Position numbers and translations under genes: made by a program. A model generated the notes under the pieces. The model saw nothing but the letters and a program-made list of their open reading frames with translations. It did not search any database and was not told the DNA's origin. Below, in pieces: positions 1 through 64,000 of a stretch of 64,000 nt of DNA; within the stretch, counting starts at the first letter, position 1; each line of letters begins with the position of its first letter. This DNA comes from Raillietiella orientalis (taxonomy: Eukaryota), in the NCBI GenBank assembly GCA_036172245.1, contig JAYWIR010000070.1:310001-374000 (forward strand), in the 5' to 3' direction.

Positions 1-2328
1 CCGCGGCGCGCAGGAGTGGAGCACGCAGAAAGGGAAGGAAGAAAGAGAGAAGGAGGGGAAGGAGGGGGAGTGGAGAGAAGCAGGGAGAAAAAAAAAAAAA
101 AAGGCGGCGGGAAGTGGGAGACGAGGAGCGCGCAGGCGTTCCGCCGGCGCAGAAACATCCCGAGCGGCCCCGACTCGGCTGGAAGAAGGGAGAGGCGTCT
201 GCGGCGCGCACATCCCCCGGGATGGCGCCGCAGCCTCTGCAGTGGCGGCGCCGGCAGGGGCGTGGTCACTCGTTTTCCCCTCTCGGCGCTTCTGGACTCC
301 TAGGAGGTCCTCCCAATGCAGCAGAAGGGCGTAAGAGAGGGGAGAGGAGAAGGAGGAGCGACAGCGCCTTCCTCATTTTCCTGCATATAGACGCAGCTCC
401 CAAAAGTCCGGGTGGTCCCGAAAAGGAGGCAGAATCGCACATCTTCCCCTTCGTCGCCTCTGCATGCTCCCTCATAGCGAGAGGGGAGGGGAAGCGCTCG
501 CGTTGATCGAAATATCCCCTATCCTCTGCCTTCCCCACTTGAACTCTTCCCCATTTAAGTGCCCTACCCAAGCATCGTTCCCGTTGAAAGGGAAGAGGGC
601 TGTCTCGCCCCGGGCGGCTGGAACTCGAATCCGGGAGCTCCAAGAGCATTCGTCTCTGCCAAGGCGGGGGTGGGCGTCCCCAACAATGCTCATTCAGCTA
701 ATTCACTGCCAATAGCGGCAAGATAAGGAACCATAATTATCGATAAGAAGATAGCTCTCCGCCTCAGCGTATCTCACTGAGTTGTCTATATACACCTTCC
801 GGTACGGCATCTTCATTTTGCAGCTCCACTTCCCTGCGCATGCACGTCGAGACTCTTCCCGGACCTTCTCGAAGGCCCCTGCTAGCTGCTCAATCTCCCT
901 TCGGGCTGCGTCCCTTCCCAAGGGACTCCCCTTCCCTGCAGGGAGAAGTGTGTGGGAGGCGCCGTCGGCTCGGAAGAGTCAGCGGCCCCGACCCGGCCCC
1001 TTTCCTTGTCCGGATCAGAGAAATTCTGCTCTGAGGGAAAGAAGGGATGCGAGAACTTGAGGAGGGACGGGGATTCCAGACTGCACTTCGGCGGGCGCTG
1101 CTCCGGAAGAGAACTGACACATCGCTCTCACGATGACCGTGGACCCTACTCAGAGGCTGCCAGCAGATGCGCGCGTTCGGCTCCGAGGAAGCTCGAAAGA
1201 GCTCCAGGGACTTTAGCGCGGAGAAGCAGAGACGTGTAGTGAGCGCCATGCACTCCATTCTGACTCCCTGGAGGAGTGGGCATCGTTCTTGAAGAGTAGG
1301 GAGCCTCACAGGGAGCTCTCAAGGCTCCCGGTGACTCCCGGTGGCTCATTCCCGAGAAGCGCCACCTCATCCACAAGGACGGCGACTTCGGAAGCAGGAA
1401 CGGCAGGAGGAAGGGCGAAGGAGGAGGAGAGAAGGGAACTCTGGAAAGAGGAAGCTGCGCAGCTCCTGGAGACACCCCAGACTGCCACCGCGCCCTTCGC
1501 CGGTGCTCCGTCGGTCACTCCGGCTGAACCTTGGGCCGGTTACCTCTTCTGCGTAGGCGCCACGTCGGGTGTCGTCCATTCTGGAAGCCGCTAGCGCGCC
1601 GGCCTCCGGAGGACCAGTAGACAGGAGACAGTAGCAGCCAGGAGCTACCCCACAGGCCTGCCCCCCACACAGAGAGCGAGGACTCCGTACAGGATCCGGA
1701 GCGACCGACCGAACTCGGATTTCCTCCTCTCCCTTCGGCTCGGAGATGAACTGGTGCCCACGGCGTCCTTCCGAGAGCAGCGAGCCGCCATCCTTAACTC
1801 AGACGAGGCTTCTCAGCTTTCGCTTACGGTGCGTTCCCCAGCGCTGCGTCTCCTTGTCTTTTCTTGCCGACTCCCTTCTCGTTCCTCTTCTCCGACAGGT
1901 CCCAACTCCTCCTGAGTTCTCATGGAAACCGGAACGTGTTTCCAGGATCCTCAGAAAAGGAGGAGGAAAAGGAAGGAAGACAAGAGGGGAATCTTTGGGA
2001 AATCCAAAAGTCGTGGGGAGCTCTACGGTTTGGGAGCAGTTTGATCCCTCGTCTCTCCGAGGACATCCCACATGGAAAACCGCTCCACCGCAACACGCGG
2101 AATCGAATCCCGTAATCCTCCTCCTGTCGAATACCGACTGGAGGAAGGAAGAGGAATTCGTCCGCTAATTGAGGAAGCTGGGATCCATAGAAAGCACGAG
2201 GAGGGTTCCCGAAATGCATCCTTTCTTTCCCTCGTGAATCTTGCGCCATCCTTTCTCCTCTGAGGATACGCCAATCGGAATTGACTCCTCGCCTTCATAG
2301 CGACGCATCCATCAACCGTGTGAAGCCT

Positions 2329-2363
2329 GTATTCATTCGTAACCCATGGTTACGAATGAATAC
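2329..2363. repeat. Perfect inverted repeat, 16-bp arms, 3-nt loop
   Basis: GTATTCATTCGTAACC-CAT-GGTTACGAATGAATAC. Confidence 0.95.
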
Positions 2364-2652
2364 TCGTTTCGCTATCAGCTCGACCGATTACTTATCAATC
2401 TTCTGCTGGAATTTGCGTCCCTAAATCCACCAATCAACAGGAGCGGAGAGAGAGCGCCTCCGCGCAAAGCAAACGTTGCCAGAAGCTCGTGGAGTAATTT
2501 GGCGGGAGCGTTCTCAGAGGCAGAGTGATGTTCCCGGCCTGCTTCCGTGACACTCATCCCCCCGACTAGAGCGCTCTCCGTTAATCTTCCTCCTCGGTAC
2601 GCAACGTCGGTTGCTGCTGTTTCTGCTGTCGCCGCCGAATTTCCCAATCTCC

Positions 2653-2712
2653 GTTTTTTTTCCTTTTTCTTTTTCTTCTTCTTCCTCTTTTTTTTTCTTG
2701 TTTTCGTCTCTC
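2653..2712 (+). repeat. T/C-rich polypyrimidine tract
   Basis: Poly-T and TTC runs; source of the poly-Phe and poly-Lys/Glu spurious ORFs. Confidence 0.8.
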
Positions 2713-5700
2713 CTGCATGGGATTCTCTGGGGATTTTGAGAGCACCTTGGAATCTGCTTGGAGACGAAATCGATGATCCAGCCGCTCACGGCCTGCCTAG
2801 AGCGAAGATGCGGCACTCTGCCGGAAGAAAAGTGACGCTACTTCTGTTCGATATCTTCCCGCCGTGCTCGCCGCCACTGAAGTGCTGAAGGCTCCAGTCA
2901 ACTGCCGAGCACACTGACGGCAGCAGTGACGTCGGACGAGAACCATCCTAGCACGAGATTCGTGGTCCATTGCAGCGGGTTTCCTCCACGAGATATCATA
3001 GCTCGTTCTACCCTAGAGTTACGGCAACTTTCCGGCCCCGGATCATCAAAGGAATGAAGATGGTAGGATGTACGCGGTACCCACAGATCATTGAGGGGGC
3101 CGGCACGAGGATGTCCTTTGCGAGGACTTCTCTTTCAAGCACCTGGTTCCATCATCGGAGGTGTCAGAACCCTGAAGATGCCGTACCCGCAGGTTGAAAG
3201 CGCCCCCTCTTTCGCCGACCGTGAAGTCTGACCCGCTCTCAGCAGACCACTTCATCAGGTCACCTTTGATAGGAGAAAAAAAAAGTCCCTCATGCAATCA
3301 CTTGTTGCGTGCTGGAGCTCCTCTTTGCGGCGGTCAAGGTGAGAGGAGCAAACTTTTCTCATCTCTGTCCTACTCTTCTACACTTCCTTTCCTTGGACCC
3401 AATCTCTTTGCGTACATTTGCTGGATACCACGCTGCATCTCCTTGAGATCTCTTTGCTCCTGACACCGTGCTCCGGCGGATCTCTTCCAAGGTACAGGGG
3501 TCGCGAAGTGTCAGAAGGGTACATCTCCTCGAACTGAATCATAGTTTCCATGGAACTCTTCGGATCGCGTGGGGATGCTGAAAGTGTCTCTAGGTTATTC
3601 CGGCTGGGATTCCACCGGGAAGGGAAAATGGGAAACTGAGGGACAGCCAAGAGGTGGAAGATGGGGCGTGCATCCTGCTGAGGCATCCCAAGGGTTCCGG
3701 TGTCATCGAAACATCGGAGGCTCCAGTGCCGTACACGGATGAGGTTCATCGCCAAGCAACAAACGAACTCAAGTGGTCGCAAGCGGGGTCAAATGAAGTA
3801 GCTATGATGTCGAGGACATCGATCTGCCTCGAGGTAAGCGGGTGCGCATCGCGCGATGGCAGCTAACTTCCTGCAAGAGCGGAATCGGAGAAAACGCAGG
3901 ATCCGCCGACTCTTTATGAGTTTCTCTGCCGCATATCGGGAATGCGAAGGTGGTCCTAGACCATCCCGAAGGAGTGATAAGCATTCGATCTGACGAGGTG
4001 CATGGCGTGGCAGCGACGGGAAAGGAACTGCTCCATTCCGAGAGCTACACCTTGCTCTTCTCTTCACGGAAGCGACAGCAGAATCAACGGCTTGCTGTCC
4101 GGGTAGTCCACAAGGAGCGCCCCGCAAATCAGCGCTTCCGTTCCTCCCAAGACTTTACTCCTTGTCGAGGATGGTAGTCCCAGATCTCATAGCTTTCTGT
4201 CGCCCAGCAGAAGAGCCAGCTGGCCCTCGCCTGGAGTCACCGCTTTTGGTTGAGAGAGGTTAGGAGTTTCGAAAGGTCTCGCAAAGCCCATAGCGGCCGG
4301 ACGCTGTCGTGGTGCAACCAACGTCCTCCCACTTCGATCTTTCCTACTCCCTAAGGCTGCCGCATGAAAAACTCCGGGCGTTGCGAGACGTTCTCGAATG
4401 TCGTTGGTGCTTTTTTTTTCATCCTGAGAATGGGGAACGCGCCCTTCATCCCCGAGCGTCTCCGGCTCGTCCGCGGAGGCGAGCTCTGAGAAGCTGCATG
4501 GAGCCCTGGGATGCTGAGTCTCGGCTCCTCGCAGCCGGCTCTGCACCTCCGCGATCTTCTCGGCGAGGTGGCCTCCCGATTCGGAGTTCTCCAAGATGTG
4601 GTGTCCCGTCCCTGCATCCCATTCTTCCCCGATAGCCATCCCGTGCTATGACGTGGCACCACAAAAGCCGTGCTCACGGCTGTCGCTCGGTCCGTGCGTG
4701 GAAGGTCGGACACAGATGCGCTCCGCGTGGGGTCCGATCTGAGAGCGTCCTTGCGGGTGGCACTCGACGAGACTGACTTTTTTTTTGTGTGTGTGTTTTT
4801 GTGTGTATGTGTCGTGCCCCACTAATCCCGGCGGTCCGTTCTCCCACGAGCGGTTCCCAGCAGCAAATGATTTCTACGGTACGTTTCTTTGTGTGCGCAG
4901 GGCGAGGACAAAGGGGACAAGGAAGGTTGAGGGCTCCGTGCGCGGCTGCGCACGCGAGCGGGATGAGGTTCGTGCGCGCCTTCGCTTTCCAGCAAGGAAA
5001 GGGATGCTTTGGAGAGAAGACTGAGGGAGAGGAAGGGGGGAAGAGAGAGTACTGAAGGAAACGGGGGGTCCAAGACGAACCCCAACACGTTAGGGCTGAA
5101 GCACCACCTACCGCGCGCATGGAAGCGGCCGCTGATAGGAAGGAGCGCGGCGTCTCAGAGGCGCCCTGTGACTCATCCCGCACCTTGCCACCACGCTCGA
5201 CAGGGCACACAGCTCGGGGCGACCCTGTCGGCGGTGTCTTCAAAGAGTGAATGTCTCGAGGAAGGCGGAAGCAAAGGATTCAGACATCGTGGACATCAGA
5301 TGTCCTTACGTCGGGGACCCTTAGGAGGTGCGCGGGGCGGCCGCCGGGAATGGTCGGAGCATCCCGGGATTCGATGACCTGCCCTTCCCACGCGCTCGTC
5401 CCTTCCCTCCACCTTCAGGATAGTCAAGCCGATTCTCGTAGCTCGGGCAATCTCTGCTACCGATTCTCCCGAGTTCGAGAGCAGCGTTCACTTCGACTCG
5501 TTCCCGGCAATCGAAAAGGGAACGATTGCACCAGCTTTCGAGGGGTAGGGGGAGAGGGAGTAGGAGGAAGAGGGGCAGAGGTGGGTGAAGATGGGTGCGA
5601 GGGGCAACCCTGGGAAGGAAACTTTGCTTTGGGGTTCCTTCGTCTGGTTTCACCTTTTGTAACGCTCCCTGAACAAAGGGAAGGCGGTCGCAGTGCAAAG

Positions 5701-8700
5701 TGCGTTTGGAAATCCTCATTTATTATGATGGTTGTTATAGGCAACAGACGACAACAACGGAAAAAAATACGGAATTCTCTCCATCTGCCGTTCGGGTTCT
5801 TGGGGAAAAGGGCGGAAGGAAAAAGGAAGAGAGAGAAACAGACAGAGGGAGAGAGCGCGAGAGAGAGCAAATGGAGTCGCTTTCTTGTAGGATGCTTCGA
5901 GCGTTCGAACGCACGGCCGCCATTTTGCTGCCAGCTTTCTGTCTGCATTTTATTTTTGTTTTTATTTTTTTTCGAGACACGTCCTTCCGAGGAGCACTTG
6001 GAAGCTTCACGGCGAACTTTTAATTCAATTAGAGGAGAAGTCGGGCGACTCCGTCATTCGAGCAGCAGCATCATTTGCCGGAATCATTACCACGTCTCGT
6101 TCAATCATCGGGAAGCGGTCCTCCTCCTCCTCCCCCTCTTCCTTCTTCGACACGCTCTCCTTTCAAGACGCACACAGAAGCAGCAGCCTACGGCAGCGGA
6201 GGCAGCAACAGCAACAACAGAGGAGAGAAGAGAGGAGGTGAGGGTCACCACCCGGGTACGCCCGGGGCGTGAGGAGGTGGGGGAAGGGAAGGAAGACGAA
6301 GGGGAAGGGGAACTCACGCCTCCACGGCTGCGGCCTTCGGCGGAGGAACTTTCCACGGACGGAATCATCGCGACGAAAAGTCCCGCTCGCGCACCGGGGC
6401 ACGGCGGAAAATCGATACGACGGCTCCGGCCTCCTCCCGTCACTCATCCCCTCCTTTTCCCCTTGACGGATACCGTTCTGGGGAGCCGAAAGGTCGACCG
6501 GTTCTCCGTGAAGTCGATCCTCACCCCCGTTCGCAGCTCGGCGAGCCATCAGCGAGCTGAAGAGGCTGCCATTTCCGAGTTGCTACCAGGCACCTCCCGT
6601 CTGCTGCGAACCCGTGAGCTCCGGGAGGGGGAAAGGGGAAAAGAGAAGAGGAAAAAAATGGTGTAGAGGGAGGAGACTGTTGCACTGAAGAAGACAATCC
6701 TCCTAGCTAACGGTAACAACAGTAGGTAGTCCACCACGAAGAATCTCAAGTTGTAACTTCCTTGTTTTGGGGGAGAGGGATGAAAGAGTGGATAGAGAAA
6801 GAGGGGAGGAAGAGAAGGGAAGGAGAAAACGAAGCGGTATCCGTGGAGATGGAGAGGTCTTGGTTCAGAACCCTTCCGAATGATGGGAAGCGGCGAGAAG
6901 ACCCAGGATGCGGCAGCACAAAATACGGAAGGCAGCTGCCCGCTGCGGTCGAGACAGCAATTCGGTGAGGCAGGGGCGCAGTTGCTTGAGCAGCCGATCC
7001 TCCGAGAGCTGAGGTAAGAGGGAGTTTGGAGTTGCCAAAAAACTTTTCGAGGGACCCTGAGAAGTGCTCCAGAGGAAGCGAAGCTCTTGGACAAAGATCC
7101 GGCACCGGAAGGGAGTAAGTGCTCAGTGAGTCTAGTCTTGTGGAATTCATATCCAGCGAACATGAGAGGAAGTGGAATTTAGTCTCCTCCATGAGAATGC
7201 AGCAGCTGCGGTAGTAGCAGCCGGCGAAAGCTTCAAGGCTCCGCTGACCCTGGCAGCGGTCAGCTGGTAAAAAGCTCAAACAGCGCAGAAACAGACCGTC
7301 TCCAGGCACTGTCGATGCCGTGTGGGTGGGTCACTCACCACACCACCTGTGGTGGAGGTGAAGCCGTCCCAGAGTCCTGCTGCACCTCCCTCTTTCCCCC
7401 TTACGCGCTCCGCGGACGCTGCCTCCCTCAAAAATTCAAAGATATTTCGGAGTCCAGAGGCGACCACAACGACAGCTGTTGAGACAGAACGAGATCTCCA
7501 TTGGGGGAAGGAACGGCGTTGAGATCTCCAGAGGAATGAATAGGGACGAGAGGAAACCTCATTATTTTCCACGCCACCCCCTGCACCTGCCCTTCCTTCC
7601 CCTCCCTTCCCTCCATGCCACACCCCTAGCCACTCAGAAGCGCATGCACGGGAGCAGGAGGAAGGTAGGAGAAGGCCCGAGAAGCCCCCCCAGTTTGGTC
7701 CTGGGAGTCACGTTTTCTTTATCCCAGGACCAAATGCAGGGTCGAGCAGCCCCGCCGTGGAGAGGCGAATGGCTCGACGTCCCAAACGCTTTTGGTTTTC
7801 TTTTATTTCCCCCAGCGGTAGTGACGTCAGATGATCCTCCTGCCGACTGGTCCTTTGAGTGCGCAAGCGTGACGAAGGCGGTGGAAGGGGACGAGGAACA
7901 GGTGAAGGGGATGGGGTGAGACAGGAATTCCCTTTCTCCTCCTCCCTATTGCCCCATTAGACAATCCGGAAAGTACCTCCAGGCGGTTGCACGCACCCAT
8001 CGTGGAAGCCATCGTTACCCCACGAGAGCGCCCAGAGCGGCGAGCAAGAAGCGTGTTGTCGGTATGGAGGGGAAGCGCCCTCCGAAAAAACACGCATGCT
8101 GTCCTCCGGCATCCGAAGAGGGTGGTAGGACCCTCCCCGCCCGGGAACTAGCACGGTCGAGACACCACTGTGAGAGCTGCTGAAGAGGTTGAGCTGTGCG
8201 TGGGGGAGGAGGATCGGAGGATGGAACAAATGACGCCAGCAACTCTCTTGAAGGCAGGACCTTCTTCGCTCAGAATGTAGTGGGTGTTCGAGTCGCTTGG
8301 GGTCTCGGCAGCCTGTCTGCTAAGCCCGCGGCTCCCGCTGCCTTCCCCTCTTCCTGCGCACGGCCTCGCTCTTCCTCTTGCCACTCCCACCGTCTTCGAG
8401 GGGGCTCTTCCTGTGCTGCCCACTTTCCTCGGAGTCTGAGTAGCATTCGGTTCCCTGACAGCTCTCCGTCAAAGGGTAAGGAGAGATGGAGGGTTTGGTC
8501 CGCAAGGCACGCTTCTCATGCTTTCCACCTTTCCCCTCTATGACCACTCCGGATTGGACGCTTCCCGGAATTTCCTTCGGATAGCTTCTCTCCTCAAGCT
8601 CCCTTTGTACCTTGCAGTCTAGGCGAGGAGAGTGTCCCTGTTTTCGTTCCTTTGGAAAGCTCGTCACTGCCCCCCCTCTTTCTTTAACGAGACCATTTTC

Positions 8701-11700
8701 TCCGCACTTCTGGTTCCCACCGCTTCGGAGACCGCTCCCCCAGGATTGTCTCTTTCTCTTCTTCGCCTCCCCTTCTCTGCTCAACCGGCACCCTTGTGGG
8801 TGCCCCGTCCGGCGGAAAAGGGGGATAGGAGGAGGGGGAAGAGGGCGAGACTGCAATGGGGCGCGCGCACGAGCCGCCTACTGCCCCAGCTATTGCCGCG
8901 GCACAAAAGCGGCCGTTTGCCAGAGCTCTTCCTCGAGGAACGCGCGCCCGCGCTCTCGGACGAGGGAGCCAATCATGCGGGAGGAGGGAACGGCGTTCCG
9001 GGATGTATTCCATTAAGTGAGTCTTCCAGGAGAGCGGAGCGCAATTATGTGAGAAAATGATCAGGGAGGCGGAGGGACGCTCCTTTGTGAAAACAGCAGT
9101 TATCAAATAAAAACTCCATAACCCGGATCCCGTGCGCTCCCAGAGGAACCCGCAGGATGCGAAGGGGGAAGAGTTCGAAGCCTCGGCGGGCCTCTGCGCT
9201 GCTCCACCGCCGCTGCCCTATCACGTCGCCCCCGTCGGACGTCGCCGTCCAGCAGCGGAACTGCTCAGAAGTTCGGGGGACTCTGGAGTGAGAAGGAAGG
9301 CAGGTGCAAGAGGGAACACGACGTTTGGAAACTGAGGGAGAGGGAAGGTTGGGCGTTGTGGGTTGGACTAGGCTGGCGATTGGCGCACGCGACTGGCCCT
9401 TCGCCGCGCCACCTTCCCATTCCGGATGCTCCCCAGCTGAGGGACCAACACTTCGAATATTCTTGAGAATTCAGGAGAGTTGCCTAGCCACCGGATCCTA
9501 CTTCTTTTCCTTCCTCCTCCCGCATCCATCCCTCGCGCGAGGGGCAACGCCCGCTACCCTACGGCATGATTACACCGAGTGCTGCTACAGCCGGAAGTCC
9601 AGGGGTTTCCTTTCGTCCTTTCCGATCTGAAAAGGGGCACTGGGCTTTCCCAAAGCAACGAGAGCGCGCGCGCTTTCCTGTGAGCGGATGATGCCGTAGG
9701 TAATTCTTCAACCACGAAACGCTCCAGGGTGATCCCTTGGGAAGGTCAAAAGATCGCCTAAGGTGATCTTGAACCACGGTCGCATCACCTTCCGCCTTCA
9801 CGGATGCGCAAGATTCAGAAAGGAGAGAAGGTGGGCGGCCCTCTGAGCAAAGGGAGATGTGAAGGAAGGGCTAAATAGGCATCTCTGCGCACCTGCATTT
9901 CCAGGAGGAGTGAGGAGGGAATTGGGATAGGTGGAAGGAAGAAGCCTTGCAAAAATCCTCTTTCCATCCCCTAGCGGAGGATGGGACAGAGATGGCTGCG
10001 GGGAAGAAAAATGCTCCCCCTTCTTCACCCGGCTTTCCGTCCAGCCGGAAGAAGATAAGGGGTTGCAGGGGAGGGTGCCTCTGACTTCCAATAACGTCCT
10101 TGAAGGTCCCCTTGAGCGAGTCACACGGCATTGCTAATGAATGCGAGTTGTGAAGAAGAGGTGGAACAAAGCAAGAAAGAAAAAAAGACAAGAAGAAGAT
10201 GATGGTTGTGATAGTGATGAGGGTCATAAGCATCTATAGGCTGTAAAGAAAGCTGACCTCTGCGTGGCACCCGATGACGGAAGAAGGAAGGACGCAAAGA
10301 GAGTGAGTGATAGAAGGGTGAAAACTCGTCTCCCTCCTCAGCCTCTCTTCGCCCACCACCCCTAGATTCTCCTTGCAGGCATCCGGCGATTTTGTCTCAA
10401 AAGAAGAGTGTCTGAAAGGGAAAGGGTAAGGGAGTCTAAGATGAGGAAGGAGGGGGGGAAGGGACGTCACATTTCCCGAAGGAACATGTGTCGAGTGAAA
10501 CAGATCAACCTGAGGACCTCGATGTATCTGTATTTCCCTCGGTTTTGTCACAGAAAAATGACCTCAAAACCTCTGGAAAGTCCCGAAGTCCAAAGAAGGG
10601 AAAGGAAAGGGAGAGGAGAAGGGAAAGAGAGACGGACAGGACAAGAACACGGAAGTCCTTTTGGAGGAGCTCAGCATATCCAGAGAATGAGATGCATCCA
10701 TTGCCCCTTCCCCTTCCCCTCCTGGCAATGAAGACAACTCTGCATGGTCTCGAGGTCTTTGGGAAAGGCAGTTCCATGATTCTAAGCAAAGGTCTGCTCC
10801 AAAGATGCAGATAGGGACGGTGATGTGCTCTCTGGGATCAAAGAGGACTTCCAATATACAAGGGTGCGGGAGGACTCCTTGTAAGGGAGGAAAGGAGGAA
10901 TAGAAGTGACTCGGGAGTCGGGAGTGGACGGTGGGAGGAAAAGGAAGGGAAGGAAGAGGAGGAAGGTGAAAGAATGAGGCGTAAGAATGAAGAAGGAAAA
11001 GTATGCTGCCACCGCTGCTGCTGCTGATCGTGCGTTAATGATGATGGGGAGGAGGGCGGAGTCAGAGTAGCCCACCACACGGTAGAACGCAACCATCAAA
11101 GTTGCCATCTGTAAGGATTGCAGCCGCCATCTGCACTGAGGGATCTCAATCACGCTTTCCGGTGTCTTCCCTCTGGTGGGAAAGGATTCTCGGCAGCTGA
11201 TCTCCCCCGAAGAAGGAGCCAATGTGGGAGGCGACTGAGACCTGTGGCGAAGAGGCGCAAAGCGGTGAGAGAGAGGAGACGATGTTCAGTATCGCCTCTG
11301 CTGCCACCTGAAGCGGCCGTCGCTAATACTCTTCGAACTCCTGAATGATCCTCTCCGGAGGGCGCCAGCGCCAACTGGAACCAATGGCCTGAGGCTATAC
11401 CACAACAGCAGCAGCGGATGCTAAACGAGGGAAGGATCCTAGTTGGCCAAGACTATACGATATCTTTCTCCAGCATCCGAGGCTGGCACTCTCAGAGAAA
11501 GTTGTCCCAGGCGCTGTGGTCTCGGGGAACCACCCAGTTCGCAACTGTACCGGAAGAACAGTCGAAGTCCCATTCCCTCTCCCCTTCCCCTAAAGAGAAG
11601 GGAACGCTCGTAAAAACGAAGGAAGAAACAAGGAAAGTTGCAGCAGAGGGACGAGTTGACCCAGGTGCTCGGGTCCAGGAAGGCGGTAGAAAGCTGCAGG

Positions 11701-12992
11701 CAAAAGAAAGAAATGCATCGGCACCTGGCTCTAGCGCCGTAGCAAAGGCGGAGCCAGGAGCGCATGTCCCTACACGCAGGATCTCCCCAGTCGACAGAGC
11801 GCCCACACTGCCCCATCGCCTCGGAGCTGTGTCTCGGAGAGTTGGTGCTCTTTCTCAAAGGACTCCGATGGCGACGACTTCACTTCTTGGAGCTCCCAGG
11901 GGTCCGGAATCGCCACGACGGCGCTCGGCCGTTTCCTCCCTCTACTTCTCTTCTGAGCATCCAAGACTTCGAGATGTGGGAGGGTGCTACAGTCCGCCCC
12001 CTCCCACCTACCCCACTAGCTCGAGTCCGCTTCCCCTCCCCCCCCCCCCATAGCATGCACTCCTGTACCGAATCGGCAAAGGAAGGAGGGTTACGCTCTT
12101 TGTGCCGCCCGCCGCCCCACGCTCAGATCCAAGCTACACTAGAAGCCGGGATCCGTGTAAACCGCGCCTCCTGCCCTGCCGAGAAACCGTCCTCCAAACT
12201 CACTATCAGCTCTACTCTCCCCCACTCGTGGTGTACCAGCTCAGACTCAGGCTGAAGGGCCAGCAAGCCGCAGTAGGGACTTCGGGAGGTGCGAAATCGG
12301 GTGCCTCTCTTCCCGCTTTCCCACACAAGCCCGCAAAGCACTCTCAGGCATCTTCCTTCTCCGCGAAGGACACGAGCAGAAGACGCTCGATGGTTCGCTC
12401 ATGCACCAACTGTCGGAGACACCGTTTGCAAGGGATGTCCAAGTGTTGGACATCATTTCAGAGGATGCGAGGGGGTGAGAAAACTCAGTGACCGAAGGAA
12501 GATCCTTCTTTCCTTCCCGCTGCTGGAGGACATATCCTGAGTGAAGGAAGCGCGAGATAGTGAAGGACGACCCTCGACACGTGGTCATCTGCAGAAGTCA
12601 TGTCAACCTCCATCTGATGATGGAGGAGGAGGGGAAGGAAGGGTGAGCAAGGATTCTCTTGGCCGTTTCACAAGAGACCCCTCCGCCCGCAGTCAAGGCA
12701 GCCTCCTCATCCGAGAGTGCAGAGTCCGACAGACTCTACCGCTTCCTTTTCCGTAGCACATGGCGGAAGAAGGAAACAGGGGAGGCACAAAGAGGGGAGG
12801 GCGATGGAAGGGTGAAAACACATCTCCCCCCTCCACTTCCTTCCATCCACCCCGTTGAACTGCACGCTTTCTAGAGATCAAAGAGCCGGGGAGAGAGGAA
12901 CTCGTGGCATCTCTCTTTCTTCCCCACCCGGTAGTTCCCTCACCACCCTCCTCCCTCCCACCCCCCTCCCTCCAAGATAAAAAGGACGTTAC

Positions 12993-13292
12993 CGGCTGGT
13001 TGGCCATGCATCTCCGCATGGGATCCTGGGTCCTGTAGCCCGGAGAGTACCTTCCATGGAAACAGGGAGAGCTGCCTCCGCCCGCAGGGGCGTGGAGTGG
13101 CGGCGGCGGCGGCGGCGGCCCCTTCCCGTGGACCGCGGCCACGGCCGCCGCCTTGGCGTCGGCGCTGCCACCGTACGCCCCTCCGCCGCCTCCCCCGTTG
13201 TCGGCGTCGCCGTAGCACTCCTGTTTGAGGGACGGTGGTTTGGCGAAGTGCAGCACCTCGCAGTAGGCGTAGTAATCGGTGAGGGACGCCAC
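12993..13292 (-). CDS. acj6: First coding exon of a POU class IV homeobox transcription factor (Acj6/I-POU/Brn3/Unc-86 family), N-terminal region; gene continues leftward beyond the window
   Basis: The translation ends SPCFHGRYSPGYRTQDPMRRCMANQP, which closely resembles the Drosophila Acj6 N-terminus as I recall it (SCFPGRYSPSYRSSEQMRRCMPNPS) and the vertebrate POU4 RRxCLP segment. It is followed by a phase-0 donor CCG|GTAACG (GT at 12992-12991). Codons are strongly C/G-ending, with poly-Gly, Ala-rich and poly-Pro runs. The 5' end is uncertain (GTG at 13292, no ATG). Confidence 0.88.
13098..13118 (-). repeat. (CCG)6CCA trinucleotide repeat encoding Pro7 within the POU4 exon
   Basis: The plus strand reads TGG(CGG)6, in frame with the exon. 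Confidence 0.9.
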
Positions 13293-13880
13293 GGTGGGGT
13301 CTCCCGAGGCGGGGACCCCCTGAGGGCGGCCCTCGGCAAAATTCCTCGGGGGCGGCGAGTGCGGGCCGGACGGTTGCTCCGCCGGACTCCGCTTTTATCC
13401 TTGCTGCCTCGCGGCGCAACCACCAGGGAGCACCCGCGCGCGCGCGCGTCCACGAGGCACCTGTTCCCTGCCCGACGCGTGCAGGGAGATCGCGCTCCTG
13501 CGTCTCGGCAAGGGCGATCCGCCGCCGAGGTACCGCCGCTGGGGGACGGAGTGTGCGCGGCCGGCCGGCACACGCGTGCGCGCGCGCGCGCTCCGGTCGG
13601 ACGCGTGTGCGAGTAGCCGAGGGGGAGAAGGGAAGAGGGGGAGGGGAATGAAGATGGAGGAGGGGGAGAGAGCTGGCTACCGCCGTCACCGCCGCAGCCG
13701 TCGCAGGAGGACAGGGATTGGCTCGCCTGCTCCTGGGCGTCACTTCCGGTCAGGAGTCCTAGGACATTCCCGGAAGTTCTCGCTCTCCCTCTGTTCCCTC
13801 CCCTTCTTCGTAACGGAGACGGCCTCCTCCTCCCCTTCCTCGTTTCTCTGCTCGCGACAGCGCGTGCGTGCGTGCGCCGT
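13293..13880 (-). promoter_or_regulatory. CpG-rich putative promoter / 5' UTR region of acj6
   Basis: Very GC/CpG-rich stretch directly upstream of the coding exon. It contains a CCAAT box on the minus strand (ATTGG 13717-13721), two ETS-type sites (CACTTCCGG 13741-13749, CCGGAAGT 13770-13777), and alternating purine-pyrimidine runs at 13435-13448 and 13568-13591. Confidence 0.5.
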
Positions 13881-16800
13881 GCCTGCTCCCGAAGAAACGC
13901 AGGGAGCAGGGTGAACGGATGCTGCTGCTGCCACGTAGAGACCGACGGGGATGACAGGCAGGTCCATCTGATTCTTCCACCATCCGGAAAGAAGACACTT
14001 CTTCACGTTCTCTTGCCACAACCGCAAACCGCCAGCATCACCGGTCTACTGGCGCAATCCACGCATGCTGCTTCCCTCCTCCTCTTCCTTCCTTCTCCCC
14101 CATGTGCGTGAGCTGCTGCTGTCAGCTGGAGACCAGGGGTGCGACCATCCGACTCCCGCCATTTCCGTGTGGTGAAAACCCTTAGTGGAGGAGGAGGATG
14201 GCAAGGAGCAGGAAAAGGATGCTCATGCTCATCTTTTCCTCTCCACACCAGTTTCTCTTGGTTACGTAACGATGCTAAGCACCCTCGAAGAAGGGAAAGC
14301 CCGTTTGTAGAGCGCTCAACTCCCCAGGACGTCCGCAGGGTCTCGTGAAAGGTCAAAGGAGGATGCAAAGGGAAGAAAGAAATGGAAGGAGGGAAAGCGG
14401 AAGAAGTTCCACAGGGAGCACCGGAAGTGACTCGAACTACTTGCACGACGACGAGCAATGCACAGAAAACGGACTATTTCTTTGCGTCTCTTCGTTCACC
14501 CGCACGCTACTCAGAGATTTAGGGAGTAGGCGTTCCAGGGAAGGGCTTTAGAAGAGGGCTGTTCCGAGCTCGTGAGAAGGTGCCGGGAGAGACTGAAGGA
14601 TCGGATCCTCCCTCCCTACTCCTGGATGCACACACATAGGTTCGGGACTTTCTGTCCGCAGCCTGCGCTACGCGACCGTCACTCGTTCCACCAATCTCTC
14701 GCTCTTCCCCTTCCTACCCTCCTCAGCTCGCGTTGCCTGAGTGCGAGGCTCCCCCTTGCCGGAGGCTGCGCAGCTGGCGGAGGGTACCTCATGCTGCTCT
14801 CCCAAGCGAGCTGCTCTGCCACCTTTGCACGCGCGCTCGCTTCTGGACAAGAGAGACTGCTGTGGGTAGTGCCGTGTACCACTCCGAAACGGATGAGGAG
14901 GGGGAGCTTGAGCAAAATCAGCAACCGGATACGACAACCTGCATTTTCTTGCGGCGCATGCGCTAGGATGTTGAATCTGACGAGTCCCGGTAAGTTCTCC
15001 TTTCGGCCACGACCTGCTCGTGGCGTCCCGTCTCGCCACCAACTCCACCGAATGCGAGTCGGTCCTCCAAGGAGTCGTTCAGGTACCCGCCTTCGAGCCC
15101 CCTAATCCCTCTGCTCGAGGACGCTGCTCACTGGTTGCATCACCCACCCCTGAGATCTGGAGGGAATCCCTCGCTGTCCCTGGTGAACCTGGACCTGGTC
15201 GCTCAGTGAAGCTGCACCCGCGTCTGCAGAGATGGAGACCAGCGGGAACCAAAGGGCACGGGTCCCGCATCTGAGAATGCTGGACACAAAGGGGAGACTT
15301 CCCTTTTCCTTGATGTGCAAAGTGAAAGGGTGCTGCTACGGGAGATACAGAATGGTGGGCGTCCCTGTAGGGCCAAACTCGGAGTCCGGCCATGGAAGTC
15401 CGACAGACCCCACTTGTTCTGCCGGTCTCCTGGAGAGCCTCTCGGCTGATCAGTGTTCTCAGCGCTGCCTGCACTGCGTACGCTTGAGCGCCGGCCTCTT
15501 CAAGGTGTTCTGAGACGAATTTGGGCTTGCGAACGGAACATTGTCTCTTCAGGGAACTTCGGTCTGCATGGGTTCTGGGAGTACTCGAGAAAGAGAGCGA
15601 AGATGGCAGTCCCATTAGTGACAGCACAAGCATGAAGAACAAGCGGAAGACACTCATGGACCCCCGAGAGTAAAATATAGAGATCCATGGAAGACCAGAG
15701 AGATACGGAATGTTGGAACGACAAGGGTCAGGAGGAGCAGGAGAAGCAGCCGTGACCCTCCTAAGTCCTATGATGCGTAGAAGAAGTGGCAGACAATGCA
15801 TTCGCTGACTCACCTCACGGCAATTCAAGCGAAGCTGGAGACAATCTCAAGAGACTAAAGCTGAGGTCTCGACGATATCAAAGGCGGAGCGAGTTCTGGA
15901 GGTAGTCAAGTTTGTTGCCTTTGCTTAGTCTTCCCGGAAAACAGCGGCCGCTTCACCCGCTCCAATACCCCATCTGCAACTCATCTTTTCCTGTTTTCAG
16001 CTTCCGTTCGCTACTCATCACAAAGCTGATGACAGAGCTCTCTCACCGAGATGCTCGCACTTCCCCTCTTTCCCATCTTGCATGGCCGAAGGAACCTCTT
16101 CAGTAGTATCTTCATCGCAATCTCCCCTCCCTATTCTTTTCCATTCTTCCTCATCGTAGTCTCTGTCCTTCCCGGAAGTGGGGTGTCCAGTCGAGTTTCC
16201 GGAACGCTCGATAGAGACCCCTCAGTGATGCGTCCTTGTGGCTTAATCCAGGGGTGGGGCCGCATCTCGATAGATCCAGATTTCGCCTCCGGGAGGCAGC
16301 CTTGGAGGAAGACAAGAGAGACGGAAGGCATAATAAATGGAGTTTAGAGTAGTGTTGGGAGGGCTGATGAAGAGTGCTCCCTACCCGGACGCCGGTTGCA
16401 GGGAAAAGTCTGGAGAGTATCCCGCAAAACTCATGCCATCTTCGTATCCGGTTTGAAAGCGCCAAGACATAGTCCAGGCAAGAGTGCATCCAATTGTCCA
16501 TTGTAAAGACCCCAAGTAGAATGGGTGATTTTCCAGTCTACCCACAGTAGGTATGGAAATGAGGATTTGAAGGAAGCCACCTCGCAGCAACAGCAGCCAC
16601 TGATCACGCCTCTCTTTCCAGTGGTTGGCATTTTCTCACGAGCCAGTCAGAGATGAAAACGGACTGAGAGTGGACGGAATAGTTTCTCAGCGCGATCCTG
16701 GTCTAACTGGAGTTCGAATGCCTCCCATCGGCATGGAGTGCTGCTGAGCTTGATCTTTGGGTTTGTTGCCGTTTTCTTTGCGTGTTAGTCGGAAGTGGAC

Positions 16801-19800
16801 TGCTGCCCGGATGCTCTTAAGGGCGAAGGTCTTGGTTCACAATGATCAACTTTCGTGCCACTCTCGCGAGGGGAGAAGCCCTCCTTCTACCTTCTCACGA
16901 GCATTCTCTTCCATCAACGGCGAGAAAACGAGAGCATCTTGAACAGGAGAAGAGGTAGCTTTCAGTAAGGGCTTACTGACTATCCGATGCGGTTCCGTCG
17001 CGGCTGCCTGTGCAGTCCCATCGGAAAGCACACCTCCTGTCTTCGGTAAGGAAGTGCTTCCTCTGTTCACGGCGTTTTCTGGAAACTCTAGCTGCGAAGC
17101 TCAGCCGTGTCACCCCACATCTGATTCAAAACCTCTCTCTGAGCCTCCTCCTTCGATGGATTCATCAGGCAATGCCTCCCATGAAGGAGATTCCGTGATT
17201 ACTAAATCTCTGTGCGTACTGTCTGATTGCTCGGCATGCTCCTGAAGAGTATCTCACCTCACACATGAGCTTCTCCTCCTTTTTCCTTCTGCTCCTGCTC
17301 CTCGAGATCCAGGAATAAGGATGGTCGATTCTCCTTGCTCCGAAGAGAAGCTCACACCTTCTTTTAGTCTGCCTTTTCCCAGTTTTACTCTTGACAGAGA
17401 AAAATAAGATGACTCTCATCTGGCAAGAATGCATCACATCTCATCCACTCAAAAAGAAAATTCATACAGGTGTCTACTCCGGACTCTGCGAGTCAGCTAC
17501 CGAGATACTCCTCTAATGTGATGTCCTCCGTGTGAGTGCCAAAGGTCAAGGTGTGAGAAACGCTCGAGGGGAACTGGGAAGGAAATGACTGATTCCTACT
17601 GCTTCCTGACCACGTGTTCAGGGCAGGCAAAGACGCGTACTGAAAGCTCTGGAGCTGAGGGACTCTGGAGTTGCAATCAAAGTGATCCTTGATGTTGTGC
17701 AGGCAGTGGCAAAAGAGTAAAACCACCAATTCTCTGCTAAGGGCTTCAGGAAGAACATCGGTCTCTTCGCTGACTCAAAGGCATCCTTTAGTTCGTCTCA
17801 CTCTGTGAAGACGGACTAAAGGACGGTTTTGCCTTCCATAGCAGTCTTCTTCCAGCTAGTCCTAGTCTTTTGATAAGGACGAATAAAATTCTTGCGCAGT
17901 CGCTGCTTCTGAGAATCCTTTAATCGAAAGACCTCCTCGGGTATAGATTGATGTAGTCAAGCTAGAGACATCATGTGGCATCTATACGAACTTCCCTGCA
18001 GTTCAAGCCATCCGGAGAAGGGATCCTAAGGCATCTGTGATCAGACATCGCTAGGAGCCTTTCTCACACAAGAGATGCTAGAGTCTGAGGGCCAGGAAAT
18101 ACCAGAAACTTTAGAGACATCATAGCGTTATCTTTCCAGTTTCCCATCAGTTTTCGAGTCTTCCCTGTGGTCACGTGGGAGGCGAGCTCAACTCACCATG
18201 AAATACTGCAGCGAAGAACGGTGCAGATTAATGGTGGTCTCTTCAAAAGTGCTCCTCTATAGGGCTTGGACGAACCTTTCTCCGGAGAATGATGAACGTT
18301 GTTCAAGTTGCGTCAAAAGGGACGGGATGGAGGTCGTAATGATGCAGATTACCACGTGATTGCTGTGTTCTGACCAAGGAATCGATGGTGCTCGTCATGA
18401 GCGTGCGCGCGGTTTAAATTCACGAGTCGCGTGCTGCCGCTCCGCTGTAATCTAGAGTTGTTGCTACAGCACCTGCTGAGCTGGCAACGACATCGAAGGT
18501 TGACGTGTGATCGTGAGAACCCATAAAGATCATGATGGGCACGAATAAACAATCCAAAGTGTTCCCGAGGCATGAATCTCCGTGGTGCCTTTACCACTGA
18601 ATCCCCCTTCTCTTCCTCTTCTTACTCAGCCAGAAGACAAGCGTTCAAGGACCGAGACGTTCATATTGGGCTCTCAGATATCTTCACTGAAGCAGCGAAA
18701 AGCTCCACGCTTGAGTCTTTCCTCACCGAGAGGTAATTCTGACCCTTCAAGAGAGGAAAATAAGCACTTGCGCACCTTGCTCCTTGGTGTAGGAAGACCA
18801 CTCCTGGGTGTAGCAGCGGTGTACAAAGAGAAATCCTTTTTCTTGCCGGAGGCGACCCCTGAACGCGGAGTTAGGATTTTAAAGACAGTCTTCGATCCGG
18901 CACGCAATCTTTCCTCTCATGATAAGTTCATTCAGTGGAGGTTTTATCCGAACTCCTCAACATTCCAGCTGCTCTCGCTTTGCGCCTCAGGCGAAACGAT
19001 TCCAGCCGACGAACTCTGGATGCCTGTTCTCACAGAAGTGGATTTGCGGGTCTCGAGAGATCTGCAGCCTCCCTCGTCACCTTTCATCTGGAACGGCATC
19101 TGCTTCCCCTTTCGGGAGTCACACCCAGAGGGGTCCCTGCTTGCCCTGAAGGCATGTCGGGCGTGGACACGCTGCAGGTTTGCACAGAACCTGCAGCTCT
19201 TCCTATTCCCCTACCCCGCTTCCTCCCCGTAGATTCGGCTGGGCCCACATGAAGCAAAGCTGCGTTCGCCATAGCATGAGAAAGGTGCGGCGGCTCCAGT
19301 GGCTTGTTTTTTCCTAGGAGAGGACAAGGGTCATTAGTCAGTTCTCTGACGTGCTCATTCGAGGAATGTCTCCAGGAAATCAGTATGGGGAGAGTATTGG
19401 AGAGGAGTGGGTGGAAAACGGAGAGGAGGCGAAACGGGAAGAGTCGAGAGTTTTTTTAGATTTTCGCGGAGGCCCTGATGGCTATATCACTTCGTGCCTG
19501 CTCTTTCCTGAGGGATCTCTTCGACTGGAAGGCCCGGGCCGTAGACTGTCCGGCTCAAGCTCCTCTAGGGCACATCTGATTTGCCCGTCTTTCCTGCGCA
19601 AGTTTCCGCGGTCGCTTCCCGGATTTTTTCATCAATCCTCCCTGTCTCTTTTCCCAGAACAAACGGACTCGCTCGGTGTCCGTTTGTTCCAGAGTAAGAA
19701 GAGGGTAGGGAGAAGGGATGTTCGTAGCTCTAACTTCTTTAAGAGACGCAGGGACTGCTAGCTGCTGGGGAGCGTCCAGCCTAAGAGGAGGGGATGAGAG

Positions 19801-19944
19801 GAGGAAGTTGGATAAAGAAGGAAAGGACAACAGAGGCATAGGCGGCGTCCCAGCTGCCGTAGAGAGAGCGCGCGCAGGCGGAGAGCAGCAGCCGGGAAGA
19901 GGGAGGGCCACTGCGTGGTGACAGCTTAATCGCTGGGTCGCGCG

Positions 19945-20115
19945 AAGGGGGAACGAAGGGAGGAGGGGGAGGAGGAGACAGGAGGGGGAAGAAGGTGAGA
20001 GAGGGAGAGAGAAGCAGGGGTGGGGAAGAGGAGGAGGAGGAGGGTAAAAAGAAGAGCGTGAGGGCAAAAAGGGGGAAGGGGGGAGGGAGGGGAAAAAAAA
20101 GGCAAAAAGGGGGCG
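19945..20115 (+). repeat. Polypurine G/A-rich low-complexity tract
   Basis: Dense GGA, GGGG and AAAA runs on the plus strand. Confidence 0.75.
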
Positions 20116-23100
20116 TCGAAAAGAGCCGTCGAGGAGGCCATCGATCCCGGGGAAGGCAAACAAACGGGCAGGAGTGCTGGAAACCCGCCCGAGCGTGAAC
20201 GGGCAGCGCGCGCCGCTTCCGGGCCGCGAGGCGGACGCACCTGCGACTACCGGACTGTCTCCGTGGCATCCCCGCCGAGATTTCGGGACGAGATTTCGGG
20301 GAGGAGAAGAGCGACTTCGCCCGGGAAGCCGTGCGCATCGCTGCCCTTCTCCCACCCTTCCCTTGTGCTCTCGCAGGACAGCCGCCCCAGCCCGTGAGTT
20401 GCGCGCCCACCGCCTGGAACGGGGAGGTTCGTTCCACTTTTTTCCATCCCCACTTCCGCCCACACCTTTCCTTGACTCCTTCCCCTTGCTGGAGAGGGGG
20501 TGGCTGCTGCATCAAGAGTCTCCGTGCTCGGTTAAGCGCGGAGACCTCGAGGCGAAGCTTCTCTGAAATCTTCCTTAGCGGACGGGGGAGGAAGGAGGGA
20601 GCTGTGTCTCAGAGGGTTCTGCTCCATTCCTGCGCACGTTCCTCTTCGGGATGAATTCCTTTCAAGGATGGCTTACTCCGGATCTCAGGAAACAAACGAA
20701 ACAGCTTCACTGGAGCTGATCCACGCCTTTCTGAGGGCGAGGAACTCACTTCTTGCACCTGCAACCCATTCCAGCGGGTGCATGACATTCCTGACAGGTG
20801 AAAGAATCCAAGTGGAGACCCTGCATCTTGCCAGGAGTCAGTAGAGGACCTCATACCTACGAGGACGCTTCCTCTCCTTCGGGGCTAGGCAAAGAGTTCA
20901 TGTAGCAAACTGATGTCATCAACGACTGCATCTTCTGCAGCCTCTGGAGGCATTCGTCTCCCTTTTATTTTACCTATCGGCGTTACTTCCACGACTCACC
21001 GGTGTATCTCTTTGGTAGCAGAAGGAGGAGTTCTGCTAGAAAGACATCCTGGGCTATTGTTATCTCCCACAGCAGTAAGAGGGTCGGAAAGGCAGGGAAG
21101 TAAATCCTGAGAAGGTCGTGAAGATGCAGGACATCCAGTTCGCTAGGCGAGCTACTCTTCTCTCCTTCACGCTGCACCGCAAAAAACAAAGATACTTAAT
21201 CAAAGAATGGAAAGCGCAGGAGATGTAAGGCATGGATGGAGGGAAGAAAAAGGGGAGACCACATTGTCCTCTTCTTTTGTGTGTCACTGTAAAAGGAATA
21301 CAGCTAGGAAGGTTTAAGACAGGAACGACATCTCTGATCTTTTTCAGAGTGAACTACCAGCAGAAGCGAAGCGCCAGATGGCCATTCTCTCTCCTCTCCT
21401 CCCGTAAGGACTCGCACTTCTGCGGAAACCTGGCAGCATTCAGATGGCAAGAGAAGAGTGACCCGGCACACTCCGGGTTCGGACGCCCCTAAAGCCCACG
21501 GCATCGTCAGAAGGAAGCTCCACTCCGGAAGTGGCTACCCCTCTCTTGCAAATGCCTAGGAGGTCTCTGAGGAGCAGCGGTCCTGATGGAGTCTTTGAGA
21601 GCCCATCACGGCGGTTACATTGGCAAGCCTCACAGCCCCACTGATGGTTGTAAAGAGCCCACAATTTCAACTCTTCTTTACTGCCACTGGGGATCGGTTT
21701 GCTTTGCTGATGGTCCTTCGTCTCTGCGGGCGAACGGCCAGCAGCCGTTGGGGATCGCTCCACTTCCACTCAGATGCACACTGGTTCAAGGAGGACAGAT
21801 TTCCAGACTCGCGGGACATGACAAGAATGGAAATTCCAATACCGGAATTTTCCATCAGATCCATAGCATCTGAGACCAAAGAAAAAAGTTCGCCGCCATC
21901 AGCTACTCATGTTTCCTTAGGAAAGTGGGTGCAAAAGAGGAAGCAACCAGAAACTTTTGGAATTTTTCGTTTTGGCTAGAGTCACAATATGGATGGTGTC
22001 AGGGGAACTCCTCAAGGATGGGAAGGTTTGCTCGAGGAGCCACGAGCCGCGCGGGTGAGCACCTCCTGCAACGAGAAACAGAGGCACTGGGTCTCAATTA
22101 TCCCCCCTTCTCTCTGTTTAAAGTGTCTGCGAAGAGCATCGTGCTGCTCCACGCGTCCCCGGATCTGCAGTTCGGAAGAATCGCCAGAAGTATGACCACC
22201 AGTGTTGCTGTTGTTCTTCAGTTTCCGTGAATCTGGTTTGATGCCGGCAGATCGTGCAGAAGTGTTCCTTGCAATCGTGAGTGATGAGAACCGCGTTCTC
22301 GAACCGAGATGCTGACGGATCTGAGAGAAAAAAACGGGAATTGCCCATTTCTCAGGAGCAACGAAGGAGCAGCGAAGGCACTCCATTTCTCTGATCCTGA
22401 GCAAAAGTCGCGGGATGGCTGTAGGTGAGCTCTTTATGAGGACATTGACTCGCGTGGACAGGCAGCATTCAGAACTCGAAAAAATCGAAATCTACTCCAG
22501 CGAGTTCGACTGACCGCATGAGTTGGATCAGACCGAGATCATCTGTGAACTTGAGAAGGCTTCTGTGAGAGTTCCTGGACGCATTCAGTAGTCGAGAGAC
22601 AAGAAGCTGTTTCTCCAATAGAGGACATTCAAAATCTATTTTCTGGAATGATGAAATTCGTTAGTCTTCAATCGACTTTCTAACGAATTCTGCAATTCTG
22701 TTATATTTGCCGAAGAACATGGCTTCTTGGATAAGAGTTGCAGATGACTCTCCCTCAGGTGCTTCTCCCACACCCACCCTTCGGCAGGCCGCGTTTGATA
22801 CGGCAGCAGATTTCTGGTCTTCAGCTGAGCTGCTCATCGGGTTTCCATCAAAACGCACTTTCAGCTGGCTTCCCGGAGAGCCTAGCGAGCACAACGTGCA
22901 TCCGGCACCTTCGGCGGGAAGATGATGTTCTCCCGTGACCGATACTACGAGAAAGGGAGATTCATTCCCCAGGTTTTTACATTAGTGTTCTCTGAGAACT
23001 GCAGCGACCTAGCGTGCAGCGGGAATGAAACAGCGGTGCGGTTCCCGATTCCTGTAATGCGTCACTCGGTAGGTGAGCTTTACAGAAGGGATTTCTGGTG

Positions 23101-26100
23101 TGCTGCCAGCCTCCGAAGAGTTGTTACAGTGTGTCAACATCGAGAGGGAACCTGCACGCGTGCACGCGGACTTGCATGATGCTCGAAGACCGTAAGCTGT
23201 GCTATTGCGAGAAAAATGCAACTGATTTCTCGGGGTATCGTCGGACGAGGCAACCGCAACGCAATTGATTAACACTGGCTGTAATTACGGAAGACGGCCC
23301 TTCCACCGCGCCGGAGAGAGTACATCGGACGTTCAGGGCTTCGCTGCTAGGCACCTCTCAGGAGGATGCCACCGCGCACCACTCACGAGGAGGCTCGCGG
23401 GGAACTCTTGCCACTCTTCGGGAACGCGGACTGCTTCAAGACTAAGGCCGCCTGATCTTTTTTTTTTGAAGCATTCCCGAGTGTTGGGCCTTCGTTTCGT
23501 CTGGAGCAGCACTGAGCTCTGAATCGAATTGAGCGGTCTCAAAAGACGACTCCCCGCTTCCTCTCCCCAGCTTCTGCTGCTTGGTTTCGCTGCACTCCTT
23601 CGTATTCTGTGCCTGCCTGCGGATCCATCGCTTTTATCGGAAAACAATCAGGCGAAGGCGGCAGTGCGCCGCCATGGAAACGGCTTGAGTAGATGTAAGC
23701 CAGAGAGGGGCAGTTCTCCTGGTGTAATGTCCAGCCATGTCTCGCAAGTCTGCCTTCAGGACGAATTCACGAGCAAGCGCGGGTGACTGCAAGAGAGATT
23801 GGTTAGCGGAGTAGAGGTGAGGGGAAAATGCAGGGCAGCTGGGCTCAACGGAATCTTCCCATGTCCGCTCCGCACTGTGCATCGAGCCCTCGATTGAGGA
23901 GCGGACGAACTTCTGCTCTGTACGGAATTACACGCTGCTACGCCTCGCTTGTCGGCAGTGTCTCCTATCACTGCTTTGTGCCTCTTCAGGGCGCAGCCCA
24001 TGCAGTCTTGCCAAAGCAGTCAGATCCTCCCACAGCCCACAAGATGCGTGGTTGACTGGTGGCTGCATTCTAGAAACTAGAGAGAGCTGATTCCGAGCCC
24101 GGCCCTCTCTTTACTCGGCGACGCAGTCTCGTTAGCGCTAGGTAGTCAGGCACAGGTTTTTAAGGCTCTTCGTCCCCGAAACGATGCCCTAACCAGAGCG
24201 TCTGCCCCCGATTCCCATTCCACTTTGAAAGAAGCTTCCGCCGTTCAACTTTCCCAATCAAGAAAGTCCCCATTTTTCCTTTGCCAGATCCAGCAGAGAG
24301 GGCGGCGGCTTCGCCCAAAACATATATCAGGACCTCGGGACAAACCTAGCCTCCCATGGGGGTGTCTCTCGACACGGGGTTCCTCGCTCTTGCGGACACC
24401 ATTATAATGGACTGCGAATGGGTTTTCCGACAGAGAATCATCAAAAGATTGATTCATCCAGCTGGTCTTCTTCACATGGAAGGGCCAAGCAATGTCCAGG
24501 GAGTCCCGAAAGCGAAGGATTCGTTTTTTCCAGAGCGGCACTCGAGAGGATTTGAGGGCCTCCTCCTCCTCCTCCGATCTACCACCAAGGCGAGGTGCTC
24601 CGGCGGACCTATGCCTCCGTTTCCTCCGGAGCAGCGCCTGCGCTTCGTTCCAAGTCGTAAAGGATCCTCATTCCTGGACTGTTCCTCCCGCAACTGTTCC
24701 TCGGGTTCCACCGAGTGGTTCTTTTGCCCTCCGCCTGTCTGCAAGATCCTTCGCTTCTTCGGGCCACGGAGGGAGCGAGCCAGAGGCGCTCCTTGCCTCT
24801 TCGCTGCTCCGGAAGGAAACCGCGTCGCCGCAACCGTCCTGATTCTCACAGAGGGAGGAAGGATCGCTCAGCCTTCCGCCGCCTCCGAGGGCGAGACCTC
24901 CCCGTCTCACATAAAACCTGAGTTCTAGAATCAAGGAGATTAGCTCCTGGAAATTTTCAGATCCGAAGATTTAGAGGCTGACATGCCCGCCTTCCAGGCA
25001 ACCTCGTTTCCCGTGATTCATGCTCTACAACGTGTGCCTTTTCATGAATATTTGAATCGGCTGAGCTGCGAAATTCAAGATGGCTGACTCGAGTCTTTGA
25101 ACTTACGCGACGGTGCCCGTGGTCCGGAGTAACGGGGGTCCCGTGGAAAGTCGGTCTTCCCGCACTTCGGGGATTCCCTCTGCTTTCCGGAACTGCAATT
25201 GACCGTGCCAAGCCCCCTCCCCCTCTCCTTCCTTGTTCGGGTCCACGCCAGAGGAGAGCGGTCTCAAGGGGACTCTCAAGACCACCTTCCAGAAGAGCGG
25301 CGCTTTTTACCCCAGCGACCCCGGGTGTTTGATACGCGCTGCTCTTCCGGTGACCTCAGGTGGAGTGCGATCGGACCGGCGGGTGGTGAAGGACCTGCCT
25401 TCATGTGGGTGCGGAGGGTGGTCTGACTGGGCACGCGCGCAGTCTCGCCCACTGGCAGACCCAGCGCGTGCTGCGATCCTTGCACTCGGCGTTTCGCACG
25501 CACCACCCCAATTTATCTTTTCTCCTGTTGCCTCGCGACGAACAGAGGACGGAACAGGGAGGAAAAAAAAGAAAGCATGAAAACGAAAAAGAAAAGGACG
25601 GAGGAGGGGGGAGGGGGTTGGGGAGGAAAATCACTCGCTCGCTCGCTGCGCGCGTGCCTTCCTGCAATGGAAAACACGTGGTCGAGTGGATGAGGGGAGG
25701 CAGGGAGCGACGGCGCAATGAATTTCGGTACGGATCCGAAAAGGCGGAGAGGGGAGGCTCGGAATCTCTCCCAAGGGATGCACTTCCGACCCTCCGCTCC
25801 GGGCGCGAGGATGGGTCTCCAAGGGACTCCAGGACCGATTCGCTCCTTCAGAAATGCGAATTCCGTTCCCGGTTCCACGATCCGGGCTCGTGGGGGCAGG
25901 TGCGGGTTAGTTTCTCCCTCCCCTCCCTAAGAGCGAACCCACGCCTCCGTCGCGTTTTTTCCTGGAGATCCCTCACAGGAAGTGGCGGGAGCACGCGACC
26001 CGCGGATCCTTGTTTGCTTTCGGGGAGAGGCGCCCTGGCAGGAACCACTGCGGATGCCGCCGCTTACCCGAATTAGCTTGGCCGGCGTGCGCGCGCGATC

Positions 26101-29100
26101 AATCGCCAGCGCCGCGCACGTGGCGCGCGCGCGGCGTCTGCACCTCCTGCCGCCGTCCACTCCCGCGGGCGGACAGTGCACGTCGACCTCCGAGTACCTC
26201 CGGGGCGTCCGCGCAAGGCGGCGGTGATGGCCTTCACTGCGCGGTGCTCTTAGAGCGAGCGAAGAGGATGCTTCCCCCTCCTCTCCTCTCCCAGGAGTCC
26301 TGTAGTGCATGTATGGTAGTGTAGAGTCCTGTAGTCCTTCCTCGGTGCCATACTGGGAGGCCAAGCTTCCTGGTCGCTCACACCCCCTTCCCTCCCTGAG
26401 ACCAGGAGAGGCGGCTCGCTCTCCCGAGCAAGCCGTCGCGGGAAAGGGGAACGGCAAGACCGGAACCGCTGGAGGTTTCCGCAGCGGAAGTTGCAGAGTC
26501 TGCCGGGAGATGCGACAGGATGCGGAAACTGGGAGCGCCCAGTGGCCTCACGAACACTCCGGCGGGCCTCTCGGGTCTTCCTCTCAATGCGGCGCTCTCT
26601 GCACACATCACCAAATCAGAGAAGGGTTTGGTGATCCGTGGAGGAGGAGACTAGCAGTGCAGCCTTGGTGACGATGACGATGACGGCTGCTATCTAACAA
26701 ATAAAACGATTCCTGCATGTGTTTCAGGTCGGAGGATCCCCCTTTTAACAACGTCCACTCTTCTGTTCCCCTCACAGAGCTGCTGTCACTCCCGCACGCA
26801 ACCCCGCTTCCCGAGAAGCGCCTGCCCGCGGATTCCTTCCGGGGCACGGAGCAGTGTTTCCCCTCCGGGAGATCATAAAAGTCCAAGCAGGAAGGAGGGT
26901 GCGACGCAGGCGGGAGGCTTCTGTAAATCCTCCGGTCACTTTGAGATGACAGGGGGGTTCGTTTCAGGGTCCGCCGGCAGTCCCTTTGCCTCCCGCTCGG
27001 CAGTTGCCGGGAGCGTCCGGATCGTGGGCATCGGTCCAACTGCCAGGGACGGGGAGAGGGAGTCTCTGGAAGAGCTTCCCGGAAATTACCGGTTACTCGG
27101 GGGGAAGCTGCCTGCCTCGAAAAGAGGAACTCATGCACGTCCTTCCCCGGGACGCAAGTGCGCATCTTTTCCTTCCCTCTTATTCTGGATTCCCCTTCTT
27201 GTTTTTTCCATGAAGCGCTGCTTCTTTCGTCCGCAGACTCCATGCAGGACAGCAGTCCCTCGATCGTTCACTTCTCTGCTGTGAGAGCGGCAGGTTGGAG
27301 GGGAGAGAGTCTCTTTCGCTTCGAGGAGCAATCAGACGACCTCCGTGAGCCGCCTGGAAGAGGGCCAGTTTTCAAATCGCTGCCGAGCGGTGTTCCTGTC
27401 TCCAGGGAAAGCGGATAGGCGCGGTTCACAGCTATGGGCAAGATCTGCTCCGACGGAAGCAGCTCCAGGAAAGCTCGTGTCTGAAGACTTCTGCTCTTAC
27501 CATCAGGATCATCTGAATCACCAGAACTAGAGAAAACTGCCGTCCTCTTCACCTTTCGACGGAACTCCGGAAGGTGGGAGCTGTACCAAACCAGAGGCAG
27601 AGTGCAGACTCAACGCTTGTACTCTACCCACCTCTGGGAGTAGTTGTTTCGGCAGATGCTGCTAGCAGCTTCTTAATGTCCTCTCAATCCCATGGTTGCC
27701 ACTGTCTCGATGCCCGTAGCAACCAAAATCTTCTACAAAACCCAATGAGTGTCGCATTGGACTCCATAACCAGGTGTCCAGTTCATGTTGCAACTCCGTT
27801 TCCGCTTACCCGGATGGGTCCACGCAGTGGGAGCTCACGGATCCCGAAGTCGGAGCCTCAGGATCCAAGCTAGCTCATTTGCAGTTCGAGAGTAGGTAGA
27901 GGTTGTTCTGATTTTAAGGCATCTAATCATTCGTTTTACCCGATAAGACTCTGCTTCCTTCCGCTCCGATGAGCGCTTGTTATCCTGAGGGAAACTCGGG
28001 ATTGAATTTGTTTAAAAAGAGTGCACATCTAACGCTCCTGTGGGTTCCACTCTCCTTGGAGAAACCGATGAAGAACACAGGAGGGTCCATTCTCCTGAAC
28101 CCAGTCTGTTTTCCAGGAAGCTCCTCTGACGTCATTCTGGATCCACCGCGGAAACAAAGCGCCAGCTGGCGTCCAGTGTGCTTCACTTATTCGCTTTGAG
28201 TTCGGTCCTGTTGCCTCTCATTTTCCCTCATCGTCTAACGAGCTCCTGGAAGATGCCGAAACACTCCAGCTTGTTATGCCCAGCCGGACGGCACCTGCGA
28301 CGGAACTACCTTTCTTTTAGACAACCCTTCTTATCTGGTTTTTCCTCGAACAGGTTCCTGGACAAACCCGCTCACTCTTCTCCCTACTCTTCTTTCCTCT
28401 TCCTCGACGCTCGATTGCGTCATCTTCGTGCGTCTTCGTCTCCATCCGTTGTCCAGCCGGTAATTTCCGAATGACTAGTTTGCGTTTTCTTCCTCGAGAC
28501 CTCAGCTGACTGAGCTGGAGCAAATTGAAAAGGCTCGTCGAATGGACTGCTCACGGCTGCTGCCGTCACTACTCTCATCCGGAAGAGTGGACAGAGTTGG
28601 CAAAATGCAAAGCATTCTCCGGTGAGCAGGAAATGATAGGCAACGTCCTCACTAACGGAACGGGAATTCTAGAACGTTCTATCCCCCGTCCTGCTCCTTC
28701 TTACATTCCAGAGGTCCACCGTCTACAGCGATAGGGTTCGATTCATTCATTTGGAAGGTGTCTTTTCATAAAACAACAAAAGGCAATCCAAAGTGAGATT
28801 CCAAGTCTCCCTATAGTCCAAGGAGCCCTGGAGGAGACACTGATAAGTACAAGGCTGATCGGCGAGGTCTTTGAGGAAAGTGGGGACGAGAGAAAAGTAA
28901 ACAAAAACTCTGGTGTATCGGAAATTCCCCAGCCAAAGGGAAGCAGTTGCTCGCAAGGAAACATCAAAGGAGCAAACCTACAAGCAGAGGTTTCCTTTCT
29001 TCAGCGGACGTGGCGAAGCCATGAGTTTTACCTGATCACTCCGGGATCTGCATTTTAAAAAGCAACCACAAGCAAGAGAGGAACCGTGTCCCCTGAATAC

Positions 29101-30816
29101 ACGAGATGCCAGAAAAAAAGAGCTTCTTTGGGGATGACCACCGGCACGCAAACAGGCTTCTGAAAAAAAAGGGAACTTCTAAAAAAGTAGGGAACAGAGG
29201 GAAACAACAATAAATAAATAAAAAAGACGGGAGGATAGGAACAGGGATCATTGTTTGTATTCGTTCCTTTCTTCTTAAAAGTTATCCGCTTTCTTCTGAA
29301 AAGCAGATGTGTATGGTGGCGATCTCCCTGGCGACTTCTTGTGGAAGATGAGGTCACCTTATGAAGCTGTCCTTATGAAGGCTGCTGCCGTGCTGGTGGT
29401 CTCCTTTCGCTGTGAACATGGTTCCAATATATGGCTGACTATCACTATGGCGCGGACGCAACAGGTGGTTGCGGTCGCAGCGCCCGTCTTCACCCCACCT
29501 TGAGTGACGAAGAGCCTCAGCAAGTCCCAAGCAAGGGGGTACTAAGGTCGAGAGAGCACCGGAGCGAGTCTTCAAGGGCTCTTCAGTCAACAAGAAGTGC
29601 GGAAACCATTCCAGCACCCCACACCTTGAACAGTTTGGGAAGGCAGAGCCCCCGGAAATCAGGAAATGGAATCCTCCTAGTGAGGAAACAGGAGGACAAC
29701 CTGTTTCCAACGTAGCGGGAACACGGTGGTGTCCACACACAGATAAGGGACCACGAGTTCTTCGGGAGTAGCGAAGCCTTGATGGCCACCTCAGTGGCCT
29801 CCGAATTTCCGTCACGCGGCTGCGTTCAAGCTTCTAGACGGAAAGTCTTCCCGGGGATTCTCTTTGGCTTCAGCTTGAGAGGACGGAAGAGAATCGAAGG
29901 AGGCGGATTTCGGCAACATGTGCTCACTGGATCAAAACGAGTTTCGATCCAGTGAGAACGAATCCAGAGCGTGCGCTCATAAAGACCCGCCCGCTCAGAT
30001 TTTCCTAGATTGCTCTTTTCTTTTCTTCCTGAAAGTGCAGAGTCGGAGTCGGCCAGTCACGCGGCTTCCAACAGTTCTTATCCAAGGTAGCTGGGAATTC
30101 TGCACTTTTCTTTTTGCATTGACTCACCCGTTGGTAGGGCAGCAAAGGGGACGTCTGGTTCCTCGTTTTGTTAGAAATGAGGACAGAGAGCCCATGCTCT
30201 GCCCGGGCTCCGATGGATGACCATCTCCAGCGGTCAGCACTGTCCGCGGCCCTTTTCGATAACCAACGCCAGTTTGGATCGAGCTCTTCAGCTGTTGTTA
30301 TGGATGCATGCAAATCGCCGAAGGAGAAATATTGTGTTCCGCAAATAAACTTCAAAGATTCCCGTGGTGGTTTGGGAGTAGGGCGTGATCTGAAACCTAA
30401 GGCTGGTCCCGGACCTTTGATGCAGTTTGACTCACACAGTGAGCTCAATGGATCCTGAGGCGTCAACAGACTGCTGGAGAACAGCCCCTGGACGAGGCTC
30501 TCGGATCTGCAACAAATAAATAATGAGTTTTCATTACTGGAAATGATGCTGCGAACGAATTTCATCCAGGGGGAATGTGCCCCACGGATCCCTTTCTGGA
30601 TGCTCTGTCCGGACAGAACAATAACAGAACTTGAAAAATGGAACCTTCTCTTGTCGCAATTACCTGACCAAAAGTGCAATGGTGTCTCGTGACGAGCCCG
30701 CCACGACGACACTTAGCGACGCGATGAGATGCACATTTTTCTTTGAAAGTGTGTTGCATTCCGCAATTTATTCAGGTGATCTTTCGAGGAATCGAACTTT
30801 CCGGCAGGGAAAAAAT

Positions 30817-30887
30817 ACACACACACAATGCATGTATGTATGTATATATATATACATATATATATATACATACATACATACATACAT
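30817..30887. repeat. Compound microsatellite (AC)n/(TATG)n/(TA)n/(CATA)n with palindromic symmetry
   Basis: 30832-30854 is the exact reverse complement of 30857-30879. Confidence 0.92.
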
Positions 30888-33800
30888 TTACGGTAGCTGT
30901 AATTGCTACCCTGCGCAACACAGGAAGGAAGACTCGGTCCCGAAATTCCCCGTTAAAGACCATCTGACGTAAGTGTTCTCATCTCGGGAAAAATCGATGA
31001 ATATTTAACAACTGTCCAAATTCCCATAGGAGTGCCGCAAGAAAAGCCGTCAAATTACAAAATCATTATTGTCACGGAATGCTTTATCAAATGTATTCCA
31101 TCCTGGAGGAGTGGAGGGACCTGCCACCATTGTAAGCAATATGATTTTCAGAATAATTGTTATCCCATCACTCTTCCCTTTTCCCCGTGAATGGAAAGGA
31201 GAAGGGCAGTATATTAGTATAGAATTACAAATCTCTCTTATCCCTGCTGCGTTTTAAGAGGTTTATCAAGCGCAGGTCACGACCTCCAGATGGCCAATTG
31301 ACGGTAAGCGTAGCGGAACATCATTGCCACAAAGACAAGAATAACTTTGAGATATATTGTGCTTGAGCACACGGGGCATGCAGCATCCCGATATGCCCAT
31401 CCTCTGCCAGACGGATGGCGCGGGACACGCAACTGACAGGTGTGCAGGAGGGCCCAGCTTGATAAAGGCAACTGAGTGTGACGAAGCGTGTTGACGTCGC
31501 CCTAACGATAAGTGTCGACGCAAGCGACAGGTTCCAGCAAAACGTGGAAAAAAAGGAAAAGCTCACGGGAACGACAACAGGACGCACTCACGCCTCTTAT
31601 CTCAATCGCCGCTGGAAGGGAATCCAAAGGGGAATCCCCTGGTGTGGCCAAGCAGGCACCTTTCAGTTTCGTCCACGTCGGCAGATAGCTCTGGGTTCTT
31701 ATGCCACCCCGACCTTTCTCCATCCTCCTCCCGCTCGCGCTCTTTCTTTTCGATGGGCGTGAGGTTTCTGACGGGAGTCGCGAACCCTGTTTTTTGCACC
31801 TCTTGCATCTGGAAAAAGTTGTTGTCCCTGTTATCGAGAGGGAGTCCTCCAGATTTCGTTCTTCTCGACTCGACTCGAAGGGAACGGCAGGATCGGCTAA
31901 CCGTTCTAAAAATTTTCCTCAGCCTCAAATTTTCCTCACCTTCCTCAGCCTAATCATCACCATCACTGGCATCCGCATGCTCGAATATTCTACAGGAGAG
32001 CGACCATTACGGTCCAGTGTAAAAAATAAGACACAATAAAAGATACTGAATGAAATTACTGCTTCTACTACTTCTACTTCTACTGCTGATGATCAATCCC
32101 AAAGGAAATTTTTAAGCATCTTGCAATTTCAGTTAAAAAAAAAATAAGTTCTCTGATTACATCTCTCCCACGCAACGTTTGGTCTACAGGGCAAAGTTTC
32201 ACCTTCAGGAAGGAAAGTTTTCTTTAGTGCAGCGGTGGACGACCAGAACAGTTTGTCTCAAGGGACTGCAAGCCGTCTGAGGTGTGCACTGCCTCGAAAG
32301 ACTCCAATTTCTTCTATTAGCAATTCCTCTAATAGTCTAACATTTCACACTCGCTGCCATCTCTCCAGTTTCGCTCTACTTGCACAGGTCCGACTGGTAG
32401 GTGGGTTGTGTTTCTTTGGCTGTCAGTAGTGGGAACGGTCTTGGAGGAAAATGAATAAGAGGTAGAGAAGCAAACACCTTCCTCCAATCAACAACAACTA
32501 TGCTCAACAAGCAGGTAACACAGCAACTAAGGAATGGAATCAAAAGAACTCTCATTAAGACCATAGCCGGACAAACGAACAATTCTGACCAACTAGATCG
32601 GCAATGGGCAGCCCTGTAGTCCGAGGACCACGCACCTCCCGCGCAGTCTTGTTCGGAAGTTCTTCGGTTTTCCTTCGCTACGAGGCTCGCCTATGAAGAT
32701 CCCGTGCATCTCACATATAACTAACTGTTGAATGCTTTTGCTTTCAGTTCAACTGGTGAGATTCTGAACTCCTTGTGATAAAATGCCAAGTTTTTTGGTA
32801 GCTGGAAAACGTTCCACCACGAAAGATCATACACAGCCTTCAATTTGCATCCATGCTCGCGTCCAACTGGAGTCAAAATGCAGATGTACATCACGCAAAC
32901 TTCTTCCGAATGCTAGCTTTTAAAAATTCCAAGAAGGTTCTATTCCCAAGGTTGGGAATAAGATGCTGAAAATCCCGAAACGGAAAAGTTCACCATAGCA
33001 AAGAAGCCTAATTTCAGTGTGCCTTTTTTTACTGTTAAACTCCTAGGAACCCTCCGGAACTAATATCCTGCAAGCTGGCGGAGAAGTGGTTGCTAAAAGG
33101 CATTCACGAAGAATTTTTCTCATTTACTTCTTGCAGACACGAAGCATCAGATCCATCTAAGCGGTCCTTGCAGCGAAGGAAAATTAGAGAACTCCCAATA
33201 AAGACTGCGCGGGCCGTGTGCGGGCCTCGGGCAGCAGGCTGCTAGGTGATGACAATTTTTCCCATCGTCCTGCGTCTTATGCAGCTTTTGCATAGACTCC
33301 TACCACCAGCTTTTTGAACGGCCTCTTCCGCATTTGGTCAGCTACTGGGTGACTGTGTAGTTTCGGTAGGTGCACCAGGAACGCGTCTGTCCTGCTCCGC
33401 GGAGCTCTCCGTGGATTTCTCAGAGGGATCTCCTTCTGATCGTGATTTTTTTCCTTTTCCTCCTGTGGATTTGGGACGATGATCTCCTTGAATACCTCGG
33501 AGTTCACAAAAGTGAGATCCATCCTCGTCTTTGCTCGCTTCCGAAGGAAGACTCTTCGGCAGAAAGTTTCTTTAGGTGTCCATTGGGTCCGGCGTGCTGC
33601 GGTGGTGACCAGAACGATGTGCTAGTTCCATGTTTTGTAAGCACGCGCTCCTGTGCACGCTACGGAGGTCCCGAACTCGAGGTCGGAGAAATTCGGTCCT
33701 GATTCAACATGGAACATCATCTCCGAGTGGAGACCACTCGAGAGCAGCCGCCTCCCTTACAGAGATTTGCCCGCAACCCTCTTCTTCTTGCACCCTCCGT

Positions 33801-35498
33801 CCTCTGCTGTTTGCGCAACTGACACTCTCCCAGGGCACTCCGAGAACGTCACATGGGCGCTTCTCCAGAGAGCTCACCAGCACCTCTACGTCGCTGTGCC
33901 AGCCCTCTTTAACTTTGGAGCACCCTAAAGCACCCTTCGCGTAAGCGAAATTTTTCTTGTCCCACATCAACGCCTGAGATCCATGTTTCCACTCTCAGAA
34001 GAGCATCCAGAAATGGATCTTCGAAGAGCCTACGCAACTTTTCTGCCGCACCACCCCCACCCACCTCTGTGCAAAACCGAAAACTTTCCTGGGCATCTAC
34101 CCGCGCGGGTTCGCGCTGCGGTCAAGGATGCTGGAACAGGACTCTGCAACCTTTCCCCCTTGATTCTCAGAATCCACAAGACCATCGTAGTGTCTCAGGG
34201 CAGAGACCAGACAGAGGGGTGGGGTGAGCTGCAGCCTAGCCATCGCTCCGGTAGGGATCCTGGAAGTAGAGGCGGCGTCTACAGGGAGAAGCACTGGCAT
34301 TCTTGCTACGCTTGCCTAATGGCTACGCATGGCCCAGCGGCACGCGAGCTCTCCACTTCCTTCATCTCTCCCTCTGGCCTCCGTACACGCGCGCTCTTGC
34401 AATTCCCACAGGACGAACGCATTCCTCTGGACATTGCCTCACTGCCATTGTCAATTTCCATGTCACCGAAGGCCACTACAAGAGGGAAGGGACAGCAGCC
34501 ACACATCTCGTTTCGTCTCTGTCTCTCCCTCAAGAGAGACTGGACACAGGGTAGGGTCCATCGCATCATATCCGGGCAATTTAAGAAGCCGTTCGTTCCA
34601 CACAGTATCAGATGCTACAGGGATCACCCTTCCATCTTCCGCCCAAACCTTTAAAATGAAACAGACAAGAGGAAGAGAAAAACACACGGATAGACTGGCC
34701 GGCTCAAGAGAGAAAGAAATATCACGCCTCCAGCAGACTTTCACTTTCCACCGCGGTCTCTGGAGAACTCCTTCCTCTATTCTTCCAGCTGCTCTTTCCT
34801 ACACTTCTGAAGCGTCATGGGGAGCTGGCGCGCACCAAGAAGGAGCGCCTTCGGACTGAGACGCGTCGCTCTCACGAGCCGCTTACGACCTGGACACCCC
34901 GGGATCAGTGGCGACTGCCCCCTTCTGCTCAACGACCTCACGCCATCTCACCTGAATTCGTCTCTAGGGGGACTCGCATATGGGGAGAGGATTCTCCTCC
35001 ATGCCCTTCCTTAGTTGAAGACTACATCTTCCATCCTCTCAAATGGCCTCTGAGGTCTTCAGGAGAAAACAGCTTTATTCCCTCCTATCTCAACCAAATA
35101 GCTTGTTTCATTAGCTGGAGCCATGAACTTTCCCACTGGTCCGGGACTACTCCTGAATGAGCAAGTTAGAGTTAGGATTCCTCGGACACTTCGCTTCTCA
35201 CACTCCACGTTCCTGCTCTCGGTTAGTTTGACAGCGCAGAAGCAGATCAAAAAGTGGGAGCTAAAGGAGAGCAAAGATGGGATTCGTTGTTGCCCACCTG
35301 AGGCAGCAGCAGCAGCGGCGGAAGCATGACTGGCAGTTCCCTTTCGATAGCTCGACAGTTACGACGATGCACCGAGCCGTAATCTCTGGCAGGTTCCGGA
35401 TGACGCAAGCTCTGTGATCTTGCGGCTTGACTCCGGGCAACACGTCTCATCCCTGCTCATCTTTGAAGGCGTTTCTTATCGGAGCAAGCCTGCACCTC

Positions 35499-35514
35499 GG
35501 GGGGGGGGGGGGGG
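35499..35514 (+). repeat. G16 homopolymer
   Basis: 16 consecutive G. Confidence 0.9.
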
Positions 35515-37959
35515 ATGGAACGGGACGGGTCCCTTTGGGTTGATCCGAGAGGGAACGCAGGTGGCGGAGGGAGGAAAAGGGAAGGAGACGACTAGAGGGA
35601 CAGGCGCTTCTCGGAAATGCGCTTCAGAAAGAAGGTCTTCAGAAGAAGAAGGAAAAGGCCGTCGGAGAGGACTCCAGAACTAGACTCCCCTAAGGGTCTA
35701 CTGGGGGAATCTGGAAAGGGAGGCTTTCCAATCAATCTGGGAGGTGCCTGATGGCATCCACGAAGAGATAAGGGGTCCACCTCCCAAAAAGAGAAAGCTG
35801 GACTAAAGACATGTGTCAGCAGCCGTGCTCCTTCCTCCTTTCCAAATCTGGCCCCCAACTTAAAGAGAGGCCAAGACAGCGAGACACCGCATTGGAAGTT
35901 GCGAGCTCATACCATGGGAGAAGCTCCAGATAAAATCATTAAATACCTCTCTGAGTATCCCAGGCGACGAAGTCTGGATGACGGGAAGCTCTTGTAGTCA
36001 CAAGGTTGGTGCGCTACGGGTCACCTGACGGCGATGAAAAAAAGTTGGAGCTGTCATCTGATTTGCTGAACGGCCGCTGCGAGGCGCGCGCTTCAGGCAG
36101 GGGTGGGTCGAACTAGTCCGAATCTTGGTTCAAAAAATGGGTAGCCTTGCATACTGGTCCGATGAGGGGCGTGTGTGATGTTTATCCAGTCACCACCACC
36201 TGCCCTCATAAGAACAGATAATACACTTTAATTGCCCTGCGATCCAAAGAACCTCGAGGAATCCCTTCCACTTCTCGGCCACGCTCTCCTTGCCGAAACT
36301 TTCCAGAACTTCACTCCCGAGCCCGCAACTGGGGATTGATGGAGACAAGAACGTCCTCTCCTCCACTCATCGCGTCTCTCTGGGAAAGATGGGTGTGTAA
36401 GAGGGGATGGTGATGACTTCCTGAATCGCTCGGACCTCAGAAACCACGTGGGAGAAGTCAGGCAAGCAGACTGCATTGACGAGGCAACCAATCCCAATCC
36501 GATGCACAGGAGGCTTCCACGGAAGTAGCGGTGCTAGCGGTGAGTTTTCCGGCAAATTCCTGACCCGCAAGAATGACGCCTTCTGTAACTGCCGACTGCA
36601 ATTCAGGATGATCAAGATGGAGTCATTTGTCCTTGAAGAAGGGGAGGGAAAGGTCGGGATCTATCCGAATGGGGTGGTGCGCAGCGTCGCCAGAACATAC
36701 GTCCCGAGGGCTCGTTTACTTGTTTCCCAAGAGGACGATATCCACCATCTCTCCCTGCCTAGGATGACCAGCGCGATCGGCGGGGATTTCATTGCTTCGA
36801 GCCATCATCCTGTCCGGTCTCCATTGCCTTCTCGTTCACCGTTAGTTCCGCTGCCTTCCGCAAGGACTCTCCAGCAGCGGCCTCTCTTCCGTGCTTGCTC
36901 ATGGCCTTCGCTTCCCAGAGTTGCAGTCTTTGCATAAAAACGACTGCGAGGAAGAGATCAGGTCACCAGGTCATGTCGCGGTGACCATTCCTTGAGGAAA
37001 AAAGTAGGTGGCCACTCAGAAGATATCATCCTCGGGGAAACCAGCATCCGAGAGAGACAAGAGGTGGAGGCGGCCAGGGAGAATAAGGATCCTGAAGCAG
37101 ACTGTGATCATAGCGTTCTCCGAGCATCAACCACGAGACGAAGCCAGCCAGACGAGGTCGTCCACTCCCGTGCGTCGACGGGCGCGCGGAAGAGGAAGAG
37201 GAGGAAAGAGGGGGGAAGAGGAAGGAGGAGGCAAGCGCTCCTTCGGCGCGAAGTTTCCCACGCGGAGCGCTCCCTGCGCGTTGCCATGGCGCCTCAGGGA
37301 ACCAAACAGACGGCGTGAGAATTGGCTGACAAGAGGGAACGACGACGACGACGCGTGTGACGCTTCCGTCTCGCGGGACTTCGCGGTCGAGGCGCTCCGC
37401 ACGCGCAGGCCCTCCCCTCCTCCTCCAAAGCGAAAGACGGAGTGGAAGGTGCGGCGACTTGGTTCGAAGGCGTCGCCAACCCCTGGAGCCCACCGCTGCT
37501 TCCTCAGGGACTTTCGGATAGGAGGGCACCCTTCCTCCCTTCGCCCCCTGAGACCTCTTGCTCAACGCCTTTCCCTGCCGATTCCTGGGGTCGACGCCTA
37601 GACTCTCCTCTGCTGAGAGATCGAGTGGAGACCCTGGATCCGGGTTAGGCTACCAGAATGGGCAAGGAGGTCGGGAAGGCACGCATACGCGCCTCCGGGG
37701 AGAGGACGGGACCAGCCTTTCGGATCAGCAGGTTTCCCCTTCCAATGATCCATCCGGACTGGGGACCCTGATCGAGATGGGAAGAACTGGGATCGGAGGG
37801 GAAATTCCTTGAACAGGAAGGCACGGGGGAGACCGGGTCACTCTTGAAATCAGATGGAGAGAGCTCAGTTGTCCCCTCCCTTTCAGTGTGACTTGCGAAA
37901 GTGGTCGCCGGAGGGCATGTGATCGAGGCGAAACCGAGTCTGGAACAGGGGCAATTGCC

Positions 37960-38001
37960 GAGAGCAGTATGAAAAGGTCATCACCTTTTCATACTGCTCT
38001 C
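37960..38001. repeat. Perfect inverted repeat, 19-bp arms, 4-nt loop
   Basis: GAGAGCAGTATGAAAAGGT-CATC-ACCTTTTCATACTGCTCTC. Confidence 0.95.
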
Positions 38002-41000
38002 TTCTTCCACCTTGAAGGTTAGGGAAGTCCTTCGGTTTCCCTCGCGGCCGGCCGAGATGACGGCGGTGACTTTTAGAGGAAAAGCAGAGGAAGGAGTAAC
38101 GGCATCCCTCTCTGCACAGAGGAAGAGGGACGATCCCCTTCTTTTTTCCGCAACTCCCTCTCTCTTCTCTCTCTTTGCAAGGCTCCTTCCCTTTATGGGA
38201 CTCCCTTCCCACCTCCCCCGATCTGCAGCGCAACTCTGCCGTAACCAAGGCAACGAGCGAAAAGAGGAGAGGAACCTGTGGGCGGGTAAAGGGGGAAGGA
38301 GGAGAGGAAAAGGGGAGCTCTCGAGAACGGGAGATGCGAGGGAGAGGGAACTCTCGCCTCCGCTCGCGCGCGCGAGGCCATGATCGAGGTCACGGAGGAA
38401 AAAGGAGAGAAGCCAAAGGAGACGACCGGGATGGAGGAAAGGGCCATCGTCCGAGACGAGAAGGCGCCATTTCCACGGGTGCAGAGCAGTGGATCCAGGC
38501 AGATGGTCGCAGCCCCTCCTTCCCTCCCCCTCCTTCCCGCCCCCTCTTTTCCCTCTTTTTTTTTTTCATTTTTGTTTTTTTTGGCTCCAACCGCAGAGGA
38601 GGCTCGTCATGATCCTGAGGACGATCCCGAGGGATCCCCCTCCCTACGAGGTTTAAGGACTGTCTCCAGGGTGCACGCCGTGTCTCCCAAAGGATTACTC
38701 AAGCTGGTCTGGCCTCCAATAACGATGAATATGAGGAGAGGGAAGGAGGAGAAGGCAAGGAGGAAGTAGATCAAGGTGCAAGTGGGAGTAAGAGGGTCCC
38801 TGGAGGTGGTCCAAGCGAGGTTTCCCTCCTCATTCCATATCCCTTCGTAGCACTCCCGGAGAGGGCTTTCCCCTGCTAGAGGCGGCCGCTTGATCCAGAA
38901 AGTCCCCTTCTCCTTTCTGATTCGAACGCTACCGCCGACCAAGTGACCGTGGAGACATCGTGGAGATTCAAGGGGTTTCTCCTGGAAAGGTCGCATCGCG
39001 AAAGGTCACACAGGACCCTTCCGGTCGATGGGTGTCGTTACTCAAGGGGCGGGAATGGAAGCGAAGGAAAAGACATCAGCAACGTTCCAGGTTCTGGAGT
39101 CGGGGAAAGACCACAGGGGGTTTCGCATTCCTCATCTTTCTCTTGAAAGGCAGAGACCACCCTCTGCTGAGGGATAGGTCCAGGAGGAGAACTGTTGGTG
39201 GCTTGGTTTCTTCCGAAAGGGTACTCTTACCCTCACCATGGAATTTTTTTTCGTGGGATTCTGGGATAATAAAAAGTATAGGGCTGCTCGACGGGACCCG
39301 AGGTCCCTCTTTTGCACTTCGATCTGGCAGTCTCTCCTCATCCTTGGCATCTAAAGCCTCCACCTTCAACCGCTTGCCTCTCGCGCGCTTTTCGCATTGT
39401 GCTCGTTCAGCCCGCGTGAGCATCTCGGCGGACTCAAGGTTTTCGATAGAGAGGAGGAGGCTCGCTGCCCCTGGGGTGCTTTTGCCTCTCTTTGTCATGC
39501 TGCAGTGGGAAGGGGGTGGGGACAAAGAGACGGACGAGAGAGGACGGAGCACTCGCATTCTCATGACGCTGCCTCTCGTGGCTGTTGGCTGCCACGAGTC
39601 GCGACTCCCCACTGTCACCAGTGGACGCCGGCGATTCACCATCCTCCGTCTCCCCAGGGTGGCATCAGAGCACGCCTTCCAGACGCGACGTCTCCTTATC
39701 CAGTCTCCGATGCTTCTCACGGAAGATTCCAGGAATGAGCACCGGCAGCAGCCATCCGTCCGGTATCCAGATGTCTAAGAAAGCCACTCAGAAGCTATCA
39801 ACCGAACGAGAGAAAGGCGGGAAGCTCAAGATAGAAGGGAAGCTGGACTGGTGGGAGAGAAGCAGGGATGAAGGAGGTGGAGAGGAAAACAGCAGGGTAA
39901 AGGTTAGGAAGCCGAGGCATCTTGAGCAAGAATGCTCTTTGAAGTGCTCGAGGGAGGCGAGCATCCGAGGCAGGAAGTGTGTCAAGGACTCCTACTTGAA
40001 AGCTGAACAAGAAGCAGTGGGAGCCAGCATCTTCCCCTTCTTGCGCTTATGAGCGCAAAGAGCAGCATCCTGTGGAGCTCACAGAACCCCGAACGGTGAT
40101 CTGGACGTGCCTCACGGGTGGCAGTTCCCTCTGGGGTCCGCCAAAATTCACTCAACTGAGGTCACTGGAGAACAATCGGTCCCTCGAGGATCTTCAGGAA
40201 GAACTCCGTCATTTTTAGAAAACTGATAAAAGAAGAGTCTCCGGCTGCTTAATTCCGAAACTACTGCTTGCTGATTTTCTTCTTCAGAGCCTCTCCTCGT
40301 TGGACCTCAATTCTCTCCCACTCCTCGATAACTCTTCTTACTCTTTGACCCGCCTGTTGGCTATTATGTCCTTCTTCCCTTCCCGATCGGTCCTCTGGTC
40401 GGTTTCTTTTGCTCTTCGAAAGAATGCCAAGTTCTGTCATTTCAGGTTCGCATCGACAATCATCGATCGATTGATGCCCACAGCAGTCTCTTCGCTGCCC
40501 TTTCCACAGGAGCTCATCCTCTTATACCCTTCTCTCGTTGCTCTCAGGACCACTCTTCAGACATTTCTCTCTGCACGGAGGCAGAAGGCAATGCCTTGCT
40601 CAGGCCCCCGGTGGCTCTTTATGCCCTCTTGATCTTTCGATCGACTACCACGCTGTTCTGATCTTTTCCTCTACTGCCATGTGCTTCTCTCCTTCAATGG
40701 GTCACAAGATCGCTGCTTACAGGGGGGCAATGGAACCGAATGACTCGGTCCAGACCAACCCTTGGTGCTGCCGTGGGCAACCTCGGCTGCCCAGTCTTCG
40801 CGGAACCACCACAGAGCGATTTCCTCGATCTGCATGACCCATCGTCATCTCTATCAGGATCCTTCTCTGTGCCCTCGTGCACTTCCATTCCTTTACCGCC
40901 AGGCCCCAGTGGGCCGCCATGCTTTCCCGACTCCCAACTCCTTCCCAAACCCGCTCCGTTTCCCGAGATCGCAGCGCCGACATCCTGCACCCAGAGAGTT

Positions 41001-43572
41001 ACTAGATATTTGCAGTGGCTTCACCGAGCTCTCACGAGCGCGGGAACCGTTACGGGTTTTCGGGGCGGGGCAGTAGTCAGCAGGAAGGGGCAGAAAGGCA
41101 AAGCGGAAGGACCGCGGGCGAGGGGCGCGTCATCTTCTGGTTTGTTTTGCTCTTTCCCTTTCCTCGAGTCGGGAGTCAACCTGCAGATCTCTACGGCGCG
41201 CGCGAACACCCTCCGTTCTCCAGGGCGGAGCCAACTGAAAGTGCGCAGGGGTCTCTGATGCCACGTCACCTCAACCCGGACCTCGTAACCCTTCCCCCCC
41301 CTTCGGTGGTCCATGAAACGTTCCGCCTCCCCCTCCGATGTTCGCAAACGCAGCAAGTGGGAAGAGCAAGAGGGGGTGAGAGAAGAAGCGGAAGAGGAGA
41401 AAGAGGTCGCGACCTGCCCTCCCTTCCTCCTGCCTCCCCACCTTATACCCTTCCCCCTCCCCATCTCACCCCCTCTCGGCGGCCGGCGGCCATCAATAAT
41501 TCACGCTGCGAAAAGAACCCGCCTTGCCGTCTTCCGGTCTTCCTCTCGCCGGGAGGGAGGGGATCGGGGCGTGGGAGGCCTGCGGCGCGAGTGAGAGAGC
41601 GAGCGAACTCCTCGCGCGAGAGGTTCCCCAGGATCACCGGATGGAGCGCGCCATCACGAACGCTCCGCGTGTATTAAATATTTACCCGGAGAGTGCGCGT
41701 GCAAATTTATGAGGAAGGGGAGAAAAGAGGGAAGAAAATCGACCTCCGAAAAATACAAGAGCGGGAAGAAGGAGACAGGAGGAGGGAAGGAGGGGGGAAC
41801 GAGAGGAGGAGAGGGGAGAGGCGGGCAGAGTCGAGAGATGCGGGAAGTTCTTGGACGCAAGGGGGCGCGGCTTCTCTCGGACGCGCCCGAGGTCTCCGCA
41901 TGTGTGCGCACCCGCGTCGTGCGTGGGAGTCGCGGAAGCCCGGGAACGAGTCGGCGATGGCAGCGGTCCCTCACAGGAGCAATCGCATCGCTCATCCTCT
42001 CCGACATCCGCAAGAAGTGCAAGGGGGAAAAGAGGAGAGGGCAGGCACAGCACATGCGCAGACGCCACCATCCCGCGCCCACAGCTCTTTCTACTGCTGA
42101 CCCGCCGACCAAGGCGTCATCCCCTGTCCTTATGTTCCTGGACCGCTCCTCTCCGGGAAAGGATCCAGGAGCATTCCTCTCTCTTCTGAGGAGGAAGGAC
42201 GTGGACTTCACTTCCTCCTCACCTTTGCATGAGATGAGACGGAGGTGGACGACTTGATATGGATCAAGGTGCGACCGCGTGCAATCAGATGGCGCGCACT
42301 CGCAAGGTCGTTGCAGAACCATTCCAGCGAGATCTTTCCGATCCGCCGTTCGGATTCTGGATCGAGGGCGACGCACTTTTTCGCGCGGTTGAGTGGAGTT
42401 CGCGGTGGCTTCAAGCATGTCAGCCCCCCGTGGGCTGATCGCATGGAAGCACTCGCGGCTGCTGCTGACACCCACGCCTTGCTGCTTCCGGCTCAACATG
42501 ACAGAAGCGAAGCTCCGAGCGTCAGGCGAACGCAGGTCTGCACGCACCCTTCTTCCTGTTGGGGGATGCTGGGGAGGAGGAACAGGAGAAACCACCAAAA
42601 AGTGGCGGCGGATTCGAAGACTCGACCCGTTCGGCACTGCAGCTTGCCTGAGCAGGCACCACAGGGAGTTGATGAGCACCTTCCAGCCCGATCCCGAGAC
42701 AGATGCCAGTCCAGCACCTCTGCAGCCTCCATAGCCCCGCCGGCAACCAGCAGTGCACATGGAGGCGTGCACAGTCCACTTTGGCATTAACAACGTCCCA
42801 CATTAGCCGTTTCGTTAATCTCTGAGTCAAGCGGTGACCTCAGCGGCTGCCAAACAGTGAATTGTCTGGGAGGAATTCGTCGCTAAGTTCCTGCTGAAGA
42901 GAGAAAAAGGATTGGAAGGGTCGGAGAGCAGGATGTTGGGAAGGATCTCCTGACAAAGGCCGTCTCTGCACGATCCTCTCCTCGTTCTTCTCCCCGTTCT
43001 AACATCGATTCTGAACTCGTCTCTGATCACAACGATCCCTCTGCTCTCCTAAGACAGAAGGGCTCTACCGGGTCATGCTTCTACCTTCTCGTCATCAGAG
43101 ACCGCTCGCTCAAACTCTGGAGACAGCCGGAGTCAAAAAGGCGATCTCTGACTGCAGCTAGAGCGAAGGCAGGAACAGGACGGGAGGAGAAAGATGGCAG
43201 TGCCGACCGCTCGGTAACGGGCAGGACAGGAGTGTGTGGGGTAGCCTTCGCTTTGTTTTTCTGGAGAGAGGAAGATGCGAGGGAAGGAGGAGGAGTCACT
43301 CGAGGAGAACCGATCTCCTGAGGAACTCAGGATGCCCAGGTGAGTGGCCACCAGAGCGTCCGGCCTCGAGGAGAATGCGTTGCCACTCTGCTTTTCGAAG
43401 TCGATCGATCGGTCCAGGACTCCAGAAGGTGTCTCCTGTACTTTTTAGGGAAAAGGGAGGGCAGCCTTTTGTTTTACTCTTCCCTGGAAGTCGCCTGGCA
43501 AGGAAATATTAGTTACGGGGTATTTGAGGTAGAGAGATCCGACAGGTATGCATGGAATCAATGGTCGGACAC

Positions 43573-43772
43573 AGGAGAGGTGGAAGATACAAAGAATAAA
43601 TAAAGATAAGATGAAGAGTAAAGGAGAAGGAGGGTATAGGAAGGAGAGTGAGGTATGGGAGAATGGGAGAGAAGAGGAAAAAGAGAAGAGAAAGTCCAGG
43701 AGAACTAGAGAAAAGATGAGGATGAGGAGAAATGAGAAAAAATAGGAGATGAGAGGAAGAGGAAGAAAAGGG
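43573..43772 (+). repeat. Polypurine (GA-rich) low-complexity tract
   Basis: About 200 nt dominated by A/G with very few C. Confidence 0.8.
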
Positions 43773-46700
43773 TCATCCTGGAGAAAGAAATCTTCAGGGT
43801 AAAGGGAGAATTTCGAAACGCTTCAGAAGAGCACTCACGGTGTGTGCGCTTTCGCCGGACGGCGCATTTGCGTGAGAGAAGCTTTCTCCGGTGCTACTGC
43901 TGCTGGAGTGAGGAAACACGAGAACGCAAGGCGCACCATTCAGTCTGTGCGTCTTTCCGGATCATGGAGAGCATACTCGGCAGGAAGATCATAGACAGAA
44001 AAAAGGGACGGTAGGAAGACAGGAGGAAGAGTGTGCATTCTGCACATGAGATGGAACAAATGAGAGCGCAGGCAATGAAACAGGAAACATCCTCGAATCA
44101 CCCGGTCTGAGCAGATGGAGATGAATCGAAGAAGTGAATCGAAATCGACTTTCACTGTTGCGGAGAGGAGAATGAGAAGAGAAAGCTGTGGTTTCCAAAG
44201 GCTTCAAGAAGATTGAGTCCATCGGTGGCGCGGCTTTATTCCCTCGGTGCCACCATCTTCCCTTTTTCACGATCGAGCAGGAGCCCTCCGGTGGTCTCTA
44301 ACTGTTGTTTGCTTGGCTCGAATGAGGAAAATAGGATACCTGACAATAGTGATGTTCGGTCACCTGACTCAGGCATGTACAAGAAAAATCGAGGCATTAG
44401 CATCCGAAGGAACGACATTTAAAAATCAGCACAGGAGAGCTACTGAGGGCTCTCCGGAGAACTCGCTTTCTAGTGAATGGAGGACCTCCGAGGCCAAAGT
44501 TCACTTCCTTCTCATGAACGTAGCCAAAAAAGGCCTCTTGTCAGGAACTTCTAGGAAAGATGCCATTCCTCGAATCAGGAAGCCAGAAAAAGTGAAAATG
44601 CGGCAACAGTACTAGTTGCTCCCGTGATGAATGCTGCAGCGCAGGAAATCTGCAGGAGACGGCAGCATTCAGTGTCCTGGGTACAAAGGAATGGAGAGGT
44701 CTATCTCATCTCAATATCAGCTGGCGAAGATCAACTCAGTGGCACTTGGAGGTTACTGTCACTCTGATTGCGTACTGCAGTTCTTTGGGGAAGGTGCCCG
44801 GGGCACTGTCAATCAGGACCATGTGACTTTCACCGATTGGAGCAGATCTGCAAGACCCACAAAACTCGATCTTTCGGAGTTGGGCAGAGATGTGCTTTCT
44901 AAAGCTGCTGAGTGGATTGGAATCATTAGAGCCAGTCTGCGCGTGCAACATGCACAGACATCACTGACGCAATTTCTGAGGCTTTATTCTCGCAGCACCT
45001 ATACGCAACAGAGGTTAATCCAGCATACTACCTGTTTCCGAAATGCATCTTCTTTACCTAATGACGGATGCAGTGGATACTACGCATATGTGGTTCTCAC
45101 TGTTTGTCACTTTTCCTCCCATTTGCCTATCTTTTCTTGAGATAAATATGCGCTTATCAGCATCGGCATCTCATGCGCCGCCTCTCTGCTGACCACTGCA
45201 TTGAACTGCCAATGGAACAGGAAAGGACGTTCAGAGCTTGTTCTTCGATGTGTTTGTGAGGCTTTCAGCATACCTGCAAATGATTTCAAACTGATTTCAA
45301 ACGTCGGATAGACCGAAACAGAAGGTCCAATACAGGTCTCTTCTGAGGTAAGCATAGTGTTGACTACTCAGGACACGAGTTTCTATCTCTCCTTCCCCTT
45401 TAAACCAATTCTCGCCTTGGGGACTTCATCTATGACAAAAGATATATTTTGTTTGGTTTTCACAAGTGATAGCTTTTGAAATTTCACTGGAAAAAATGAA
45501 AAACATGAGTGCCCAATTAGCTGATGTGATCCAGGACAACTAATCGAAGGATGAGAGACGTTCTGAATGTTCTCCGTTTCTTCGAAATCAACCTTAACCA
45601 GGGATTGTTTTTCTGGAATAATGGGTGACAATAGGATCATAAGTAAAATTCGAAGATCCCCAACGGTGCTGGAAAGCTGCTTTCTGAATAGCACTCAAGC
45701 GCTTCGCGTTTAAGTTCTGTGAGCTTTACTTGGCAGCTCAAGTGCCTTTGTAGTGTCGTCTTTTTCCAGTGGATGAAACTAGAGGCTAGCTCATGCGAAA
45801 AATTATCATTTCTTCATATCAGGATGGAGGATTGGTAAGTAGGATGGTGGAAGCATAAAGGAAGGGTATTTGAATAGAAGGAGTGTCCGTAGCTTGGGGT
45901 TCATCTAAAGGGTAGATGGAGCTGCAAAATTACATCAAGAGGAAGTTTTTATGACATTCCTCAACAACATGTTTTCATAACTGCAACGACACAAGCCTTC
46001 TGTCTTCAAGAGCAAAGAGTGCTGTGCGTTCTTTCGAAAGACAGCCCGCGTTTCCGCTAATTATGTCCTTGTCTAAGATGAGATGTTCAGAGATGCTGTA
46101 ATCTCTACAGAGGTCCTACAGGAAGGTCAGCACAAGAATTTGTGGTCCGGAGCGAAAGTCTCCACTCGAAGATTTGGGTAGTTTTTCTTGGTGCCTGAAC
46201 AGTGAAACGAAAAAAATTGCCCTTTTTCTAGTTCCATTCCACCTGAGTGGAAATGTGAAGAAAGGTCATGAAGAAAACCAGGATGGATTCTTCAGAAGCG
46301 AATTCTGCTACTGACTTGAAGCATTTGCTGAAGTTCATAAGATGTTACTTCCATACGCAAGGTGATGGCAGTCTGACCCGTAGATGAACAGCAGTGCACT
46401 AGTGAGAACAAAGATCACAAGTAACGAGGATATTTGTATGTCAGTGCTTTCTTCAAGATCTGCAAATATGCATATAGCATCATCAAACTCAGGAGCGTTT
46501 AGGCCTCGAAAGGATCCGACAGAACCATCCGGATGGATTCTCACTTACTTTATTGGCGCTTCCCCAACCCAACTCATTGCCAGCTTAAGATAAACTTAAA
46601 GGAAACTGGCGATCAAGACAGTTGCTTTTCTGATTGAAGTCTAGAAATTCTCGCCAGATTCCACCACTCATTTCTCGCATCAAGCGGTCTCAGACGACAA

Positions 46701-49700
46701 TGATGCAATGCCAACGCAAACTGGGAAGCTAACAAGAATGTTTCCAAAGAGCAATACTTTGCAGCTCCATGTCCCACCAGAGCACGTTTCATGAGAGAAT
46801 TAGATGATCTTCGCACTCTCCCGTATTTATTGACTAGACGTCCACATTGACAATATTCGGCCGTTGTTTGGATGATTTGATCAGGAATCTCCAGGATGGA
46901 CCTCGCCTCAAGACATCGTATACGTGCAGAGCAGCAATTTTAGTCAGCTGACAGGTCGCGAGGTGGTTAAGAAACCCGAGATTTAAGACATCTGAAATCA
47001 CGGGCGCTTAGGCGGGGAAAAAAACCCTCCGTCCAACTCTTCCAGTTGCGTATCCTCCAATTCCAGCCGTGGCTCCACTTGGGATATAATGTAACGTTTT
47101 CGAGGTCAGTTTCCACCATTATCAACAAATTTGTCTTCTGTTGTCTTTATGTTTAGGAACTTTGCCCAAATTGCGCAAAGGTCAACACAAAGCAGACACA
47201 GAATGTGACAGGAATCTCCTCAAGATGCCCTTCCTGTCGGTCCTCTTGGACTCCTGGAAGGTTTGGTTTCCTTCCCGTGGGCAGGGCAGCATTTGGATGA
47301 TTGAGTCTTTTCTCCTGTTTATACGAATTGCTGCTGCAAGAAGAACAGATTCCGTGAATTTTCCCCTTTAGTGATTTTAGATCTGAGCAGGATTCCTAAA
47401 AGCAGGAATTCCGTTAGAAGTAGCGTGCGCGTAAGCTTCACTCACGAAAGTTATTGAGTTCCAGGCAAGAGCGCTCAGACTCCCTTTGAGAGCTGCTCAG
47501 CTGGACGCCAGAAGGGATGTCATCCTGAACAAGAGATAATCCTCGGCTTGAGGATGCATCCCGTTTTGCTAAGGTGTCCTTGCTTACCAGGAGACCATGG
47601 TTTAGCTGATGGAGGTACAGGATGAAATCAAGGGAGGAACGAAATGAACGCCAGCAAACGCAGCCCCTCTGCATCTGGATTGCGACTCGCATCGCATTAG
47701 CAAACAGATGAGAACCTCACACTGCTTATTTCCTGTATCTCTTGGTATCTCAGCGCAGCACCCTGTGCACGAAGATTCGAGAAAATTTACATGAATCATT
47801 TTTCGCGTTGCTTTCTGGGTGTCTAGACTCTGGAGCTTGAGTCATTTTCCAAGCATCTCCGAACACTCGTTCTCTAGAAACTCACAGAAGAGCAGATAAG
47901 ATAAAGAGATGGATAAGCTACATCCTGCCTACGCCTGAGTGTCCGAGAGAAGTAATGCGCAGATTCGAAAGTGATCTCGTCGAATGATTCTGATGCTGCT
48001 GTGGCTTCGCATCTTGTGTTCAGAAGCAGAGTTGCGGGCGCTTTCTTTGAGTCTTTCCCATCCCGAATGCTTGCTCCAGGTCAGTGACTTCTCTAAGAAT
48101 CTAGATTTTTGGTCAGCTTCTTCCAAGAAAAAAAAAAGAAACATGATGAAATGATTATATTTAATGATTAAGATGGAATTCAGTGTCTTCTTTGCCAGCT
48201 GCGCAGATGCGATTCGTCTGCGATTACGGTGAAACATCTTTTTTCCTTCCAGGACGAACTTGCAACGATAGGAGGACATTCTGAGGTGCCTTGCTCTATA
48301 GTCGGCGAATTCCTTCTTGATCCGTAGTCACTACCGCCGCCACTTGACAGCAGCAACAGAAGAAGGGCTCTCACGTCGTTCATTTTTGAGGAAAGCAACG
48401 TTAGCAAAGAGCTGTGCGCAAATAGGAAATGAGGTTCCTGCTCCGTAAGTCCCTTCCATTCCTGTCTGCTTCTGACCTACCTCTGGCTTCCACAAAAGAA
48501 TCGGAAAATGCAGTCTTTGGTGACCGTATTGACCGACCTTCAGTGGTGATCGTCACCCTTTCGACCAAGGAAGAAAGAGGCGATGTCACCGTTCTGTTAA
48601 TAGGGAAACTTACTGTGGGTAATCGCGGCTGGACGTCGAGTCGTGGTCGCTGTCCGAATACCAGCGAAAGTGGAAGTCACATTTCCACTCCCGAACAAAC
48701 TCGCGCGTGGGAACTTCTTCTAACCTTTTCATCTGAACGCTTTCTTCTTCTTCCAGCTGGCTTAACTCCTTTCGATTTTTCATGGAACCGAGTCTGGTCT
48801 TCCTCCGGAATTGCAGATGCTTTCTTATGCACGTTCAACGGGATTCTTTTGCTGTACTCAGCTGTAGATAGGGCGAAAAAAGTGAATTATTCTTCAGAGG
48901 AATGAATGCCGAACCATTGCAGGTCTTTTCTGAATCTACTCGAGGTCACTGATTCTTATAAGTTTTTGTCTATAGTTGATGGATCAGCAACATGTCGAAG
49001 AGACAGGGACTGAAAAAAGGAATGCGTTCCCTTGACTCTTAAGTGTTGTCAAATGCCCACGTGCAACATAAAGTGTGCGAATTCTTGTTTTTCCTTCATC
49101 GCTGATGAAGCGAATGAACTTCCGGGCTTCTCACTGATAAGTGGACTGGTCTTCACAGAACAGGAACAAAACTGCTAGCATCGTTCTATTTCCATGCCGC
49201 TGATCTCTTGATCCATGAGAACGCATTAACTCACATAGAATTCATCCTCTCCAATTTTATCTGCTTGGTGGATTCGCTTCCAAAAAACTCCGTGACATGC
49301 AAGGAAAGTGGGCTCGTAAAGGGCAGTTAGCGAGCTCCACTGCAGAAAGGGATGAAGAAGCAAGCATTTGTTACTGGAGAGCAAAGACGTTGAAGGTCCG
49401 TCGAAACAAAGCTGTTAGTCGTAACTACGAAGATCAGCACTCGCTGAGGAAGTTTCCCCATCTGTATCCAAGGTCTCTTAGAGAAGACAGAAGAGTTCTT
49501 CGAGAGAAACGCACACTCAGTAGAAAGGAATTTCTCTTTTGTTTTTCCTGCTTCCTTATTCAAAGATGAAGGGAGTTTCGAGTTCCCTGCCATCAGCAAG
49601 CATCACCTCACTTAGGGATTTTATTCGTGATACGCAGCGATAGGACAGAGCGGAACTCTGTATTTTCTTGGTCGTTCGAAAAAACTCCACCGTGGACAGG

Positions 49701-51752
49701 AGTGCTGAAAGAGGGGACCAAAGAGAAACAGAACACACTTCGTAAACTCCCGTGAACAGGACCAAGCCCATCAAAAGTTGCTCCCGCAGCTGGAAGAGCT
49801 CACGCAAACCATACTTGTGAAACTGCCCTTTGTCCAGGAGAAAAGCAAGAAGCAGTTTGACAAAATTAAGAAGCGCACAAAAGTCATCAAAAGGCAGCTC
49901 GAAGAGTCTCAGAAAGAGTGCAGCCGAGAGGAGGCGCTGCGTAAAAGCTCAGCATGACCTGGAGTACGTCTCCGAGTCGGATGACACAATGAACCGCAGG
50001 CAGACTATTCTCAAGTCAAAGATACGCTCCTCTGAGACGAGGAGAAGCTGACTGAGCACAGGCACCAGCTTACGTAGCTTCATCACCAAAAAGAGAGATT
50101 CCTTGCCAGTGGAGGAAGAGAGCAGCACAATGAAGGATACCGTGGATGGCGAAGACGAGAAATGACCAGTATTCTCCTCCCTAATGTTCTCGCACGTGCA
50201 CGCGCGTTCTACCGAAGAATCAAGTTTGAAGAGTATCAGATCTTCCTACATGGGAACAGAAGGGCACTACTTTGGAGGAAAATTTTTTGGAGTTTCCTAT
50301 ACAGATGATTAAGGAAGGGCATCATTTCGGATGTCGAAAACATGCGAATTTCATTCAGGGGAGCAGTGGATGAACCCGCGTGCACCGTGGGACCATTAAA
50401 AAGTACGGAGTTCTTGACTTACGACCTCTGTAGCTCTTCGCGTGCATCTCCGATATTCACTTTCCACTTCGAAGAGCGTGAAGGTCATTTGGGGATGCTT
50501 TTTCCTGAATTTCTTCCCTCTGTTTTCTCTTGAATTTCCACCCATCTCTTCTAGTATGAATTCGGAATTGGTTCGGCGGACTCTTAAATCAGACTCACGG
50601 GTCACTCTTGTATTCGTTCTGTCCGATGAATAACACTTTCTTGTACCAGCATACACGTCTTTCGCTGTTGCGCCATCCTTACCTTCCAGCCTCTATTGAA
50701 GATGAGCGGCTCCTCCAAAGGTTTTCTGGACGCCATCCTCACTCCCTCTCCTGGAAGATCGTTTCCCTTTTTGCCTCTATCACGCTGCCCGCTGGTGCTT
50801 CGCCTCACCATTCGTCGCCATACAAATTCTGTCCACTGGCGCCAGTTGGCAATCCTTCTGCTTGTTCTTGCGCTGAGGATTCCTCAATCCTTCCTGGTCA
50901 GTTATCCTTTTCGTGACGGTACTCTAGGATTTCAAGGTTCACGTTCGCTGACAGTTGTTGCTACTGATCGATCTGCCTTCTAGGGTACGGAGAGCTGCTT
51001 CTTTCCTGCCATCTCTGTGCCTACAGAAACCTCTCTAAGGTCCATTTGATCAAAACTTCGGATTATTTACTTCCTTTTCAAGTTTGAGGAGTCTGAACTT
51101 GACAGCTTGAGAAGTCATCTTGAAAAGACTACCGTTGAGCTTTCAGGGTGCATTCTGTCCCTCGGTCACCTAAGTACTAAAGTACCGGGTGTGTTCCCGT
51201 CACAACCGTCATGCGGGTCCGTTATTTAGTTCGGTCCTGCCCCCAAAAGATAACCATGACCTCGGTCTCCTAAAGTGACCGAGTCTCCTTCTTGATCCCT
51301 TCACAAGCTCCTCTCTATCAGATGAAAGTCACCCCAGTATGTCATGCGACCGCGACGCTTGCTGAAGATACGTGCTCTCAAGCTGATTCATGGATTCTGG
51401 ACGGCTTCTTTCATTTCCAAGAAGGAACAGGCAATTACCTTCCATATTGAGGAGTTCGCAGAATCGAGGAATTGGGAAATCGTGTTGTGGCCACCTGAAG
51501 CAGGGTGTTTGATGGGCGGGATGGTGCCACCGTCGACCTTCACAGAGAACGCGTTCCCTGAGCTTTCACTATTCTCCTCCCTATACGCAGAGCTCCACAG
51601 TGCGCATAATGTTCTCCGGGTGGACACTCCGAAACACACTCTAGTGCCCCTGATATAACATCAGAACACGACTACTATGGCAGAAAACCAAGAAAAGAAA
51701 ATCATTTCCAGGGGATCCAGTTAAACAATGTCTCACTAGTCCTCCGCTAGAA

Positions 51753-51783
51753 ATGTTTGGCCATGTTTCCCTGTTCCTCTGCG
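51753..51783 (+). CDS. M28 peptidase-fold protein, coding exon 1 (MFGHVSLFLC; start of signal peptide)
   Basis: ATG at 51753 and phase-1 donor G|GTGTGT at 51784. A 65-nt intron joins it in frame to exon 2, giving the hydrophobic signal-peptide-like MFGHVSLFLCVYFLGLLALARC. An AG just upstream (51749-51750) hints at a further 5' UTR exon. Confidence 0.65.
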
Positions 51784-51848
51784 GTGTGTGAATCAGATTC
51801 CAGGAGAGGCATCTTCCGGTTTCCTAAAATAGCTTGTTTTTCGGACAG

Positions 51849-52066
51849 TGTACTTCCTGGGACTCCTCGCCTTGGCTCGCTGCAAGGACCTGGAAGTCAT
51901 CACCATCATAGACAAGTACTTCAGCAGACCTAGGCATCCTGCGACGAACGCCGAGTTCTGGAATGGGACCCGGAACTTCATCTGCGAATTTATGAGGAAC
52001 CAGGGGTTGAACGTGACCTTACAAGAATTCGACTCTGAGGTTCCCAAGGAGAATGAACTCCTGCAG
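51849..52066 (+). CDS. M28 peptidase-fold protein, coding exon 2
   Basis: Acceptor ttgtttttcggacAG and donor CAG|GTAGGT. It encodes ...IDKYFSRPRHPATNAEFWNGTRNFICEFMRNQGLNVTLQEF..., the typical M28 N-terminal R-H / helix / GL.V..Q.F pattern. Confidence 0.85.
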
Positions 52067-54406
52067 GTAGGTCCCGCGACGTCTTTCCTCTCTCTATTAA
52101 CTCCGCGTGGGTGCCCGAGGACGGTGCATCGCGTGCCGACTCACGGCGAGAGGGACGGTGGCAGAGGTCGAATGCGATAAGAATGAGATGCGCGACCCAA
52201 AGAGACTTCCTCTCTCAGTCTGTGCAAACTCCTCTCGTTCGACTCGACGTCCCTACTCTAGAGGGTTCTGTTGAGTGCTCATGCCATGAAGCGATCACTG
52301 GACGGAATCCAAGAGACGGCAGGGGTTCCGGTCTACCGTCGAGGTGAGGGGGGGAAGAGAGGTGGGGATGAGGAGGGGGGGAAGCGGCAGTCGCCAGCAA
52401 ACCTGCTGTGACCCCTCAAGGCATGTCACATGAGGCACCCTTCCGGCCCTGCCACTCTTCGAGTGCCCTCCTCTGCAAACTTCAGAGAATATCGGACTGC
52501 CGTCCTCCTAGACCCACCACAAGTAAGACGGAAGAGTAGGGAGGGATGGAAGAAAACTCGGGCCCCTGATCGGCACCGTAGAGTTGCCAGTCGAACCACC
52601 AGTGGACAGAGGGTGGGGTAGCAGCGCAGAAGGCGTCTTTGCACGGCTGCGAGGCATTCCCGGAATCCCCCGCAATTTCGCTTCCCAACTCATCGGGCCA
52701 GCTTGATTTGTGGCCCGGCGGCAATCTGTAACAGCGGGAGCAGGGGGAATAGGAGGAACGGGGTTCTCCCGGAGGGTTCCAAAGCTCCGGATAAATGATG
52801 GCTCGTGATATACATGGCGACAATGCCCTTGTTCTTCCGGTTCCTCCGAGGACTCGCATAGGAAGGAGGGGAGGTTCACGAAGCTGCGAACGACAACGGA
52901 CGGAAGTGCGGCTCTAGTGAAGGGAAGGGGAGATGGGTTACGTGGCGTTTCGAAGGCTCCGTAGGGGATAAAGGTTGGGTTCGGTCCCCCTCCCGGAAGT
53001 CCCAGATCACGACTCCGTAGGCCGACCGACATCTGTGTGTTGTGGTAGAAGAAAAGAAGGCCGGAGGGATAGAAGGGATTGCGTGTCCTGGAATGAAAAA
53101 GAAATCGCTAGTTGTTGCTGCTCCGATTGGCTTCAGCTGAAAGAAATGGGAATAAGAAGATGGAGGCGATGACCGTTTTCAGAATCGAGGATCAGTTCAC
53201 TCCCATATTCCCTCCAGGGTATTGGGAGCTCCGTTCGCTTGCCGTCCTGCTGGGGCAGAAGAAGGTCTTGACGGGTGGTCAATTCGTCTCTGGACTCGAC
53301 CGAACTGGTTCTAATACTCCCCTGGTTATTTCGAATGGACTCGTCAAGTCTTGTAGCTATCCTGGGTCGAGCACCCTCCGGCAGCACTCCGACGGCTTCA
53401 AGCACTGCCCTTCTCCTTCCATCATGGCTGGTCAGGAGGATCATTCGCTGAAGACACTCCAGGCACTCCCCCGACTTCAGCGAGTCCGTGGGATCGCTGC
53501 TTCTGGAACTGCGTCCTTCCCCCCGTAACTCCATATCGCTTACTCCCTCGCAGATCGACTCATGGACTGCTTCGAGACGGTGCGAACGGGAACACCTGGA
53601 CCGGGATGAAGTCTTCCTTCAGCTCCGGTTCCTTTTCCTTGGTGCGAGAAAAACCCACCTCGCGGACGGTGAAGGCCTGGATGAAGGGGCTGCGCGGGTC
53701 GCGGTGAGCCACAGGCTGCAGCAATAATATGCACTCGTGGAGGACGCCCCTGACCTCTCCTGCCTGTTTTTCCTGGTAGTGGCAATTGCGAGACTACTCC
53801 CGCCTGATGACCAGCACTGTTTCGTGATAAGTGACGCCTACGCAGTGTTTCTAGCCACCCGTCCCGTCTCGTCTCGCGTCTCCGCGAAAACCCAATGTTG
53901 TGCATCGCCACTGTCGGAGAGCTGGCGCTCCTCGGTTCCTGAAAAAGGGTAACTTCCATGAGGATCTTGTCTTCCCTCGTTTGAAGGGAGCGGCCCAAGG
54001 AGTGGTCTCTTCCTTCTCCTCGCTCTGATGCTTGGTCGGGACCCTATGGAGCCAGTCTGCGTTTCCCTTCAATAGCGCGCTGAGGAACGCACGTCCCCCT
54101 CGGAGCTTGCTGCCACGCGCCGCTGCAACAACGAGGCAAGGAACCTTCCCGTTCGCACCCTCCTCTGCCTCTGCTAATCTCCTGTTTACTCCTCCTCCCA
54201 ACCCCGTCCGCCTCCGCCCGCGAGAACGAGCGACTGGAAAGATAGCAGCAGCCAGAGCAGCGAATTCTTGAACGCCCTACTGGGATTCCTTTCCAATTAA
54301 GACGTTCCCACGGTGACAGAAAGTCAATGCTTGGAGAGACTTGAAAAGGGAGGGAGGGGTAAAGACATTGGAGAGTGGGTCATTCATGCGTTCTCTCCGC
54401 TTCCAG

Positions 54407-54649
54407 GTGACCGGAGCGAACGTCATCGGGGTGCTGCCTGGCACGGCATGGGGGACAGACCAGGATCGCATCCTGGTCCTGGGAGCGCATTTTGACAGCG
54501 ACTCCACGATCAGTGGGGTGAACGACCTGGGCTCTGGAACCGTTGCTCTCTTGGAACTCTTAGAGCGGCTGAAGAGAAGCCTTAAAGACACCTGCAAGCT
54601 GGTCTACTCCGTCATCTTCGTTGCCTTCGACCTGCAGACGAGAGTCTAC
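54407..54649 (+). CDS. M28 peptidase-fold protein, coding exon 3 (core motifs)
   Basis: Acceptor ctctccgcttccAG, donor TAC|GTAAGT, 243 nt, phase 0-0. It encodes GANVIGVLPG...ILVLGAHFDS...GVNDLGSGTVALLE...VIFVAFDL, the hallmark M28 motifs. Confidence 0.93.
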
Positions 54650-55148
54650 GTAAGTAGCGGTCCAGCTTTACTCCCTCCTCGTCTCTTCCTTCCCGCATTT
54701 CTTCTCGGGGACGCGCGCGGTCCGCAACCCTCCAATACCTGTGAAGGTGGAGAAGTTTCGGTTCGGCGGAAGGAACCCTCGCGAGCCGCTGGTCCTTCGA
54801 TGTTCCACGCAGGCACTCTGAGATCTTGCGCGTATCTCCCTCCTGAAGTGGATGACGGCGTGACCTTCAGCCCCCGCTCGGCACCCGGGAGGCGTCAGGA
54901 GACGGCATCCCTTAAGACGACGAGATTTCGCGAGCGTTTCCCTTCCTTCCCCTCCCGTCCCTAGAGTGGACATCTTCAGGAGACCTGCGGGCTGCCCATT
55001 CTCCGTGAGGGAACCCAGGAAGGGAGAAGGAAGCCCTCGTGGCAATCGCATAGGAGGCAGATTTTCCGAACGAGGGGCGAAGGCGCATCTTCTCGCAGCT
55101 TCCCTGCCTGGGAGCTCATGGCGCGCCAAAACGCTTGCTTGGATGTTC

Positions 55149-55172
55149 CATCATCCAGGAGCCTGGATGATG
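55149..55172. repeat. Perfect inverted repeat, 11-bp arms, 2-nt loop
   Basis: CATCATCCAGG-AG-CCTGGATGATG. Confidence 0.9.
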
Positions 55173-56167
55173 ATCACAGGAAAGCGAGTAGAGGAGAAGG
55201 AGGGAGGAATCTTACGGGGATTTGGGAGTGGCTCCAGGGTCGCCTGAGGGCATTTGGGACGAAGGTGAGGCGCGCATCAGAAGGGCGGAGCGCTTCTGAC
55301 AGGAAACAGGAAGCCGAGATCTTCCTGGAGCGCCAGATGAACGATCCCCGGCTCGTTGTTCTCCCTCCCCCCCCTCCTCGAGCATCTAGCGGAGATCTGC
55401 CACTTTCTTCCGCAGCGCGCTTTCTGCTAGGCGGGAAAGACGGAGAAGACCGGCTCGTTGCGCCCTCTCCAGGCAGCACACGAAACTCGGCAGCGGGTGT
55501 AGGTGAGCGTAAGAACCAGAGAGCTTCTCTGGAAAGGACGTCCCCTAAGAATGGCTGAAGGGGGAGAGCGGAGCCGGGGACCAAAAGATCCGATTCCCTG
55601 GAAAGCGATGCGAACGGACATAGCGAAAAGCGCGAGCCCCGTTTGGCCTCGTTTCCCAATCCGAGAGAGGCGAGGATCTCCACCGCCACCCTCGACATCC
55701 CTCTCTTTCCTCACGTGAGTGGCGCTCTTGCAGAGAGATCGCCTCGTAGGATGTGGAACAGTGCTGCCAGGTTCTAGCGAGCCACGAGCTACGACCCCAG
55801 CATGCTCATTCTCAGTACTATTATTCTAGACCCCGTCACTTTCCACTTCCAACTGCACTACCCCACTACCGCCTTTGCATGCTGCGGGTGTAGGCATTCG
55901 TGGGACTCTGAGAGTGGGGGACTGGGTGCGCCGCCGCTCCCCAGCCCTCCCTTTGTAGGGAGGGGAGGTCGGCGTCTTTGCTCAGAGGGAACCCGGTTGT
56001 CGCGGTCAACGAGTGACCTCGTCGTTCATGGGCGACGGTCGACCTCGGTGAGAGTCTCCGCCGCGGTCTTTCCCTTCTGTCTCTTCCGGAGCATGGGACC
56101 CACATGCAAACAAGTCCAGCATCCCTGCGCGCTTCCCGGACGGAGCTTCCTTGTCTGCGACAGCTGG

Positions 56168-56200
56168 CCACGGGCAGACCACGGGCAGACCACGGGCAGA
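56168..56200. repeat. Tandem repeat, 3 exact copies of the 11-mer CCACGGGCAGA
   Basis: Directly visible in the long M28 intron. Confidence 0.92.
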
Positions 56201-59200
56201 GGCACTGCCGACCCTCTCCTTTCCCCCTTGCGCATCCTTGCGGAGGCGGCTCTCGAGTTCCTCGGGCAGGGTGAGGGGAGAGAGCCTTGTGCATTGGTAC
56301 TCGATGACGCGGCTTTCCGAACGAGATCCTTGAATGGATCTCGATGACCAGTTCATCATTCGCGGTTCATTTCCCCTCTCCAGTCGCTCCTCTGCAGCTG
56401 TGGGAAAGATGGATGCTTCCCCTTCAAGGGATCTGGGGAGCTCAATTTGGGGATTTCATCAAAGCTTTCTCCCCGCAGAGTGGCTTGTTCGCAGCTTCCG
56501 GAGCTGCCGCGTTATTGTTGTGAATTTATCCCCTGACCTGTTGACCATCCGCGGGCTCAGACTGTGCGATGGAATTTTTCGAGCATCCTGAAAGACGAAG
56601 AGGATTCCTGTTGAGTGGCGGTCATCGCGCTCCAACTGGCCACTCGACGACGGCGAAGCAGGAGTGACGGCGCTGCAGGGGACTCCACGCACAGTGATCG
56701 AAAAACCATTCTTGCTCCCTCGGCGCTGCGCACCCGCCAAAAGCAGTCTCCCTTTACCGTGGCAGCGACTGGGTTCGCTAAAGACACGCTGACCCAAGGA
56801 TGTGTTCGACGCTTTTGAGACCGTGGCTGAACAGTGGCTGCAGTGGAAGGGGGTGCGTAGGCGCGGTTGTCATGTTTGTTTTTCTCGCATGGGATGGCGG
56901 AGAGGCATAGGCAGAGGAACAGCGTTGCCACGAAACACGTTCCCTTTCTCCAGACCTACTTCCTAGGAAAAATTCGCCGAAACAGGAAACCCACGGTGAA
57001 TCTCGTAATCTCACAGTCCAGAAGAGGAAAGCTCATCCTAACCGTAATGCCAAGTGGAAGTAGACGTGCCATGAATACAAGGTCACAGAGGTTTCTATGG
57101 ATTTGAGCGATATGTCCAACAAACGTTCGTGATAAAGCTCCGGGTAACTGAACCTAATCCCTCCTTCCCCTTCCAAAGCGCCCGATGGATCTTTCCTTTC
57201 CTCTGGCTTCGTCGTGCTTCCCTTCGCTCGAAGGAGAGCTCCTCAGATGAATGCATCTTGAGCTGCCTTCGTTCGCGCCGGATAACTGCTTGCGCTACAA
57301 CTGGGTGAGGAGGGCGGAATTTGCCTTCCTGCTGAGGCCTCGACGACCCCTTGCTTGAAGCGCTACTCGCTCCGGCTAAGTTTTGCAGCCGGTGGATTTC
57401 AACAGAACTCGGCTAGTGCCAATTTCACCAAATCCAAGTGCTTCTCGGAACGCGCAGCATCCATATCCGGGGAAGTGAACGCTCGAGTTCCGCTTACAGT
57501 CTCCGGTACCACTGTACAGTGTAGTTCGAGGGATCACCAGATGCTCCTCGTTTCCAAAGAGCGCTTTCGTCTTTCCCGATACCTTTCTTCCCGGTGGCTG
57601 CTGCCCGCCACGCTTCTCTGCTTGCGTCCCGTTGCTTTCCGGTTTTTCAAGGCTGAGATATGCTTAAAACTTCGCAGGATACCGCGTAGAGACAGATCCA
57701 TTTTTATTTAGCAGCAAAAAGCGATTCCACCCTAGGTGACGCCTCAGTGGTATAGCAGGCAACTCATAAATCTCGATGAATCGTCTCCGCTAACCTGGTT
57801 GGAAGGGAGGGCAGGCTGGTAACGAAGGGAGTTTCTGCGAGTCAAGGGCTTAAAGATGCACCAAGCTGATGCGAGGATCAGCATGAGCCTTGTGGGCATG
57901 CGCAGCGTGCTGTGGCAAAAGTGATCTTCATGGTCACAGTGGACGAGCCTTCTGCACGTGCTGGCCCTTCTTGCGGTTTGCTTCGTACACCTCAGCGACA
58001 CAGCTTTTCTTTGTGCTCGGCGCCAACGGCACTGAGAAGAACGGCACTCGGGTAGGATGACACCTGTAAGCACGGAACCATCCGGGAATGCTTTACCGTT
58101 GGCGCAGTTTCCAACGAACTCTTCGGTTGCCGATGGACTTTCCGGCTCCCGGGGCAGCTTGTGTTACTCGCCTCGGAAGCGCCCGAGTCCCCCGTACTTT
58201 GCGTTCCTGTGGGAGTGCGTAGCTCGGGAGGAGTATGGAAGAGAAAATAAATAATGTTTTGCTTCCAGGATGGAAAAAAAAAATTCACTTTTATCCAGGC
58301 TTATCGATTATTCATGCGTTGTCTCGGTAGTTAGGATTGGCAACGAGATGAACCGACTTTATCCCGAGTTTGAAGAGAAACGAAGGCACGTGTTCCTTCG
58401 CCGGCGATGCATTCTAACTGCCGCGGTCACCACCTCCGCGGAGCGAACCGTCCGTCAGCAATCTGTCCAGGAATCTCTATCTCCCTATCCATTGTTTATT
58501 TTCCTCGCAGATCCGTTGCGAAACACCGCGGAAATTCTTCTAAGCCAAGGGACCAATTCCTTAACACTTTCCAGGAAGGATATATTTCTAATTCATCGTC
58601 CCCGTGGAGAACGTCTTAATTTTCTCCGTGTCATTCTTTATTTATGCGTGGATGCACGTTTTACTCCCATTACTCCTGCGGAAGAGATGGAGTCATCATG
58701 CTCTAATGAGGAGTGGACCTTCCAAAGGATGGATTTCTCTTTCTATCTATTTTTGTGTCCATGATTCGCTTCCGGATGGAATTGGGATGCCGTCGGCATC
58801 GATTTCTAATTACGATGAACTTTCGTTGTGGTGGATTCCCAGGAGACCCCTGGAGAGAATAAATTCACCTTGACGAATTTCCGTGATTGAAAACGCAGCC
58901 CGTCCGCGCCGCCCTTTTGTCCGGGATTCCGGGAGGAACACGGAGGATTTTCGACAGAAACGATGATGATGACGATGACGCGGCTCGGGGGACGCCGCTG
59001 CAGGCCAAACAAGTGCTCGTCCGATCCTTGCGCGTGAAAAAGAGAAGGTCTCTCTCTCCTTCATTCCTTCCTCCTCTCCTCCCCCCCCCTCCCATGTTGC
59101 TAGGTAACACATCCGCAGGCTCCGTCGACACTAGCAGAGCGAATTCGGAATTGTCATCGGCGTTTTCATTAATAGTTGATGCTGATGCATCACAATTTTC

Positions 59201-62200
59201 TGCGTTGTCTTCATCCGAGACACTTTCCGCTTCGTGCTCTCCTGTCCCGTGTGACGGACGAGGTGCCAATGACGCTCCCAGTCACGGAAATCCCATCCCC
59301 TTGGCTTCCCGACTTCGACTTTTCCTGTTTTCTTGCCTCCAGGAACCCTAAAGGAGTGCAACTCATTTTCCCTAGAATCGCATCTCTCTTCCCTTGAACG
59401 CCCCCTCTCGCCGCTTTGAAAAAAACGGGAGAGCGACGGTTCCGGGAATGCAGTCTGTGAAGACGCCCTCCTTCGTCTGGCACCTATGATGGACTTTTTT
59501 TGCCTATTTCTTCTCTTTTTTTTTACTCGCTCGATTACTCTTCCCAGCGATCCTCATTTCTCCCTCTTCCTCCTCCCCGTTTGAAAGTCATCCTTAACTA
59601 GAGAGAAACCAACACGGCAACTTCGCTCTTTACATGGACTTGCTCGAGGATTTGGAAAGGGCAGGGAAAGAGGGAGGTGGAGGCTGGACCGGCTGTGTTG
59701 AAACCCACAGATAAACGCATGCGACTTGCTTGCAGAGAGGGGGGGGATCTCCTAGCTCCCATGCCCCCAGCAGGGCACAAACTTATGAGAAGAACGACGT
59801 GGATTTACTGGTTTTCTAATGGGCACGCTACTGACCTTGGCCGGGTGTGTGGGGTACGTCTCGGTGAAACGAGCCTCGCCCTGCTGCTCGATGCTTATCT
59901 TTGCTCGAATATCCTGGTCACCGACGCAGCATCGGCCAGGTTAGCGGTTCAGCTCGCGACAACTCTTTGCCATGAGGACCGGCTGTTGCTGTCAGGGATG
60001 GAGGCAGACCGGAGCACCAGAGCCGAAGGGAGCGAGTTCCCCCATCCAAGAGGAGAGTCCGATCAAGCAAACCCTACCGATGGCACTCTGCTGGCTTGCA
60101 TGTGTCCTGACGGGACTCTGAGAAGCTTCGGACTGTCCTGGGTGCCGTGGACCTCCAGAAATCCATCGGAGGTGGGGCTCCAGCAGCAAGAAGAGTTTGA
60201 ACAGTCCTCGGGGAGAAGGAAAGAGCATCATGGTCTCAAGAAAAGGAGCTCTCCAGAGATGCTCTGAAACCACCCCCTGGGATAGAATGCAGCAGTTGCC
60301 TCAGGAAAAGGAAACAGCGCGGTTGAGATGCCTGAGTGGTCACGCGGCACAGAAGCGGACCGAGTGAGCGAAAGCTGCCCCTCAAGAGCCCACAGAATGG
60401 GCGCGGCTCGAATTCTCCCGCAGGCGACTACCCTGATGAAGCTGCCGCCTAGAAAGAACCAACACTAATTTCAACAATGAACGACTTTCCCCCTCCGGAC
60501 CCTGTGGTGAACACGGGGTCGTCGTCGTCTTTCCCCCCGCTTCCACCCTGCGAGCGACCGGAATGCAATTCCGCCGATGCGACGGCGATCTTCCGGCGCT
60601 CCTCTGAGAACCGGAAGCGTCCTCCTGATCTCCGGGGATCTTCTCGAAGATTCTCTCGGAAACATCCGACTCTTTGCGTGCGGAGGACGGACTCTCTTTC
60701 CTCCGTTTCAACCTGTCATCGGAACCAGCGCTCTCCGGAGGAGCACTCTTGAGCTTCCCCATCAGGATCATGCCAGCTTTCGTTAGATCCCGGAGGGAGA
60801 GCAGGATTCTCCTCCGCGAATGATGATGTGTTCGTGCGGGAAGCGAAATCACGAACGGAAGCCGCGTTGGGGAGGAGAGGTTGCCTGGGGAGCAGCACAC
60901 CCGAGGAGGAGTGACAGATCCTGAAGAGACGGATGAGGGGGAGGGGTGGAAGCAATCCTCTGGTACCTTGAACGTGACCTTCGATACTGCCGACACTGTC
61001 AAATCGAGACTCCTGGACCGAAAATCGAAGGACGATAGAATAAGAATAAATATTTCTCGTTGCCACCGCCTTATCAAGACGACCCCTGAGGCATTGCCGA
61101 CTTCGAGCTACCCGGAGGAAGACTCGTCTCTGGGCAGCGCGATCGCAGGTTTGCCCTCGAATTCTCAGTGTTGACAACGATTGCGGCAGGTCGCAGACAG
61201 TCCGAACTAAGCTGTGGACTCTGCTTTCTTAGCTGTCCTCAGCAGAGAAAGCAGAGTCCTATCGGAGAGAATCATTGTTCGCTTGCTTCTTCGGGATATC
61301 CCCCCAACCTCCTTGCCCTGTCTCCCAGAGTGCGAGGGGAAGTCCGTTCCGAAGATCCACCCACCGGGGCTTGGAGATTTCTATCTGGCCCTTCCTCCTT
61401 TGCGATTAGGCAAAGGGCCCGAGAATGCACGCTCTTTACACAGGGAATGAATGCTCTGCAGCTCACATCCTCTCTCTCCGTTCATCACCTGCCACGTCTG
61501 GTCGTGCGCTCTTGTCACGAAGCGGGTTCCTCTCTCTCGCCAGCGCCGATGAGATGGAGGTCGCAGTTCCCTTCGGGAAATTTTTCCCTCCTTCAGCTTT
61601 TCCTTCCCTTGAAAGAAACGAACGAATCCTTCCTTGCTCTTCCCTGGCTGTGATTCTTTCTTTAGTGATAGCGAACGGGAAACAGCCGAAGAGCAGCATC
61701 CTTCTTCTCAGATGGAAGCATTCCATGGGGACTTCCTGCGAGAAACACTGCAAGCTGCTGGACAGGCATCTCGAATCCACTGTGATGAGGGCTTCTCCTT
61801 TTGCTGACAGAGCTGCTGTCCCTAAACTGAATAACACAAAGTCAGAGGTCGCATCCACTGGCCGCGAGTGCTTTCTCTGAGTTACCTATCTTCAGCATTC
61901 TCGATTCCCTCGAGCCCTAAATAGGTCCAAGAAAATCAGCCGCTAATAATCCATGGTCCAATCCACAATTCAGGATCCAGAAGTTCCCCTGACATTTTTG
62001 CTCCCACTGAGAACAACCTACACTTCCTTTTTCCCTCCCGGAACCACCTTTGTGAGATGCGCATCTACTCAGGTGGATGGCCGACAACTCAGCACACGCA
62101 TGCTCTTCCTCATCTCTTCTGCAAATCTAGAGACCTTGTGAGAAATTGCCCAGGAAGCGCATACATGAGCCCTCGAGCTCTGCTGGAAGGCCAGAAACCT

Positions 62201-62501
62201 CCAAGGCGCTCTGTGGATTCCGGCACTCTTCAGCAGACCGAAGGTTCGGAGGAATGAGATGCATCCCAGACTGCATTCCTCCCCTTCGGCATTCTTCTGA
62301 GCGCCCGAAAAAAATAGAAGCGGTCAAGGAATTTCTAATGGCGGTCTCAGCTCCTCTGTCATCACGGTCCGTCGTTTGATCCCTTTGTATTCCTCTTTAT
62401 TTTGCAGAGCGCGCCGCCTTGTTCGCTGCTGCTGCTTATCCTTTGCTCGTTCCTCTCTGAGTTTCTATCCATAGAGACAGAATCGCCTTTCTGTTCCCCA
62501 G

Positions 62502-62660
62502 AGCCGAGAAATCTACAAAGCTCCAGGGAGTGCGTACTTCCAAGAGTTTCTGAAGGACCTCACCAACACGAGCCAAGTGGTCGGCGCCTTCATACTGGAT
62601 TCAGTGATTAACGTCAACTCGTCTTCCCACAGCCAAAACCTTCCGGAAGGATTCCAGGAG
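62502..62660 (+). CDS. M28 peptidase-fold protein, coding exon 4
   Basis: Acceptor ctttctgttccccAG, donor GAG|GTGACA, 159 nt, phase 0-0. It encodes SREIYKAPGSAYFQEFL...VVGAFILDSVINVNSSSHSQNLPEGFQE (GS..F and GA.ILD motifs). In-frame alternative acceptors exist at 62474 and 62480, so the 5' edge is uncertain. Not present in the ORF track. Confidence 0.85.
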
Positions 62661-62705
62661 GTGACAGCGGCTCCGGGATGTAGCAGATACAGCGTTTCCT
62701 TCTAG

Positions 62706-62970
62706 GTTTTCCCTAAAGCCTACGAGCTCATCAGCGGCGCTCACTTCAAGGGAAACTTTCTGGGCATAGTCAAGCGAGTTAACAAAGGGGACGAGGAACT
62801 AGCGGAGCTTCTCACAGACTGCTGGACGAGCGACTTCCGCTTGATCCCTCTGCAAATACCGACCACGGTGTTTCATTTGTACGCTGAGGAAGAGTGGCAA
62901 CGGCAAGATCACGAGTCCTTCTGGACGAGGGAAGGCGTTTCGATCCCAGCAATCCTGCTGACTGACACAG
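62706..62970 (+). CDS. M28 peptidase-fold protein, coding exon 5
   Basis: Acceptor tttccttctAG, donor CAG|GTACGC (phase 1). It encodes VFPKAYELISGAHFKGNFLGIVKR...RQDHESFWTREGVSIPAILLTDT, matching the M28 (S)DH.SF...G.PA motif. Confidence 0.9.
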
Positions 62971-63020
62971 GTACGCTGGGGTTCGCGGTAGACCTCCCCT
63001 CCCCTGCAAAAGGCAACCAG

Positions 63021-63152
63021 GCATGTACCGGAGGCAGGTGCTGTGCAAAGAAAGCATATGCAACGCCGCAGAAATCATAAACAAAAGGATGCTGATGATG
63101 GTGAGGAGTACCGTGGACTCCCTGTTCTGCGTCCTTCAGAAATCGCAATGCA
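63021..63152 (+). CDS. M28 peptidase-fold protein, coding exon 6
   Basis: Follows a 50-nt intron with a phase-1 acceptor aaccAG. It encodes GMYRRQVLCKESICNAAEIINKRMLMMVRSTVDSLFCVLQKSQC, the region of the C-terminal 'YH...D' loop and final helix. Donor CA|GTAAGA. Confidence 0.75.
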
Positions 63153-63208
63153 GTAAGACCAAAAACCCCTTTCCTCTCTGCTTCTCCCTACTTCCACTCT
63201 GCTTACAG

Positions 63209-63291
63209 CTGTCGACCATGGGTCTTCATCTTCCCAGAAGTTCTCCCTAGCACTCTTGTGTGCATGCCTGATCACCATCTTTTCGAGGTGA
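63209..63291 (+). CDS. M28 peptidase-fold protein, last coding exon (GPI-signal-like tail)
   Basis: Follows a 56-nt intron with a strong pyrimidine tract ending cttacAG; the phase-1 join gives TVDHGSSSSQKFSLALLCACLITIFSR-stop (TGA 63289-63291). The summed CDS is 1131 nt (376 aa plus stop). Confidence 0.7.
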
Positions 63292-64000
63292 GAAGACGCA
63301 CTGCTCTCAGGAACCTGTGGCAGTGCCCCGTTGTCGGAGTTTCCCATCGCTAAGAAACAGAACAGTCCCATACCCTTGAAATGCCGAAAAAGAGCGTGCG
63401 GATACATCCTGAATCCCAAAGAGCCAATGAATGATAATTTTCAATGTCATCCTCTGGGAACTCCTCCATCTCTTTTCCGAGGTTTGCAGGGAGAAGGAAA
63501 ATGAGCGAGGGAAGATGTCTTCCCGGAGCGGCCATCTCTGAAAATAGATGGTAGCCAAGCGCTGAGAGGCGGCACCCAGCCACCGGGACGTAGTCCTTCC
63601 TGCCTTCCGGCATTCCGTCGTCGTCGGGAGGCAGGATGCTCAGTTCGGGAGAATAGGTGGGTCTCGGCAACTGCGCGCAGAACTAGTTCTCCCGGAGCCG
63701 CCTTCGGTGCAGATGTTGGTAACAGCAGCATCCAAACAAGCACTCCATTGAGATCATGAAAGTTCGATGCAGAGGAGGGTTCAACGCTATCAAATCTTCA
63801 GGCATGGTTCGGTCGATCCGAGGTTCACTGAGATGCGACGCATCCACTTTGGGAAAGGTACCACCCTTCCACGAACGGATCTCTTCAGGAAAACTGGAGC
63901 GTCTTCTGTGATGCATGTGAACGCGGAAAACTTCTCTTGAATTCCCTCTGGGAAGAAATTTTTCATCTTATGGTGTGAGCTGCCTGCTTTGATTTTCGCG

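Follow-up and report, generated by a model that had tools for sequence, protein, structure and literature searches.

A POU4/acj6-type first coding exon of Raillietiella orientalis with no ATG ahead of its conserved N-terminal block and a candidate GUG start

The locus and its features

The window analyzed here, that is, the whole stretch of 64,000 nucleotides from Raillietiella orientalis (assembly GCA_036172245.1, contig JAYWIR010000070.1, positions 310,001 to 374,000 of the forward strand), carries on its minus strand a segment running from a GTG to a splice donor whose sequence is most readily interpreted as a first coding exon of the POU4/acj6 type, the name being taken from the N-terminal block alone. 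The features of this exon are collected in Table 1. The initial annotation of the locus had the reading frame closed upstream by a TAA (13397-13395), found no in-frame ATG before the one in the D-P-M-R-R-C-M motif (13019-13017), placed a GTG at 13292 in the context CCCCACC-GTG-GCG, with A at -3 and G at +4, and pointed to the in-frame CAG at 13322-13320 as a candidate splice acceptor. All of this was confirmed on the minus strand, the CAG being in phase 0 and the in-frame ATGs at 13019 and 13007 lying 91 and 95 codons after the GTG, which also has C at -4 and C at +5 and is followed by GCG as the second codon. Absent from that annotation was an out-of-frame ATG at 13057, which is located between the GTG and the in-frame ATGs and opens a frame of 22 codons that reaches a stop beyond the donor.

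The exon lies in a stretch of 64-76% GC in which all three minus-strand frames are open (for 233, 269, and 337 codons), so an open frame is in itself uninformative here. No ATG is found in any minus-strand frame over the 710 bases from 13767 to 13057, and a simple frameshift error therefore cannot rescue an ATG. In the interval 13900-13020, 2 ATGs were seen against 6.0 expected (2000 block shuffles), a borderline depletion that, being not significant (P = 0.053), was dropped as evidence for a leader. Since the conserved block (13064-13020) is upstream of every in-frame ATG, either the exon contains a non-AUG start or an AUG is spliced in.

Elsewhere in the window, the plus strand carries an exon of the peptidase M28 family (Pfam PF04389, E = 3.8e-10), bounded by a canonical acceptor (ttccag/G) and donor (TAC/gtaagt), which was used as the control for coding composition; positions 51849-52066 of the same strand, ending in CAG/gtaggt, are likely a further exon of this gene. 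A search of the 64-kb window against Rfam gave 0 matches.

Table 1. Coordinates and composition of the features discussed in the text (window positions unless stated otherwise; P3 index as defined in the text; a slash marks the exon boundary)
Feature	Positions	Strand	Codons	GC at codon positions 1/2/3	P3 index	Basis or detail
Proposed coding part of the first coding exon, GTG to exon end	12993..13292	-	100			Continuous frame; exon end common to L001
GTG, candidate initiation codon	13290..13292	-				Context gaccccacc-GTG-gcg
In-frame TAA, upstream closure of the frame	13395..13397	-				Inside the AT-rich ATAAAAG element (13398-13392)
Splice donor GT, CCG/GTAACG	12991..12992	-				Position matches the ACG/GTGAGT donor in L001
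Candidate phase 0 splice acceptor, ccgccctcag/GGGG	13320..13322	-				In-frame CAG
Out-of-frame ATG, earliest after the GTG, within the F-H-G codons	13055..13057	-				Frame 2; context gtttcc-ATG-g
Earliest in-frame ATG, in D-P-M-R-R-C-M	13017..13019	-				Weak context gatccc-ATG-c; conserved Met, ATG in L001 too
Second in-frame ATG, conserved Met of the block	13005..13007	-				ATG in L001 too
Alternative in-frame GTG	13140..13142	-				Context gcggcggcc-GTG-gcc; within the stem of a stable GC hairpin
Stretch that begins with the GTG and has, in its frame, a strong coding-type period-3 composition	13197..13292	-	32	0.59/0.38/0.88	0.39	GC by codon position
Stretch between TAA and GTG	13293..13394	-	34	0.74/0.71/0.82	0.10	GC by codon position
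Pro/Gly/Ala-rich coding stretch	13065..13172	-	36	0.86/0.78/0.86	0.04	GC by codon position
Conserved N-terminal block C-F-H-G-R-Y-S-P-G-Y-R-T-Q-D-P-M-R-R-C-M-A-N-Q-P	12993..13064	-				Alignment with L001
K-G-P...L-H-x-P stretch with the (CCG)7 proline run	13067..13124	-				Weakly alignable with L001
Pfam-confirmed peptidase M28 exon, control	54407..54649	+	81	0.59/0.41/0.75	0.25	GC by codon position
Orthologous first exon in L001	1643-1783 of L001	+				Ordinary ATG

Gene identity and the conserved block

The assignment to POU4/acj6 made in the initial annotation is supported by the alignment with a relative and by the targets of guide RNAs in an insect acj6 gene. The relative, L001, is the one confirmed case among 439 pattern matches in a scan of metagenome contigs; it is the sole relative found and a distant one. 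Its exon encodes the peptide M-Y-S-P-D-K-M-M-N-V-K-G-P-L-H-P-T-S-I-A-P-T-T-S, continued by F-P-G-R-Y-S-P-T-F-R-S-Q-D-P-M-R-R-C-M-T-N-P-T and then by the donor GTGAGT. In the alignment of the window with L001, 22 of 44 columns are invariant (tblastx E = 1e-7). Among the 23 aligned codons of the core block, 16 keep the residue, 6 of them as the very same codon and 10 through a synonymous one, and the other 7 encode a different residue; as far as the aligned codons tell, this pattern is the signature of selection on the protein. That the block is translated sequence follows from L001, where the exon that holds it shares the donor position and has an ordinary ATG ahead of the block. In Helicoverpa acj6, two guide-RNA targets are located "within exon 1" in the accessible part of the published text (PMC13718499). 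Translated by hand, these targets read K-M-K-S-G-G and G-R-Y-S-P-T, the latter of which, within the limits of that excerpt, ties the block to exon 1 of acj6.

The window exon thus shares with POU class 4 (acj6/I-POU, Brn3/POU4F1-3, unc-86) an F-x-G-R-Y-S-P...D-P-M-R-R-C-M block that ends at an intron: the GRYSP...MRRCM-type N-terminal block lies in the first coding exon and ends at the conserved intron position. It is unlike the rest of the class, its membership of which is judged from that block, in having no ATG ahead of the block and in carrying a stretch of 76 residues, for which no relative could be detected, where the relatives have about 20-25. A similar block, with Met-rich residues just upstream, is present in Drosophila Acj6, and exon 1 of the vertebrate Brn3 genes closes with a related R-R-x-C motif.

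Searches with known motifs found no POU-specific domain or homeodomain in any frame of the 64-kb window and no POU-IV box in its six-frame translation, so the gene name stands on the first exon. What remains of the gene, POU-IV box, POU domain, and homeodomain included, must be located off the low end of the window, below coordinate 1, with more than 13 kb of intron in between. In L001, at least 5 kb follow the exon and contain neither a POU-IV box nor a POU domain, so a long first intron seems to be shared by the two loci.

In word-indexed protein database searches, the exon peptide gave no match (1691, 27, and 1017 candidates). An exhaustive phmmer search returned a single match (E = 2.3e-5), in which the Gly/Ala/Pro-rich query residues 73-105 are aligned to seven stretches of a 1058-residue protein; this match was taken as compositional. 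Pfam has no family for the exon peptide and no model of the block. The protein atlas contributed only sub-threshold look-alikes (the N-terminal regions of HoxA1 and NR4A1, at 0.86-0.89), and no usable match for the 44-residue block. None of the 27 pattern matches in genome contigs and none of the 19 in viral contigs was confirmed.

The start codon retained in the relative

The ATG of the L001 exon is an ordinary one, with A at -3; it stands 24 codons before the F-P-G-R-Y-S-P block and 13 codons after an in-frame TGA. The initial annotation had described insect Acj6 as having Met residues just before the block, which agrees with this ATG and, as far as the published Helicoverpa excerpt goes, with its K-M-K. 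The position of the L001 ATG inside the exon, together with the Helicoverpa codons placed within exon 1 in that excerpt, argues that the start was ancestrally located in this exon. From this comparison of sequences, the window exon is best read as having lost the ordinary ATG that L001 keeps a few codons upstream of the block.

L001 is without the 76-residue extension proposed for the window exon. No nucleotide similarity was found between the upstream regions of the two loci, and the alignment of the first 10 residues of L001 with the extension is no better than that of shuffles (P = 0.46). The GCG at 13178, within A-Y-G-G-S-A-D-A-K, was considered as the site of the ancestral Met-Tyr start and dropped, the local alignment scoring no higher than shuffles (P = 0.46).

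Where coding-type composition begins

Coding-type composition was followed with the P3 index, in which the mean GC of codon positions 1 and 2 is subtracted from the GC of position 3. Computed over sliding windows of 16 codons, the index is 0.12 at 13328-13281 and then rises through 0.28 and 0.34 to 0.50 at 13292-13245, staying at or above 0.19 down to 13220-13173. The composition of the 32 codons that begin with the GTG matches that of the Pfam-confirmed peptidase M28 exon (Table 1). Of all windows of this size in the 64 kb, 5 of 12,782 attain the P3 value of these codons, and of the GC-matched ones, 0 of 3,896 do so; in a 40-codon version, the tail comprises 0.34% of 12,776 windows; all these tail values are optimistic, since the bounds of the period-3 stretch were picked after looking. 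Among the NNY codons after the GTG, 20 of 21 end in C (local C/(C+T), 0.72), and no tandem repeat is found in 13292-13197. The onset of the period-3 signal and the C-ending NNY codons are in line with the earlier description of protein-like sequence with C/G-ending codons right after the GTG, and this GTG is a near-cognate codon that stands in a favorable context where the coding signal has its 5' edge.

The interval between the TAA and the GTG is nearly flat (Table 1). However, the surely coding Pro/Gly/Ala-rich stretch is flat as well, so the flatness of 13394-13293 is no proof that it is non-coding, and coding sequence may also lie upstream of the GTG at 13292. Protein searches with the 76-residue extension gave no detectable relative.

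The GTG at 13292 as a candidate initiation codon

That translation starts at the GUG at 13292 is the leading reading of the locus, though a tentative one, whose chances fall a little short of even. The evidence that favors it is circumstantial and comes from the sequence: the onset of the period-3 signal, the context of the codon, and the 710 bases without an ATG. A scan of 13800-12990 in which ATG, CTG, GTG, ACG, TTG, and ATH codons were required to have a purine at -3 and G at +4 found seven candidates, none of them between 13686 and 13292 (about 400 bases), and the GTG at 13292 is the only one of the seven with C at -4. According to the accessible part of a study in human cells, non-AUG starts are promoted by C at -4, by a purine at -3, and by G at +4 and are inhibited by G at +5, and GUG reaches ~49% of AUG in the full GCCGCC(A/G)NN motif, described there as mammal-specific (PMC13754004). 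The context rules applied here are therefore mammalian ones, known from that partial text; the GTG at 13292 has C at -7 and also C at -6, which differs from the G of the extended motif (PMC13754004).

The initial annotation had also noted that near-cognate starts in a strong context with GC-rich RNA after them produce N-terminal extensions; here, no specific hairpin was found after the GUG (z = -0.8, with 41 of 200 shuffles folding as well). Of the overall interpretation given there, the gene identity and the Met before the block in relatives are supported, but the argument from GC-rich RNA and the leaky-scanning switch (see below) are not.

If the start is indeed at 13292, the GUG would be read as Met by the initiator tRNA in a near-ideal context, and in the protein the block would be preceded by 76 lineage-specific residues at the N terminus. 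The transcript would then be contiguous across 13292-13400, ribosomes would initiate at the GUG, and the ancestral ATG would have been lost after the upstream in-frame start came into use, perhaps aided by GC-biased substitution in an exon of 70-85% GC. The fuller proposal is that a POU4/acj6 terminal selector of sensory neurons has become wholly GUG-dependent, its ancestral AUG and other N-terminal Met codons having eroded in an extremely GC-rich exon after a segment of the 5' leader was recruited as a new N-terminal domain of 76 residues; this is slightly more doubtful, with a probability below even. Genes that rely solely on a non-AUG start are rare, and overlooked upstream exons are common.

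The ATAAAAG at 13398-13392 on the minus strand is the only AT-rich patch nearby (read by eye), about 100 bases upstream of the GTG. By its motif, it may represent a TATA-like element, as would be in keeping with a short leader free of AUGs. Further upstream on the same strand are other promoter-like motif matches, an ETS-like ACCGGAAGTG at 13741-13750 and a CCAAT box at 13717-13721.

A possible upstream exon as the source of the AUG

The most frequent cause of a first exon that has no ATG is a 5' exon that was overlooked, and an upstream exon or a trans-spliced leader could supply the AUG and join the exon at the phase 0 acceptor at 13320, which would make the GTG an internal valine codon. There are 20 AG sites in 13408-13072; of the 5 that have C at -3, the AG at 13321-13320 alone falls between the TAA and the GTG, and it is in frame besides. 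The pyrimidine fraction of this acceptor (0.60) is bracketed by the values of two acceptors of the peptidase gene that are presumably real (0.80 and 0.50), so it cannot be called too weak, and the period-3 onset at ~13316-13292 fits an exon start at 13319 as well as a translation start at 13292. However, the same exon holds the start in L001 and is called exon 1 in the accessible part of the Helicoverpa report (PMC13718499), and searches of the 50 kb upstream on the minus strand gave no start exon with a likeness to the L001 N terminus or to known POU4 N-terminal motifs. A scan of 13400-40000 for ATGs followed by strong donors (phase 0 donors only, with at least 7 of 9 consensus matches) gave 17 candidates, which are chance-like and none of them convincing; two are bare ATG/GT sites, at 18199 and 39642, as chance predicts. 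All told, an exon or leader joined at 13320 is less probable than the GUG start, its chances being well short of even, but it is a rival to be taken seriously, and should such an exon exist, the finding would reflect no more than the usual limits of the view from a single window.

Two of the sequences encountered upstream may be described separately. The site tatttc-ATG/GTGAGT at 18196-18199 of the minus strand, 4.9 kb upstream, has a perfect donor right after its ATG, and splicing it to 13319 would put a Met in frame; as chance alone predicts ~0.5 such 9-mers in the window, the site is probably nothing. The ATG at 13967, also on the minus strand and in a strong context (aatcag-ATG-g), opens a 75-codon frame that is the same as that of the exon, and ends at the TGA at 13742-13740. 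Its period-3 signal is positive (in parts, 0.25-0.47), and with a transcription start further upstream it could serve as an upstream open reading frame. As a start exon it was rejected, since it ends at the TGA at 13740 and its in-phase donors look poor by eye, and a Pfam TRAPP14_N match within it was dismissed as noise (16.9 bits, with the cutoff at 27).

Other possible starts and the short form

Initiation at another in-frame near-cognate, i.e., the GTG at 13142, the GTG at 13256, or the CTG at 13253, is improbable. The GTG at 13142 does have G at both -3 and +4 and, in a semi-global alignment, lies near the position of the N-terminal Met residues of L001, but the period-3 signal begins about 40-150 bases upstream of these three codons, the GTG at 13142 is buried in the stem of a structure of -55 kcal/mol, and the GTG at 13256 and the CTG at 13253 are without G at +4. 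The GC-rich fold in question (13060-13150 of the minus strand; 91 nt, z = -1.8) pairs the Ala-codon stretch with the (CCG)7 proline run, a tandem repeat at 13099-13119, inside the coding exon. Going by the predicted structure, it could slow scanning or elongating ribosomes.

A further reading is that codon 13292 is in truth ATG and that the GTG stems from an error in the assembly or from a rare allele carried by the individual sequenced. The context CCACC-ATG-GCG would then make a textbook start, only one A-to-G change away from the sequence as it stands. There is, however, no sign of poor base quality and no N in the window, and homopolymer-rich sequence does not break the frame, in which the conserved block stays in phase; an error or rare allele at this codon is very improbable.

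It is also quite improbable that the protein now starts at the AUG at 13019 or 13007, the first in-frame AUGs, with the block untranslated or the gene copy decaying. The block keeps 16 of 23 residues with respect to the distant L001, with 10 synonymous changes, and both AUGs are in weak contexts and face competition from the out-of-frame AUGs at 13057 and 13011. Both of these Met residues are conserved in L001, so they carry no information on start use. After the GUG, ribosomes would meet the AUGs in the order 13057, 13019, 13011, and 13007. Those at 13057 and 13011 are out of frame, the latter with G at -3; those at 13019 and 13007 are in frame, the former having C at both -3 and +4.

Given this order, the suggestion in the initial annotation that leaky scanning past the GUG would create a switch between long and short forms finds no support: the out-of-frame AUG at 13057 comes first, and another, at 13011, lies between the two in-frame AUGs. 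Because both in-frame Met residues are residues of the block conserved in L001, they give no evidence of a second start. A short form from a downstream AUG is possible, and nothing supports it as a regulated product. The functional idea behind such a switch has its likeness in vertebrate Brn-3a and Brn-3b, which have long and short isoforms that differ by the presence of the N-terminal domain; those isoforms, unlike the proposed switch, arise by alternative promoter use or splicing and are not known to arise by start-codon choice.

Comparison with known non-AUG-initiated proteins

Non-AUG initiation is a known mechanism, and NAT1/EIF4G2 is a GUG-initiated protein; the notable point of a GUG start at 13292, if real, is that it would be obligatory in a neuronal identity factor. 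To our knowledge, few developmental identity genes without an AUG-initiated product are known, and a real GUG start would add such a gene, as well as a natural case in which the ancestral start was lost and replaced upstream within a GC-rich exon. Among 42 predicted human N-terminal extensions, 6 begin with GUG in the portion of the catalog that was accessible (PMC3105428). Like such extensions, the window exon has a near-cognate in a strong context upstream of conserved coding sequence and an in-frame stop further upstream. However, in the cataloged cases the downstream AUG mostly gives the main protein, whereas here, in the genomic sequence, the conserved block precedes every in-frame AUG, so that a non-AUG start at the window exon would have to be obligatory. 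The accessible text on HDGF pointed out the absence of intervening out-of-frame AUGs in connection with leaky scanning (PMC3105428), in contrast to the AUG at 13057 that intervenes here.

With a GUG start at 13292, the output of the gene would be set by the start-codon stringency factors eIF1, eIF5, and 5MP, and most of the ribosomes that scan past the GUG would go astray at AUGs that are out of frame. Gene finders that demand an ATG would either truncate the protein at M-R-R-C-M, dropping the block, or invent an upstream exon.
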